From a virus: a stretch of DNA of 64,000 nucleotides. Position numbers and translations under genes: made by a program. Shown piece by piece: positions 1 through 64,000 of this stretch. Positions within the stretch are counted from its first letter, which is position 1, and each line of letters opens with the position of its first letter. The notes under the pieces were generated by a model. The model saw nothing but the letters and a program-made list of their open reading frames with translations, was not told the origin of the DNA and searched no databases. The DNA lies in the IMG/VR virus record IMGVR_UViG_3300045988_077276, positions 6,783 through 70,782 of that record, one strand, 5' to 3'.

Positions 1-7524: not shown

Positions 7525-7553
7525 TTGACAACCATAGTAAAATACTGTATAAT
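7525..7553 (+). promoter_or_regulatory. sigma-70-like promoter
   Basis: TTGACA (7525-7530), 17-nt spacer, TGt-TATAAT (7548-7553). Confidence 0.65.
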
Positions 7554-7559
7554 TAATAT

Positions 7560-8438
7560 ATGGGGTTACAAACAATGAAAGAAAATTCGTTTTTATGTCC
7601 AGATGGTCAAACCATTTTGGTCAAAGATTGCATGAACCAATGCCGTATGGGTCAACGATGTTTGGCAAAACCGTTGTTGGTTAATGCGAGTCGTGTTCGT
7701 GACTTAAACCGAACAAACTTTAGTGTCACCGAGGTGTTGTCACCAACGCTTTATATGTATCTAAAGGCAACCCATAATGAAACGATTAATCCGTTTTCAT
7801 CTATTGCTGCAACGGTTGGTACATCGGTTCATGGCATATTGGAAAACTGTTTGCCACACAATTACGCTGGTGAGTTTAGGTTGAACTATGAGGGATTGAC
7901 TGGACAGATGGACTGTATTGACCTAGAGCATCACACATTATACGATTACAAAGTCGTTGGTGCATACAAATGTGCGACAATGATGGGTGGTCGTCCATTG
8001 TGGAAACCATATACAATCAAACGTGGTAAACGCAAGGGTGAAACAGAGATGCGACAACAATGGTTTTATGACGGTTTACATCATTATGGTGATTACTGTA
8101 AACAACAAAATCTATACAGAATATTGTTGAACAAACACGGTATACCAATTAAGGATATGTTTTTGCAAGTAATCATTAAAGAGCCAATCAATACAATCAA
8201 GACATTTAACTTGGATAAGCAATGTTATCTATTGAAGCTACCAAAGATGAATGACCAACGATTGCTTGATTATGCATTATATAAAAAAGATGCTTTGGTG
8301 ACTGCTATTGCAACCAATAATATGCCACGACAATGTTCTGCCAAAGACAGATGGGTGTCTAAAACGTATCCAATGGGTCGTAGATGCAAGGATTATTGCT
8401 CGGTGTCATATTGTTGTCCGTATTATAATAAGGGGTAA
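7560..8438 (+). CDS. PD-(D/E)XK nuclease, Cas4/RecB-like, with Fe-S-type cysteines
   Basis: MDCIDLEHHTLYDYKVVG fits D...(D/E)xK. Cysteine clusters sit at both ends (CPDG..C..C..C; CKDYCSVSYCC). The true start may be the ATG at 7575. Confidence 0.5.
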   Translation: MGLQTMKENSFLCPDGQTILVKDCMNQCRMGQRCLAKPLLVNASRVRDLNRTNFSVTEVLSPTLYMYLKATHNETINPFSSIAATVGTSVHGILENCLPHNYAGEFRLNYEGLTGQMDCIDLEHHTLYDYKVVGAYKCATMMGGRPLWKPYTIKRGKRKGETEMRQQWFYDGLHHYGDYCKQQNLYRILLNKHGIPIKDMFLQVIIKEPINTIKTFNLDKQCYLLKLPKMNDQRLLDYALYKKDALVTAIATNNMPRQCSAKDRWVSKTYPMGRRCKDYCSVSYCCPYYNKG

Positions 8439-8441
8439 AAT

Positions 8442-8750
8442 ATGGTTAATATCAAAACACAGGAATTTAGAACCATTGACAAGTATCGCATTACTGCGAT
8501 TAAACGACAAAGCCGAACGGCTTTTGTCAACGAAGTTAAAGTCGGTGATGAGTTCTACTTATGCACAAAATTACATGGGGAGAAAACACAAGCTGGTTAT
8601 CTCGCACCACGAGTACGGTTGTATTTTCCAGATAAAAACCGTTATACAAAATACACAACGCAAGAACGTATGCAACAAATCTTTGGATTTAATTTTGATG
8701 TCGAAGTTGTGAAAGATACAACGGACACCGTAGGGAGTAACGTACAATGA
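8442..8750 (+). CDS. hypothetical protein
   Basis: 102-aa ORF, tightly packed in the operon. Confidence 0.5.
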   Translation: MVNIKTQEFRTIDKYRITAIKRQSRTAFVNEVKVGDEFYLCTKLHGEKTQAGYLAPRVRLYFPDKNRYTKYTTQERMQQIFGFNFDVEVVKDTTDTVGSNVQ

Positions 8751-9421
8751 TTCTTGTTGGTCGTGCTGGTAGTGGCAAAGATACGGTGGCAGATTTGTTG
8801 TGCGACAATCTACCGAGATATGCCTTTGCCGATGCCTTAAAAGAAACAATTCATGTGATTCAAGAACAAGGTGTCAACGCTGGTATGGAATATTTGTCCT
8901 CTCTTAGTGGACATTCTGTTGAAGAATTAAGCGGCATCTTACCAGTTGTGCAAACGATTGAGAAAACGGTTCTTGACGGTAAACAACGTGGTCATTTACA
9001 GTCGTTGGGTAACGGTTTACGAGCGTTGTTTCAAGACTTTTGGATAGTCGTTCTCCGCAACAGATTAATCGAAGACAATCCAAAGGGTTACATCGTGACG
9101 GATTGCCGATACGAAAACGAACTAAAGATGTTGCAAGAATTGGACGTTGGAGAGCCATACTATCAGAAGTCCATATTCATTTCTGCGAATAAACGAGAAC
9201 GTATCAAACGCATGAAGCAACGTGATGGCTCTTGCGACACCTCTAAGTTGAATGATGTGTCTGAAACATCTGTTGACTCAATGAAGCATATGTGTGATTA
9301 CACAATCAATAATTCTAAAGATTTAACACACTTAAAAACATTGGTTGACAACATCAATCGTGACATCCAAAGGGAGAAACAAGAATATGGTCAAGGAACT
9401 ACACATGATTGCAATAATTGA
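8747..9421 (+). CDS. P-loop kinase, dNMP-kinase-like
   Basis: N-terminal ILVGRAGSGKDT P-loop, typical of phage deoxynucleotide monophosphate kinases. Start overlaps the upstream stop. Confidence 0.5.
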   Translation: MILVGRAGSGKDTVADLLCDNLPRYAFADALKETIHVIQEQGVNAGMEYLSSLSGHSVEELSGILPVVQTIEKTVLDGKQRGHLQSLGNGLRALFQDFWIVVLRNRLIEDNPKGYIVTDCRYENELKMLQELDVGEPYYQKSIFISANKRERIKRMKQRDGSCDTSKLNDVSETSVDSMKHMCDYTINNSKDLTHLKTLVDNINRDIQREKQEYGQGTTHDCNN

Positions 9422-9569
9422 TTATCGAACAAGCGAACTAAAGGCGGAAATTCGTAGACGAATGATGCAATCTGAATTATCAGAACAAGAAGCCGTTCAT
9501 TTAGTGGACAAGGCTTGTGACGATATGACAGATGCCGTAAGTCGTTTGTATTCAAAAGCGGAGTTATAA
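9387..9569 (+). CDS. hypothetical protein
   Basis: Small ORF with GGGAG 10 nt before ATG 9387. Start is uncertain (the track ORF begins at 9345). Confidence 0.3.
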   Translation: MVKELHMIAIIDYRTSELKAEIRRRMMQSELSEQEAVHLVDKACDDMTDAVSRLYSKAEL

Positions 9570-9988
9570 TGAAGTTAATCTATTCTGGAGTTGTAATGGG
9601 CGACCCAGTACCACAGGGAAGACCACGGTTAAGTGGTCGAGGTCGTTTTGTAAGAGCCTATGACCCTCCAAAGTCTAAAGCGTATAAACAACTGATAAAA
9701 GATTCAATTGAACACCCAAAGGATTTAACGGACGTACCATTATTGTTTGAACTTGATGTGTACCGTAAAATCCCCTCTAGTGTTCGCAAAAAAGACCATC
9801 AAGATATGGTCGATGGACTAATTCTACCAACGAAGAAACCAGATATTGATAATGTACTGAAAGGCGTTATGGATGCGTTATCTGGCGTAATATGGGTCGA
9901 TGATAACCAAGTGTGCGATGTAATCACACGCAAGCGTTATAGCGAGCATCCACGAATTGAATTTAAGGTGTACGATATTACACCCTAG
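9569..9988 (+). CDS. rusA: RusA-family Holliday junction resolvase
   Basis: GDPVPQGRPR...PDIDNVLKGVMDALSGVIWVDDNQV matches RusA signature segments. Confidence 0.8.
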   Translation: MKLIYSGVVMGDPVPQGRPRLSGRGRFVRAYDPPKSKAYKQLIKDSIEHPKDLTDVPLLFELDVYRKIPSSVRKKDHQDMVDGLILPTKKPDIDNVLKGVMDALSGVIWVDDNQVCDVITRKRYSEHPRIEFKVYDITP

Positions 9989-9998
9989 GGGGATACAA

Positions 9999-10556
9999 AT
10001 GTTAGAACAAAAATTGACAAATACAGACGGTCTTGATAAAATGTGGGGTTTACATCTTGTGTGGTTCGATGGTGTTTCATACCAATTGACACCGATTGAA
10101 TCCACAGATGCCGAAGATATTCGTGAATGTTGCCCTCATTGGGTGGTATACTTGACTGGTGACATTCAAGAAGATTGCGATGAAATCGCACGACAAACCT
10201 TTTTAAAGGGCGAAGCCTATGATAAGTGCTTGTGCGACATCGGTTTAATTGAAGAAGACGATGTAATTGACGTAACAGATTTTAAAATTTATCTACAGGT
10301 GACAGATGATTTAAAACCACATGAACATTGGGTTCTCAAAGAACATGAACACGTTGGAAACGACTACATCTGCGTGTATGCCGTAGATGAACCAAACAAA
10401 TCCAAGGTCAATAAAATTATTGCTGGTGCTTTGGTGAATGGCTATGATTTGGAAACCGCAGCAATCTGGGTCATGAAACTTGGGTATAAGGCACAAGATA
10501 GATTACAAAAGCAATTCGCTGATATTGCATCTACAGTTGAATCATGGACGGTTTAA
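9999..10556 (+). CDS. hypothetical acidic protein
   Basis: GGGGGA lies before ATG 9999. About 185 aa. Confidence 0.5.
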   Translation: MLEQKLTNTDGLDKMWGLHLVWFDGVSYQLTPIESTDAEDIRECCPHWVVYLTGDIQEDCDEIARQTFLKGEAYDKCLCDIGLIEEDDVIDVTDFKIYLQVTDDLKPHEHWVLKEHEHVGNDYICVYAVDEPNKSKVNKIIAGALVNGYDLETAAIWVMKLGYKAQDRLQKQFADIASTVESWTV

Positions 10557-10646
10557 CCGCATTAATTTTATTAGTGATTGTGCAACGGATGTGTCTTGTG
10601 ATACTGATGTTTGCACTTGGGTATTTATTATACATGGGAGGTAAGC

Positions 10647-10964
10647 ATGATTAAAAAATTATTGATTGCAGCTTACGTATTCTTTGGTATGTGTATGGGG
10701 CAAACATACGCATATCAAATGCAAGCCGAGGTATCTGCATACACAGACCGTGGTACAATGGCAAACGGTGAATGGACTCACGATGGAGCAATCGCAAGTG
10801 ATGATTTGCCGTTCGGCACACGAGTAATTATCAATGGTCGAACGTATGTTGTCAAAGATAGATTCGGTGGTGGCTATTCCAATGCCATTGACATCTGGAT
10901 GCCATCATACGAAGATGCAATTCAGTTTGGACGACAGTATATTACTGTTGAAGTCTTGGTATAA
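10647..10964 (+). CDS. secreted 3D-domain (RlpA/MltA-like fold) protein
   Basis: Signal peptide MIKKLLIAAYVFFGMCMGQTYA, followed by AYTDRGTMANG...ASDDLPFGTRV...VKDRFGGGYSNAIDIWM, typical of the 3D domain. Confidence 0.7.
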   Translation: MIKKLLIAAYVFFGMCMGQTYAYQMQAEVSAYTDRGTMANGEWTHDGAIASDDLPFGTRVIINGRTYVVKDRFGGGYSNAIDIWMPSYEDAIQFGRQYITVEVLV

Positions 10965-10980
10965 ATCACGGAGGGAAATT

Positions 10981-11463
10981 ATGATTACGGTAAGATTAAA
11001 AACACAAGAAGAACCAGCGGAGCGAGTACGAGGGTTTGAATACGTATCACGCCTAGGAGCAATCGTTAAGAAACCAACACGAGGGTCAATCCATAGTGCT
11101 GGTTATGATATTTATGCCTATGACGACTATGAAATTGAACCAAAACAATCTGTATTGATTAAAACTGGCATCAAAGCGTATATGCCACCAGATGAATACT
11201 TGGATTTACGTGTTCGTTCATCCTTGGGTATTAAACGCCAATTAATGCTTGCGACTGGTGCATCGGTTATTGATTCCGATTATTATAACAATCCAGATAA
11301 CGAGGGTGAAATCATGGTTGTATTATATAACTATGGGGATGAACCCCAGACAATCGAAGCTGGCGAACGTATCGTTCAAGGTATTTTCACAAAGTATTTC
11401 TTGATTGATGATGATGATACCACAGACCAACGTACTGGTGGTACTGGCTCAACAAATAAATAA
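10981..11463 (+). CDS. dut: dUTP diphosphatase (trimeric dUTPase)
   Basis: GSIHSAGYDIY, RVRSSLG, GASVIDSDYYNNPDNEGEI and GERIVQGIF match dUTPase motifs 1-4. GGAGGG lies before ATG 10981. Confidence 0.85.
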   Translation: MITVRLKTQEEPAERVRGFEYVSRLGAIVKKPTRGSIHSAGYDIYAYDDYEIEPKQSVLIKTGIKAYMPPDEYLDLRVRSSLGIKRQLMLATGASVIDSDYYNNPDNEGEIMVVLYNYGDEPQTIEAGERIVQGIFTKYFLIDDDDTTDQRTGGTGSTNK

Positions 11464-11482
11464 TTGGAGATAAACACAATCC

Positions 11483-11800
11483 ATGAAACGATTTATGTAT
11501 TTAGTGGATATGTTTAAGAATGGGGAATTATATCGTATCTCTATTTATGGGGAGAGTAGAGATACGATTCAACAATATTTATACGATATATCACCAGAGG
11601 TAATCTTTGTGAGAGAAGACGAAGAAACCGAACGACAACAAAAGAAACGCCTTAAGGGTAATTTTCGTAAGATATATCACAATGGAGAATACATTGGTAC
11701 AATCGTTCAATGTGATTTCAGAACAGACAGATGTCAGTCCATTGGAGAACGGTCAAAGAAAATTATTGGTATTGACAGTCGTTATAAGGTGGTTGAATGA
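11483..11800 (+). CDS. hypothetical protein
   Basis: 105-aa ORF; stop overlaps the next start. Confidence 0.5.
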   Translation: MKRFMYLVDMFKNGELYRISIYGESRDTIQQYLYDISPEVIFVREDEETERQQKKRLKGNFRKIYHNGEYIGTIVQCDFRTDRCQSIGERSKKIIGIDSRYKVVE

Positions 11801-12450
11801 ATAGATTTACACAATTCATGTGTTCAAACATGAGTAATTTAACAAAAATACAACAGTTTGAGAAACAATATTCTTTTGACGAGTTTGCACAGAACAAGCA
11901 GAAGCAGCGGATTTTAAATCGCTTGAACCGTTTACGGTCAATTGATTATGCAGACTCACCAGAAGACATTGTGTTGCAACAAGAAGAATTTGAGAGAATG
12001 TCGTATGCACTCATTCGGTTACGTTCTGAATTGGGCGTTAAAAACACGCAATTGTTAATTCTACGTGCTGGTTACCGCAAGAAGTTAAAGGACATCGCAA
12101 AGGAACTGGGGTTGTCTTATACATATGTCTGCTCCAAGTATAAACTGGTTAAGAAACAGGCGAAAGAAATCGTCTTGCAACTGATGGAAGAAAACACGGT
12201 TGACGTTGATATGTTTCAACCAGTCAAGAATCTGTATTTTGCCACAACGCCAAAAGACAAACTGAATTATCCATTTGATTCTGCACGAAACACATTCAAG
12301 AAATATCACATCTATAAGGGTGAGCATCGTGAATCATTCCATTGTAAAGCCATTGAATATCTTGACGAGTGCTTTGGTGACAAGAAAACAATTTGTAATT
12401 ATTGCGGTAAGCAATGTACACGATTAAACGATATGGAGGAACGCATTTGA
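11797..12450 (+). CDS. sigma-factor-like transcription regulator (region-4 HTH) with C-terminal Cys motif
   Basis: LLILRAGYRKKLKDIAKELGLSYTYVCSKYKLVKKQAKE resembles the sigma-70 region 4.2 HTH. The C-terminus carries CNYCGKQC. Confidence 0.4.
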   Translation: MNRFTQFMCSNMSNLTKIQQFEKQYSFDEFAQNKQKQRILNRLNRLRSIDYADSPEDIVLQQEEFERMSYALIRLRSELGVKNTQLLILRAGYRKKLKDIAKELGLSYTYVCSKYKLVKKQAKEIVLQLMEENTVDVDMFQPVKNLYFATTPKDKLNYPFDSARNTFKKYHIYKGEHRESFHCKAIEYLDECFGDKKTICNYCGKQCTRLNDMEERI

Positions 12451-13244
12451 ACATCGCAGAACATTCTCTGAATACAAACAAATTAGATATGCGTGTGGAT
12501 GCAGACCGTGCATACATTGCCGATGTATCCGATATACACGTTGGGAATATCTATCACAATAGACAAAAGTTTGAAGACTTTTTGTCCAAAGTACAATCCA
12601 TTGATAATCTATATTTGATTATCGGTGGTGATTCTACAGATAATGCAACCACAAACTCCGCATCATCTGTATTTGAACAATCGGAACATGGTGGCGACCA
12701 AGTGTTGACCGCTTATCATTTATTACAACCGATTAAAGACCGCATCTTGTTTTGCCGTAGTGGCAACCACGGATATGAACGTGCGTTAAAACATAATAAA
12801 TTAATACCAGAACAGATGTTAGCGGAACTATTGGGTGTTCCATTTTACCACGGTATGGCAAGCGTATTCTTTAATGTCAATAAGAATCTGTATGTTATTG
12901 GTACTTGGCACAATGCAAAGAAACCAACGGCAATGGAATGGTTACATACCGATATTACATTTTATGAACACTTGCATAAAACCAATTGGGAGAAAACTCA
13001 TGTGGCAACACCAAACCGTATTGCTAAGGCTTGGTCAATGACTGAACATTATGATATACAATCTGGTTCATTCCTTGGTTGGGGCGGTTACTCCGCAGAC
13101 AAGGGTTACAGACCATTGGATTGTGGTACATCCATCGTAGAGTTATCTGGTGAAAGAAACAAGAAGTCAATTCGTGTTCATTCCGACATTGACCATGTGT
13201 TGGAACTGGAAGAATTGCGAAAGTGTGTACATGATGCCACTTAA
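12447..13244 (+). CDS. calcineurin-like metallophosphoesterase
   Basis: Motifs DIHVG, GGDSTD and GNHGYE. GGAGGA lies 7 nt before the in-frame TTG at 12447 (the track start 12414 is less likely). Confidence 0.7.
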   Translation: MNIAEHSLNTNKLDMRVDADRAYIADVSDIHVGNIYHNRQKFEDFLSKVQSIDNLYLIIGGDSTDNATTNSASSVFEQSEHGGDQVLTAYHLLQPIKDRILFCRSGNHGYERALKHNKLIPEQMLAELLGVPFYHGMASVFFNVNKNLYVIGTWHNAKKPTAMEWLHTDITFYEHLHKTNWEKTHVATPNRIAKAWSMTEHYDIQSGSFLGWGGYSADKGYRPLDCGTSIVELSGERNKKSIRVHSDIDHVLELEELRKCVHDAT

Positions 13245-13476
13245 AGGAACACGTAAGAAGACAACTAAGACAACAAAGAAACCAACCAAGAATCAAATCA
13301 AGGTTGTAAAACCAAAAGCACCAACCAAACGTAAACGCAAGCCACCAAAACCCAAGACACCACTCGATGCCATTCACAAGAAATGTCGTGAGTGTTGTTG
13401 TGGTACTCTTGCGGAAGTACAGGCGTGTGAAATTGATGATTGTGCATTATGGCATTATCGCATGACGGAAGATTAA
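13231..13476 (+). CDS. basic Cys-rich small protein
   Basis: MMPLKGTRKKTTKTTKK...CRECCCGTLAEVQACEIDDCALWHY: a lysine-rich N-terminus and a zinc-binding-like C-terminus. Confidence 0.45.
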   Translation: MMPLKGTRKKTTKTTKKPTKNQIKVVKPKAPTKRKRKPPKPKTPLDAIHKKCRECCCGTLAEVQACEIDDCALWHYRMTED

Positions 13477-13496
13477 TTTCTTCCGTCTTTTTTTTA
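13464..13496 (+). terminator. intrinsic terminator
   Basis: Stem gacggaaga/tcttccgtc with a 6-nt loop, then T9. Confidence 0.8.
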
Positions 13497-13504
13497 TTTT
13501 GTTA

Positions 13505-13533
13505 TTGACATAAATGTAATCATGTGATATTCT
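13505..13533 (+). promoter_or_regulatory. sigma-70-like promoter (candidate)
   Basis: TTGACA (13505-13510), 17-nt spacer, TGa-TATTCT. Confidence 0.4.
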
Positions 13534-13572
13534 TATATCAGAACAACAAATGATTAAGCATTGGAGGTTCAC

Positions 13573-13710
13573 ATGAAAAGAAAATGCTATGTGGTGCCAC
13601 ATGGGTTTCATTATATGGATGTTTTAAAACCATATTTTGAACAGGGTTGGTCTTTAACAAAAGTTATGCGTATCGGTAAAGATACCTCTGTTGTTATCAC
13701 TCGTCTATAG
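13573..13710 (+). CDS. small hypothetical protein (45 aa, below the track cutoff)
   Basis: GGAGG lies 5 nt before ATG 13573. Translation: MKRKCYVVPHGFHYMDVLKPYFEQGWSLTKVMRIGKDTSVVITRL. Confidence 0.4.
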   Translation: MKRKCYVVPHGFHYMDVLKPYFEQGWSLTKVMRIGKDTSVVITRL

Positions 13711-13723
13711 AAAGTAGGTACAT

Positions 13724-14176
13724 ATGTTAAAATCAAAGTATTTAACACAACAAGGTTTAGAATATTTTCTAAAGGGTCTATATAACCAAGGATTTCGGTT
13801 TATATTTTATGACCCAACTATAAAGATATATATCGCATCCGAACAAGAGCCATACTTTAAAGATAATAAATATATGCATTGTTATGGAAATAAAAAATCT
13901 GCTATTGTAAGTTCTTTGGAAGTTACCATTGTGAAAGAACTGTTAGAGATGTATTTGTATATTGAGATTGACAAATTCATTGATGTTGTTGACTGGAAAA
14001 ATGTTCCTGTGGATACGAAAATAATCGTGTCACATTCAACAGGCAGTCCAGACTATTGTCGCTATTTTGCAGAATACAGTGATGGAAAAGTATATGCTTG
14101 GGATTATGGTGCAACCTCATGGAGTAGTTCGGCTCAATCAAAAAGTTGGTGGGAACACGCAAAACTTGCGGAATAA
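13724..14176 (+). CDS. hypothetical protein
   Basis: 150-aa ORF. Confidence 0.5.
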   Translation: MLKSKYLTQQGLEYFLKGLYNQGFRFIFYDPTIKIYIASEQEPYFKDNKYMHCYGNKKSAIVSSLEVTIVKELLEMYLYIEIDKFIDVVDWKNVPVDTKIIVSHSTGSPDYCRYFAEYSDGKVYAWDYGATSWSSSAQSKSWWEHAKLAE

Positions 14177-14180
14177 ATAC

Positions 14181-14209
14181 TTGACACAATTGCAATACTT
14201 TGGTATTAT
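14181..14209 (+). promoter_or_regulatory. sigma-70-like promoter
   Basis: TTGACA (14181-14186), 17-nt spacer, TGg-TATTAT (14204-14209). Confidence 0.6.
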
Positions 14210-14227
14210 ACCCATAGGAGATACAAA

Positions 14228-14512
14228 ATGGCATACAAAGGTTTTGGCGGTGGTCGAACACTACCAGATAAGCGAGAGTACTTTTTAGAGTATGGCGATG
14301 GGTTTGACCACATCTTAGACCGATGTCAAACAACATTGGGTTGTCGCAAGTGTCACACTAAGCCTGTTGCCATAATCGAACATCGTAGAACTAAAGATTC
14401 ACAATGGATTTATCTTGCGTGTCCAAAGCATCCCAAGAATAGAACCTATGTGAACTTGGATTACGATATTATGTTTAAATCTTGGGATTTGTTACAAAGG
14501 AGGAAATTATGA
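14228..14512 (+). CDS. hypothetical Cys-containing protein
   Basis: 94-aa ORF with GGAGA upstream. Contains CQTTLGCRKCH...CPKH. Confidence 0.5.
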   Translation: MAYKGFGGGRTLPDKREYFLEYGDGFDHILDRCQTTLGCRKCHTKPVAIIEHRRTKDSQWIYLACPKHPKNRTYVNLDYDIMFKSWDLLQRRKL

Positions 14513-14721
14513 AACGAAAAGCACAAACTAAGAGGTATATCGAGGACGACATTTTACGGATGATACGCTTGGGTTCAATCGTATTGTTATTAGGGTCATT
14601 TATTCGATTATTTTGGTTTAATGATTCCGATTGGTTCGCAGCAATGGTTATGTCAATCATGTCAATTACATTGTTACCAACTAAGTTAGACCATCCACAG
14701 GAGGACGAAGATGAGATTTAG
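14509..14721 (+). CDS. small membrane protein
   Basis: AGGAGG lies before ATG 14509. Two hydrophobic segments (IVLLLGSFIRLFWF; FAAMVMSIMSITLL). Confidence 0.5.
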   Translation: MKRKAQTKRYIEDDILRMIRLGSIVLLLGSFIRLFWFNDSDWFAAMVMSIMSITLLPTKLDHPQEDEDEI

Positions 14722-14965
14722 TACTGCATTTGAACATATGTTAAACGGTAAAGCCATTCGTAGATACCACTGGAAACCAGAGTCTTGTTTAAGACTCAAA
14801 CGAGGGAAAATATATGTGTGTACATCAACAGAACACAAGTTACTGGGGTCGCTTAATGCATCTGCTATTATGGCAAGTGATTGGCAAGTCGTTGGCGAAG
14901 AAATGTGCTATAAGAAAGATGAAAGCATTATGCGATTCTTTGAAAGTTTAAATGGTATGATATAA
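14711..14965 (+). CDS. DUF2829-like (Tad2-like) protein
   Basis: MRFSTAFEHMLNGKAIRRYHW...LNASAIMASDWQVV fits the DUF2829 pattern (F..A....GK.IRR..W ... DW.V). Confidence 0.55.
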   Translation: MRFSTAFEHMLNGKAIRRYHWKPESCLRLKRGKIYVCTSTEHKLLGSLNASAIMASDWQVVGEEMCYKKDESIMRFFESLNGMI

Positions 14966-14983
14966 ACGAAAGTGAGAAAACAA

Positions 14984-15745
14984 ATGAACAACACAACAAA
15001 AACAACAATTTTATCCGCAGTATTCGCAATGGCAACAATGGGTGCGTTCGCAAATCCAGTTGCGTTTGGTTCTTTAGAACCATCTGCCGTAAACCCAACT
15101 GTGAGTGGTTACAATAGCGTTGCCGTTGGTGCAAACACAAGTGTAAACGGTACGAATACAATCGTTGTTGGTCGTGACAATACGATTAATGGTGACGATA
15201 ATATTATCTTGGGTGGTGGCAACGGTACAGTTAACACAAACCAAACAACGGTGCTTGGGTATAACAATTATATTGGCAGCCACGTAGAACAAACCATCAT
15301 TGGTGCAAACAATACAGCAGACATCCGTGCAAACGAACATACACTTCTTGACCATGACCAACGTATTACTACATTGGAACACTCTAGTCAACAATTGTTG
15401 GGTGACATTGACAATAAACTAAAGGGGTTGGAACGTGGCACAAACACAGCCATTGCATCTGTATCCGCTTTGGGTGCATTACATTGGAATGGTTTTGATG
15501 CACATAACAAACTTGCTTTGAGTGCTGGCTTTGGTCATTACAAAAATGCAAACGCTGGGGCAATCGGTGCGTTCTATGCTCCGAATGAAAACGTAATGTT
15601 CTACGTTGGTCAATCTTTTGGTCACTCTCCAGTAACAAACGCATCTGTTAATTTCAAGGTTGGTAAAACAACGAATGTTAAACGTGATGAACTAAAAGAC
15701 TTAAAAGAACGTGTTGAAATGTTGGAAAACTTATTGTCTAAATAG
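14984..15745 (+). CDS. trimeric autotransporter adhesin (YadA-like), short, with post-anchor C-terminal coiled coil
   Basis: Signal peptide MNNTTKTTILSAVFAMATMGAFA; head repeats (NSVAVGANTSVNGTNTIVVG...); coiled stalk; YadA-anchor-like AIASVSALGAL...ALSAGFGHYKNANAGAIGAFY...VNFKVG; then about 26 extra residues DELKDLKERVEMLENLLSK. Confidence 0.7.
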   Translation: MNNTTKTTILSAVFAMATMGAFANPVAFGSLEPSAVNPTVSGYNSVAVGANTSVNGTNTIVVGRDNTINGDDNIILGGGNGTVNTNQTTVLGYNNYIGSHVEQTIIGANNTADIRANEHTLLDHDQRITTLEHSSQQLLGDIDNKLKGLERGTNTAIASVSALGALHWNGFDAHNKLALSAGFGHYKNANAGAIGAFYAPNENVMFYVGQSFGHSPVTNASVNFKVGKTTNVKRDELKDLKERVEMLENLLSK

Positions 15746-15754
15746 ATTATATAT

Positions 15755-15773
15755 GGGCGGTGTAAAACCGCCC
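15755..15773 (+). terminator. GC hairpin after the adhesin gene (weak terminator candidate)
   Basis: Stem gggcgg/ccgccc with a 7-nt loop. No clear T-run. Confidence 0.3.
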
Positions 15774-15788
15774 TATGTGGAGAGTCAA

Positions 15789-16493
15789 ATGAATTTTAAG
15801 GGTAATTACGAGTTACTGAATGGTGACTGTATGGATATGTTACCAGATATTCGACACATATTATTCGAGGAGCGACAAAAATACATTATTGTCACAGACC
15901 CTCCATTCAATGTTGGATACAAATATAACACATACAAAGATAGAATGTCCGAAGAATCTTATAGAGAAATGTTATATGATATTTTTTCTGGTGTAAATCC
16001 ATCTGTTGTTATACATTATCCAGAACAGTTGTATCAACTTGCGGTTGACATCGGAAGACCACCAGCACGTGTTGTATCTTGGGTATATAATACGAATAAC
16101 CGCAGACAACATCGTGATATTGCGTTCTTTGGTATTACACCAGATTTTAAACGTGTATTACAACCGTATAAAAACCCAAACGACAAACGAATTAAACGAT
16201 TGATTGCCAATGGGTCTATGGGTACACCGATTTATGATTGGTGGAATGTCAATATCGTTAAGAATGTATCGAAAGAAAAGACGGCACACCCATGTCAAAT
16301 GCCACTGGAAGTGATGAAAAACATCATTGGCATATTACCGGATGATTATGTTATCATTGACCCATTCATGGGTTCTGGTACAACTGGCGTTGCGTGTCGT
16401 CAATTAAACCGAAAGTTTATTGGTATAGAATTAGATAAAGAATATTATGAGATTGCGTACAAACGCATATCGGAGGTATATAATGAAGATTGA
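15789..16493 (+). CDS. DNA methyltransferase, N6-adenine/N4-cytosine (beta class)
   Basis: IIVTDPPFNVGY (motif IV) precedes IIDPFMGSGTTGVA (motif I). HPCQMPLEV is typical of the N6_N4_MTase family. Confidence 0.8.
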   Translation: MNFKGNYELLNGDCMDMLPDIRHILFEERQKYIIVTDPPFNVGYKYNTYKDRMSEESYREMLYDIFSGVNPSVVIHYPEQLYQLAVDIGRPPARVVSWVYNTNNRRQHRDIAFFGITPDFKRVLQPYKNPNDKRIKRLIANGSMGTPIYDWWNVNIVKNVSKEKTAHPCQMPLEVMKNIIGILPDDYVIIDPFMGSGTTGVACRQLNRKFIGIELDKEYYEIAYKRISEVYNED

Positions 16494-16845
16494 ATTGTAT
16501 GGTAAAACATACGAGTTAAAGAAAACTGCAAAACCAGATGAGGTTATTGACTTATTGATTGATGTCTTATGCGAGCATACAGACGACCCAATCCAAGTCT
16601 TATCACAAGTGAAAGACCAATATCTACATGGACTCGTTCCAAGGTATATAAACTTAAGAACTGCATTGAACAACGCTGGTGTAATGCAAAAGGAATTAAG
16701 TGATATTCTATATATGACACCACAAGATGTTAACCGTAGATTCTCTGGTGTTACAAAATGGAAGCCACTGGAGAAACGTGCGATTATGCAATTTTTGGAA
16801 GACCGTGGTTTTGAATATACGGAAGAACAATTGTTTACAGAATAG
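16483..16845 (+). CDS. XRE-like helix-turn-helix protein
   Basis: GGAGG lies before ATG 16483. GVMQKELSDILYMTPQDVNRRFSG resembles an XRE HTH. Confidence 0.45.
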   Translation: MKIELYGKTYELKKTAKPDEVIDLLIDVLCEHTDDPIQVLSQVKDQYLHGLVPRYINLRTALNNAGVMQKELSDILYMTPQDVNRRFSGVTKWKPLEKRAIMQFLEDRGFEYTEEQLFTE

Positions 16846-16862
16846 TGTATATGTGATATAAT
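16834..16862 (+). promoter_or_regulatory. sigma-70-like promoter
   Basis: TTTACA (16834-16839), 17-nt spacer, TGa-TATAAT (16857-16862). Confidence 0.55.
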
Positions 16863-16883
16863 GTATGTATTGGAGGTTTAATT

Positions 16884-17411
16884 ATGTCAGAATTTCAACA
16901 AGGTATGATTTTAAGAAATGTTTGTAACGATACACATTGTATTTATATCCAAGATATTCCAGATGTTGGATATGGAAAGAATTGTATAGTTTATAATCTA
17001 AAGTTAAATAGATATATCGTTACTGATGATAGACTATATGAAAGAATCGAAGACGATTGTCCGATTGTCAACGTGTTACATACCCAAGCACTTATGATTG
17101 AGTCTTATAAAGCATACATCCGTAATGCATCCGAGGGTTCTTTACTTATTGCAGAACAAGTGTTAAAACACTTTAAGCAATTACAGGGTTCTAATTTATT
17201 ACTGACAGACAATAGCGTGTTTTCTGTGAAAGACGTAAGTCTTCTCACCAGCACATTGACAACAGATTGGACAAGTCGTATTCAATTTTATGGTGTTAGA
17301 CGTTCTCCAGATGGTCACAAAAAAGTTCAAATCGCTACTTTAAGAGATTTAAAACCCAACAATATTCTATTGGATGTCTTGTGCAAATCCACACAGGAGA
17401 TGGACAAATGA
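16884..17411 (+). CDS. hypothetical protein
   Basis: 175-aa ORF with GGAGG upstream. Confidence 0.55.
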   Translation: MSEFQQGMILRNVCNDTHCIYIQDIPDVGYGKNCIVYNLKLNRYIVTDDRLYERIEDDCPIVNVLHTQALMIESYKAYIRNASEGSLLIAEQVLKHFKQLQGSNLLLTDNSVFSVKDVSLLTSTLTTDWTSRIQFYGVRRSPDGHKKVQIATLRDLKPNNILLDVLCKSTQEMDK

Positions 17412-17635
17412 AGTACGGTGGCTACGTAATAGATAACAATGATGTAATGCATAAGGTTATGGCACGAGATTCATACGATGATGCTTGCCGTCAATTACAA
17501 AAATTGTGCATGGAACTTGGGTGTTACAAAACAGGATATGCCGTTGGTCAACACGAAGACCCAGATGGTAAGATTTTCTATTTTGAATACCTAGATGTGT
17601 ATTGGATGGATGAATATGGAGAGTGGGTCGGTTAA
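17408..17635 (+). CDS. hypothetical protein
   Basis: GGAGATGG lies before ATG 17408. About 75 aa. Confidence 0.5.
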   Translation: MKYGGYVIDNNDVMHKVMARDSYDDACRQLQKLCMELGCYKTGYAVGQHEDPDGKIFYFEYLDVYWMDEYGEWVG

Positions 17636-17859
17636 TGTTTAATGTATATTGGGCAAAACCACAGAAACAAATCAAGGAATACCACGGTTCGTATGACACG
17701 TTTGAACAAGCGATGCAATCTATTAAAGATTGGTGGAGAGAAAACGATTATCGACCACGGTATTATCGTGTGATTGAACACGGTCAATCTTTTACGATTG
17801 ATTATGGATTATACAATTGTTTTTATGAAATTGAGTTTGAACCAAAGGAGAAAGAATAA
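17635..17859 (+). CDS. hypothetical protein
   Basis: TAATG stop/start overlap at 17635. About 74 aa. Confidence 0.5.
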   Translation: MFNVYWAKPQKQIKEYHGSYDTFEQAMQSIKDWWRENDYRPRYYRVIEHGQSFTIDYGLYNCFYEIEFEPKEKE

Positions 17860-18122
17860 TGTATGCAACACAAGAAGACGTGTTAGAAGTGGCACGGTCG
17901 TTAGCAACACAAGCAACGCTATTAAGAAAACAATCATCCCTCATCGACAGGTCAACAGAATTAAATAAGTTACAACACATTCGTATTTCTGCCTTGGAAG
18001 AACAATCGGATTTCTTGTTTAAACGCATCTGTAGAATCCATAAACAAATCTTTTGGTATCTGATTGCGATTATCATTGTAAATCTCGGTGGCTTAATTGC
18101 GTTCCATATGGTGACACCATGA
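17859..18122 (+). CDS. coiled-coil protein with C-terminal transmembrane helix
   Basis: 87 aa with C-terminal FWYLIAIIIVNLGGLIAF. Confidence 0.5.
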   Translation: MYATQEDVLEVARSLATQATLLRKQSSLIDRSTELNKLQHIRISALEEQSDFLFKRICRIHKQIFWYLIAIIIVNLGGLIAFHMVTP

Positions 18123-18361
18123 CCAACGAAGAACAATCTATGGTCGGTCTATTGTTGCATGACTTTGAAACACGTTTCAATAATCACATTGAATGTTTAC
18201 CAAAGTATTACGATAGAACAAAGTCCATTGATAATCGTTTACGACAGGTCGAAGATGTTGTATCTAAACGCAAGTATAACAACTTATTGATTGTTATAAA
18301 TGTGTTCTTTTGGATTGTCATTTTTGATACGATTGCGATTTTATATTTGTTGTTCTCCTAG
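18119..18361 (+). CDS. coiled-coil protein with C-terminal transmembrane helix
   Basis: ATGA overlap at 18119. C-terminal LLIVINVFFWIVIFDTIAILYLLF. Same architecture as the preceding gene. Confidence 0.5.
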   Translation: MTNEEQSMVGLLLHDFETRFNNHIECLPKYYDRTKSIDNRLRQVEDVVSKRKYNNLLIVINVFFWIVIFDTIAILYLLFS

Positions 18362-18370
18362 GAGGTTTTA

Positions 18371-19033
18371 ATGCAAGTAACATTACAGAATTATACACCG
18401 CTTGATACGGCTGCACACGCAATGGGTCAATGCTATGGTAAGACTTTAAGTGTTGATGCCTTAGTGCGAGCCGTTCATAGCGGTCATTTATCACTATTGG
18501 AACACACGTTGGTGACATTCGATATTGAAATGTCGCAAAAATGCCTTGCACAAATTACACGACACAGACATTTGTCTTTCACCGTGAAATCTACACGTGG
18601 CACAGACTTTGCGGATTCCACATGGTTTGATTCAACCGAGCATCCAGAGATTACCAAAGACATGGGTCAACTCATGAATAAATTAATCGAGAATCAAATT
18701 CTGGAATACAGACGGTTGGTTCAATCTGGAGTGCCATATCAAGTTGCAGCCTATGTGTTACCATTGGCGACAAACGTGACAATGACCGTAAGTGGTTCAT
18801 TGCGAACATGGATGGAGTATTTACCGAAGCGATTATGCAAACGTGCATCTACGGAACACCAACAGGTGGCACGAGAGATTTACCATAAGCTAAATATGAT
18901 TTATCCATCGTTGGTCAATCTCACTACGTTGGGAATGTGTAACGGTTGTACAGAAACTTCATGTGATTTTACAACACATAAGAAACAACCGAAAACACCT
19001 GTTGTTATTGAATTACGGAAAGAAGACAAATAA
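18371..19033 (+). CDS. thyX: flavin-dependent thymidylate synthase ThyX
   Basis: ThyX signature ITRHRHLSFTVKSTR (RHRxxS....S.R). Confidence 0.85.
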   Translation: MQVTLQNYTPLDTAAHAMGQCYGKTLSVDALVRAVHSGHLSLLEHTLVTFDIEMSQKCLAQITRHRHLSFTVKSTRGTDFADSTWFDSTEHPEITKDMGQLMNKLIENQILEYRRLVQSGVPYQVAAYVLPLATNVTMTVSGSLRTWMEYLPKRLCKRASTEHQQVAREIYHKLNMIYPSLVNLTTLGMCNGCTETSCDFTTHKKQPKTPVVIELRKEDK

Positions 19034-19308
19034 TGAATATTTTGAAAAACATTCTATTGGTTATCATTGGTATTCTTGGTAGTATCGGCGTTGTAGTCGT
19101 GGCACTTGCAACAAAATTCGCATGGCTTGCCACAGGTATTGCCTTTGTGTTGTATCTATTGCAATTTTATGTGACTGATTTCGCAACAGTTGCGATGATA
19201 TTCTGGATTGCTGTCAAGTTGTCAATCGTACTTGGGGTTGTTCTTATTGTTCTTGCCCTAGGCAAAGTACTTGTTGATACGGAGGAACGTAATGGAAAAG
19301 GTCTATAA
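19033..19308 (+). CDS. membrane protein (three predicted helices)
   Basis: 91-aa, strongly hydrophobic ORF. Confidence 0.55.
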   Translation: MNILKNILLVIIGILGSIGVVVVALATKFAWLATGIAFVLYLLQFYVTDFATVAMIFWIAVKLSIVLGVVLIVLALGKVLVDTEERNGKGL

Positions 19309-19519
19309 TGTCACCTATAGTGGCACATTCTATGGTGAAGCACGGATTACCGCCCATAGTGAAGAAGAAGCATATGATATTGCATCTGACTTAACGGATT
19401 GTTTCGACATTCATACAACCATCTGTCAATACGATGTGGATGGTCAGGTCGAAGAAGTGACAATTTCTGACATCGAAGAAGAAGAACCAGATTACGAGGA
19501 AGACGAGGAGGATTTATAA
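19292..19519 (+). CDS. hypothetical protein with acidic tail
   Basis: GGAGGA lies before ATG 19292. C-terminus is DIEEEEPDYEEDEEDL. Confidence 0.5.
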   Translation: MEKVYNVTYSGTFYGEARITAHSEEEAYDIASDLTDCFDIHTTICQYDVDGQVEEVTISDIEEEEPDYEEDEEDL

Positions 19520-19791
19520 TGCTTCGTGAAGTACTTCGTAATTTTCAGTTTACCGAGGGCGATTTAATTTATATTGAGGGTCGTCCAGCCCTAGTCATAA
19601 ATGCATACACAACATGGATTAAGGTTCTAATGCTTCGGAATGGCAAAATTGAAACCAGAAACATTGAAAGAGAGCGTATCGGTAACGCATGGAATAATGT
19701 GCATATTGACTATTATGAAACTATCAATTTAACACCAGATATGGAAAAGTTAATAGAGTTCTTAACTGGTGCTTCACACCTAGGGAGATAA
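19519..19791 (+). CDS. small beta-rich protein, paralog family A1
   Basis: FTEGDLIYIEGRPALVINAYTTWIKVLMLRNGKIETRNI parallels the next gene. Confidence 0.5.
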   Translation: MLREVLRNFQFTEGDLIYIEGRPALVINAYTTWIKVLMLRNGKIETRNIERERIGNAWNNVHIDYYETINLTPDMEKLIEFLTGASHLGR

Positions 19792-19792
19792 C

Positions 19793-20056
19793 ATGAATAC
19801 GCATGATTTCAAACGTGGTGACCTTGTGTATGCCAATGGTTTGCCAGCCGTGGTATATTATGTGTCGCCACTACAGATACGCATACTAATGCTGAAGCGT
19901 GGTGACTTAAAAACATATCGGATTAATCGTGACGAAACATACGGAAACATACGAAATGTCCGCATTGAGTTTATTAAAGCATCAAAAGAAAACTTGGTAA
20001 TTGATTCTATTATGGATTCGTTACGTAAGATTGGAGAAAAGTATGAACACTATTAA
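19793..20056 (+). CDS. small beta-rich protein, paralog family A2
   Basis: FKRGDLVYANGLPAVVYYVSPLQIRILMLKRGDLKTYRI is a tandem paralog of 19519-19791. Confidence 0.5.
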   Translation: MNTHDFKRGDLVYANGLPAVVYYVSPLQIRILMLKRGDLKTYRINRDETYGNIRNVRIEFIKASKENLVIDSIMDSLRKIGEKYEHY

Positions 20057-20486
20057 GCCAAAGTTTAAACATGGTGATATTATCTCATGTAAATCTGGGA
20101 ATACATGGATTGTCGCCCAAGCAAGCAATGATACAGGGTGCTATTATGGGTTTAACGTAGACTCAACGTATACAATGCCATATGAAAGACAAGACAATTT
20201 CAAGAAGATTGGTGAGTTCCCATTAAAAACCATCAATGATGCCATTGACGATGCCAAACGACAATCACTTGATTTACAAACACAAGTCAATATAGCAGTC
20301 AATCTAATGGGGCAACTGTTGGGTACAAACGATGCGTTATTATTGGTGTTGACCGATATGCGTGTTGACAAAGATAAAAACATTGTGTTGGTCAAATGTT
20401 CTGATGGCATCGGAAGACCAGACAGATGGATACCGATTGTTGACCTGTGTGAAGAATATGGAGTAAATACAGATGGACTTCGATAG
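20043..20486 (+). CDS. hypothetical protein (N-terminus related to family A)
   Basis: ATG at 20043. FKHGDIISCKSGNTWIVAQ resembles the same small-domain start. Confidence 0.5.
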   Translation: MNTIKPKFKHGDIISCKSGNTWIVAQASNDTGCYYGFNVDSTYTMPYERQDNFKKIGEFPLKTINDAIDDAKRQSLDLQTQVNIAVNLMGQLLGTNDALLLVLTDMRVDKDKNIVLVKCSDGIGRPDRWIPIVDLCEEYGVNTDGLR

Positions 20487-20994
20487 ACATAATCTATTGG
20501 TTCTCTGGGGTTTGCCAGCCAGTGGCAAGTCAACCTATGTGAGAGAACACAAGTTGGAAGACTATTGTGTATCTTATGACCACATTCGTGATATTATCGG
20601 TGGTAAACATTATGCGTTCCGATATGGTAAGCTGCAAATTGACCCAGATGTGGAACGTGCTGCACACCAGATGTCGTTATATGCAATCTCATGCCGTATG
20701 CGGACTGGGGATTTTATCGTGTATGATAACACAAATACATTACCGCAAGACGTTCTCAACCAAGAAATGCAATTCTTAAAAGACTTGTGTGATATACATG
20801 ATTACACATTATGGTACAAGCGGTTTGATACCGATGTTGAAACGTGTTTAAAACGTTCTAAAGAACGCTCACGGTACGAACCAACGGAAGAAGTCATGCG
20901 ACAACAAGAGTTATACTTTAGAAGCGCACGGATGCCATCGTTTGTACGTAATTTTGATTATAGTGGATATGATGGTTTAGCATTGGAGGATTAA
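20473..20994 (+). CDS. P-loop kinase, AAA_33/polynucleotide-kinase-like
   Basis: LLVLWGLPASGKSTYV Walker A, VSYDHIR, and IVYDNTN with a later R..ER pattern, as in PNK-type kinases. Confidence 0.5.
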   Translation: MDFDRHNLLVLWGLPASGKSTYVREHKLEDYCVSYDHIRDIIGGKHYAFRYGKLQIDPDVERAAHQMSLYAISCRMRTGDFIVYDNTNTLPQDVLNQEMQFLKDLCDIHDYTLWYKRFDTDVETCLKRSKERSRYEPTEEVMRQQELYFRSARMPSFVRNFDYSGYDGLALED

Positions 20995-20996
20995 TT

Positions 20997-21398
20997 ATGG
21001 ATTTTCAAATTGGCGATGTTGTCATGTATTGTGGCTATGGTTGTATTGTTGTTGACTTTGATGAGGACAATAATTTGTTGGTACTAACAGATGGCTCTTT
21101 AACAGAAACCGAAGTTGATACCGAAGATGTTATTAAGATTGGTCATGACTATACGTTTGCACAAAGTATCGTAGATAAAATCAAGCATATTCAGTTGATA
21201 CATGAACAAGACCTGTTGGAGAACAAGTTACATCTGATTGACTGCATCCAAGCCGAAGACTTTACCCATAATGGTAACACATATACTGTCACTGGTAAAA
21301 AAAAGAAAGACAACAAGTATCTATATTGTCAGATACATGGTGAGAACGGCTATGAGTGGATACTTGTGGAAGATTTACTTGATAAATTCTTTAAGTAA
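20997..21398 (+). CDS. hypothetical protein (N-terminus related to family A)
   Basis: MDFQIGDVVMYCGYGCIVVDFDEDNNLLVL. 133 aa. Confidence 0.5.
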   Translation: MDFQIGDVVMYCGYGCIVVDFDEDNNLLVLTDGSLTETEVDTEDVIKIGHDYTFAQSIVDKIKHIQLIHEQDLLENKLHLIDCIQAEDFTHNGNTYTVTGKKKKDNKYLYCQIHGENGYEWILVEDLLDKFFK

Positions 21399-21427
21399 AC
21401 AACTTTTGTAAATTTCAAAATAAATAA

Positions 21428-21455
21428 TTGACATAAAACAACCGTATGGTATAAT
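21428..21455 (+). promoter_or_regulatory. sigma-70-like promoter P1
   Basis: TTGACA (21428-21433), 16-nt spacer, TGg-TATAAT (21450-21455). Confidence 0.6.
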
Positions 21456-21510
21456 GTAATCAACGAATGGGAAACAACCCATGTTGAAACATTATATTGT
21501 ACGGTTTTTG
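21440..21510 (+). terminator. long imperfect inverted repeat with T-run (terminator or operator candidate)
   Basis: Arms 21440-21457 and 21489-21506 pair at 15 of 18 positions, followed by TTTTT. The 5' arm overlaps the P1 -10. Confidence 0.35.
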
Positions 21511-21549
21511 TGTATCAAAATTAATCTTTAAAAATTCTCAAATTAATAC

Positions 21550-21577
21550 TTGACACATATATCAAATATGATATAAT
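21550..21577 (+). promoter_or_regulatory. sigma-70-like promoter P2
   Basis: TTGACA (21550-21555), 16-nt spacer, TGa-TATAAT (21572-21577). Confidence 0.6.
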
Positions 21578-21635
21578 GATTACAGAAACAGAAATTAGTA
21601 TTATTAATGGGGTTCATCCCCTTTAGGAGGAAATT

Positions 21636-21965
21636 ATGTTATTCAAATTCTCAAACAACACAACAACAACTTTTGTAAGAACTTTCGTATTCAATGCCAA
21701 AACGGCAGACATTATCGTTCTCGACAATGAATTGTCAAACATGAAAATTCATGTGCCAGTCAGTAGAATTGATGCAGACTTGTTAAACAAGATGTTCAAC
21801 ACTATGACACATAAGTTATTAAACGATGCATTGGACAATCGTATTCCATACGTATATGTCAACTTGCGATTGTTCGTTGAAAACTATGAAAAGTCACTTG
21901 CTGCTGGTTATGATTCTATTGGATATGACCGTACAACAGGTTGTAAGAAAAGCGTCACCCTATAG
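21636..21965 (+). CDS. hypothetical protein
   Basis: AGGAGG upstream. 109 aa. Confidence 0.55.
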   Translation: MLFKFSNNTTTTFVRTFVFNAKTADIIVLDNELSNMKIHVPVSRIDADLLNKMFNTMTHKLLNDALDNRIPYVYVNLRLFVENYEKSLAAGYDSIGYDRTTGCKKSVTL

Positions 21966-21976
21966 GAGGTTATAAC

Positions 21977-22315
21977 ATGGCAAGTCTACCAGAGTTTTTG
22001 CAACACTTGAAATGTTTCGATGGTTGGGAAGTCCAAAGTGACCCCAAAGAAGCCGTCAAACGGTACTATGAGAAACATCCAAACGAACTATTGAAGAAAC
22101 AACGCAAAACAAAACCAAAGCCAAAACGAATGTATGGCAAGAGTTATGGAGCATTGGATTTACCACCAAGACCCTGTGAGGAGTGTGGTCAAATGTTTAA
22201 ACCATCACAAATTCGTTCTCGGTTTTGTTCACACAAATGTAGCGGTCGTTACCACAGTCGCAAACAGTATGCAAAACTAAAGGAACAAGATTTAGATTTA
22301 ATGGAGGGAATATAA
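21977..22315 (+). CDS. basic protein with C-terminal zinc-ribbon-like motif
   Basis: CEECGQMFKPSQIRSRFCSHKCSGRYH. AGGAGG upstream. Confidence 0.5.
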   Translation: MASLPEFLQHLKCFDGWEVQSDPKEAVKRYYEKHPNELLKKQRKTKPKPKRMYGKSYGALDLPPRPCEECGQMFKPSQIRSRFCSHKCSGRYHSRKQYAKLKEQDLDLMEGI

Positions 22316-22480
22316 ATGGTTTACATTACAGTTAGAGAATTAAAGGATACGCATAGAACATATGTGTACGAAGATGATACATATGTTATGATTGATGGTC
22401 AATTTATTATGGCAAAGGATGTCAAACCCAATACATGGTGGGATGACGAGTATATTACGGAAACGGAGGTACGACATTGA
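22316..22480 (+). CDS. small hypothetical protein (54 aa, below the track cutoff)
   Basis: GGAGGG lies before ATG 22316. Translation: MVYITVRELKDTHRTYVYEDDTYVMIDGQFIMAKDVKPNTWWDDEYITETEVRH. Confidence 0.4.
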   Translation: MVYITVRELKDTHRTYVYEDDTYVMIDGQFIMAKDVKPNTWWDDEYITETEVRH

Positions 22481-22674
22481 ATATTATAACACAAATCAAA
22501 CATGATTGTTATTCTCGTGCCAAATGGATACGTGAACAAACCTTACTGGGGATTAAATTGGATGAACTAGAGTTACAATCTGCACGGAATCTGGCGTATA
22601 ATGCCTTTAAATGGGATTTTGATTCCGCAGCAAGTGAACTACAGAAAGCCATTAAAGAAAACCAAGCATTGTAG
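22477..22674 (+). CDS. hypothetical protein
   Basis: TTG start overlapping the upstream stop, with GGAGG 8 nt upstream. 65 aa. Confidence 0.45.
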   Translation: MNIITQIKHDCYSRAKWIREQTLLGIKLDELELQSARNLAYNAFKWDFDSAASELQKAIKENQAL

Positions 22675-22701
22675 TCGTTAGAATACAAAGGAGATAAAAC
22701 A

Positions 22702-23151
22702 TTGTCAAATCGAAGCTATACACCAAGAAATCTATTATTGGATGCCACTTGTGGTTATCCCCTTGCACACTATGTTGAAACTCTCGCCAGCAACATTGAT
22801 ATGAACAAAGATGATACCAATGTGGAACTCAATACGTTGCGTTTGTCCATCTACAAGGGTATTCTAAGCGTGTTGCAACAAGATGCCTTAAGCGTTGAAA
22901 AATTACAGGAGCAAATCGCTGGATGGAAAACCATTAAGAAAATCGAAGACATCTCCAAGTTGATTAATGATGTAGATACATCGACACTCACCAAAGACGA
23001 CCTAAGGAATGTCAAACGTGCCATCAAAGAGTTAGACGAGGTTGTAACGGCTATTGTCGATGGTATGAACAAAGTAATCAACAAATGTGCCACTTTGGCA
23101 AACAAGCACGAAAAGGTCATTGAAAATCACATGGATAAAACGGAGGAATAG
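22702..23151 (+). CDS. hypothetical protein
   Basis: AAGGAGA lies before the TTG at 22702. 149 aa, helical. Confidence 0.5.
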   Translation: MSNRSYTPRNLLLDATCGYPLAHYVETLASNIDMNKDDTNVELNTLRLSIYKGILSVLQQDALSVEKLQEQIAGWKTIKKIEDISKLINDVDTSTLTKDDLRNVKRAIKELDEVVTAIVDGMNKVINKCATLANKHEKVIENHMDKTEE

Positions 23152-23155
23152 AATA

Positions 23156-23515
23156 TTGTCATATAGAACTTTTAGCCAAGTAATGTATCGTGTGGAAAAC
23201 GTGTATCGTTTGTTGCCACCAGATTTCTTCGAGGGCAACTATGAAACGTATGTTGTCAATACGAACGATGGTCATATGCTGGCTTTCAATCGCAAAACCA
23301 AGCATTATGATGTTGTTAAACAAACAACTGAATTATTCTTTTATCGGAACAATGGTTTGTTGACACATTATTCCCATAGTCATGGAATTTTCGATGATAA
23401 ACCAACAATGCATTGGGTCAAACGTGACGACCAATTTACGGACGAAGAATACGATTTCATTTGTCAAATCGAAGATGCGTTACTAATCGAAGCAACACAG
23501 GAGGGGTGGTTGTAA
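23156..23515 (+). CDS. hypothetical protein
   Basis: GGAGGA lies 8 nt before the in-frame TTG at 23156. An alternative ATG is at 23183. Confidence 0.45.
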   Translation: MSYRTFSQVMYRVENVYRLLPPDFFEGNYETYVVNTNDGHMLAFNRKTKHYDVVKQTTELFFYRNNGLLTHYSHSHGIFDDKPTMHWVKRDDQFTDEEYDFICQIEDALLIEATQEGWL

Positions 23516-23850
23516 TAACCACCCATGATACACACATGGATACACAACAATTGATGAAAACCATCGAAGAACAGAACCAAGTGATTATTGCCAAGGATGC
23601 CACAATTGACATTTTACAAAAAGACCTAAGGGATGCCAAAGGTGAATTACATGATATGTGTTTCGACAGGTCATGGCAAAAGATGCATAACGAATGGGTG
23701 ACAGAAGCCATGCGACAAAAGTCAGTCAAGGTTGTCGGTGGATTTGAATACAACACTCGGTATGTACCGTTGCATCTATGTATCACGTTAAACATTGCGA
23801 TTATTGCCTTTGGATTGTTTATGTTGTCTACGATGGGTGCGTTCAAATGA
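23506..23850 (+). CDS. coiled-coil protein with C-terminal transmembrane helix
   Basis: Start is uncertain (GTG 23506 or ATG 23536). C-terminus is LCITLNIAIIAFGLFMLSTMGAF. Confidence 0.4.
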   Translation: MVVITTHDTHMDTQQLMKTIEEQNQVIIAKDATIDILQKDLRDAKGELHDMCFDRSWQKMHNEWVTEAMRQKSVKVVGGFEYNTRYVPLHLCITLNIAIIAFGLFMLSTMGAFK

Positions 23851-24272
23851 GTCATCATAGTAAACCAATGGACGACTTTTGGGAACAAATGTTTGACGAA
23901 TTGGAAAACACAACGAGTAAACAATGGATGCAGTTTGTTGAAGATTACGAAAGGGAGAACCGACCAATGTTAGAAGCCATAGAATTATGCAATACGATAT
24001 TAGAACTGATTGAATCTTTGGGAGAGCCATCGTTTTTACGTTTTGATGATATTTCAATTGTAAACGAATTTGGTGAATACGATTGTTATGGTGACAAATG
24101 TTCTGATATGTACATTAGAGTCTACAGAGAAGAAAAGTTGGTTTTATTTATTGACAAAACAACGTATGATGGTGTAGTCTATGATTACGACAGAACAGTC
24201 GATAAAATACCATTCCTACAACACATTATTGAGTTGTTAAAACTAAAGTTGGAGCGTAACAAACATGAGTGA
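23847..24272 (+). CDS. hypothetical protein
   Basis: ATGA overlap at 23847. About 141 aa. Confidence 0.5.
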   Translation: MSHHSKPMDDFWEQMFDELENTTSKQWMQFVEDYERENRPMLEAIELCNTILELIESLGEPSFLRFDDISIVNEFGEYDCYGDKCSDMYIRVYREEKLVLFIDKTTYDGVVYDYDRTVDKIPFLQHIIELLKLKLERNKHE

Positions 24273-24540
24273 TATCCATAGACCATCTGGAGAACAGTCT
24301 ATCGTTGCCGTATTCCACAACCAACCGAAACATAGGTACAAGATTACTGCTAAATACGATAATTTTCCCCAAAGTATTATCTATTACAGTAACAAAACCG
24401 CAGATGAATTAATGCGTTGGTTCTTATCAGATATACGACATGGCAATCCTTGTCTTGTTCAAGATATAAACAGTAAATACCCTGTGGTTTTAAACCTAGG
24501 AAAAGCCAATGTTATTACAATAGACATATTGGAGGAATAA
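24265..24540 (+). CDS. hypothetical protein
   Basis: 91-aa ORF overlapping the upstream stop. Confidence 0.5.
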   Translation: MSDIHRPSGEQSIVAVFHNQPKHRYKITAKYDNFPQSIIYYSNKTADELMRWFLSDIRHGNPCLVQDINSKYPVVLNLGKANVITIDILEE

Positions 24541-24542
24541 TC

Positions 24543-24941
24543 ATGTATATCACCGACAAGAAAACCTACTGTTGGACAACCGATGATTCTTGTGGACAAC
24601 CGCAAGCAACTATTCAGGATGCCATTCAAGACTTCTATGAATACGATTGTCAAAATCTTGATTGTCCAGCGGTTCTCATTGGACATCCATCGTATTATAT
24701 CCCAGAGATGTTTAACGCAGAGCAATTGATGTGGGATATGAATGACAAAATCGAAGAAGATTATGACATCACATTAAACGATGAATTGACCGTTGACCAA
24801 GACCAAGAATTGGAAGAACGGTTGCAACAAACATTATACCAATTCTTGAAAGAACACAAGTTGGACAAGCGTATATGGACTGTGTTTGAATCAACGGAAT
24901 ACAAACCAAAAGACTTTGGTATTGATTTATCTGATTTTTAA
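24543..24941 (+). CDS. hypothetical acidic protein
   Basis: GGAGGA upstream. 132 aa. Confidence 0.5.
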   Translation: MYITDKKTYCWTTDDSCGQPQATIQDAIQDFYEYDCQNLDCPAVLIGHPSYYIPEMFNAEQLMWDMNDKIEEDYDITLNDELTVDQDQELEERLQQTLYQFLKEHKLDKRIWTVFESTEYKPKDFGIDLSDF

Positions 24942-24955
24942 CCAACGGAGGAAAC

Positions 24956-25267
24956 ATGGAAGTTTATATTTTTCAAAAGAATAAACGATGTCCATATCTA
25001 CACTATGCCTTTCTGACAACAGAAATAGAGCGGTATGCCAATGAGAACTTAGACTGGCAAACTAAGTCAGAACACCAAGTAGATATTCCGTTTTTATACA
25101 AATGGTTAGCCGATGTACACCAACGCAAAGAATCTTATCTAAAAGATTGTAATGAAACACAAGGTTTAATTTATCGAATATCAGCAGAAACGTTGCAAGA
25201 TATTATTGATATTGTAGAACCTATGAGTGGAGAAAGTTGGTTTGAGGTTTATTTAACACGATTTTAA
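24956..25267 (+). CDS. hypothetical protein
   Basis: GGAGGA upstream. 103 aa. Confidence 0.5.
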   Translation: MEVYIFQKNKRCPYLHYAFLTTEIERYANENLDWQTKSEHQVDIPFLYKWLADVHQRKESYLKDCNETQGLIYRISAETLQDIIDIVEPMSGESWFEVYLTRF

Positions 25268-25284
25268 CCCTAGGAGGAAAACAC

Positions 25285-26070
25285 ATGACACCATTAGACA
25301 TTATCGAAGAATATTTTACTAAGAGTGACTATGTTGCATTTCTGCGAGGTAGCATCATAATGTATCTATTGGAAGACAAACCATTGGATACTGTAAAATT
25401 TAAGCTGCATACAGACAAGTTGGTGGATGCCTTAGATAAAGAACAAGTCGAAAAGATAGATGTTTATCGCCCAACGGTTACACCACAGATTAAATCTTTT
25501 GATTATACTGAGGTGGAACCAACGGTTGACCTTGATGAACCACAAGTGCAACCAACCACAATAGACGAGCCACGTGCGTATGAATTTAAAATTGGCGACC
25601 GTGTTGTTGTTTCTAAAGGTACCGATGATGAACGAACAGGCACAATCATTAGATTGCCTAGGGATAATAGTCGATACCAAGAATATATTGTTGAGTTAGA
25701 TGATAAAACACTTGGTTGGGAAGCCACGATTGCAAAAGAGGGTGTGTCTTGTAAAAACGCATGGTATGCCTGTAAAGGAACCATGACTCTTTTAGAACCA
25801 TCTATAAAGGGTTCTTTGGAAGTCGGTAAATGGTATCATACCACAGATTTCACGGTAGAAGAATTATCCGCATTGTTACCAAAGGGAACAATCGTTGAAA
25901 CCGAACAAGAAGTATTGTACGCTGGTATCGAAACAGAGCCACCAACAAAAACGGTAACAAAGGTTGTCGAGGAAGTCACAATATCTATGTTCGGTGATAA
26001 AGCACTTATTGTAGTTACCGAAAGCAGCTTCTTAAAAGAATGGTTTAAAATCCTACAGGAGAACAAATAA
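25285..26070 (+). CDS. hypothetical protein
   Basis: AGGAGGA upstream. 261 aa. Confidence 0.55.
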   Translation: MTPLDIIEEYFTKSDYVAFLRGSIIMYLLEDKPLDTVKFKLHTDKLVDALDKEQVEKIDVYRPTVTPQIKSFDYTEVEPTVDLDEPQVQPTTIDEPRAYEFKIGDRVVVSKGTDDERTGTIIRLPRDNSRYQEYIVELDDKTLGWEATIAKEGVSCKNAWYACKGTMTLLEPSIKGSLEVGKWYHTTDFTVEELSALLPKGTIVETEQEVLYAGIETEPPTKTVTKVVEEVTISMFGDKALIVVTESSFLKEWFKILQENK

Positions 26071-26369
26071 TGGTACTGACAGAAACACAACAAGAAGAAT
26101 TAAATCGTTTATTAATGGAAGATGGCGACCTATTGGAAGAATTGGTATGGGATGCACCAGATTATCTACAGAAGATTGATGAAAAACTTGTGGATGTAGA
26201 CGAGTGGTATCACACCAAAGATTACATATTCCAGTGTGTTGACAATAGATACTTTTGTTTGACAATCACCAAGCACAGTTCCATGGGTGATGTCGAAAGT
26301 GCATATTTCTATGAAGTATTCCCAAAAGAAATTTTAACAACTGTTTATGTGTCAGCGGAGGACTTATAA
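26070..26369 (+). CDS. hypothetical protein
   Basis: TAATG overlap. 99 aa. Confidence 0.5.
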   Translation: MVLTETQQEELNRLLMEDGDLLEELVWDAPDYLQKIDEKLVDVDEWYHTKDYIFQCVDNRYFCLTITKHSSMGDVESAYFYEVFPKEILTTVYVSAEDL

Positions 26370-26785
26370 TGGATATTACAAACCAATGTGCAGCCGTTAA
26401 AGAACCAGAAAATAAGAACTCAAAAATGCCATTGCGGTATCAACTAGAGATGGAACTGTTAGGCAGTCAAAACGCACGTTTGATAGACCAACGGAATAAA
26501 TTATTGGATATGGTCGAACGGTTACAATCCGTAGAAGAACCAAAACCAATGAATAAAATCGAAATGATACAAACACCAGCTGGTTATGTCAAAGTCGGTG
26601 ATGTGATTGGGTACGACCGCAGCAACAAACGTATTCGCTTTGGTACTGTTAGTAAGCTAAATAAAGATGGAGTGATTTGGCTTACACATTCGTATTGCGT
26701 TGTGTTTGGTGACGATGGTAAACAGGAGATTTACCAATCAATGGATGGTTCTATTGAACACTATCGTGTTTGCAAAGTATTGTAA
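26369..26785 (+). CDS. hypothetical protein
   Basis: TAATG overlap. 138 aa. Last gene before the low-coding region. Confidence 0.5.
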   Translation: MDITNQCAAVKEPENKNSKMPLRYQLEMELLGSQNARLIDQRNKLLDMVERLQSVEEPKPMNKIEMIQTPAGYVKVGDVIGYDRSNKRIRFGTVSKLNKDGVIWLTHSYCVVFGDDGKQEIYQSMDGSIEHYRVCKVL

Positions 26786-26799
26786 TCCAATTACACAAA

Positions 26800-26875
26800 A
26801 CCCAATTCCAAAAAATTAAAAACCAAAAAATAAAAAACAAGATTTCAAAAAATAAAACGCAGAATTTTCAAAATT
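26800..26875. other. phased A-tract (bent-DNA or UP-element-like) segment
   Basis: ccaaaaaattaaaaaccaaaaaataaaaaacaagatttcaaaaaataaaacg: runs of A5-6 roughly every helical turn. Confidence 0.5.
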
Positions 26876-26879
26876 CGTG

Positions 26880-26908
26880 TTGACGTTTATAATCTTGTGT
26901 GCTATAAT
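26880..26908 (+). promoter_or_regulatory. sigma-70-like promoter of an ORF-less transcript
   Basis: TTGACG (26880-26885), 17-nt spacer, TGc-TATAAT (26903-26908). Confidence 0.6.
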
Positions 26909-26914
26909 GTGTTT

Positions 26915-27098
26915 GTCGGTGGTTAGTCAATCTAATAATCACCAAAACAATACAGCTAACAAAACTACAGAACAAAAATCACCTTCATCAACTCGTTGTG
27001 TAGTCAATAACCACCGACAACCATTTTATATAAACCACGGTATATAATGTAGCACCACCGTCTATGGTGCAACCGTCCACGATACCGTGGTCTTTTTT
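26915..27098 (+). ncRNA. sRNA candidate (about 185 nt)
   Basis: 13-bp long-range helix (26913-26925 with 27008-27020) closes an A/C-rich loop. It is followed by hairpin gcacca/tggtgc, then ccacg-atac-cgtgg and T6 (27077-27098). No ORF. Confidence 0.45.
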
Positions 27099-27550
27099 AT
27101 GTCCACACATATGAATGGTTGTTCATGTGTTCATCAATGTGTGGCATCCGTGGTTTGTCTATGGTGCGTACTATTGGGATATACATACGCACATACCGAA
27201 CATATCTATTGTTATTATCTATTGTAGTCCACAGAATTTATACGTTGACCGCATCATACGCTGCATCCATATGTGATACCACGAATAACATCGTGTGTGG
27301 TAACGGTGGACACCATGTGTGCGACATACAATACCACATACGTATACCACATGATATTCCGTGGTTATAATACCTATATAATTCATTCTATGGCGTTCTG
27401 TGGTGCGTTTACACCGAGCCACATATGTTTATATACCCCATCTATTAAACACGCCATATAACGCAAATAAATCAATTTTTGTATATCTCCACGGATTTTT
27501 TACATCTATATATATCTATAATACATAATAAACAATAGTAATAACCGTGG
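27035..27550. repeat. CCGTGG/CCACGG iteron set (6 copies)
   Basis: Sites at 27035, 27085, 27148, 27359, 27489 and 27545, with similar flanks (WWNCCGTGGWTT). Confidence 0.6.
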
Positions 27551-27660
27551 ATTTTATATGTGTATATACATATATATATACATATGTCCACCATTTTTAT
27601 ATGTATATATGTGTATTTATATTTTCGATTTATATATTTTGTTTTTTCACATAATATTAT
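27480..27660. repeat. TA-rich low-complexity tract (DNA-unwinding-element-like)
   Basis: tatatgtgtatatacatatatatatacatatg...tatatgtatatatgtgtatttatattttcgatttatatatttt. Confidence 0.5.
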
Positions 27661-27693
27661 TGTTGACCGCCCAAGTCGTTCTCAATGCGTTCT

Positions 27694-27787
27694 CAATCGG
27701 TTGCCACACGCTGCACATACGACCATTTCATGAATTACATTTTGTAATGCTTACCATGCGTTTTAATCAATCGAATAAATTCAATCA
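27694..27787. repeat. ACAATCG-type iterons, left cluster
   Basis: tctcaatcggtt (27694), ttaatcaatcgaat (27768) and the variant ttcaatcagtt (27782). Confidence 0.45.
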
Positions 27788-27950
27788 GTTTGAAAACTTT
27801 AGATAACTAAAGGGTGAAAACTTTCGATATAATCACACATGATTAAATTGTATGCAATAATATGAATGTTTGAACATATGAATATATTGTCATGTATTCA
27901 TCTATAGGGGTATAACTTTAGGCTATGGCTAGCAATAGATTTTTTCTATT

Positions 27951-27978
27951 ATGCAATCAGTCGTATTCGTGATATAAT
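27951..27978 (+). promoter_or_regulatory. cassette-1 promoter (homologous to the cassette-2 and -3 promoters)
   Basis: ATGCAA, 16 nt, TGa-TATAAT (27973-27978). Followed by leader hairpin gaaaga/tctttc and AGGTCTTTAATAATT (28011-28025). Confidence 0.5.
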
Positions 27979-28047
27979 GAGTGTAACGAAAGATAATAAA
28001 TGTCTTTCATAGGTCTTTAATAATTGAATAAGAAAGGATAATAAAAA

Positions 28048-28425
28048 ATGTTTAAAAATTACAATGCTAACCCAAAGGGGAAAAAGGTTGCGGACTGTGT
28101 TATACGTGCTATAAGTACGGCAATAGGTGAAAGTTGGCAAGATGTTTATAGAGATATGGTTGATCACTCTATAAAAGAATGTACCGTATTCAATGATAAG
28201 AAATTCATTAAGAAATATATTACAAACGTACTAGGGTTAGAGATGCAAAAACAACCACGATTTACAAACGGTAAAAAGTTAACTGTATCAGATTTTGCGA
28301 CATGGTACGATAGCGGTACATACATAATCACTATTGCCAATCATTTAACAGTCATAAAAGATGGTATTATCTTGGATACTTGGAATTGTGAAAATAAATG
28401 TGTTGGTAACTATTGGAAAGTATAA
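28048..28425 (+). CDS. hypothetical protein, possible papain-like Cys/His fold
   Basis: AAGGA upstream. VADCVIRAIS near the N-terminus and ANHLTVIKDGIILDTW near the C-terminus suggest a Cys-His-Asp arrangement. Family not identified. Confidence 0.5.
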   Translation: MFKNYNANPKGKKVADCVIRAISTAIGESWQDVYRDMVDHSIKECTVFNDKKFIKKYITNVLGLEMQKQPRFTNGKKLTVSDFATWYDSGTYIITIANHLTVIKDGIILDTWNCENKCVGNYWKV

Positions 28426-28436
28426 GGGTTGTAACG

Positions 28437-28468
28437 GCGGTATACTAAAGGTATACCGCTTTTGTTTT
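28437..28468 (+). terminator. cassette-1 intrinsic terminator
   Basis: Stem gcggtatac/gtataccgc with a 5-nt loop, then TTTTGTTTT. Confidence 0.75.
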
Positions 28469-28476
28469 GCCCCTGT

Positions 28477-28524
28477 ATTCTCAATTAGTCCTATTAAATG
28501 AGAATATGCAACATAAATGAGAAT
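28477..28524. repeat. ATTCTCAWTTA / TAAATGAGAAT inverted-repeat pair after cassette 1
   Basis: attctcaatta (28477-28487), taaatgagaat (28495-28505), and a second copy at 28514-28524. Confidence 0.6.
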
Positions 28525-28576
28525 TACTATCAATAAAAAACTGCTTAAAATCGTCTATACGCCCCTTTTTAGGTGT

Positions 28577-28627
28577 TCCGCTTATGATTGTACATAAGAG
28601 TGGCAAAACGCCATACAAGCGAAAATA
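28577..28627 (+). repeat. dispersed repeat R2, copy A (direct)
   Basis: ttccgcttatgattgtac...aaaacgccatacaagcgaaaata is homologous to 31764-31820 and to the reverse complement of 29226-29285. Confidence 0.55.
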
Positions 28628-29225
28628 CACAATTATAACATATATGATAAAAACATAAATTTCACGCAAGCCGTAAACCATAGACAAAGCACATAGAAAT
28701 GTACGCCTATAGTAGACATCACTATAAAACGCTACAGGATTGATAAACATTCTCAATACAATAAATCCAGCGTAGTGCCACAATTTAATTGTGTACAACC
28801 AATGTTACATACCATATATGAACATATGTACATATACTAATATACAACATATGAACAGTTATTCATATGTTCAATCATACGTTTTTCTAATATGTACACA
28901 TGAGCATATATTCATATATGAAAACGATTGTATACAATTGATACACACCACAAATAAACATATGTGATTTAATTGTATAAAACATAATTGTGTAACCTAT
29001 AGTATAGACCCTATTTTAAATTGCATACAATTGTTTATACATATGCATTAATTGCATAATGCTATATTGATTTTTATAGGTATAAAACAATAATGAAAAC
29101 ATTTGTCAATAACACATTTAAAACATTCGATATACAACAGTATCCACCACAAATAAACAAAAATACGCCTTATGTATGTACACAAAAGACACACGCCGTA
29201 TTCTCATTTAGACAATAGCCGTAAA

Positions 29226-29285
29226 ATTGATTTATTTGAGTTGTACGGCGTTTTTAGTCTTTTGCATATAATCATAAGCGAAAAC
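29226..29285 (-). repeat. dispersed repeat R2, copy B (inverted)
   Basis: aattgatttatttgagttgtacggcgtttttagtcttttgcatataatcataagcgaaaa is the near reverse complement of 31764-31825. Confidence 0.6.
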
Positions 29286-29291
29286 ATTTAC

Positions 29292-29314
29292 ACGCACCAT
29301 AGAACGCAAATAAA
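29292..29314 (+). repeat. 23-bp perfect inverted repeat, left arm
   Basis: acgcaccatagaacgcaaataaa is the exact reverse complement of 32853-32875. Confidence 0.85.
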
Positions 29315-29464
29315 TAAACTACTAGTTGAGAACAATTATCAAATACGCTGGGTTTTCTCCTAGGTGTTGACAAATTCGCTAAAATGTGGTATTTATATAT
29401 ATCTATTAAATATATGAAAAACTAATAGAAAAAAAAATATTTTTGAAAATTTCTATTTTAGTAC

Positions 29465-29492
29465 TTGCGTTATATCGTAAATATGTTATAAT
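29465..29492 (+). promoter_or_regulatory. cassette-2 promoter
   Basis: TTGCGT, 16 nt, TGt-TATAAT (29487-29492). Followed by leader hairpin agggaa/ttccct and AGGTCTTTGATAATT (29526-29540). Confidence 0.55.
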
Positions 29493-29620
29493 GTAGCCAT
29501 AGGGAACAATAAAACATATTCCCTAAGGTCTTTGATAATTTCATACAGATATAACCGCCGTTAAGATATGGCGGACTTGCGAACAGATAGACATAGTTAT
29601 TTATGAAAGGATGAGGATAC

Positions 29621-29887
29621 ATGAAAGTATATAACTTTGATAGTCTTTGTTTATGGTTGTATGATTATAATAGACTTATTGATTATGTAAAAGTTACCAA
29701 TATCAAGAAAATTGGGTTTAATACTTTAGAGGGTAGTCGCTATATTGGTAATGTAAAGATCATCACTAAAGATGGTTACAAAAATAAACTATTAAGTTTT
29801 TATATTAACTCAAGTTATTTAGATGATAGCCTAACAGAAATTACATCTACAGTATTAAACGAATATTTGAACAACTGTTTATTATAA
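29621..29887 (+). CDS. hypothetical protein (AT-rich island)
   Basis: AAGGATGAGGA upstream. 88 aa, N/Y/K/I-rich. Confidence 0.5.
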   Translation: MKVYNFDSLCLWLYDYNRLIDYVKVTNIKKIGFNTLEGSRYIGNVKIITKDGYKNKLLSFYINSSYLDDSLTEITSTVLNEYLNNCLL

Positions 29888-29898
29888 AGGGGTATAAC

Positions 29899-30006
29899 AT
29901 GAATTATCTTGAAATTTTTCAAACTGTAGGCGGTTTTATATTCGCCTTATGTTTTTGGTATATGTGCTATAGGCTAGAAAAAACTGTATCAAGTCTAAAG
30001 AATTAA
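29899..30006 (+). CDS. 35-aa membrane peptide (below the track cutoff)
   Basis: AAGGGG lies before ATG 29899. Translation: MNYLEIFQTVGGFIFALCFWYMCYRLEKTVSSLKN. Confidence 0.35.
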   Translation: MNYLEIFQTVGGFIFALCFWYMCYRLEKTVSSLKN

Positions 30007-30024
30007 ACGAAAGGAACAAACAAC

Positions 30025-30288
30025 ATGAAAATTGAAAATATGACTAGTGCACAAGGGAATAAAGTCCCTAACCAATTTAAATTATACTATAATAATTTTG
30101 TGGCTTTTCAATCATATGAAACCTTAATAAGTGTATACGATTGTAAAAATGATACGATGTATACAGATAAAGACTTCTACAGTAACACCACATCAAAATA
30201 TAGAAATTTATTTAATGGTGAATTTCAACCATTAGTAGTTATTGAAGTAGATAACGAAGAATTACACAAAATCATTGAAAGGGGTTAA
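30025..30288 (+). CDS. hypothetical protein (AT-rich island)
   Basis: AAGGAA upstream. 87 aa. Confidence 0.5.
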   Translation: MKIENMTSAQGNKVPNQFKLYYNNFVAFQSYETLISVYDCKNDTMYTDKDFYSNTTSKYRNLFNGEFQPLVVIEVDNEELHKIIERG

Positions 30289-30291
30289 ATA

Positions 30292-30606
30292 ATGGATATT
30301 TTGGAACAAATAAAGGAATACCACGAAGAAAACGCAACAAATATTATGAATATTTTTGAGTTACTAATGAAAGAAAATAAATTACAAGACTATACTGTAA
30401 TCGAAGTTTTGGAACAAACGGCGGATAATAACCGATTAGGGAACGAAAAAATTCCACATTGGTTTTATGATGTCGTAGATTATAACGACTTTTGCGAATA
30501 TATCGAAAGTCTAAATATTATCGAATTAGGGAACGATTTTATAAAAGTATCTGACAATGAATATTATTATATTCGTGATATTGTCGAATTAGCAGAGGGG
30601 TTATAA
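30292..30606 (+). CDS. small highly acidic protein (AT-rich island)
   Basis: 104 aa, rich in E/D/N/Y (MDILEQIKEYHEENATNIMNIFELLMKE...). Confidence 0.5.
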   Translation: MDILEQIKEYHEENATNIMNIFELLMKENKLQDYTVIEVLEQTADNNRLGNEKIPHWFYDVVDYNDFCEYIESLNIIELGNDFIKVSDNEYYYIRDIVELAEGL

Positions 30607-30911
30607 TGAAAATAAAAGGGAATATACACAAAGTTATAAACATGAATAATTATATCCATAGTCTACAAAATGAACATAATATCATTACTTATGCAGAAAG
30701 TAGCTATTTATACAATTATATTGACTATGATAAAATGAATGTTATATTATGTGATGATTATGATATTTATTTATTTGTAATGAAAAATAAATATTGTTTG
30801 TTTTTTAGTGGTGCACGTTATGAATACGATACACTAAAAGAGTTAAATAAACAACTATATAGAATATTAAATATTTTGTATTATTTAGAGGTTGAAAGAG
30901 TACAACGTTAG
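30606..30911 (+). CDS. hypothetical protein (AT-rich island)
   Basis: TAATG overlap. 101 aa, Y/N-rich. Confidence 0.5.
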   Translation: MKIKGNIHKVINMNNYIHSLQNEHNIITYAESSYLYNYIDYDKMNVILCDDYDIYLFVMKNKYCLFFSGARYEYDTLKELNKQLYRILNILYYLEVERVQR

Positions 30912-31030
30912 GCGGTGAAAAATTGACTATAGTATTATTAGCTTTGATCGTTTGTTTTATCAAACGAAAACAAAGCGAACAAAATAAACTCTTAAAATAA
31001 TTTTAGATGATACGAAAGGAACAAATTATT

Positions 31031-31210
31031 ATGACACGTGCGGAACAATTACAAGACATCAAAGAAATTTTATTAGAGGAATTAGAGTATCGTGTATCTA
31101 TTGGCGAATTGTCGGAAGATAACTCTTTATTCGATATGCTAGAGTGGAATAACTTTCAAGCACTCAAAGGATTATACCGCCGTTTGTTTGGTTATGGTTA
31201 TGAATGTTAG
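31031..31210 (+). CDS. small acidic protein (AT-rich island)
   Basis: AAGGAA lies before ATG 31031. 59 aa. Confidence 0.45.
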   Translation: MTRAEQLQDIKEILLEELEYRVSIGELSEDNSLFDMLEWNNFQALKGLYRRLFGYGYEC

Positions 31211-31222
31211 GAGGTTAAAATT

Positions 31223-31603
31223 ATGGAATTTAAAGAGTTATTATCTTATGCAAGAGAATATAGGGAAGAAATGAAAAATGATAAATATTATGACTTAAGA
31301 GACTTTTTAGAATTAATACAAGATTTTGACACGGAACAATGTAATACTTTTGAATACATTAGGGAAGACATGAATATTCAAGATAGTGCAGAAATTTGTT
31401 GTAATGGCAATTATCGTTATTATAATGATATTTACGACCTAGTGGCGGAAGAATTAGAATTGTTCACGGCTAAAAGTGATATTTTACCAAGTTGGTTAAA
31501 TATCGACTATAGAGGAACATTTGACGATTTAAGCTATTATAATAATTATGTCGTATGTGGTTCTGATGTCATGTATTCTAAAATTTTAAATTATTGGTAT
31601 TAA
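31223..31603 (+). CDS. acidic protein (AT-rich island)
   Basis: AGGAGG upstream. 126 aa, D/E/Y-rich. Confidence 0.55.
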   Translation: MEFKELLSYAREYREEMKNDKYYDLRDFLELIQDFDTEQCNTFEYIREDMNIQDSAEICCNGNYRYYNDIYDLVAEELELFTAKSDILPSWLNIDYRGTFDDLSYYNNYVVCGSDVMYSKILNYWY

Positions 31604-31609
31604 ACCTTT

Positions 31610-31637
31610 GGCGGTGTACTTATGTATACCGCCTTTT
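31610..31637 (+). terminator. cassette-2 intrinsic terminator
   Basis: Stem ggcggtgtac/gtataccgcc with a 4-nt loop, then TTTT. Confidence 0.7.
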
Positions 31638-31649
31638 GTATGCACTCAT

Positions 31650-31725
31650 ATTCTCATTTAGGTTTTCTTATTAAGAATTGCTGCATAAGTCAATACGCTG
31701 GTTAAATGAGATTAATTCTCAAATA
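31650..31725. repeat. ATTCTCAWTTA / TAAATGAGA inverted-repeat set after cassette 2
   Basis: attctcattta (31650-31660), taaatgaga (31703-31711), attctcaaata (31715-31725). Confidence 0.55.
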
Positions 31726-31763
31726 AAAATCGTCTGTATTCGCTTGTGTGGTACGTCTAAAGT

Positions 31764-31820
31764 TTTTCGCTTATGATTATACCTAAAAGAATAAAAACGC
31801 CGTACAACGCAAATAAATCA
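31764..31820 (+). repeat. dispersed repeat R2, copy C (direct), with AACGCAAATAAAT core
   Basis: tttttcgcttatgattatacc...aaaaacgccgtacaacgcaaataaatca. Confidence 0.6.
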
Positions 31821-31988
31821 ATTCTATGGCTATTGTTATATCTTGCGTATTATTGGCGGTGTTTATACAATAGACATTCCCTATAGTATGTCTTTATGTG
31901 GTGTACATCGGTATTTCTTGCGTTTGTCATTGGTTTAAACGATAGATATTCTCATATAAAATATTTTATTAAATTCTATAATTAGTAC

Positions 31989-32016
31989 TTGCATTTTTTC
32001 GTGTATTTGATATAAT
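31989..32016 (+). promoter_or_regulatory. cassette-3 promoter
   Basis: TTGCAT, 16 nt, TGa-TATAAT (32011-32016). The upstream tagtacttgc context is shared with cassette 2. Confidence 0.55.
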
Positions 32017-32075
32017 GATAATAGAAAAGCGGTTATATTAAACACCGTTTATAATGTTGAAAGGAATAAATAAAG

Positions 32076-32669
32076 ATGAATACACAAAATAAAATAGTTG
32101 AATTATACAATAGAAATAATCCTTATTATTGGAACGTTGAAAAATTCGTAACGGAACAGGGTTATAAAAATGTTTGTGAATATTGTGCGGACGTTTTAGA
32201 CCGATTAGGATCGGTTGAATGGTGTACAGAAAAAGCAACGGAAGATATGTATAATCAACAATATACAGACTTTGATTTTTTATATGAAGATACATTGGAA
32301 TATCTAAACAGAAATTATAATATTGTATGTATACCCACTCAAGGGCGTTGGAATGGAACATATAAGGGAAATTTACAAGATTGTAATAACATTGATATGT
32401 GTATTCATGACGATGTACAAAAGGTTTCTATAGATGGTAAAGCGTTAATAATTGACGTTGCACATCATGACGGCAACAATCAATATATTTTATACTTTGT
32501 TGAAAGTCATAACCCTAATATTGAAGAATATTATAACGAATTACAAGACAATGATTATTATGATTATGAATGTGGTGTAACACTAGATAATGAACAGGAT
32601 GCAGAAAATTATATAAATACATATGCTATTGATTTATACGATATGTGGAATAAAGGCAAATTACAATAG
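32076..32669 (+). CDS. hypothetical acidic protein (AT-rich island)
   Basis: AAGGAA upstream. 197 aa, D/E/N/Y-rich. Confidence 0.55.
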   Translation: MNTQNKIVELYNRNNPYYWNVEKFVTEQGYKNVCEYCADVLDRLGSVEWCTEKATEDMYNQQYTDFDFLYEDTLEYLNRNYNIVCIPTQGRWNGTYKGNLQDCNNIDMCIHDDVQKVSIDGKALIIDVAHHDGNNQYILYFVESHNPNIEEYYNELQDNDYYDYECGVTLDNEQDAENYINTYAIDLYDMWNKGKLQ

Positions 32670-32674
32670 ATATA

Positions 32675-32704
32675 AACGGCGGTTATCATACCGCCGTTAT
32701 TTTA
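32675..32704 (+). terminator. cassette-3 intrinsic terminator
   Basis: Stem aacggcggt/accgccgtt with a 6-nt loop, then ATTTTAT. Confidence 0.65.
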
Positions 32705-32774
32705 TACCCAACATATGAACATATGAATATGCATTCATATAAATATATGTCTACGACATACGAATAATGCAGCA

Positions 32775-32832
32775 ATTCTCAATTATAAATCCTAATTGAT
32801 AACGCCAGCGTAAACCATAGATAAATGAGAAT
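32775..32832. repeat. ATTCTCAATTA / TAAATGAGAAT inverted-repeat pair after cassette 3
   Basis: attctcaatta (32775-32785) and taaatgagaat (32822-32832), 36 nt apart. Confidence 0.6.
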
Positions 32833-32852
32833 GTCTATCACTTAGAAATTCG

Positions 32853-32875
32853 TTTATTTGCGTTCTATGGTGCGT
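32853..32875 (-). repeat. 23-bp perfect inverted repeat, right arm
   Basis: tttatttgcgttctatggtgcgt is the exact reverse complement of 29292-29314. Confidence 0.85.
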
Positions 32876-32949
32876 ATGGCGGTTTTCACATGTATTTATA
32901 CGTTGGAGGTCTAATGTTCCATATAGGCGAATATACTACGTTATATATA

Positions 32950-34303
32950 CAATCGTTATATTTCAATCGGTTATACAATCGTTATATATCCATTGTTTGA
33001 AAACATATAAAGCCATTTTGTGTACATCAGATAGACACAAGAAATAAACACGACTATTTGACAATCGTTATCATCAATAGAATGTGTATTGTGTATGTAC
33101 AGATGTATGTATTGATGTATGTTATTGTGTTGTATCTTGCGTATGTGCTTATGTTGGTGCTTTGGTATGTGTTGCGGTATGTGGTAAGTACTATAGAATT
33201 TTACAATATATATAAATATGCATGGGACAAATACCGCCCAACGTGGGACGCTTTAAGTCCCAACATAGAACACGCCCAAGCCAATTACAAAAACTCATAA
33301 CAAACATGATTTAAACGCATGATACCACTATATCGAAAACAATAGATATGTTGCCATGGCTACACAATGGGATAATACAATATATAAACATATGAAAATA
33401 CATTCATACGTATAGCCACGATACAAACAATTATAAATGATAATGATTGAGAATGAATGTACTACTATAGGTATTCTATTACATTGTGCAAGCGTTCGCC
33501 GTTGGTTGTACCTAGTGTTATGTACTTATGTTATACCCCTATACAGTCCAATCATAGGGTACATACTACATCGAAAAATTTAGAAATTCCAAAAGGGATA
33601 ACCATTATCAACTGGGGGCGGTTATATCATAACAAACCCAAGCCATACAAAAGTTACATACCCAAGACATACCCATGCTGCATACCCCAATACAAACAAT
33701 GGTCTATACCAATGTCATACACTTTTGTTCCATACATAACACCCATCACTATAGGTATCATCTATATGTTTTAAAACCATACATATCAATACATATGTAT
33801 TATGCAATTGAATATACAATCGCTATCTACAATCGGTTACTACAATTGAGATACATATGTTACATACATAATCCGTTATATGTTTGAAAACAATTGAGTA
33901 TCCAATCGACCATACAATCGTTTAAAACGATTGGTTAAAATTTATGTATAAAATTTTTATGGTAAACATATGTGTTAAACATATAAGGTAAAACGTATAT
34001 TACATACACTAGAGTATTGTATTTGAAATTACAAATGTTTGATGCTATATGGACATACATATATTGTTCTGTTTTAACAATCGTTAGTTTCAATCAGTTT
34101 AATAGAAGTATGTGATAATATGTTTGTGTCATACATACTTAACCATTTTACAAAATGGTAATCATCTCTCTATGGAGATGATTGACTATGTTCTTGATAG
34201 TCGGTTACATAAGATGGAAAAATATCAAACATAAACCGTTTGCCGTCCTATGCGTTACACTATAGGGGCGTACTTATGTCTGCCTTGGCGGTGTATACAA
34301 TCG
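32950..34303. repeat. TAtACAATCGnTTA iterons, right cluster (at least 10 copies)
   Basis: caatcg at 32950, 32964, 32976, 33062, 33817, 33830, 33903, 33915, 34078 and 34298, inverted at 33928, plus caattg and caatca variants. Confidence 0.6.
33080..33190. repeat. GTATG-rich strand-asymmetric tract
   Basis: tgtgtattgtgtatgtacagatgtatgtattgatgtatgttattgtgttg... Mirrored by a CATAC-rich tract at about 33640-33760. Confidence 0.5.
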
Positions 34304-34580
34304 CTGCACAACACTAGAAATCCCATAAGACAAGCCAAGTGGCATCCATCGTTATCGCAGCGTGGTAAACTTGTGTGAACATAAAAATAAGCCATCGTTG
34401 ACACCGCTGGTGGCATCAAGAATGACCCTATAAATGGTATATGTAATTTCCAATAGTTACACTAATGTGTAAAAACTTACGCATATATACTAAAAAGAAT
34501 TTTATGGCGTTCAACCTAGATGGTTACTGGGTTTATGACGTAACGGAGAATCATTATTACTTCCGATAATTGAAAAATAC

Positions 34581-34620
34581 CACAACTTACCATAACTTTT
34601 TGACACTATATATGAGGGGT
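34581..34620 (+). promoter_or_regulatory. conserved 40-nt motif, copy 1 (CACAACTT-N8-TTTTTGACACTATATATGAGGGGT)
   Basis: 32 of 40 positions are identical to 50501-50540. Confidence 0.5.
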
Positions 34621-34969
34621 TCCCAAATTGGGTACTTAAGTTTGAAACCCAAAAACAACAACAAGAAAAACATAACAACCGTTTATAGTCCAAACTGTTT
34701 AACCGACTTTGAAAAATACTTAAGCCGTAGGCTTATTGCGAAGCAATGTGAAAACAAGTTTGAAACATACAGAACGGTAAACATAAGTTTTAAAACATAT
34801 AAGATTTCTCTATCGAGAAATAATACTTCGTATTGATTATGTTTGTCGCTTATGCTTTAAGACTCAAACCGTATAACAAACCATATGCAACAAAGGGCAT
34901 ACATAAGTATTAAACATATATCATTCATATGTTGACACTTATGTATGCCCTTTGTTTTTCGTTTGTATT
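34621..34969 (+). ncRNA. ORF-poor transcript candidate between motif copy 1 and a strong terminator
   Basis: Small hairpins (aagcc-gta-ggctt; attgc-gaa-gcaat). The only track ORF (34570-34836) starts upstream of the motif with TTG and has no RBS. Confidence 0.3.
34901..34969. terminator. long-stem terminator, probably bidirectional
   Basis: 18-bp stem caaagggcatacataagt/acttatgtatgccctttg with a 28-nt loop and TTTTT on the + strand. It also lies directly after the minus-strand operon. Confidence 0.6.
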
Positions 34970-35215
34970 CTATTTTAATAATTCTTCTTCTGAACCACGT
35001 TTGGGATACGCATCTGTAATCTTACCACCGATGCTCCAAAGAATGATTGCCAAGACAAAGAACCCAAGGAATCCATATGGTTCTCCAGAAACGGCACTGG
35101 CGATACCCAAGCCAAAGGATGCACTACCAATCCACTTAAATAACATACCGACAAAATGTGCCGATGTAAAATATCCGATGATTAACGTCAAACCGACCAT
35201 TGCAAAAATAAACAT
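34970..35215 (-). CDS. small membrane protein (three helices)
   Basis: AGGAGG lies before the ATG on the minus strand. MFIFAMVGLTLIIGYF...GFLGFFVLAIILWSIGG. Co-oriented with the recombinase. Confidence 0.6.
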   Translation of the reverse strand: MFIFAMVGLTLIIGYFTSAHFVGMLFKWIGSASFGLGIASAVSGEPYGFLGFFVLAIILWSIGGKITDAYPKRGSEEELLK

Positions 35216-35225
35216 ATGCTACCTC

Positions 35226-35756
35226 CTATAAGGACATGATGGCGTATACTTTAGAATTTAATTCTTCGGTTGTAATCCCAAGATAACGCATGGTGATTGC
35301 TTCTGATGAATGATTGAATACTTGCATAAGGTATGCGATTGGCACACCCTTACGGTACGCATGATACCCAAATGTCTTACGCATGGAATGTGTACCGATG
35401 TTTTCAAGACCGCACTTAATGGATGCAGCCTTGATTTTTCTCCATGCTTGGGTGGTCGTGATATGACCATCGCCAGAACGACTTGGGAATAACCAATGTT
35501 TGCAACGAGATGCGTATTCGCATAACATCTCATAGATTTCTTTAGACAATGCAAATCGTTTGAACTTGCCTGTTTTTTGTTCTCGTAATTCCATCATTGG
35601 TTTGACATCATCTACGGTTAAACCGACTAAATCGCTAATGCGTAGACCAGAGTTGATACCCAATGTGAATAACATTTTATCACGGTCGTTGGTCAATGCT
35701 TTACGCATTTCATTGACTTTGGCTAAATCTCTAATTGGTTCTGTTACTGTTGACAT
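35226..35756 (-). CDS. tyrosine recombinase, catalytic domain only (176 aa)
   Basis: GLRISDL (Arg I), HSMRKT (His-x-x-Arg), NHSS (His) and MRYLG (Tyr). There is no N-terminal core-binding domain. GGAGGA RBS. Confidence 0.8.
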   Translation of the reverse strand: MSTVTEPIRDLAKVNEMRKALTNDRDKMLFTLGINSGLRISDLVGLTVDDVKPMMELREQKTGKFKRFALSKEIYEMLCEYASRCKHWLFPSRSGDGHITTTQAWRKIKAASIKCGLENIGTHSMRKTFGYHAYRKGVPIAYLMQVFNHSSEAITMRYLGITTEELNSKVYAIMSL

Positions 35757-35883
35757 AATTTATCCTCCTAATGGGTTGTTCTAATATGACAACCACTATT
35801 GTTTCTACATATAGAATACACCATGTATGGAAATGTGTCAACACTTTATTTTGTAATTTTTGAAAATATTTTGGAGGTTCTTT

Positions 35884-36492
35884 ATGGAAGAACTACAATT
35901 AAAACGAAAGAAGTCGTTCGAGAATCGAATTGATTTCTTTGGATTGCAAGACTCTGTGACCGAACAGAGAAACGCTGGTAAGTCTTATGTTGCCATCGCA
36001 CGAGCGTTAAACAAGGACAACCAGCAACATCTACAAGGGATTGTCATTACGCCTAAGATGGTTGGTGACTGGTGTCGGTCAAACCTTGTGGAAGAAAAAC
36101 CCTCTAGCAAGGAATACGAGGTTGTCAACACATACAATGAACAAAAGAATTTGTTGGAGATGGTTGAAACACAAATCGAAATGATTCAAGTGTTCATTGA
36201 TGATTTACAATGTCAACAAGCCGAGGGAACAATGTCGCCAGACATCTTGTATAAACGCATGAAAGACCTAATGAGTGACCAAGAAAAGTACTTTGGTCGT
36301 AAACAAGCGATTTTAAAAGATATGCAAGCAACAATGGAGAAAATCTTTACGTTCCAAGCAATGAACTCTATTATTGTTGAAATCATGCGTATTATCACGG
36401 AAAAAGACCCTAAGTTGGCAGAACAAATCACTAAAGAAATAAAAACAAATCAAATATTATTGTCTAATTACGCAAAAATCCAACAAAATTAA
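35884..36492 (+). CDS. terminase small subunit (candidate)
   Basis: Sits immediately upstream of TerL. GGAGG lies before ATG 35884. N-terminal HTH-like GKSYVAIARALN. Confidence 0.45.
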   Translation: MEELQLKRKKSFENRIDFFGLQDSVTEQRNAGKSYVAIARALNKDNQQHLQGIVITPKMVGDWCRSNLVEEKPSSKEYEVVNTYNEQKNLLEMVETQIEMIQVFIDDLQCQQAEGTMSPDILYKRMKDLMSDQEKYFGRKQAILKDMQATMEKIFTFQAMNSIIVEIMRIITEKDPKLAEQITKEIKTNQILLSNYAKIQQN

Positions 36493-36544
36493 GAATATTT
36501 ATCTAAATATTATCGAAAAACCTTAACTTTTTACTGGATTTTTT

Positions 36545-36557
36545 CACTATAAGTGAG
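36545..36557 (+). promoter_or_regulatory. CACTATAAGTGAG, a looser relative of the conserved motif core
   Basis: ttttttCACTATAAGTGAGaac lies upstream of the TerL RBS. Compare tttttgaCACTATATGTGAGggg. Confidence 0.35.
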
Positions 36558-36584
36558 AACAATTACCACTTAGGAGGTGTGTCC

Positions 36585-38264
36585 GTGGCTGAAAACATTT
36601 TGGACTCGCTATTGGGTGTGTCCGTGGCGAACACAGAGCCATCAAGTGACACTCCATCTGATAAAGATATTGGTGCAACAGACTTGGAATATTTTGCCAA
36701 GACATATTTTCCGCATATCTTCTCAACGCCATTCTGTGAATTTCATCACTCAATGTTCCGTGATGCGGAGAACATGATATTGCACTTTGACAATCTACAC
36801 AATAAGTTCGTTCGTGCAGCACCACGAGGTCACGGCAAAAGCCGTATTATATCCGTTGTGTTTCCGATATGGCTAATTGTGTATGGTTACCGCAAGAACA
36901 TACTGATTATTTCAGATACCTTTGAACAAGCCAAAGAGTTTATCCAAACAATCAAGGATGAACTAGAAGATAATGAACGCTTGAAAGCAGACTTTGGTCT
37001 TCTTAAAGGTGATAAAACATGGGCGAGCGATAAGATTGTCACCAAGAATAAAATACAAGTGTTTGCAAAATCAAGTGGTCAATCCTTGCGTGGTTCTTCA
37101 TATAACAACATTCGTCCAGAAGTTGTAATATTAGACGACTTAGAAAATGACGAAGCGGTGGAAACTGAAAATCAACGCAAGAAATTATACGATTGGTTTA
37201 TGAAAGTATTAATGCCAATCGGCAACCCAAGAACCGTATTCTTGTATGTCGGTTCGGTTTTGCATTATGAGGCTTTGTTATACAAAGTACTGACCGACTC
37301 CAAGTTTAACAACTGGAATCGTGCCATATATAAAGCCGTATATTCTTTTTCTGAAAGTCCACGATGGACTGTATGGGAAGAATTGTTTAACGACTTGACA
37401 GACCCTAATGCTGCACAAAACGCATCTGATTACTTCAATGAACACAAAGAAGAAATGATGGATGGCGTGGAAGTAATGTGGGAGGGTCGAAACTTTGGTC
37501 TGTTTGAACATTTAGATTGCTCGTTTGACGAGAAGATGAAACTATCTAGGGATAACTGGTATCAAGAACTCATGATTCTAAAAATGCAAGATGATGAAGC
37601 ATTTAACTCTGAGTACCAAAATAACCCTATGACCGAAGCTAGTCGAATATTTAAAGAATCGTGGATTAAATCCAATTATTATGACGAAACAAATTTACCG
37701 CATATGAAACAAATTTATGCTGCGGTCGATGTGTCAATGGGGAAATCACGAACATCTGATTATTCGGCAATCCTTATTGTTGGTCGTGGCGTTGATAACT
37801 ACTTTTATGTACTAGAAGCAGATGTCGAACGTAGACCACCAGATGCAATCATTAATGATATTCTCTTGTATCTTGACAAATACAACGGAAGATTGGATGG
37901 ATTCATTGTCGAAGAAAACGTATTCCAAGAGTTCTTTTCTAAAACATTACAACAAACCGCACTTGACATGGGTTTATATGTCAACTGGGTATCCGTTCGG
38001 TCTACCGCAAGTGACAACAAAGGCACACGCATCCGTTCGCTTGCTCCGAAGATTAAACAAGGGTATATCAAGTTTAATAAAAACCATCGTATCTTGGAAA
38101 GTCAACTTAAGAACTTCCCAAAAGACCACGATGATGCACCAGATTGCTTAGAACGATGTATTGCGAAGTTCTTAGAAAACTCTGCGACTATTGCAGTCGG
38201 TTCTATTGGCAGTCAGAACAAACGTAAAAACATTTTATCATTCATGAAAGGTTGGAAACGATGA
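36585..38264 (+). CDS. terminase large subunit
   Basis: AAPRGHGKSRI (Walker A-like) and VVILDDLENDE (Walker B). A C-terminal nuclease region follows. AGGAGG lies 7 nt before GTG 36585. Confidence 0.85.
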   Translation: MAENILDSLLGVSVANTEPSSDTPSDKDIGATDLEYFAKTYFPHIFSTPFCEFHHSMFRDAENMILHFDNLHNKFVRAAPRGHGKSRIISVVFPIWLIVYGYRKNILIISDTFEQAKEFIQTIKDELEDNERLKADFGLLKGDKTWASDKIVTKNKIQVFAKSSGQSLRGSSYNNIRPEVVILDDLENDEAVETENQRKKLYDWFMKVLMPIGNPRTVFLYVGSVLHYEALLYKVLTDSKFNNWNRAIYKAVYSFSESPRWTVWEELFNDLTDPNAAQNASDYFNEHKEEMMDGVEVMWEGRNFGLFEHLDCSFDEKMKLSRDNWYQELMILKMQDDEAFNSEYQNNPMTEASRIFKESWIKSNYYDETNLPHMKQIYAAVDVSMGKSRTSDYSAILIVGRGVDNYFYVLEADVERRPPDAIINDILLYLDKYNGRLDGFIVEENVFQEFFSKTLQQTALDMGLYVNWVSVRSTASDNKGTRIRSLAPKIKQGYIKFNKNHRILESQLKNFPKDHDDAPDCLERCIAKFLENSATIAVGSIGSQNKRKNILSFMKGWKR

Positions 38265-39580
38265 ATCTTAAACAACGAATCTTATCATGGATGAGTAAAA
38301 CTATACTAAGGGATACGGTTGCCAATCTAAAGAATACTTGGTTGTCTTCTTTTAGATTTAACAATCGAGCAACCGAAACAAAACTTAGTGTAGAAGAACT
38401 ACGGAATCTATCAAGAACACCGATTGTACGTTCTGCAATCAATCAAATCCGAGAGGGTATTCTTGCGTTGCCTTGGGAAGTTGTTTCCATTGATGGTAAC
38501 GCAAACAAGAAACAAATCAAACAGGTCACACAGATTATTCAAAATCCGAATCCTGTTGATGATTACAACGACTTCATTGGTAAGCTATTTGAAGACTTGA
38601 TTGTCTTAGACCTTGCGTTCTTTGAACAAAAGGTAGTCAAAGGATATAGACCTTTGTATTTATTCCCAATCGACACAGAAACAATCGAGGTAGCAACCAA
38701 CTGGAGTGGTGACTTAAATCAACCACGATTTTTACAATCCGTAAATGGACATCAAGAATGGTACAAGGTTGATAAAATCGCCATGTTGCAACGCACGAAA
38801 CTGACATATGATGAGTTTGGTTTATCACCATTAGAGCAAGCATATCGGCATATCAAATACCTAGCAGAAGTACAAGAGTATGCAAACGATATTTCCTCTA
38901 ATGCGATGCCAAAGTACTTAGTCAACATGGGTGCATCCGCAAGTGAAGAAGAAATCGAAAAAATTCGGTTATACATTGCGAATGAAATCCAAGGTCAATC
39001 TGCGGTTGCAATCGTTGGTTCTGCACAATTGGATGCCAAACAGATTTCACCGATTGGTGATGAAGCTGCATCCTTGAATTGGCAGAAAATGTTGCTACAG
39101 ATTATTGCGACTTGTTTCAATATCCCTCCAGAACGATTAGGTGTGGCGATTTCAAATGACCGTTCTACCTCATCTGAAAAAGATAATGAAATGTTGGAAT
39201 ACACAATTAAACCTTGGGCGAAGATTTTTGAACGAGCGTTTAATAAATACGTGATTGCACGTTTGGGTTATTCCGATAGTATTAAATTCCAATTCGTATT
39301 TACTCCAACCAAGGCACAACAGGCAGATGCCGTTGAACGTGTTCGTAAACTCGTTGATGGTAATATTATCACATTAAACGAAGCACGTCAAGAGTTAAAT
39401 GGTGTTCTTGGTATCGAACTGAAAGATATTCCGTCTGGCGATTCATTGCTGGAAGAATATAAATCATCTTTGATTCAAAAGCGTGTACAAGACGATGAAC
39501 AAGAAATTGACACGACCGATGAACCGAAGAAATCTACAGAGAAAGGAGAAGCCGATGGAAAAACAAAAAGTACAACTTAA
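38252..39580 (+). CDS. portal protein
   Basis: 442 aa directly after TerL. The CFNIPPERLG segment is typical of HK97-type portals. Acidic C-terminus. Confidence 0.75.
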   Translation: METMNLKQRILSWMSKTILRDTVANLKNTWLSSFRFNNRATETKLSVEELRNLSRTPIVRSAINQIREGILALPWEVVSIDGNANKKQIKQVTQIIQNPNPVDDYNDFIGKLFEDLIVLDLAFFEQKVVKGYRPLYLFPIDTETIEVATNWSGDLNQPRFLQSVNGHQEWYKVDKIAMLQRTKLTYDEFGLSPLEQAYRHIKYLAEVQEYANDISSNAMPKYLVNMGASASEEEIEKIRLYIANEIQGQSAVAIVGSAQLDAKQISPIGDEAASLNWQKMLLQIIATCFNIPPERLGVAISNDRSTSSEKDNEMLEYTIKPWAKIFERAFNKYVIARLGYSDSIKFQFVFTPTKAQQADAVERVRKLVDGNIITLNEARQELNGVLGIELKDIPSGDSLLEEYKSSLIQKRVQDDEQEIDTTDEPKKSTEKGEADGKTKSTT

Positions 39581-40472
39581 CGCCAGTGCAATTAAAGTTA
39601 TACTAGATAATCAACATACGAATTCCATGCGTTTTACTGGTACGTGTATGTTCTTAAATGAACCATCTGATTATATTCCCGGTGGTGTTGATAAACCTGT
39701 GATGTTATCATCTGAAGTTGCCGAAGCGTGTGCATCTACGATGAACCTTATGGGTATCAATTGTGATTACGACCCTTGGTTATTTCCAGATGAAGTCATG
39801 ATGGCACATGACCGTAGAAATAAAATTGGTGTAGTTGAAAAATGTTGGGTTGACGGTAATGAACTTAAGTTCACTGGTATTATCTACAAGAATGACTTTC
39901 CAGACGTTGCAGAGTTTATCAAAAAGACTGTAGACTCTCTAGGATTCTCTGTGGAAGCCATTTTCAATATCCACGAGTTTGAAGACCATATTGAAATGGC
40001 GGATGTTGAATTTACTGGTGTTGCTATGTTGTTTAAAAACGCAGCCGCATACCAAAATACGTATATTGCAGAAATTGCCGCAAAGGCGAAAGGAAAACAA
40101 CTAATGAACGAACAAGAAATTAAAGCCTTGGTTGATGAAGCCGTTAAGGCATCCATTGAAGCACAAGCGAAAGCACAAGCACAAGCGGAAGAAGCTAAAG
40201 CACTAAAAGATGCAAAAGCCGAAGTTGAACGCTTGACTGCCGAATGTTCCGCTAAAGATGCATTGATTGCTGAAAAAGATACTAAGATTGCAGAACTTGA
40301 AAAATCTGTTGAAACAAAAGATGCAGAAATCGAAGCTGGTAAAGCAGAAGCCGAAAAACAAACTGTAATTTCCGATGTTAAAAACTTGGAAACTAAAGCT
40401 AAGTTGGAAGCTGGTAAAGCTGACAAAGAATTTGATAACTTTGCAGATGGCATCGAAGCTATGTGTAAATAA
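39555..40472 (+). CDS. prohead protease (S78/HK97-like) fused to a scaffold-like coiled coil
   Basis: MAHDRRNKIGVVEKCWVDGNELKFTG...SLGFSVEA fits the HD....IG...S.G pattern. The C-terminal 110 aa are A/K/E coiled coil. Confidence 0.6.
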   Translation: MEKQKVQLNASAIKVILDNQHTNSMRFTGTCMFLNEPSDYIPGGVDKPVMLSSEVAEACASTMNLMGINCDYDPWLFPDEVMMAHDRRNKIGVVEKCWVDGNELKFTGIIYKNDFPDVAEFIKKTVDSLGFSVEAIFNIHEFEDHIEMADVEFTGVAMLFKNAAAYQNTYIAEIAAKAKGKQLMNEQEIKALVDEAVKASIEAQAKAQAQAEEAKALKDAKAEVERLTAECSAKDALIAEKDTKIAELEKSVETKDAEIEAGKAEAEKQTVISDVKNLETKAKLEAGKADKEFDNFADGIEAMCK

Positions 40473-40524
40473 TTACGCATAATATATTTTGTTGATTTGA
40501 TTTTATATCATAGGAGAAATAACT

Positions 40525-41544
40525 GTGGCAGTAACAAAATCCAAATTTATTACAGCAGCTGCCGTTGCTGATTATAACCAATCTCATTACATCGAGTTGC
40601 CTAAATTCCAAAACTTGATGGTTGATTTACTAAATCGTAATGTAACAATCCGTAATCGTATCACACCTGTTATGGCGACTGGCTACCCATCTCGTTACTG
40701 GGAACAAACAAAAATCGCACACAATGCGAAATTCGTAAATCCACGCACAGGTGATGCTGGTAAATACGGCGTTGACACTTACGATGAAGATTACGGTCGT
40801 GTAGAAAAGGCAGTATATCTTAAAGCTATCACATCTGGTATTAAATACTCTTTGTTTGATACAGAAGTTGTAGCACAACAAGGTGATGCCTTGGCAAAAG
40901 CCTTATTGAATAAAGATATGGAAGACATGATTGTTGACTTGCTTCAAACTTCCAACAAAGGTATCTGGACTGGTGCAGCAACTGCGGCAGACGATTCTAC
41001 ATCTGTTGAATACTGTGGTTTGGCAACTCAAATTACCGATGCAGTAACTGTGGCTAACCCTTATAGCTTTGCAACTGGTACAGGCGAGTTTGTAACTGAT
41101 ACAATCCGTACTAAGATGGCATCCAACTTGGCATCCACAAAATACATCGGTATGCCTACTGCAATCTACGCTAACCCATTGACAATCGACTACTTAAGCC
41201 GTGCTGAATTAAAACGCCCGGGTTTTGCAGTTAACCAATCTGCGGATAAAATGGACTTGGGTAATGGTTTCGTGGTAAATACAATCCGTACACAAGCTGG
41301 TTATTTACCATTAATTCCAGACAACTATATTCCATTTGACCCAACTAACAAAAAACATACATTGTATGTAGTCAACGAAAACTTGATTGAACGCCATTAC
41401 TTGACTAATGCAGAACCACGCATCTTCAAAATGGGTCTTACTAAAGGTCTATTGGACGAATACGTTGCAGTAATGTTCGATGCAATTGTTGCCAAAGGTG
41501 CAAGTGCTGGTGCTCACTTCAAAGTTGAATTTACCGAAGCGTAA
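40525..41544 (+). CDS. major capsid protein (HK97 fold by position)
   Basis: 339 aa following the protease-scaffold gene. AGGAGA lies before GTG 40525. A hairpin follows the gene. Confidence 0.7.
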   Translation: MAVTKSKFITAAAVADYNQSHYIELPKFQNLMVDLLNRNVTIRNRITPVMATGYPSRYWEQTKIAHNAKFVNPRTGDAGKYGVDTYDEDYGRVEKAVYLKAITSGIKYSLFDTEVVAQQGDALAKALLNKDMEDMIVDLLQTSNKGIWTGAATAADDSTSVEYCGLATQITDAVTVANPYSFATGTGEFVTDTIRTKMASNLASTKYIGMPTAIYANPLTIDYLSRAELKRPGFAVNQSADKMDLGNGFVVNTIRTQAGYLPLIPDNYIPFDPTNKKHTLYVVNENLIERHYLTNAEPRIFKMGLTKGLLDEYVAVMFDAIVAKGASAGAHFKVEFTEA

Positions 41545-41571
41545 TACGCCTAATTCAAACGATTAATCACA

Positions 41572-41591
41572 GGGGTGTCTTTTGACACCCC
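41572..41591 (+). terminator. hairpin after the capsid gene (partial terminator or attenuator)
   Basis: Stem ggggtgtc-tttt-gacacccc. Weak T-run. Confidence 0.4.
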
Positions 41592-41620
41592 AATGTTTTA
41601 ACCGAATGGAGATTTTTACT

Positions 41621-41839
41621 ATGTTAGTAACATTAAAAGACAGTAATGCAACACGTATTTATCTGTGCGGTCGCATTATCGAGTCTGATAACGGTCGCTT
41701 TGAAGTTTCCGAGGAAGAATATGCTTTAAATGAAGCAGTATTAGAGCCTGTGGATAAAAAAGCTGGCAAGGTTATCAAACCAAAAACAAAATCTACGGAA
41801 GACGTTGTAGACGAAGTAGACGAAGATTCTGCCCAATAG
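41621..41839 (+). CDS. hypothetical head-module protein
   Basis: GGAGA lies before ATG 41621. 72 aa with an acidic C-terminus. Confidence 0.45.
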   Translation: MLVTLKDSNATRIYLCGRIIESDNGRFEVSEEEYALNEAVLEPVDKKAGKVIKPKTKSTEDVVDEVDEDSAQ

Positions 41840-41849
41840 GAGATAAATC

Positions 41850-42419
41850 ATGGTATACTTAGATGCAACAGAAATTGACGAATATTGTCAAATGATTCCA
41901 GTTGATGAAAGTCATGTTCAGTTTGCATCGACTATGATTGATGCCTACGTTGGAACAAACAATGGACAATCGAAATTTACATCCAACGAAATCACCGAAA
42001 TTGTCAAACCGAATCGCAAAGGCGTGTTGATTCTAAAGAATGACCCTGTGATTAATATTCTGTCAATCCAAGCAATTCACACACGAGATATAAACGAAGA
42101 CGGAGTTGAGATTGAACCGTACTTGTATGACTTTGATGGTAGCAAGTATGTATATTTATTGAATAACACATCCGCCATGACATATTCTCAAATATTCTCG
42201 CATAATGCAAGATTTTACAAAGTACGTTACAACTATGGGTTCGCTGAAATTCCACGAGAAGTAAAAACGGCTTGTGCAATGCTTGCGATGAATATATCAC
42301 AGGTTTCTACATTCACCGCTTTAAATTCCATGACAACTTTGGATGCTCGATTTTCATTAACTGACCCAAACTTATTTACAAACGAAATCAAATCATTGTT
42401 ATCACGATACAGATTCTAA
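41850..42419 (+). CDS. head-tail adaptor/connector (candidate)
   Basis: Called by position. AGGAGA RBS. 189 aa. Confidence 0.4.
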   Translation: MVYLDATEIDEYCQMIPVDESHVQFASTMIDAYVGTNNGQSKFTSNEITEIVKPNRKGVLILKNDPVINILSIQAIHTRDINEDGVEIEPYLYDFDGSKYVYLLNNTSAMTYSQIFSHNARFYKVRYNYGFAEIPREVKTACAMLAMNISQVSTFTALNSMTTLDARFSLTDPNLFTNEIKSLLSRYRF

Positions 42420-42431
42420 ACGGAGGTATAT

Positions 42432-43019
42432 ATGCGAGAAAAATATACACCAAAGTTTGACTGTACACGGATGTTCGCATCATGGCGTGAAACCATTAAA
42501 TGCGATGGTAAAAAACCAGAGTTTGTGTTATTTACACGAATCGGTCGTGGTACAAAACGGTTTCTTGTAAACAATGTTCGTTGGGGAAACCTTATGTCAG
42601 ATTCCTCATTGGAAGCTGGTGATATATGCGAACGTAGAAACGGTGATACGTTATTCTTGGTCGCAAAAACAAACTCATTCAATGGTGACAAGGGTGAGTT
42701 CTACACAACAAATACAATCGTAAATATCTATGACATCGAAACCACAACAGACGAGTATGGCAATACCAGTGGTACATCAACAACGCTTAAGGTGAAAGAC
42801 TTAAAGTGTGTCTATGAAGATGTGTCCGCTAAGATGCACTTGTTCGATTATGGTTTGCTACCAACTACTACAAAGCGATTTATTCTACCAAGGGATACGG
42901 ATGTTGCACTATTGGATAGAATCGAAATCAATGGACAGTTTTTACAAATAGATGTAATTAACAGGTTCGATTTTGCACCATTCCTGTATGTGCAATGTTC
43001 ACCAGACGAGCGTGGCTAA
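42432..43019 (+). CDS. head-tail joining protein (candidate)
   Basis: Called by position. GGAGG RBS. 195 aa. Confidence 0.35.
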   Translation: MREKYTPKFDCTRMFASWRETIKCDGKKPEFVLFTRIGRGTKRFLVNNVRWGNLMSDSSLEAGDICERRNGDTLFLVAKTNSFNGDKGEFYTTNTIVNIYDIETTTDEYGNTSGTSTTLKVKDLKCVYEDVSAKMHLFDYGLLPTTTKRFILPRDTDVALLDRIEINGQFLQIDVINRFDFAPFLYVQCSPDERG

Positions 43020-43020
43020 C

Positions 43021-43614
43021 ATGAAGACAATGCAAGATGTAATCGCTAAGGTATTAGAAGACCATTTAGATGTACTGACTGACCGTATCAAACAAATATG
43101 GGCAGTTGCAGACGAGGGCATCTATACTGACCACCATATAGTCCTTAGAAGATTCACACCAAGCGTCAACATGGTTAGACTTGGCTTAGACATCACAGGT
43201 CTTGGGGCGTTCATCCTAGAGTATGGCTCTGGTTCGTTCATGGTAACGAATACAAGTGCGGAACTTGGGGAGTTTGGCAACCCAGACTTACCAGAATACA
43301 TGGCATCATCTTGGTATAACGATAATCGTTCATCGAACGGCAATGCAATCATGGGTCGCAATCAGGGAGAAACTGTACATTCACCAACGATGGGTGTACC
43401 AGATTATAAATCCAAAGGTCACTTCAAGGGTATCAACTTAGAAGAACCTATGAAGAAATCCAAGCTAAAGCCTTTAGAACCAAAAGAACCGATGTTTGTT
43501 GTCGAAACAGAAATCGTTCATTGGTTGAAAGAATTGGATGAGGCTATTGACGATGCAGTATCTGATTATATCGAAACCCAACTAGATAATGCTTTTAAAG
43601 GAGTAATCGCATGA
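43021..43614 (+). CDS. head-tail joining or neck protein (candidate)
   Basis: ATG at 43021, right after the upstream stop. 197 aa. Confidence 0.35.
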   Translation: MKTMQDVIAKVLEDHLDVLTDRIKQIWAVADEGIYTDHHIVLRRFTPSVNMVRLGLDITGLGAFILEYGSGSFMVTNTSAELGEFGNPDLPEYMASSWYNDNRSSNGNAIMGRNQGETVHSPTMGVPDYKSKGHFKGINLEEPMKKSKLKPLEPKEPMFVVETEIVHWLKELDEAIDDAVSDYIETQLDNAFKGVIA

Positions 43615-44030
43615 AGTATACGGTACAACTATTGGACGAACTGTGGAATATCTTGCGACAAGACGAAGAAATGGCTTCGTTATTACGCATAAAAGATACA
43701 CAATCAATCCAAGAGTGGAACTCTAAGATTAGGCGTGGTCTTGCTGGTGCGGAACTCGTTGACGAAAAACAAGATATTTACATAATCATGTCATTCATTC
43801 CATCTGTTGGTAATACCAAGAATTGGATGGTCAACAAGAATCTGTTAGAATTTAGAATCATCGGTCGTTCTAACAACAGAAAACTTGTGAATGATTTATA
43901 CATACATTTGAATAAACTTTTAAAGGAACATTATCAAGAAATGTCCATCTATACCGAGGGTTCATTCTCTACTGGTACGGCTGGCTTAATCGGTTATATG
44001 TTTCGTGTTAGACCTTTTACATGGTCATAA
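43611..44030 (+). CDS. tail completion/terminator protein (candidate)
   Basis: Sits immediately before the major tail gene. 139 aa. Confidence 0.35.
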   Translation: MKYTVQLLDELWNILRQDEEMASLLRIKDTQSIQEWNSKIRRGLAGAELVDEKQDIYIIMSFIPSVGNTKNWMVNKNLLEFRIIGRSNNRKLVNDLYIHLNKLLKEHYQEMSIYTEGSFSTGTAGLIGYMFRVRPFTWS

Positions 44031-44046
44031 TCATAGGAGATAATTA

Positions 44047-44850
44047 ATGGCACAACAAACAGGCAAAAACTTTGTATTGAATGGTGTTGGCGAAGCATGG
44101 GCAAAACGTATCGTAAACGGTAAAGTTGAAGCCTATAAACTTGGTACACTTCAAACAATGAAACTATCTTTCAGTTCCTCTGATGAAAAAGTCTATGGTT
44201 CTGATGCTTTACCACCAATCTATATCTTGAATAAAGAATCCAATGTTCAAGCATCTTTCACCGAAGCACGTTTCAACCTTGATTACTTGGGTGTAACTGC
44301 TGGTGCTGATGTAGACAACAACGGTACTTTAATCTTTAGTGTAAAACCTACATTGATTGCAAGCGGTACTACATTTACTGTTCCAAGCGTATCCAATGTT
44401 ATCCCAGAAGATACAATCGTTGTACTTGCGAATGACAATCAAATGGAAGACGAACGTGAAACATTAAAGTACACAAAAAGTACAACTCCATCCGCTGGTG
44501 AATTTACAATTGATGCAAGTGGTCAAATCACTTTGGGTCAATCTGTAACAAACAAATTCATTGAAGTATCTGGTCTTCGTACTGATACTATGAGCCGTAA
44601 AGCTACAATGAAAGCAACTAGCGTACCACAATTCGTTGAAATTCGTCACGTTTCCAATCCTGTTGATATGGGCGATGGTAAGAAAGTTATCTTGCATACT
44701 CATATCTTCCGTGCTAGAGCGACTGGCAAAATGGATATTGACCATGAACGTCAAAAAGCATCTGCACCACAACTTGAATTTGAAGTTATGTACGATACAA
44801 CTCGTACAGACGGCAAAATCTTGGAAATCACACAAGAAATCCAAGGCTAA
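44047..44850 (+). CDS. major tail protein
   Basis: 267 aa. AGGAGA RBS and a strong terminator downstream. Precedes the chaperone and tape-measure genes. Confidence 0.55.
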   Translation: MAQQTGKNFVLNGVGEAWAKRIVNGKVEAYKLGTLQTMKLSFSSSDEKVYGSDALPPIYILNKESNVQASFTEARFNLDYLGVTAGADVDNNGTLIFSVKPTLIASGTTFTVPSVSNVIPEDTIVVLANDNQMEDERETLKYTKSTTPSAGEFTIDASGQITLGQSVTNKFIEVSGLRTDTMSRKATMKATSVPQFVEIRHVSNPVDMGDGKKVILHTHIFRARATGKMDIDHERQKASAPQLEFEVMYDTTRTDGKILEITQEIQG

Positions 44851-44857
44851 TATCATG

Positions 44858-44886
44858 GGGGCATCTTCGGATGCCCCTATTTTTTA
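44858..44886 (+). terminator. intrinsic terminator after the major tail gene
   Basis: Stem ggggcatc-ttcg-gatgcccc, then TATTTTTT. Confidence 0.75.
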
Positions 44887-44904
44887 TTATATGGAGAACT
44901 TTAG

Positions 44905-45312
44905 ATGTCAAATACTTTAATTCCACAAGAAAAATACATTATGTTAAACGGCAAGGAATATAAAATTTATCCAATGTTGCTAAAAGATTACAACAAAGTT
45001 GAACGTCTATTGTCTAAAATAAATGACCAGTATTTATATTTGAACTTACCATCACCAATTTTAGACGAAGATGGCAAAGAAGTGTTAGATGCCAATGGCA
45101 AGGTGAAATATGACTATGTGGCATTTAACTCCATGTGTGAATTGTTTGAGATGGCGTTACGTATTCCACGAAAAGAATTAATTAACGCAATCGACTTAGA
45201 CAATGGTGTACAACTGTTGGATGAATATTTGTCTATTAGTGGTCTAAAAAAAAAGATGATGGGTCTAATGGCACAGGAACTGCCAAGGGTGAATCTGGAG
45301 GACTTGACCTAG
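44905..45312 (+). CDS. tail assembly chaperone (G-like)
   Basis: Sits before the tape measure. GGAGAA RBS. Contains a slippery run near its 3' end. Confidence 0.65.
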   Translation: MSNTLIPQEKYIMLNGKEYKIYPMLLKDYNKVERLLSKINDQYLYLNLPSPILDEDGKEVLDANGKVKYDYVAFNSMCELFEMALRIPRKELINAIDLDNGVQLLDEYLSISGLKKKMMGLMAQELPRVNLEDLT

Positions 45313-45518
45313 TAATTGCATCTTTGGTACAACACACAAGTGAAACCAGAGAATCACTAATGAGATATACTTTACCAGAACTAGAGGGGTTATCTGTTGC
45401 ATTAAACGAAAATAATAAAACAGATACAGACGATAATAATAATACTTTTGTTGACTCTGATTCCGTCACAGGGGCAGATGCGGTACGTGGTCTTTTGAGT
45501 TCTGGGTACGCATCATAG
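44905..45518 (+). CDS. tail assembly chaperone GT-like frameshift product
   Basis: A -1 slip in the A9 run joins ...SGLKKK to DDGSNGTGTAKGESGG...SSGYAS. This is the classic G/GT arrangement. Confidence 0.55.
45246..45255 (+). other. -1 programmed frameshift site (A-run)
   Basis: cta aaa aaa aag in the zero frame. The -1 frame is open from 45240 to 45518. Confidence 0.6.
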
Positions 45519-45529
45519 GAGAATAATTA

Positions 45530-48500
45530 ATGGGAAACAAAAAATTCGGATATGACATAAAAATAGACTACAGTCAAGCAACCGAGAATACCAACCGTGT
45601 AACCTCTAGTATTCTACAGTTGCAACAAGCTGTAGAACGACTAAAAAGAAACTCTGACATTCAGATTAAATTCACAGGTCTTCCAAGACAACTTGATAGC
45701 ATCACAACAAAAACGGCTACATTGGCTAATGCTTTGGAAAGAACGGCACAAAGCGGTAATCTTGCATCTAAGTCTTTTGACGGTATGTCTGCTAAAATGC
45801 AATCGCTTAAAAAAGATGGCGAAGCACTTGCCAAGGGTCTACAGGATTCTGCCAATGCCATTAAAAAGTTAGAATCATCGAATCATAATACCTTAAGAGA
45901 TGGCAACAAAGCTGCAACGGTTGGTACTCAAATCAACCAACTTAAGAACCAAGCCGATGTACTCTATCAAGCATGGAAAGCGAACAACGTAGGTAAAGAA
46001 CAATATCTTCAACAAATGACTGCAATCCAAGGTAAGTTAAACACATTGTATGGTCAACAACGAAGAATCAACGAAATCACACAAGAACATATCCCAACGC
46101 TAACTAGATGGGGTTTTGAACTAGATAAGGTTGGTTCACGACTTGGGTATTTTGCAACACGTTGGGCGGCATTATGGGTCGGTGATAAAATCATGGATTC
46201 ATTTTCTGCTTTTCCAAAAGTTGAACAAGATATGGCTGGTTTCGCCCAAGTTATGAAACATGGTACAGGTGCTACAAATGCGTTTGCTAAGAGCCTGTTA
46301 GAAGTTGACCCATCGAATTTAAAAAACAGTCTTCAACTTGGTGGTTCGGAAGCAGAAATCTTTAAGTCTGAACTAGAGAGTATGCAAGGAAAACTACAAG
46401 GACTTGCGGTTCAATACGGCACAACAAGCCATGAAATGATTGAGTCTGCTAAACTTTGGGGTCGTGCATACAAAGATAACAATACTGTTCTTGCGTTGAC
46501 AGATGCAGCAACCAAACTAGCAGTTGCCGATGCGTTCGATATTGTGTCTGCAAACAAAGCGTTGGAATCCTCGATTATGCAATGGGGTTTTCAAATTAAT
46601 AATACCAATGATGCTATGAGTGTATCAAACCGTATTATTGACTCTTGGACATCTCTTGCACATAACTATACGGTTTCTGCACAAACATTATCCGAAGCCA
46701 ATAAACGTATGGCACAATCCGCAGCCGAAGTTGGTGTATCATTCCATTCTGCACAAGCACTCGTTGCCGTTATGGCACGTAAAACACAGGCAGACGGCGG
46801 TGAAATCGGTAACGCCCTAAAATCTATCTTCGGTTCTATCCACTCTAAGAAAGCCGTTAAAGCATTACAAGAGTTTGGTATCGAAGTTTATAAAGTTGGT
46901 GAAAACGGAGAACGGTCATTCCGTAAAGTAGACGATGTGTTGCTTGATTTGATGATTAAGGCACAAGGGTCAAAAGAATCCATGGAAGACTTGCTAAAAG
47001 CAATCTCTGGTGGTAAATGGCAATGGAATAAAGCCGATGCCATGTTGGATTTAAAAGAATACTTAGAAGCCTTACGATTGTCTTCTACATCTATGGGTTT
47101 CACAAATGCACAAGTTGGGATGCAACTTGATACAATCCAAAAGAAAATACAACAGATTGCCGCACAATGGGAAAAGATGATGACTACTGCTGGAAACGGC
47201 ACAATGTCAACTGTAATCAAGGGTATGCTAGATGGTGTTCTTGCATTGTTTAAGTGGATAGAACGCTTACCATCGTCTATTGCTATGGTTTCATTCGCTA
47301 TGCTTGGGTTATTGGTTATTCACCGTAAATGGGGTTCTGTTTTCAACATTATGAAAACGAGCGTTGTTTCTGGTTGGAACAAAATGACTCATGCGGCTGA
47401 AAAATACGCAAGAGCATCAAGAATTGCAAGCGGTAACACAACAGGCTTTAAAGGTAAACTCCAAGGACTTAAGGGTGCAGCTGGTGGACTTGCTAGTGAA
47501 ATTGGCACACTCACAGGCTTCATGGGTGGTTGGGTCGGTATTGCCGTATCTGCCATTGCCATCGCTGGTCAACTTGCATTGTCTTGGCGTTTTAATCGTG
47601 AAGAAGTCCAACAACAGATTGATACACATTCTCAATTGTTACAATCTTACGAAGAAACATATGGACGTTTAAAAGAATCAACTGGTGTCTTAGAGCAATT
47701 TATCAACGCATACTACAGTTTGAACCAAAAACAAAAAGAGTATGCCGAGGGTTCGGAAGAAGCGAAACAAGCTGCGGAAGAAATTCAAATCGCACACGAT
47801 GGCATTATTCAAATTCTTGGCGAGGAACAAACAAACTTTGTGTTGACCGCAGATAATTCAGACGAAGCAAACCAACGTATGACCCAAGCGGTACAAAAGC
47901 GACAAGATGAATTAGCACAACAAATCAAACACGAAAAAGCACAATTGTTCCAAGCTGCACAAGCCGTTCGACAACAAACACAAGACAATCTTGATTCTTT
48001 ACAACATGAGAAAAAAGGTTGGTTAGACCGTATTGCCGTAATCGTTCAATTTACAAAGGCTATTGATTTATGTCGTTTGGCTTACTATTCGTTGATGCAC
48101 GCTTTCCAACAATGGAGAGCAGATAGAGCAGCCGCACGATTACAACAAGCAGATGGGGCAGTCGGTCAAGCCGAAAGCGAATTAAATGCTTTGAAAGCAG
48201 CTGGTGCAAACAATAGTCAAATCGAAGCAGCCGAACGAAATCTTGCAATGGCTAAATATACCGCATCACAAGTCAAGGATGAACAAACGCATTTACAAGA
48301 GGATGCTAACCAATATGGTCAACAAGCAGACCAAATCTTGGCGACTACCGCAGCCAAAGTGCAAGCCGATGGAGCAGAGCAACTCCAGAGCATTAATTCT
48401 GCATTATACGGTAATTCTGGTGGCGGTGGTACAACTGGTAATTATCCACGTAGTGAACTGCCAGATGGTGGTGGAGATGCTGGTAAAAAGGGTAAAACTG

Positions 48501-50500
48501 GCAAAACAACCAAGGCTAAGAACCCCTACAGTGGAACACCAGAGGGTGAAGCCATTGACTTCTTGATTAAACAAGGGTTTACCGCAAACCAAGCCTATGG
48601 TATCGTTGGTAATCTAATGCAAGAATCTGGAATGGATCCAACCATAGTAAATGCATCTGGACACCATGGTTTAGCACAATGGGATGGTGACCCCGGTGGT
48701 CGTTGGGAACAACTCGTGGCTTTTGCTAATGCGAATGGCTCTGACCCAAACAATCGTGCGACACAAATGGCTTTCCTTGTTCACGAGTTACAAACAACAG
48801 AACATGATAATTGGCTTAAAGTGTTACAACACGCAACCAATGGAACACCAGAAGAATACGCACATTACTTTGATATGTTCGTTGAACGCTCTGGTGGTGC
48901 AGAAACTGCGAATAGACAAGCGTATGCACGCCAATTGGCTAATTCACAATACGGCGATGAAACTAAGACGGATGCAGAACGAGCGAATAAACTTGTTGAG
49001 AAACAAAACAAGATTGATGAACTTGTGAAGAAGTTATCCAAAGCGGAAGCCGAAATGGAAAACGCCATGAAGCCAAAAGAGCAAGCTGACTTGGCGAAAG
49101 AATCTCAATCTTTAAAAGAAAAACTTCAAGGGATTCAAAAAGAGATTGATGATTTAATTAAACTCAATCCAAAAGCAGATGTCAAGAAATTGCAAGAAAC
49201 GATGAAAAAATACGACACAGTAATGACACATCGTATGCAAGACAAGTACCGTGACAAAGACTATGATGAAGCCGTTCAAATGGCAAAAGACCGCCATGAG
49301 AATGAAGATTTAGACCGTGAAATCGCTGGTACATCTGAAAACTTTTGGACAAAAGATATTCGTGATGCACAACGTTTGGTAGAACTGTATATAATCAAAG
49401 TAAAACAATACAATGATATGGTTGCAGCCTTTAAGCGTGGCGATTCAGAATATACCGAAGCGGACATTCGCAAAGCTGGTATCGAACTTAAGAAACTACA
49501 AGTACAAATCAACAAGACTGGTAATGACTTAAATAAAAACATCCGTCAACAAACTCACGATGTATTCCATTCGATGATATTTGAGGGCAAAAAGTTTAAA
49601 GACGTTTGGAAAGACCTATGGAAACAACTTGCGGAAGACACATTAAAAATGTTGTTTAAAATCCAAGATGGTAACGGCGGTCTTATCCAGAATCTACTAA
49701 AGAAAAAAGACAAGAAGTATCAAGATGGCATCAACCCATTGAAGAAGCTGGTGGGTAAAGATGGCAACATCGGTGGTGTTGACGAAACACTAAATCAACA
49801 ACTATTGGCAACCCAAGCCACACAAAATCTTGATAAAAACTTTGCTACATTCTTGGCTAATACTCAAAACGGTACTGCATGGAGTCAAGCGACATTTACC
49901 GATGCCGTAATCTATGGCAATGTCAATGGTGATAAAAACAGTCTTAACTTACCAGAGGGCAACAAGGATTCCAAAGATAATAAAACCGATGTATCCCAAT
50001 ATATCAACGCTGGTATGAAAATTGCTGGTGGTAATAACAAATGGATGGGAACACTCGGTACTGTCATGGGTTTTGCAAAACAGTTCGGTCTTCTAAAGTT
50101 CGCTAGCGGTGGTGCAGTCAATAAAGACCAATTGGTGCGTGTTGGTGAGGGAGATAAGAAAGAATGGATTATTCCAACCGCCGATAAAAAGCGTGGTATT
50201 CAGTTGCTAAACCAAGCTGCACGTGACCTTGGGGTTGGTGAAACCAAAGGTATTGAACCTAATTGGAAAAATCCGAATACATCTACAGGGGCATTATCGG
50301 AACAAACCAAACGACAAGACCGAATGATGAATCAAATGGTCGCAAACACATCGGCTATGACTAAGGGGATGAACTATATGGCAAACAATGGTTCTACACA
50401 TGAATCCATTGCACAACCTGTGTTTGTTAAACAAACGATTTCTGACCAAGACTTCTTGGCGAAATACAACAAGTTGGTGGCACTTGGCAAGATGAAATAA
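45530..50500 (+). CDS. tape measure protein with internal lysozyme-like domain
   Basis: 1656 aa, coiled-coil-rich, with hydrophobic segments (about aa 560-660). Contains GIVGNLMQESGMDP...GLAQWDG (about nt 48530-48940). Confidence 0.9.
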   Translation: MGNKKFGYDIKIDYSQATENTNRVTSSILQLQQAVERLKRNSDIQIKFTGLPRQLDSITTKTATLANALERTAQSGNLASKSFDGMSAKMQSLKKDGEALAKGLQDSANAIKKLESSNHNTLRDGNKAATVGTQINQLKNQADVLYQAWKANNVGKEQYLQQMTAIQGKLNTLYGQQRRINEITQEHIPTLTRWGFELDKVGSRLGYFATRWAALWVGDKIMDSFSAFPKVEQDMAGFAQVMKHGTGATNAFAKSLLEVDPSNLKNSLQLGGSEAEIFKSELESMQGKLQGLAVQYGTTSHEMIESAKLWGRAYKDNNTVLALTDAATKLAVADAFDIVSANKALESSIMQWGFQINNTNDAMSVSNRIIDSWTSLAHNYTVSAQTLSEANKRMAQSAAEVGVSFHSAQALVAVMARKTQADGGEIGNALKSIFGSIHSKKAVKALQEFGIEVYKVGENGERSFRKVDDVLLDLMIKAQGSKESMEDLLKAISGGKWQWNKADAMLDLKEYLEALRLSSTSMGFTNAQVGMQLDTIQKKIQQIAAQWEKMMTTAGNGTMSTVIKGMLDGVLALFKWIERLPSSIAMVSFAMLGLLVIHRKWGSVFNIMKTSVVSGWNKMTHAAEKYARASRIASGNTTGFKGKLQGLKGAAGGLASEIGTLTGFMGGWVGIAVSAIAIAGQLALSWRFNREEVQQQIDTHSQLLQSYEETYGRLKESTGVLEQFINAYYSLNQKQKEYAEGSEEAKQAAEEIQIAHDGIIQILGEEQTNFVLTADNSDEANQRMTQAVQKRQDELAQQIKHEKAQLFQAAQAVRQQTQDNLDSLQHEKKGWLDRIAVIVQFTKAIDLCRLAYYSLMHAFQQWRADRAAARLQQADGAVGQAESELNALKAAGANNSQIEAAERNLAMAKYTASQVKDEQTHLQEDANQYGQQADQILATTAAKVQADGAEQLQSINSALYGNSGGGGTTGNYPRSELPDGGGDAGKKGKTGKTTKAKNPYSGTPEGEAIDFLIKQGFTANQAYGIVGNLMQESGMDPTIVNASGHHGLAQWDGDPGGRWEQLVAFANANGSDPNNRATQMAFLVHELQTTEHDNWLKVLQHATNGTPEEYAHYFDMFVERSGGAETANRQAYARQLANSQYGDETKTDAERANKLVEKQNKIDELVKKLSKAEAEMENAMKPKEQADLAKESQSLKEKLQGIQKEIDDLIKLNPKADVKKLQETMKKYDTVMTHRMQDKYRDKDYDEAVQMAKDRHENEDLDREIAGTSENFWTKDIRDAQRLVELYIIKVKQYNDMVAAFKRGDSEYTEADIRKAGIELKKLQVQINKTGNDLNKNIRQQTHDVFHSMIFEGKKFKDVWKDLWKQLAEDTLKMLFKIQDGNGGLIQNLLKKKDKKYQDGINPLKKLVGKDGNIGGVDETLNQQLLATQATQNLDKNFATFLANTQNGTAWSQATFTDAVIYGNVNGDKNSLNLPEGNKDSKDNKTDVSQYINAGMKIAGGNNKWMGTLGTVMGFAKQFGLLKFASGGAVNKDQLVRVGEGDKKEWIIPTADKKRGIQLLNQAARDLGVGETKGIEPNWKNPNTSTGALSEQTKRQDRMMNQMVANTSAMTKGMNYMANNGSTHESIAQPVFVKQTISDQDFLAKYNKLVALGKMK

Positions 50501-50540
50501 CACAACTTTTGTGTAATTTTTGACACTATATGTGAGGGGT
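50501..50540 (+). promoter_or_regulatory. conserved 40-nt motif, copy 2
   Basis: CACAACTTttgtgtaaTTTTTGACACTATATGTGAGGGGT begins immediately after the tape-measure stop. Followed by hairpin gagggg-tgataaa-cccctc. Confidence 0.5.
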
Positions 50541-50575
50541 GATAAACCCCTCGCATTATTACTATGGGAGGTCAT

Positions 50576-50992
50576 ATGGAAGACATTACGAAATACTTGG
50601 GTCTGAAATACGGCTTTAATCATAAAAAGAATCAATATCATTGTGTTGATGTTTGTCGTATGTGGTATAAAGACCACGGATACAAACATTGTTTTGACGA
50701 TGGAAAGAAAGACCCAACATCATGCGAAGATTTTCACAAAAATCATCAACTAAGGGTGTTACGGTATTTATTGAAACATTTCACAAAAGTTCGTGATATT
50801 GACAAGTTACAACATGGCGATGTGATTGTTTTTAATGTAGATGGCGACTTACATACTGGCGTATATCTACAGAATGGACAGATACTTGCGATGCAAGTTC
50901 CTTGTATTGAAAACGTATCACTATCTGCCGTATTTAAACGTAGCTATTGGCAACCATTGTTTTACTGTGGTTTCCATCAAGAAAGGAACTAA
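50576..50992 (+). CDS. NlpC/P60-like tail protein (lambda gpK-like by context)
   Basis: GGGAGG lies before ATG 50576. A Cys (YHCVDVCRMWY) and His (GDLHTGVYL) arrangement. Sits in the tail-tip module. Confidence 0.45.
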   Translation: MEDITKYLGLKYGFNHKKNQYHCVDVCRMWYKDHGYKHCFDDGKKDPTSCEDFHKNHQLRVLRYLLKHFTKVRDIDKLQHGDVIVFNVDGDLHTGVYLQNGQILAMQVPCIENVSLSAVFKRSYWQPLFYCGFHQERN

Positions 50993-50994
50993 TA

Positions 50995-51369
50995 GTGGCG
51001 ACATATCCAAAGTTTCCATTGCCGTATATATTTGAAGTAGAAAAAGGTCTAAAGTTTGCCACACAAGAAGTCACATTTGAATCTGGTAAGAAACAGGTGC
51101 GACAACTTGCGGTGACACCAAAGAGAACTTGGTCAATCAGTCTACGTGGAACAACAGAACAACAAAAGATATTTGAAGACTTTTGTGAATCTGTTGGTGG
51201 TAACACAAGACCATTTTTGTTTACCGATGAGTATGGCAAGGAACAATTATGCAGATTCGCAACCAACGAATTTAACATGAAAGTACTACGAGATTTTACA
51301 ATTGAGAATGGTACTCATGGTAATGCCGTTGGGTTTACTGCGAACATACAAATCGAGAAGTTATTGTAG
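50995..51369 (+). CDS. distal/minor tail protein (gpM / GTA g12-like by context)
   Basis: GTG at 50995 follows the upstream stop. 124 aa. Confidence 0.35.
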   Translation: MATYPKFPLPYIFEVEKGLKFATQEVTFESGKKQVRQLAVTPKRTWSISLRGTTEQQKIFEDFCESVGGNTRPFLFTDEYGKEQLCRFATNEFNMKVLRDFTIENGTHGNAVGFTANIQIEKLL

Positions 51370-51378
51370 GGAGTATAC

Positions 51379-52200
51379 ATGATTAATTTACCTGTGGCGT
51401 TTAGAGAAGCATTAGAAAGTGGCTCGGTATTTGACATTGAGTTATACGAAGTACATATACCGAATCTAACACTTTATTTATGCTCTTGCGATGTCAACAT
51501 TCAATTCAACGGTCATACATACTTGGCATTGCCAATTAGACGTGGCGAGATTGATAAAACGGTAGATAATTCGATTGACTCTTGTGAGTTGCAGATTTCT
51601 AATGCAACCGATAAATTTACTCAATTGCTATTTAAGGGTATTCCATTCACAGGCAGTCGAGTGTATATCTACCGAATTTTATACCCAGATTCATTAACGA
51701 ACGCAAACATGATTAAGCCTGTGTTTATGGGTCGTGTTGATGCACCAGAATTAACAACAGATGGTGTCTTTAAAGTCACGGTAACAACAGATGTTCCAAA
51801 CGTGCGTGGCGGTCGTAGAACACAATATTCTTGTACATCTGTATTCGGTGATGAATCATGTCAAGCACAAATCGAAACATTGCAAACAACCGTTGATTCA
51901 ATCACACAAGATGAACATGGTTTCCGTGTTGGTATTCGCAACCCAGCAGACCAAAAGACATTCACAAATGGTGTCTTAATCATTAGCGGTGAAGCACGTA
52001 AGATTGTTGACTTTAAAGATGCTGGTGCTAGTGTGTACTTGGAATATCCGTTGTTGCAATCACCAGATATTTTAATCGGTCAACAAGCGACAATCCAATC
52101 TGGTTGCGATAAAACACCTACGGATTGTAAACGACATGGCAATCAAAAGCGATATGCTGGGTTCTTATCTGTACCGTTTGAATTTACGGTACGTACTTAA
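51379..52200 (+). CDS. tail-tip hub protein, gpL / DUF2163-BR0599-like, with conserved cysteines
   Basis: YSCTSVFGDESC...SGCDKTPTDCKRHGNQKRYAGFLSVP resembles the Fe-S-binding C-terminus of the gpL/BR0599 family. Confidence 0.55.
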   Translation: MINLPVAFREALESGSVFDIELYEVHIPNLTLYLCSCDVNIQFNGHTYLALPIRRGEIDKTVDNSIDSCELQISNATDKFTQLLFKGIPFTGSRVYIYRILYPDSLTNANMIKPVFMGRVDAPELTTDGVFKVTVTTDVPNVRGGRRTQYSCTSVFGDESCQAQIETLQTTVDSITQDEHGFRVGIRNPADQKTFTNGVLIISGEARKIVDFKDAGASVYLEYPLLQSPDILIGQQATIQSGCDKTPTDCKRHGNQKRYAGFLSVPFEFTVRT

Positions 52201-52226
52201 ATTGAAACGAAGCGAGGTATTAATAT

Positions 52227-55200
52227 ATGGGTAAAGGCGGTGGCAAGGGCGGTAAAGGTCGTATTGGTAAAATCATTGGTCTTGCTGCTGGTATTGCCTT
52301 TGGTTTTGGCGGCGGTGCTTGGGCGTTCTTAAAGGGTGTATCGGTATTTAGCCGTGTTATGTACGGTTTATCCCTTGGTATGTCCATCGGTGGTCTATTT
52401 GATAAATCACCAAAGCAATCAACACCAGAATCAACATTCGATTCCAAGAATAACCAAGTAACATCCGAGGGTACAATCCCAATTGTCTATGGACAGACAA
52501 AAGTCGGTGGTTTACAGACATTCCACAAGATGGACGTTGGTGGTAAACGCTTGGACAAAGACGTGGTTCTTTGCGAGGGTAAAATCCACGACATCTTCGG
52601 TGTTACTGCTAATGGTTACTTAACAAGCGTACAACGCTTGAATGAAACTAGGCAGACGAAAATACCTGTGTTTGGTATTCGTAATAATAAATATCCAGAT
52701 GCAAAAGTATCAATTGAAACTGGCAAAGCTGAAAAGCGTGGTTTCCTTGGTCATGCATCAAACGCATCTCAACAATCAATCTATCAAGACAACGTAGACT
52801 ATGGTTCGTTTAACAAGTTTAAAAAGCTAAAGTTGACTGCCAATGGTAAAACTGTATATATCTTCTTAACAGATGATAATACAACGATTGACTTACAGTA
52901 TTCATTGGCTTGTAATACGTTTGGTAAAATCTATCAAATTATCTTGGGTGACACATATTTATCCGACTTACAAACAGACGGATGGGAACTTGTGAATCCT
53001 GTGATATGTCAAAACTCTCCATCTTGTTTAGAAACCTTTGGGGAATCACCATGTTATAAACGAGATGTGTACTGTGTTACGAACGGTAGCCAAGACGGTA
53101 GCAATTCTACTGTTTATACATACTTGGGTGGCAAACAACAAGATGCACCAGACCAATATCTCACAACAGGTGGTTATCCAAACATGGCATATGTTCATGC
53201 TGACTTACGATATTCAGAAAAGATGGGTGCTGGCAATCCAACTGTTACTGCTATTGTACAAGGCATGATTGTATACGATTGGCGTGACAAACAATACAAG
53301 TACTCTAAGAATCCTGTTGTATGTTTATATGATTACTTGACAAATAAAGTCTATGGTGCTGGTCGGTACGTTTCACCAGAGATTCTTGATATGGAATCAT
53401 TTACCGATGTGGCAAACTATTGTGACGAAGAAATTACGTATAATGACCCATACGGTGTCACAAAAACAGAACCAAGGTATCAACTTGATATATGTTTAAA
53501 CGAAACAAAAACACATCAAGAAAACATTCAATCAATCTTAAACTCATTCCTTGGGTTTATCGTGTTCTCAAACAATTCAATTAAACTACGGTGCGAACGA
53601 TTAGAACAACCTGTGTATGCGTTCAATGACGATAACATCGTGGAAGAAACCCTTAGTTATAAATCTGCATCTATTGACCAAAGTCCAAACAAATTTAATT
53701 TAACGTATGTAGAACCAGCATTGGATTATACTGCGGTTAAATTAATCGTTGAAGATGCCACAAATCAATTACCTCCGCCAATCGGCATTGGTAGACCTGT
53801 GGAACAAGATATTGACTTCAAGGGTGTACGCAGACAAACACAATGTTTACGACTTGGGAAGATTGCACGAGATATTATTCGCTTGTGTCCGATTACAGTT
53901 ACATTTAAAACAGGTCTTATGGCTTCTCACTTGGAAGCTGGGGATGTCGTAACAATCTCCAAAACATACATTGATGAAAACGGCGAAAAACAAGAGTTGT
54001 TTACCAATCAACAAGCACGTATCACAGAAATTAAAGAAGAAGATGGTACATTTGAAATTACCGCACGTCAATATAATCCATCAATCTACGATGATACATT
54101 CGGTGCATCTTTAAAAGTATTCGGTACAGTTGGTAACAACAACCCAATCAGATTAACACCAGCAACTGTTAAGCCTGTTGAGAACATTCAATTCAATCAA
54201 ATCTACCGTGGTAAAGCCGATGGTTTACCAACATATGATATAGTGTTATCTTTTGACGAACCAGACGACATTGAGTTCCGTTCTGCATCGGTTTATATTC
54301 AAGTCGTACACAATGGTGTGGCTGGTGAATGGAAGAACTACGGTGAATCCAAGGGTATCACAACTATCATGGGTCTTAAACGTGGCGACACAATCAACGC
54401 ACGTATTATACCAAACGATTCCAAGGGTATTGAACATGAAGAATCCATGTCTGCTCCATCGTATACCGTGGTTTCCAAGTTTGGCACACCAGAGATGCCA
54501 CAAAACTTACGCTTAAAAGTGACAGACGAAGCACGAATCACATGGGATATAATCAAGAATACCGATATAGACCATTATGAGATTTCCACAACAGGATTCT
54601 TTAATAATGGTGCAGTTGTATCTGTTGACAATGAAGCACCTGTGACATTAACCATGCGTACTGGCAAGATTTATGTTCGTGGTGTCAACATTGATAATGT
54701 CGCTGGTCCAGCCAATTTTGTAGAATACGATTATCCACAATTAAGTGTTCCACAATTAAATTACATCAAATCACAATCTGGTGCGTTCCAAGTTGTTCTA
54801 AGGGATACACCAAAGACAAATCCACCGATATTAAAGACTGTGTTCCGTGTCAATGATAAAGACTTTAGAACGGATACCAATGTGTTTACATATGTTGACG
54901 ACCCAGCGGTATACAACGTGTCTTACGCATATGAAGACTACTTTGGTACTGGTGCATTTTCCAGTGGTCAAAGTGCGGTGATTAAACAAAATATCAATCA
55001 AGATTTAATCAACCGTGCAACCGCAGCCATCCAAAGTGTTGAACAGATGCAAGCAAACATTGATACAATCAACACACGGATTCAAAATGCGGTCACAGAA
55101 CAAATCCAAAATTCAATTGGTGGTGCAAAATTAGAAATCACCAAAGCAGCCGAAGCCATGAAGCAACAAATCACGGATGCACAACATAAGATGGAATCCA

Positions 55201-57230
55201 CGATTACACAAACGGCAAGTGCTTTGGATGCAAAAATTAGAGATATTGATTCACAGGTACAATCTCGTGTAACACAACTTGCAAGCACAATTGAATCTTC
55301 CATTAAGTCTTTGTCTGGCGATGAAATTCTAAGTAGAATCAATCAATCAAGCGGTGGTACTCAAATTGATGGTAAATTGTTACACGTTACATCAGATTCG
55401 GTTTTCGATAAAGGCGTTGTGGCAAAGAACATTGAAGCTGGTACAATCAGTACCGATAAACTCATGAGTTCCATACTTGACTTACAAGAATCTGGTATGC
55501 AAATCAAGGGCGGTGGCGTTCGGATTGACTCTAGCGGTATTCGCATGAGTAATGAAAACGGTTCATTCACCGCATTAACCAAAGATGGCATCAAGTGGTA
55601 TGACTCCAAGGGTGTTGCCTATAGTGCTATCCAACAAATGGTCTTTGGTATTGCAAACGATGGCGACCATATCGACTTGAATTGGGATTCAGAACCGATG
55701 GTGTTCGTTGTTCCCCAAAAGATGGAACTTGGTCAAAACATGAGTGCAGCCGATAATTACATCCAAGGAACAATGGAAACCAAGGCAGTCAATGTTTCCA
55801 AAAAAGGCTTTGACATTCACGCACGTATCACCCAATATTGCAACGGTGAGATGTACTATAATGGTAGACCTTGGGGAAGAACAAATCTTGACAACTTTGC
55901 ACCGTCAAGATACTCTACAGGAACACTTACCAACAGAGTTTACATCTATAGTGAATCCGATACATATGTTTCCATGGAGATACCAGAAGTAGGTGTTGAC
56001 GTTTGGACAAGCCTTGGTAAACAATACGATAGTACCAATGTCGAGGGTGCTGGATGGGAAAATCCACCAGAAAACTCTAAGAAGTGGTTATCACCAATGG
56101 CATCTGGCAAAGGTAAAAACGTTTTTACTGGTAGCGGTTCTGGGTCAACCTATAGCGGTCATTACGAGTTCCAACAAGCTAAACAATGGATGATTGACTA
56201 TGAAAAAATACCACGAAAAGTAATCGCAGTAAGAGTCCGCAAGGGTCAAAACGTATTGGCTTGTGCCATTCCATCGTTTGCCATTACACCAAGTAATCCT
56301 TGGTTTAAAATTGCGAATATACCATCGCTTCCAGATGGAACATACTTTGGTATTCGTTCTCCAGAGCCTGTTCAATGGTTTGCCGTGAATGTACCAAAAG
56401 AAAACTATTTTGTAGCATCACACGCAAACTATAAGACAACAAAATTCACAGGTCGTGGAACATACACGTTTACACCGACTGGTAAACGATTTAAGATTAC
56501 CATGGTTGGTGCATCGGTTGCATCTCGTGGTACAAGACCACAATCTTCCGAAACAAGAATCGTTGGCAATGGTATTGATTATAAAACCTCTGGATATGCA
56601 ACTAATTTGTCATTAAACAATCAACAACCGTATAAACAATCGTTCCATTCTGTGCATGGCGATGCGAAGCACAATGAAAAGGGTTGTTTGTATTTTATGG
56701 CTAATGCTTTTAAAGTCGGTACAGATTCAGTATCTACTTGGGGTGGCGATGGCTTGTCAATGCCTTGTTATGTCTTGGCTGGCAACAATGTGTCATTCTT
56801 TAACGCAAACTTTACCAACAGACGTAATCTAAGCGGAAATCCAACAGAGTTCTTGCGTTTCCCAGATGGCAATTACCAAGGACGTGGCGATGTAAATGAC
56901 GATACTAAAAACCTTGGGGTCTTTGGCGAACTCGTTGGTTGTCCATCGTTTACCTTTAGTGGTAACGGTGGTGGCAATCCATCTAATTACGGACGTGATA
57001 TGTGGTGGAACATTGAATGGCAGATGGGTTTATCCAAAGTTGTAACATATAACGTCAATGTACCAACAGGCGTATCAAATTATACGATTACTATTGGTGA
57101 ATGTCCAGATGTTACCGTTGGTAAAGAAATCCATTTCCCAGCTGGACCATATAATGACGATGGTGGCTCACTTAGAATAACCAACACCAAACCATTTGAT
57201 GGTGCAGTATTTATTACGGAGGAATTGTAA
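52227..57230 (+). CDS. host-specificity / central tail fibre protein (gpJ-like)
   Basis: 1667 aa. TIPIVYGQTKVGGLQTF is typical of J-like proteins. Contains FN3-like and coiled-coil segments. The N-terminus is unusually Gly-rich and hydrophobic. Confidence 0.7.
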   Translation: MGKGGGKGGKGRIGKIIGLAAGIAFGFGGGAWAFLKGVSVFSRVMYGLSLGMSIGGLFDKSPKQSTPESTFDSKNNQVTSEGTIPIVYGQTKVGGLQTFHKMDVGGKRLDKDVVLCEGKIHDIFGVTANGYLTSVQRLNETRQTKIPVFGIRNNKYPDAKVSIETGKAEKRGFLGHASNASQQSIYQDNVDYGSFNKFKKLKLTANGKTVYIFLTDDNTTIDLQYSLACNTFGKIYQIILGDTYLSDLQTDGWELVNPVICQNSPSCLETFGESPCYKRDVYCVTNGSQDGSNSTVYTYLGGKQQDAPDQYLTTGGYPNMAYVHADLRYSEKMGAGNPTVTAIVQGMIVYDWRDKQYKYSKNPVVCLYDYLTNKVYGAGRYVSPEILDMESFTDVANYCDEEITYNDPYGVTKTEPRYQLDICLNETKTHQENIQSILNSFLGFIVFSNNSIKLRCERLEQPVYAFNDDNIVEETLSYKSASIDQSPNKFNLTYVEPALDYTAVKLIVEDATNQLPPPIGIGRPVEQDIDFKGVRRQTQCLRLGKIARDIIRLCPITVTFKTGLMASHLEAGDVVTISKTYIDENGEKQELFTNQQARITEIKEEDGTFEITARQYNPSIYDDTFGASLKVFGTVGNNNPIRLTPATVKPVENIQFNQIYRGKADGLPTYDIVLSFDEPDDIEFRSASVYIQVVHNGVAGEWKNYGESKGITTIMGLKRGDTINARIIPNDSKGIEHEESMSAPSYTVVSKFGTPEMPQNLRLKVTDEARITWDIIKNTDIDHYEISTTGFFNNGAVVSVDNEAPVTLTMRTGKIYVRGVNIDNVAGPANFVEYDYPQLSVPQLNYIKSQSGAFQVVLRDTPKTNPPILKTVFRVNDKDFRTDTNVFTYVDDPAVYNVSYAYEDYFGTGAFSSGQSAVIKQNINQDLINRATAAIQSVEQMQANIDTINTRIQNAVTEQIQNSIGGAKLEITKAAEAMKQQITDAQHKMESTITQTASALDAKIRDIDSQVQSRVTQLASTIESSIKSLSGDEILSRINQSSGGTQIDGKLLHVTSDSVFDKGVVAKNIEAGTISTDKLMSSILDLQESGMQIKGGGVRIDSSGIRMSNENGSFTALTKDGIKWYDSKGVAYSAIQQMVFGIANDGDHIDLNWDSEPMVFVVPQKMELGQNMSAADNYIQGTMETKAVNVSKKGFDIHARITQYCNGEMYYNGRPWGRTNLDNFAPSRYSTGTLTNRVYIYSESDTYVSMEIPEVGVDVWTSLGKQYDSTNVEGAGWENPPENSKKWLSPMASGKGKNVFTGSGSGSTYSGHYEFQQAKQWMIDYEKIPRKVIAVRVRKGQNVLACAIPSFAITPSNPWFKIANIPSLPDGTYFGIRSPEPVQWFAVNVPKENYFVASHANYKTTKFTGRGTYTFTPTGKRFKITMVGASVASRGTRPQSSETRIVGNGIDYKTSGYATNLSLNNQQPYKQSFHSVHGDAKHNEKGCLYFMANAFKVGTDSVSTWGGDGLSMPCYVLAGNNVSFFNANFTNRRNLSGNPTEFLRFPDGNYQGRGDVNDDTKNLGVFGELVGCPSFTFSGNGGGNPSNYGRDMWWNIEWQMGLSKVVTYNVNVPTGVSNYTITIGECPDVTVGKEIHFPAGPYNDDGGSLRITNTKPFDGAVFITEEL

Positions 57231-57883
57231 TGTATTATAACGTATCATTCATGGGGCAAGACCCCATGAATTTTTATGTTTCATACGATGAAACAGACGA
57301 AACAGTATCATACGAAACATACCAATTATATATGTCTGGTCAATACATCAAGGGTAATGACGGAGAACCAAAACTAAAAGAACAAACAAATGTTCAGTCT
57401 ACTTCTGGTGCATCCGATACGGTCATACAAGAGGACACAACTCCTGTGGTGCCAGATTTACCAAACATTGACCCATACGTTGCGTTAAACAATAAAATCA
57501 AAAAATTGCGTAAACAAATGGAAGACATACCAACGTCTGCTGATAATATTTATCGTGTGGCACATGGGGAGTTTATTCCAATCCCAACAGACAAAAAACC
57601 AAGCGATTTTGTGTATGAAATCATTAGTGTACAAGTGTCTGGTGATACGTTTAATTCTCCCAATGTTGGTATGATTATCCAACCTCCGCAATATCCATTC
57701 TATAGAGATGCCAATATTATAATCGGTATTGTAAACATAAATCAAGTGTATGTTTCAAACAACGAAACAGACCCAAACAAACATATCACAGGATGGTTGA
57801 CCGTTAAAGTCAACGAGAAAACAAATGTTCCCCAAGACACAAACGGTCAACCTCTTGTAGTGACATCTATAGAACCACAATAG
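57230..57883 (+). CDS. tail-associated hypothetical protein
   Basis: TAATG overlap with the J-like gene. 217 aa. Confidence 0.45.
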   Translation: MYYNVSFMGQDPMNFYVSYDETDETVSYETYQLYMSGQYIKGNDGEPKLKEQTNVQSTSGASDTVIQEDTTPVVPDLPNIDPYVALNNKIKKLRKQMEDIPTSADNIYRVAHGEFIPIPTDKKPSDFVYEIISVQVSGDTFNSPNVGMIIQPPQYPFYRDANIIIGIVNINQVYVSNNETDPNKHITGWLTVKVNEKTNVPQDTNGQPLVVTSIEPQ

Positions 57884-57898
57884 AAAGGAGGTATACCA

Positions 57899-58222
57899 AT
57901 GAAAGATTGGATTCGTGTTGAAGACGAAGTTTTGCACGTTGGAGCAGACTGGAATCGGTTGTATTCTGTTGATGAATCAATTGATTTAACCGATGCAACT
58001 GCCGTGTGTAAAATCCGTGATTTGAAAGACAATGTTTTATTATCCGCAACGTGTACTGTATATCCGCACGGCGTTGTCGTATGGTTTCCATACGAAGATA
58101 CATTAACACTTAATCGTCAAATCAAGAGGGGCAAATACGATGTTTTCATTCAAAAAGATTCTAAATCTTGGAAATTGGTCATGGGTGAAATCGAAATTAT
58201 CCACGACATTTCCATGCATTAA
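57899..58222 (+). CDS. tail-associated hypothetical protein
   Basis: AGGAGG RBS. 107 aa, beta-rich. Confidence 0.45.
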   Translation: MKDWIRVEDEVLHVGADWNRLYSVDESIDLTDATAVCKIRDLKDNVLLSATCTVYPHGVVVWFPYEDTLTLNRQIKRGKYDVFIQKDSKSWKLVMGEIEIIHDISMH

Positions 58223-58247
58223 TTTTAAACCAAAGGAGCATACAATC

Positions 58248-59234
58248 ATGCCAAACGAAGAAACAATCCAAAAAATGTCTATTGTTGACCCAATTCAAGT
58301 CAACGTAAATATTCCAAACTTTGAGGGAAAACCCGGTAGAGATGGTGTAGACGGTCGAGATGGTGACGATGCGTACCGCATTGCCGTTCGCAATGGTTTC
58401 TTAGGTACTGAAAAAGAATGGCTATTAACACTTAAGGGTCAAGATGGTAAATCCGCATCTGCACCTACGGCACGACAAGCGTTGTTACAAAACAATATAT
58501 GGTGCGAAAATGATACCGTTGATTCCGTGTTTACTGCCATTATTGGCAACTGGGGTAAACCAATGCCACGTACAGAGTTTAAACCATTGACTATTCCAGT
58601 GAATCTTACACAAGGTCAACGAATTGTTGCCGTTTCTGGAGAACCACATTACAAAGTTAAATTGCAATCATCTGACACAGTTACACAATTAAATGACAAT
58701 GGCACTGGCTCTATTACCTTAGAAACACCTTTTGGTGAAGATGATATTAAGATTTTATATCTAAACTTCGTAAACGAAGTCCTTGATACAAAAACAATCC
58801 AAGGTGTGTCCGTAGATGGAACTCCAGATGATACAGATGTACAAGGCGATGTTAAATACTCTCTTAAAGGTCGAGTTCTTACTGTGAACTTGTCTAGTGT
58901 TGGAACTATGAATAGACCAAAAGTATCTTTCCTTGGGAAATTTAAAGTTTCTCAAATTGATTCTATTATCTTAAAAGTCAACAACCCAGCAGAATTTTAT
59001 GTAGGTGGCTCTAAATGTGTTATGGATTCTACAGGTGTGTACGGAGAAAACATTCCAGTTTATGTAAATCAACCAGAAAATCTCCATATTCTAAATACCG
59101 ACCATTACGGCAGTATTAATATCGGTACATTAGAGCATGGCACAAAAACTGTTGAATTCGTTTCTTCCAGCATTAACTGGTATGCTAACAAAAATGAGTT
59201 TTTAAACGATGGTGGTGCCGTAGACCACTTATAA
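58248..59234 (+). CDS. tail fibre / receptor-binding protein with short collagen-like segment
   Basis: AAGGAG lies before ATG 58248. GKPGRDGVDGRDGDDAYRIAVRNGFLGTEKEWLLTLKGQDGKS is a common phage fibre N-terminus. Confidence 0.6.
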   Translation: MPNEETIQKMSIVDPIQVNVNIPNFEGKPGRDGVDGRDGDDAYRIAVRNGFLGTEKEWLLTLKGQDGKSASAPTARQALLQNNIWCENDTVDSVFTAIIGNWGKPMPRTEFKPLTIPVNLTQGQRIVAVSGEPHYKVKLQSSDTVTQLNDNGTGSITLETPFGEDDIKILYLNFVNEVLDTKTIQGVSVDGTPDDTDVQGDVKYSLKGRVLTVNLSSVGTMNRPKVSFLGKFKVSQIDSIILKVNNPAEFYVGGSKCVMDSTGVYGENIPVYVNQPENLHILNTDHYGSINIGTLEHGTKTVEFVSSSINWYANKNEFLNDGGAVDHL

Positions 59235-59240
59235 TCACTC

Positions 59241-59275
59241 TTGGGGATACAAACCAATGTATCCCCAAAGTTTTT
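59241..59275 (+). terminator. intrinsic terminator after the fibre gene
   Basis: 10-bp stem ttggggatac/gtatccccaa, then AGTTTTT. Confidence 0.7.
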
Positions 59276-59303
59276 CACAACATCTCTTACAGAAAGGACA
59301 TCA

Positions 59304-59573
59304 ATGGAAATACTTACAATGGTATCTCTCATATGTGGTATCTTGGCATCTGTTGGGGCAATTATAGGGGTTATCTTCAAGTTTGTAATCATTAATCCCT
59401 TAAAGGTGTCAATCGACAATCTTACCAAGGTTGTCGAAACCATATTGAAAGATATAGAAACAAGTCGAGTAGACCGATACAATCAAGCCATACGTTTAAC
59501 ATCTATTGAATCGGATGTTAAGCACTTGGATTCTCGCATGGAGTCCATTGAGGAATCCTTGAAAGGGCGGTGA
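59304..59573 (+). CDS. N-terminal-TM coiled-coil protein of the lysis cassette
   Basis: AAAGGA lies before ATG 59304. MEILTMVSLICGILASVGAIIGVIF, then a coiled coil. Confidence 0.4.
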   Translation: MEILTMVSLICGILASVGAIIGVIFKFVIINPLKVSIDNLTKVVETILKDIETSRVDRYNQAIRLTSIESDVKHLDSRMESIEESLKGR

Positions 59574-59962
59574 TACCAATGGATAACATTATTGATTCAA
59601 TCAAGGGTTATTATCATAGAATACGAACCGCCCATATAAACATAAAATCACTACAGTTTGTCAAGTTTGTTATTACAACATCGTTTATCCCAATATTTAT
59701 GTACTTGGGAGTTTGGTTGTATGCAATCTATGCAATGCACGTTGGTATAAACGTAACAATTCTTGTTTCTCTATTATCGGAATTGCGATTGTTCGTATCC
59801 GTAATCTTCTCAACACAAACTGTTGCTGGCGTACTTGCGTATGGCGTTGCTTTAATTGATTCAGATGGCAATGGAGAATCCGATGAATTAGATGCCAAAG
59901 CACACGCCCAATCTAAAAATACTATTGATACTACTATGGATACAACAGGAGATACGAAATGA
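59570..59962 (+). CDS. holin (candidate)
   Basis: Three hydrophobic segments and a charged C-terminal tail. Sits immediately upstream of, and overlapping, the endolysin gene. Confidence 0.5.
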   Translation: MIPMDNIIDSIKGYYHRIRTAHINIKSLQFVKFVITTSFIPIFMYLGVWLYAIYAMHVGINVTILVSLLSELRLFVSVIFSTQTVAGVLAYGVALIDSDGNGESDELDAKAHAQSKNTIDTTMDTTGDTK

Positions 59963-60537
59963 GAACATTAACTAAAGATGAATTAATGAGTATGGCAACC
60001 AGTGCAAGAGGTTATATTGACAACATCTACTTGCATTGGTCTGCTGGTCATTACAATCAGAGCCATACCGATAAATACCATATCTGCATTGACAAAGATG
60101 GTAATATGTATACCGATGTTGACTTATTAACAGAGCATCGTGACCATACATATATGCGAAACAGTCGTGCCATCGGTATCACTTTGAATGGATGTTTCGA
60201 TGCCATCAATCCGTCAAACATGGGTACAGAACCACCAACTGACAAACAGATTTATGCACTTAGTTGGTTAGTAGCGTTATTGTGTGTTCAAATCGGCATC
60301 CCATTGGATTTACAGCACGTTATGACCCATGCGGAAGCTGCGGACAACAAAGATGGTATGGACTTATGTTACATCGACCCAACGCCATACCCAAACAATA
60401 CCTATGGTCCAGATTCAACGTGCGAACGATGGGATTTGTGGGTTTTACACCAAGGTGACCAAGAGTGGTCTGGTGGTGACAATATCCGTGGTAACGCACG
60501 ATATATCGCACATAACGAGTGGGGGATTGACATATGA
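59959..60537 (+). CDS. endolysin, N-acetylmuramoyl-L-alanine amidase (Amidase_2/PGRP type)
   Basis: IYLHWSAGHY...YHICIDKDGN...NSRAIGITLNG...VMTHAEA fits the T7-lysozyme-like amidase pattern. No cell-wall-binding domain. Confidence 0.8.
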   Translation: MRTLTKDELMSMATSARGYIDNIYLHWSAGHYNQSHTDKYHICIDKDGNMYTDVDLLTEHRDHTYMRNSRAIGITLNGCFDAINPSNMGTEPPTDKQIYALSWLVALLCVQIGIPLDLQHVMTHAEAADNKDGMDLCYIDPTPYPNNTYGPDSTCERWDLWVLHQGDQEWSGGDNIRGNARYIAHNEWGIDI

Positions 60538-60800
60538 TGCATTACAAAATTGAAAAACCACCGCTATGGAAAACTGTTGGTACTGTGTTTGCCGTTTGTT
60601 TTATTGGTTTATTTGTGTGCGTATATCTATTGTTTTCAAACATCCATTCACACGAACAACAGTTGCGACAAACCGAAATTGAATTGCATAAAGCACAAGT
60701 GGAGTTACAAGTCACACGCCATGAACGGTCAATATTGCAAAACAAAGTCAATACTTTAGAAAATATAGAATACGACCGTGGAACACTGGTAAGACCATAA
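60534..60800 (+). CDS. i-spanin-like protein (N-terminal TM plus coiled coil)
   Basis: WKTVGTVFAVCFIGLFVCVYLLF, then a QQLRQTEIELHKAQVELQV coiled coil. ATGA overlap with the endolysin gene. Confidence 0.45.
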   Translation: MMHYKIEKPPLWKTVGTVFAVCFIGLFVCVYLLFSNIHSHEQQLRQTEIELHKAQVELQVTRHERSILQNKVNTLENIEYDRGTLVRP

Positions 60801-60810
60801 TGGAGAAACA

Positions 60811-61263
60811 ATGAATGAAACAATTAAAACATATATTCGGTCAAATCCAAAGTATTCGATTTGTGTTATTATTGGGATTGTTATGCTTGTTGCCATTGGG
60901 TTATTCCTATGGACAAGAACCAACAGTAACATTGACACAAAGCCAATACAAAACGCTACAAGAGAACTTGACAACTCTAAACAGTACAATAGACAATCAA
61001 TTGAATACAATCAACGAATTGGAAATGCAGTTGAACGCAGCCAAGTTATCAACGAGCGACTCGAACAAACAATTGATTCTAGCATCGACTCTAATCGTAG
61101 AACAACGGAAGCAATTGACAGAAGCACAGAACTTGTTAAAGCAGCAAGAACAGACGCTGCAAACGCAAAGAATCTCATTAGAGAAAGCCGAAATATACTT
61201 AACGCAGCAGAAAGAAATCATCAAGAAAGCACAACGCAGTCAACAACGTGCCAAACTCATTAA
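60811..61263 (+). CDS. N-terminal-TM coiled-coil protein (frame A of the overlapping pair)
   Basis: 150 aa. YSICVIIGIVMLVAIGLFLW, then a polar helical region. Shares the GGAGA RBS with frame B. Confidence 0.4.
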   Translation: MNETIKTYIRSNPKYSICVIIGIVMLVAIGLFLWTRTNSNIDTKPIQNATRELDNSKQYNRQSIEYNQRIGNAVERSQVINERLEQTIDSSIDSNRRTTEAIDRSTELVKAARTDAANAKNLIRESRNILNAAERNHQESTTQSTTCQTH

Positions 61264-61306
61264 TGTGTTGTTGGGTGCAACAGTTGTATATCTTGCGGTC
61301 AAATGA
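60815..61306 (+). CDS. signal-peptide plus C-terminal-TM coiled-coil protein (frame B of the overlapping pair; u-spanin-like topology)
   Basis: 163 aa. IRFVLLLGLLCLLPLGYSYG signal-like N-terminus, Leu-heptad coiled coil, and C-terminal LINVLLGATVVYLAV. The ATG lies 8 nt from the RBS. Confidence 0.5.
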   Translation: MKQLKHIFGQIQSIRFVLLLGLLCLLPLGYSYGQEPTVTLTQSQYKTLQENLTTLNSTIDNQLNTINELEMQLNAAKLSTSDSNKQLILASTLIVEQRKQLTEAQNLLKQQEQTLQTQRISLEKAEIYLTQQKEIIKKAQRSQQRAKLINVLLGATVVYLAVK

Positions 61307-61373
61307 TTGGATGGTGGTCTAATTAATCTCCGTAGTATATGACGGTGGACATATACATTTTATAATAAAAACA

Positions 61374-61407
61374 GGGAGCATACCTATGTGGTATGCTCCC
61401 ATTTTTT
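61374..61407. terminator. bidirectional intrinsic terminator between convergent genes
   Basis: Stem gggagcatacc/ggtatgctccc, with T-runs on both strands. Confidence 0.8.
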
Positions 61408-61419
61408 GCGTTTATACGG

Positions 61420-64000
61420 TTATTTCTTTAATTCCAATGGTTTTGCCTTGGTGATACAATCGCCACGCAATTGGATATAATACCCAACACCTAGTTGCAA
61501 TTCAACTAAGTATGAAGACCACATAACATACTTGTTACCAAGATGGTCAAACACATATGCCATCGGCTTGCCAGTCTTGGTTGTTCTTTGTTTGAAGTCA
61601 GAAACGATAATTGCTTTAACGTCACGACCGTTTGCCAATTCTGTGTTATATTCTTTTAAAGGGTTCTCAAAAGAACATCCAAGGTATTTATACCTAAGAG
61701 TAGAGAGAGGCACCTTACAGGTCAAATCTGGCGATTCTAGGAGGGTTATGGAGTTATACTTAGATGTCCATTCTTGGATTTTCTTTTCGATGTTCGCCAA
61801 TTTCTTTTCCATAGATTGTAATTGCTTTGGTGTTGCCGTTGGTGATTCCGTTTGCATTAACTGTTGGTGGTCACACAATTTAACATTCCATTCGTCAATC
61901 TTGTTTTGTGCGTTCTTGCGGTCATTATCAAACGATTTATACTTAGGGATTAACGCCATAAGTTCGTTTGTTTCACCCAAGAAATCTAATGCACCACTAC
62001 CGACTAGACCCTCTAGTTGCAATTTTGTGTACTTACTAAAGATGGCATCTATGGTATATTCTTGTGGTTTTTCAATCTTGTTGATACCCTTGATGTACGC
62101 AAGACCAACACGAATAGCATTACCATCGACTGACCACTGGCGGTCACTATGACGTAAATCTGGTGGTAATATCTCGATGCCCTTGCGTTTAATCTCTTGA
62201 ATATACGGAAGTATTTTCTCTTGGTTGCCATCTTCGGAATTGATGGTTGCCACATAAAACTCGAGCGGATAATGGGTCTTTAAGTATGCCGTTATGTATG
62301 CCATATAGCCGTATGATTGACTGTGAGCCTTATTAAATCCATAACTTGCGGCTGCAATAATCATATCTAAGATTTGTTTTGCCACATCTTCATTCGTACC
62401 ATTCGCAACCGCACGGTCAACAAATTCTGCCGTAATCTCTTGCATTAAATCGTGGTCTTTTTTACCAACCGCACGTCTTACAGTATCGGCTTCCGCCATT
62501 GAATACCCAGCGATAATCTGACACACACGCATAATCTGCTCTTGGAATACCATAATACCATAAGTTTCACCCAACGGTTCTTCTAACCGTTCATCCAAGT
62601 ATTCAAACGGCTTTCCATTACGGCGTTCGATATACTCATCAAGCATACCTGTTAAGATACACGCTGGTCGATACAATGCGACTACGGCAATTAAATCAAC
62701 AAAATTCTTTGGTGCAATACTTTTGAGAGTTCTAATCATTCCCGGTGATTTCATTTGAAAAACACCAAGCGTATCACCCTTACATAGCAAGTCCAACGTA
62801 GGTTTATCATCCCAAGGTAATTTTGCCAAGTCAAGACTGTCCTTGACACCAGCCATTGTTACACAATCATTGATTACATCCAAGGTTCTAAGACCAAGAA
62901 TATCTTCCTTTAGGAAACCCATAGATTCTAAATGTTTGAAGTTGGTAGATGCCACAAATGTTTCTTCTTTTGTTTTAGAATCTTTTTGCATTTCTAATGA
63001 GCAATACTTGGTAATATCTTGGTTTGAAACAATGACTGCCGATGCGTGTTTGCCAAAGCCAGTCATAATACCGACCAACTGTTTTGCCAAAGAGAACATC
63101 TCTGGATGCTTACCATCGTTTACATGGTCAAGTTTGGCATACTCTAGGTCGTTATCATGGTAATCTTCATCATCGTCAAACGAAACATCCTTAATTTTCT
63201 TTGAGTATGCATCTGCGATGGTATGGTCTATGCTTAAACACCGTGCAGCTTCTTTTAATGCTCCAGATGCTTTCATGTATGAAAATGTACGACATTGGTA
63301 TACATATTTGTATTTTTCTTCGAGATATTGAATGACTTCTCCACGTCTTACCTTAGAACAATCGTTGTCTACGTCTGGTGGTGATACACGGTTTGGGTTT
63401 GCAAACCGTTCAAAATACAAGTTGTTCGTAATGGCATCCAAAGATGTAATATCTAATAAATATGCACATTCACATCCTCCGACTGAACCACGTCCATGAC
63501 CAACTGGGATGTCACGCTTGCGACACGCATCGAGAATATCTTTGGTAATCAACAAGTAGTCCATATACCCAACTTGTTCCAAAATATCAATCTCATGTGG
63601 AACACGTTCGTCAACACGTTTTTTAAATTCTGGTGTCACCTTGCCGATAATCTTTTGTTTATATCCATCACGCAACGCCTGTAGAAACACAGGTTTCACA
63701 TCACCATCTTTTACAAACTTAGGGTAGACATCAAGGTTAAAATCGACCTGTGCGTTGCATTTGTCAAAAATAACATTGGTATTCTTAACCATTGTTTCAA
63801 CCATGTCTACACCGAATTGTGGATACAGACGGTCAAACACTTGTGCTTCCGATTGGATAAAGAAGTCGTTTGAACCATAGTATTGGTCTTCATCATCATC
63901 TTGTGAGCGACCACGGAAAGCCTTGTGGAGTGCATAGTCTTCTTCATGCACATAATGAGAATCACAAGCGGCAATCAATGGAACATCATACTTTGCACCC
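61420..64000 (-). CDS. dnaE: DNA polymerase III alpha subunit (DnaE-type), 5'-partial at the window edge
   Basis: More than 850 aa with VGHGRGSVGGCECAYLLDIT, GVFQMKSPGM and LYRPA motifs. The reading frame stays open to position 64000. Confidence 0.9.
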   Translation of the reverse strand, partial: GAKYDVPLIAACDSHYVHEEDYALHKAFRGRSQDDDEDQYYGSNDFFIQSEAQVFDRLYPQFGVDMVETMVKNTNVIFDKCNAQVDFNLDVYPKFVKDGDVKPVFLQALRDGYKQKIIGKVTPEFKKRVDERVPHEIDILEQVGYMDYLLITKDILDACRKRDIPVGHGRGSVGGCECAYLLDITSLDAITNNLYFERFANPNRVSPPDVDNDCSKVRRGEVIQYLEEKYKYVYQCRTFSYMKASGALKEAARCLSIDHTIADAYSKKIKDVSFDDDEDYHDNDLEYAKLDHVNDGKHPEMFSLAKQLVGIMTGFGKHASAVIVSNQDITKYCSLEMQKDSKTKEETFVASTNFKHLESMGFLKEDILGLRTLDVINDCVTMAGVKDSLDLAKLPWDDKPTLDLLCKGDTLGVFQMKSPGMIRTLKSIAPKNFVDLIAVVALYRPACILTGMLDEYIERRNGKPFEYLDERLEEPLGETYGIMVFQEQIMRVCQIIAGYSMAEADTVRRAVGKKDHDLMQEITAEFVDRAVANGTNEDVAKQILDMIIAAASYGFNKAHSQSYGYMAYITAYLKTHYPLEFYVATINSEDGNQEKILPYIQEIKRKGIEILPPDLRHSDRQWSVDGNAIRVGLAYIKGINKIEKPQEYTIDAIFSKYTKLQLEGLVGSGALDFLGETNELMALIPKYKSFDNDRKNAQNKIDEWNVKLCDHQQLMQTESPTATPKQLQSMEKKLANIEKKIQEWTSKYNSITLLESPDLTCKVPLSTLRYKYLGCSFENPLKEYNTELANGRDVKAIIVSDFKQRTTKTGKPMAYVFDHLGNKYVMWSSYLVELQLGVGYYIQLRGDCITKAKPLELKK

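What the first reader, a model, noticed from the sequence alone, without database searches (positions are those of the whole stretch)
60811..61306. Two full-length overlapping ORFs in different frames sharing one RBS at the end of the lysis cassette
ATG 60811 (150 aa) and ATG 60815 (163 aa, +1 frame) both follow the single GGAGA at 60802-60806. Both frames stay open for about 450 nt, which is improbable by chance in AT-rich DNA. Frame A has an N-terminal transmembrane helix plus a polar helical domain, an i-spanin-like topology. Frame B has a signal-like N-terminus containing a Cys (LLLGLLCLLPLG), a Leu-heptad coiled coil and a C-terminal transmembrane helix. A signal plus C-terminal TM is the topology of unimolecular spanins. 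Lambda Rz/Rz1 set the precedent for embedded spanin genes, but here the embedded frame spans the whole gene and is the longer product. Another i-spanin-like gene (60534-60800) lies just upstream. Outer-membrane disruption in the inferred diderm-Firmicute host type is essentially uncharacterised.
Basis: seen in the sequence. Interest (0 to 1): 0.65.

Follow-up and report, generated by a model that had tools for sequence, protein, structure and literature searches.

The report
Two fully overlapping phage lysis genes
At the end of the lysis cassette of a Veillonella phage, one stretch of DNA encodes two different membrane proteins in two reading frames from start codons 4 bases apart, and the arrangement is conserved across distant relatives, which makes it the best current candidate for how phages breach the outer membrane of two-membraned Firmicutes.

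Summary
ORF A (60811-61263, 150 aa) and ORF B (60815-61306, 163 aa, +1 frame) share one Shine-Dalgarno sequence and an ATGAATG double start.

In 188 of 193 related loci (120 unique sequences, 14 lineages, up to 40% nucleotide divergence) both frames are intact with an ATGnATG start. The same holds in 9 far more distant relatives, including a Megasphaera prophage. The third frame carries 10-26 stops.

Several tests show that both proteins are under selection:
- Back-translating either protein predicts 5-11 stops in the other frame.
- About 9% of B-synonymous changes would break A. At least 375 such changes are seen, and none breaks A.
- B's synonymous rate is 2-6 times lower than that of the adjacent endolysin.
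- A's amino-acid sequence is conserved well beyond what B's sequence imposes, in 9 of 9 distant loci.

The pair always closes a lysis cassette, behind endolysins of four different families. A is a type II inner-membrane helical protein (i-spanin topology). B has a cleavable, non-lipoprotein signal peptide, a coiled coil and a C-terminal membrane anchor.

The spanin-like function is inferred, not shown. Defining spanin features (lipobox, periplasmic cysteines) are absent, which fits a host that lacks the Lol pathway. This is a new variant of overlapping spanin-type genes and is of high interest.

The parts
60802..60806 (+). Single Shine-Dalgarno sequence (GGAGA) serving both start codons. It lies 4 nt before the ATG of A and 8 nt before the ATG of B.
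   Evidence: Sequence. A strong SD with the same geometry (4-5 nt to A's ATG, 8-9 nt to B's ATG) is present in all 14 lineages and in most of the 9 distant loci. The exceptions there are L193 (GTG start for A at +2) and L197 (longer spacing).
60811..60817 (+). Out-of-frame double start ATGAATG: the start of A at 60811 and the start of B at 60815.
   Evidence: All 120 unique relatives have ATGAATG (64) or ATGTATG (56). Distant loci have ATGAATG, ATGTATG, ATGGATG, ATGCATG, TTGAATG or ATGTG.
60811..61263 (+). ORF A, 150 aa. It has a short basic N-terminus, a TM helix (residues 15-34, nt 60853-60912) and a ~110-residue polar helix (type II, i-spanin-like topology). It belongs to PHROG 18860 (function unknown).
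   Evidence: 34 of 34 members hit phrog_18860. The frame is open in 188 of 193 loci. The TM segment is more hydrophobic than a by-product of B would be, in 14 of 14 lineages. The protein is conserved beyond what B imposes, in 9 of 9 distant loci.
60815..61306 (+). ORF B, 163 aa, in the +1 frame relative to A. It has a signal peptide (residues 1-33, predicted cleavage YSYG|QEP), a conserved VTLT motif, two coiled-coil helices and a C-terminal hydrophobic anchor (residues 148-162, nt 61256-61300). The anchor begins where A ends.
   Evidence: Purifying selection is strong: dNN/dSN = 0.20 (0.13-0.30). The family has 65 representatives at 50% clustering, all with the same architecture.
59959..60537 (+). 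Amidase_2 endolysin, the upstream member of the lysis cassette.
   Evidence: Pfam PF01510, E = 3e-13. In other lineages an Amidase_3, GH25 or Peptidase_M15 endolysin takes this position in front of the same A/B pair.
60534..60800 (+). 88-aa TM plus coiled-coil gene (g88) lying between the endolysin and A/B. It is an accessory found only in lineages 10-14.
   Evidence: It is single-coding: the 69-aa ORF in its +1 frame (60550-60759) is broken in most close relatives, which makes it a negative control for A/B.
59570..59962 (+). 130-aa multi-TM protein, the likely holin of the cassette.
   Evidence: sequence; phrog_27828, weak hit. The assignment rests on position upstream of the endolysin. In distant loci this slot holds Phage_holin_4_1.
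61374..61400 (.). Bidirectional intrinsic terminator that closes the operon, between A/B and the convergent DnaE-like gene.
   Evidence: 11-bp stem with 7 GC pairs and T-runs on both strands.

Best explanation
The 496-bp stretch 60811-61306 is a true dual-coding locus. Both proteins are made from one late mRNA. A 30S subunit docked on the single Shine-Dalgarno sequence can place either of two AUGs, 4 nt apart, in the P site. That gives protein A (spacing 4 nt) or protein B (spacing 8 nt, probably the preferred start). The two products are therefore made at a fixed ratio, at the same time and at the same place on the membrane.

A inserts as a type II inner-membrane protein with a long periplasmic helix. 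B is exported by a cleavable signal-peptidase-I type signal peptide, and stays tethered by a weakly hydrophobic C-terminal anchor rich in Gly, Ala and Thr. Its coiled coil and conserved N-terminal VTLT segment lie in the periplasm.

The pair is the terminal module of the lysis cassette of phages of diderm Firmicutes (Veillonella, Megasphaera). Most likely it performs the last lysis step, disruption of the outer membrane, as a functional equivalent of spanins. It does so without a lipoprotein subunit, because the host has no Lol pathway.

Shown here: both frames are maintained by selection, the start geometry is conserved, the topologies hold, and the pair is invariably linked to lysis cassettes. 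Inferred: translation of both frames, physical interaction of A and B, and action on the outer membrane.

Sub-confidences: both frames encode functional proteins, about 0.9. A role in lysis, about 0.75. Spanin-like outer-membrane disruption, about 0.45.
For: Conservation of both ORFs:
- 188 of 193 loci are intact in both frames. The other 5 are contig-end truncations or frameshifted assemblies.
- These give 120 unique sequences in 14 lineages, with up to 40% nucleotide divergence.
- All 9 deeply divergent relatives, where B matches the profile at only E = 1e-4 to 1e-20, keep a 130-154 aa A-frame ORF with the same start offset. Their third frame has 10-26 stops.

Openness is not chance:
- P(0 stops) is below 2e-4 to 8e-4 per sequence by back-translation.
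- 8.9% of B-synonymous single-nucleotide changes would create a stop in A. At least 375 B-synonymous codon changes are observed, and none does.

Selection on B: dNN/dSN = 0.20 (95% interval 0.13-0.30).

Selection on A:
- In all 5 lineages tested, B's synonymous sites that are nonsynonymous in A evolve 2.2-6.4 times more slowly than synonymous sites of the endolysin in the same genomes. The few sites that are synonymous in both frames evolve at roughly endolysin rates.
- dNN/dNS is 0.30-0.63 in all six lineages.
- A-frame translations of the 9 distant loci score 8-99 bits against the A profile. Each score exceeds all 200 synonymous shuffles of the corresponding B gene.
- A's TM segment is more hydrophobic than B's signal peptide alone would produce, in 14 of 14 lineages (P = 0-0.034).

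Negative controls:
- The neighbouring gene g88 loses its alternative-frame ORF in close relatives.
- Antisense ORFs vary in length within lineages.

Lysis context:
- The pair always directly follows an endolysin of one of four unrelated families (Amidase_2, Amidase_3, GH25, Peptidase_M15), or closes a holin-endolysin cassette.
- In a T7-like Megasphaera prophage it lies between the holin/lysin genes and the packaging genes, about where T7 carries its spanin genes 18.5/18.7 (the T7 gene order is from general knowledge).

Host: Veillonella and Megasphaera. Negativicutes lack Lol and known outer-membrane lipoproteins (PMC5491611, PMC10665443).
Against: - There is no direct evidence of translation for either frame.
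- My OLGenie-style dNN/dNS estimator is noisy. Fake alternative frames in the endolysin gave 0.39-1.68, sometimes with spuriously 'significant' bootstraps. That statistic alone would not establish selection on A.
- Sites synonymous in both frames number only 2-3 per sequence.
- For the spanin function, B has no lipobox and neither protein has conserved periplasmic Cys.
- Similarity to Rz-like PHROGs is marginal and mixed with coiled-coil noise such as tape-measure hits.
- Structure and PDB searches gave nothing significant.
- If B's C-terminal segment is a stable inner-membrane anchor, both proteins sit in the inner membrane and no outer-membrane anchor has been identified.
- In Firmicute prophages the region downstream of the lysin is also a classic site for lysogenic-conversion genes.
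- I could not establish that the family is absent from phages of monoderm hosts.
Confidence: 0.55

Rival explanations
1. Both proteins are real, but they are not outer-membrane disruptors. They could instead regulate lysis timing, as an antiholin/holin-like or RI/RIII-like membrane pair. Or they could be prophage-expressed membrane proteins (superinfection exclusion or lysogenic conversion) that merely sit at the end of the late operon.
For: The spanin-defining features are absent. Both proteins may be anchored in the inner membrane. In Firmicute prophages the lysin-att interval typically carries accessory genes (general knowledge; lysis-module position in 10.1101/606087). The double start loosely recalls the lambda S105/S107 holin/antiholin dual start.
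Against: The pair is translationally close-coupled to the endolysin, with gaps of 0-14 nt, and no promoter-like site stands out upstream. It also occurs in the ~70-kb DnaE-encoding phages of the window's lineage, for which no lysogeny genes were seen in the stretches examined, and in a T7-like prophage. Long periplasmic coiled coils of ~110 residues are typical of envelope-spanning proteins, not of antiholins. A separate multi-TM holin candidate is already present (59570-59962; Phage_holin_4_1 in distant loci).
Confidence: 0.3
2. Only B is a gene. Frame A is an untranslated by-product of B's amino-acid composition (rich in Gln, Lys, Glu and Leu, with T-poor third positions).
For: B shows much the stronger purifying selection. 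A hydrophobic stretch in frame A arises in 22-58% of random back-translations of B's signal peptide. Naive dN/dS for A is about 1.2. Gene callers more often pick B in some data sets.
Against: Given B's protein, 4-11 stops are expected in frame A, and none is found in 120 unique plus 9 distant sequences. None of at least 375 B-synonymous changes creates a stop, although 8.9% of possible ones would. An out-of-frame upstream ATG 4 nt before B's start would compete with B, yet it is kept in 128 of 129 sequences. A's sequence similarity exceeds every synonymous shuffle of B. B's synonymous rate is depressed 2-6 fold.
Confidence: 0.05
3. The two frames are joined by programmed ribosomal frameshifting into one or more fusion proteins, rather than being two independent products.
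For: Two long co-open frames are what frameshift sites require. A conserved pseudoknot lies nearby, after B's stop.
Against: Each frame has its own conserved start codon at the very beginning, so no fusion is needed. No conserved slippery heptamer was seen. The pseudoknot lies downstream of both stop codons and is missing from most distant loci that keep both frames. The one 'chimeric' protein in the databases (P0051) comes from a contig whose copy shows frameshifts, consistent with assembly errors.
Confidence: 0.03

Closest known systems
Two-component spanins with embedded or overlapped genes (lambda Rz/Rz1, T7 18.5/18.7, P2 lysB/lysC)
   Same: It is the last module of the lysis cassette. The second gene lies in the +1 frame of the first. 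A has the i-spanin layout: an N-terminal TM domain (N-in, C-out) followed by a long helical periplasmic domain of about 150 aa in total. The host has two membranes.
   Different: The overlap is co-extensive (99% of A), with both starts 4 nt apart on one RBS. In embedded spanins the o-spanin usually starts at 0.4-0.5 of the i-spanin's length (PMC6139136). B is longer than A, is helical, and has a C-terminal TM segment. It is not a small proline-rich lipoprotein. There is no lipobox and there are no periplasmic cysteines. No significant sequence homology was found.
Unimolecular spanin (phage T1 gp11)
   Same: B has an N-terminal secretion signal and a C-terminal transmembrane segment, with a periplasmic domain between them.
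   Different: gp11's signal is a lipoprotein signal that anchors it in the outer membrane. B's signal looks cleaved by signal peptidase I and leaves no lipid anchor. gp11 works alone, whereas B is always accompanied by the overlapping A. B is predicted helical; I recall gp11's periplasmic domain being described as beta-rich, which I did not check.
Lambda S105/S107 dual-start motif
   Same: Two start codons a few nucleotides apart, served by one ribosome-binding region, give two membrane proteins at a set ratio from a lysis gene.
   Different: In S the two starts are in the same frame and the products differ by two residues. Here the starts are out of frame and the products are entirely different proteins.
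Overprinted lysis genes of small phages (phiX174 E within D, MS2 L)
   Same: A lysis-related membrane protein is encoded in an alternative frame of another gene.
   Different: Those are short embedded genes overlapping unrelated genes in very small genomes. Here two similar-sized partners overlap completely in phages ranging from about 40 kb (group-2 contigs) to about 70 kb (the window's lineage), which are under no obvious pressure on genome size.

Membership tests
o-spanin / u-spanin (outer-membrane lipoprotein subunit) | N-terminal lipoprotein signal with a lipobox [LVI][ASTVI][GAS]C | tested here: not met
   Window B has ...LLGLLC..., which is not a lipobox. Only 6 of 120 close relatives and 7 of 46 distant representatives carry a lipobox-like string, and 27 of 120 have no Cys at all in the first 40 residues. 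The conserved site instead is P-x-V-[YFH]-G|[STAQ].
u-spanin (T1 gp11 type) | C-terminal transmembrane domain combined with an N-terminal export signal in one polypeptide | tested here: met
   B residues 148-162 (LINVLLGATVVYLAV) are hydrophobic and helical. The N-terminal hydrophobic helix spans residues 2-23. The architecture is kept in all 65 family representatives.
i-spanin (Rz type) | N-terminal TM domain with N-in/C-out topology and a mostly alpha-helical or coiled-coil periplasmic domain | tested here: met
   A has basic residues K6, R10 and K14 before the TM segment at 15-34. AlphaFold2 predicts helix 13-37 and then a single helix 44-145. The TM hydrophobicity is selected for. The topology itself comes from the positive-inside rule and is an inference.
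i-spanin (Rz type) | Sequence homology to a known Rz-like family | tested here: inconclusive
   A: phrog_7584 and phrog_214 at E = 0.03-0.05, reaching E<=0.01 in only one of 34 members each. A's real family is phrog_18860, of unknown function. B: phrog_214 in 10 of 38 members (best E = 4e-4) and phrog_739 in 3 of 38, alongside coiled-coil noise.
Two-component spanins in general | Periplasmic cysteines for intermolecular disulfide bonds (near-universal according to PMC6139136) | tested here: not met
   B has no Cys beyond residue 35 in 120 of 120 sequences. A has none beyond residue 40 in 114 of 120.
Two-component spanins in general | Located in or next to the lysis cassette of a phage of a diderm host | tested here: met
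   The pair follows an endolysin or closes a holin-endolysin cassette in every locus examined. Hosts are Veillonella and Megasphaera.
Two-component spanins in general | Required for outer-membrane disruption; null mutants arrest as spherical cells | not testable with these tools
   This needs genetics in a Veillonella phage or prophage.
Functional overlapping (dual-coding) gene pair | Both frames stay open with conserved starts across divergent homologues, and both show purifying selection | tested here: met
   B's signal is very strong. A's signal is weaker in dNN/dNS, but it is clear from ORF maintenance, the depressed synonymous rate in B, and the shuffle-controlled profile scores.
Functional overlapping (dual-coding) gene pair | Both products detected experimentally | not testable with these tools
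   No proteomic or ribosome-profiling data were available.

The most novel reading that the evidence does not exclude
A and B together form a previously unrecognised, Lol-independent outer-membrane-disruption (spanin-equivalent) system specific to phages of diderm Firmicutes. It is encoded by two completely overlapping genes whose stoichiometry is hard-wired by alternative start-codon selection on one Shine-Dalgarno sequence. It is ancient enough to be shared by Veillonella and Megasphaera phages of unrelated morphotypes.
Probability: 0.4. Interest if true: 0.88.

Novelty: new variant of a known kind. Interest (0 to 1): 0.78.

Why it matters
First, how phages get through the outer membrane of Negativicutes is unknown. 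These hosts lack Lol, Lpp and known outer-membrane lipoproteins, so canonical o-spanins cannot work there, and surveys that require a lipobox would miss this family. This locus gives a concrete, genetically testable candidate. Single-nucleotide, frame-specific knockouts are available, and an inducible candidate exists in the prophage of Veillonella caviae DSM 20738.

Second, it is an unusually clean and deep case of complete dual coding in a dsDNA phage. Two ~150-aa membrane proteins share about 450 nt and one RBS, and the arrangement persists even where protein identity has fallen to roughly 20-30%. That makes it useful for studying overprinting, selection on two frames at once, and start-site choice.

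Third, it exposes an annotation problem. Public gene calls keep only one of the two frames, seemingly at random: 710 database proteins match the A profile, 179 matched the single B query, and no record seen here carried both. One partner is therefore missing from every annotated genome examined.

Tried and rejected
- **GenBank phages.** BLASTN and TBLASTN against the INPHARED GenBank phage collection found no match for the region or for either protein. The family is known only from metagenomes and prophages.
- **Structure and PDB searches.** Foldseek of both AlphaFold2 models against BFVD, and profile searches against PDB sequences, gave only insignificant hits to long helices. These included SNARE and viral-fusion coiled coils at E > 0.008, which I do not count as evidence.
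- **OLGenie-style dNN/dNS.** It first looked weak for A (0.64 to 1.0 with 29 sequences) and then 'significant' with 120 (0.47). Control runs on fake frames of the endolysin showed that the estimator and its bootstrap are unreliable (0.39-1.68). I therefore rely on ORF maintenance, the depressed synonymous rate and the shuffle-controlled profile test.
- **Which frame is older.** Codon usage is uninformative. Both frames lie within about 1-1.6 sd of the genome's typical usage.
- **Rz/Rz1-like pair inside g88.** The window's 69-aa ORF in the +1 frame (60550-60759) is broken in relatives.
- **Antisense third gene.** The 75-aa antisense ORF (60997-61224) is rejected. Antisense open stretches vary from 31 to 158 codons within lineages, a by-product of the T-poor sense strand.
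- **Lipoprotein reading of B's Cys.** Rejected.
- **Rfam.** No match for the region.

Full report
**1. The observation.**

The window has an ATG at 60811 opening a 150-codon ORF (A, ending at 61263). It has a second ATG at 60815, in the +1 frame, opening a 163-codon ORF (B, ending at 61306). Both are preceded by one GGAGA at 60802-60806. The third sense frame has 17 stops over the same span.

The double openness is not explained by composition:
- Back-translating B's protein with the window's own codon usage gives a mean of 8.5 stops in frame A. None of 5000 trials was stop-free.
- Back-translating A gives a mean of 7.1 stops in frame B, again with none of 5000 stop-free.
- Shuffling synonymous codons inside B, which keeps its already biased codon set, still gives 4.1 stops and P(0) = 0.003.
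- B's third positions are only 13% T, against 34% genome-wide. That is what avoiding TAA, TAG and TGA in frame A requires.

**2. Relatives.**

Both translations have many database relatives, because gene callers pick one frame or the other in different records. The single-sequence searches found 57 proteins for A and 179 for B. The A profile found 710. I collected 192 related loci from IMG/VR, metagenomes and genomes.

In 188 of the 193 sequences, window included, both frames are full length and start with ATG-n-ATG. The other five are contig-end truncations or assemblies with frameshifts. The 188 collapse to 120 unique sequences in 14 lineages that differ by up to 40% at the nucleotide level. 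Identity to the window falls to about 49% for B and 42% for A.

Prophage copies lie in Veillonella genomes, including V. caviae DSM 20738.

An exhaustive profile search with B found 65 family representatives at 50% clustering. All have the same architecture: signal peptide, coiled coil, C-terminal hydrophobic segment. I retrieved DNA for nine of the distant ones, which match the B profile at E = 1e-4 to 1e-20. One is a Megasphaera hexanoica prophage. Every one has an A-like ORF of 130-154 codons in the same relative frame. Seven have the start 4 nt upstream as ATGnATG, one has TTGaATG, and one has ATGTG with a GTG start for A at +2. Their third frame has 10-26 stops. The arrangement is therefore old and is actively maintained.

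**3. Selection on each frame.**

*B.* B is under strong purifying selection, with dNN/dSN = 0.20 (0.13-0.30) pooled within lineages.

*A.* The OLGenie-style ratio dNN/dNS is below 1 in all six lineages (0.30-0.63; pooled 0.47). Control runs on fake alternative frames of the endolysin gave 0.39-1.68, with occasional spurious significance, so I do not lean on that statistic. Four sturdier lines support A:
- About 8.9% of all B-synonymous single-nucleotide changes would create a stop in A. The alignment contains at least 375 B-synonymous codon changes, and none creates one.
- In the same genomes, B's synonymous sites that are nonsynonymous in A evolve 2.2-6.4 times more slowly than synonymous sites of the adjacent endolysin. 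This holds in all five lineages tested. The few sites synonymous in both frames run at roughly endolysin rates.
- A-frame translations of the nine distant loci score 8-99 bits against a profile built from the Veillonella A proteins. Each score is higher than all 200 synonymous shuffles of its own B gene, which keep protein B unchanged. At this divergence synonymous sites should be saturated, so shared ancestry cannot explain the result.
- A's N-terminal hydrophobic segment scores 2.0-2.9 (Kyte-Doolittle, 19-residue window). The value expected as a by-product of B's signal peptide is 1.2-1.7. This gives P = 0-0.034 in 14 of 14 lineages.

*Controls.* The neighbouring gene g88 has a 69-codon alternative-frame ORF in the window that is broken in most close relatives. 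Antisense ORFs across A/B vary from 31 to 158 codons within lineages.

**4. Start geometry.**

In all 14 lineages and in most of the nine distant loci, one strong SD (GGAGA, AGGAGG or AGGGGG) lies 4-5 nt before A's ATG and 8-9 nt before B's. The exceptions are L193 and L197. If only B were a gene, an out-of-frame ATG in the SD spacer would be a competing start and would not be expected to persist.

I infer that a single 30S binding event resolves to one or the other AUG. That would fix the A:B ratio and make both membrane proteins at the same place. The 8-9 nt spacing is closer to the usual optimum, so B is probably the major product. This is an inference.

**5. What the proteins look like.**

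*A.* A has a basic N-terminus, a TM helix (residues 15-34) and one long helix to residue 145 (AlphaFold2, mean pLDDT 68). This is type II topology, as in i-spanins. All 34 A proteins tested belong to PHROG 18860, annotated 'unknown function'.

*B.* B has an N-terminal hydrophobic helix and a disordered linker. The linker contains a conserved site with small residues at -1 and -3 (P-x-V-Y/F/H-G | S/A/T/Q) followed by an invariant VTLT motif. Two long helices (42-77 and 81-162) follow, the last 15 residues being hydrophobic and rich in Gly, Ala and Thr. A ends exactly where B's C-terminal anchor begins.

27 of 120 relatives have no Cys in the signal region, and only 6 of 120 close and 7 of 46 distant members have any lipobox-like string. 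Neither protein has conserved periplasmic cysteines.

Sequence and fold searches found no significant relative of known function. Hits to Rz-like PHROGs are marginal.

**6. Context.**

In the window the order is: a TM plus coiled-coil gene (59241-59573), a multi-TM holin candidate (59570-59962), an Amidase_2 endolysin (59959-60537), g88 (60534-60800), A/B, and then a bidirectional terminator (61374-61400) facing a convergent DnaE-like gene.

In other lineages the same A/B pair directly follows a GH25 or an Amidase_3 endolysin. In distant loci it closes cassettes that contain Phage_holin_4_1 with Amidase_2, Amidase_3, GH25 or Peptidase_M15. In the T7-like Megasphaera prophage it sits between the holin/lysin genes and the packaging genes, about where T7 carries its spanin genes 18.5/18.7 (T7 order from general knowledge).

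The pair therefore behaves as a portable last module of lysis cassettes in phages of diderm Firmicutes.

**7. Mechanism and comparison.**

The classic last lysis step in diderm hosts is performed by spanins. [quoted passage not shown]

Negativicutes have no Lol system and no demonstrated outer-membrane lipoproteins (PMC5491611, PMC10665443). A lipoprotein o-spanin would therefore have no sorting route. I found no paper that addresses outer-membrane disruption by Negativicutes phages. A recent catalogue of lytic proteins required a lipobox for O- and U-spanins and would have excluded this family (PMC12596118).

The most economical reading is that A/B is the spanin equivalent of these phages. 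A matches i-spanin topology. B matches the signal plus C-terminal TM layout of u-spanins but without lipid. Membership in the known spanin families fails on the lipobox and the cysteines, and homology is unproven, so I file it as 'works like', not 'is a'. How the complex would engage the outer membrane is unknown. Possibilities are B's conserved mature N-terminus or release of its weakly hydrophobic anchor.

The main rival, with about 0.3 probability, is that the pair regulates lysis or has another membrane function.

**8. Verdict.**

The dual-coding interpretation is strongly supported (about 0.9). A lysis role is likely (about 0.75). A spanin-like role is plausible but untested (about 0.45).

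In known overlapping spanins the overlap is partial and each gene has its own start region. Here the overlap is co-extensive and both starts share one RBS. The second product is also a different kind of protein. This is a new variant of a known kind, with a fair chance of being a new outer-membrane-disruption system.

Noticed in passing
window 61313-61356 (+), immediately after B's stop codon: A conserved ~45-nt element follows B's stop. It consists of GGTG(A/G)TC(C/T), which together with the stop codon extends a Shine-Dalgarno-like complement to the 16S rRNA 3' end (for example TAAGGAGGTGATCC in L070), then 4-5 nt, then ATCTC, then an H-type pseudoknot. The pseudoknot has stem 1 of 4 bp, a 1-nt loop, stem 2 of 7 bp and a conserved YGGA loop.

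Covariation is very strong: 98.4% of cells are paired, 10 of 11 pairs show compensatory double changes, and slid controls give 23-55%. The element is present in 12 of 14 lineages whatever lies downstream. It occurs once in the window, is absent from most distant loci and has no Rfam match. Its function is unknown. It may be an mRNA 3' structure or a translational operator.
   Followed up: partly
L140 (BNJU01005602.1) / protein P0051: One NCBI-derived protein is a chimera that switches between frames A and B several times. The contig's copy shows frameshifts relative to all relatives, so these are probably assembly indel errors rather than biology.
   Followed up: partly
window 60550-60759 (+), inside g88 (60534-60800): A 69-aa TTG-initiated ORF is embedded in the +1 frame of the 88-aa TM plus coiled-coil gene, and superficially resembles Rz/Rz1. 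It is interrupted in most close relatives (longest open stretch 25-42 codons), so it is not a gene.
   Followed up: yes
window 60997-61224 and 61011-61178 (- strand): Antisense ORFs of 75 and 55 aa lie across the A/B region, and similar ones occur in L020 and L031. Their length varies widely within lineages (31-158 codons), so they are a by-product of the T-poor sense strand.
   Followed up: yes
related loci L001-L201, gene upstream of A/B: The same A/B module sits behind endolysins of four unrelated families: Amidase_2, Amidase_3, GH25 and Peptidase_M15. It occurs in phages of different types: the ~70-kb DnaE-encoding phages of the window's lineage, prophages, and a T7-like Megasphaera prophage. 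The lysis cassettes are therefore highly mosaic, and the dual-coding pair is the constant part.
   Followed up: partly
database proteins P0006 and P0142: Source annotations are misleading. An A-type protein is named 'isoleucyl-tRNA synthetase' and a B-type protein 'septal ring factor EnvC (AmiA/AmiB activator)' by JGI. No record seen annotates both frames.
   Followed up: no
window 59241-59573 (+): The first gene of the cassette region is another 110-aa TM plus coiled-coil protein (phrog_1009, E = 3e-8). A terminator-like hairpin overlaps its start (59241-59268). A few B-family members also hit phrog_1009 weakly. Its role in lysis is unknown.
   Followed up: no
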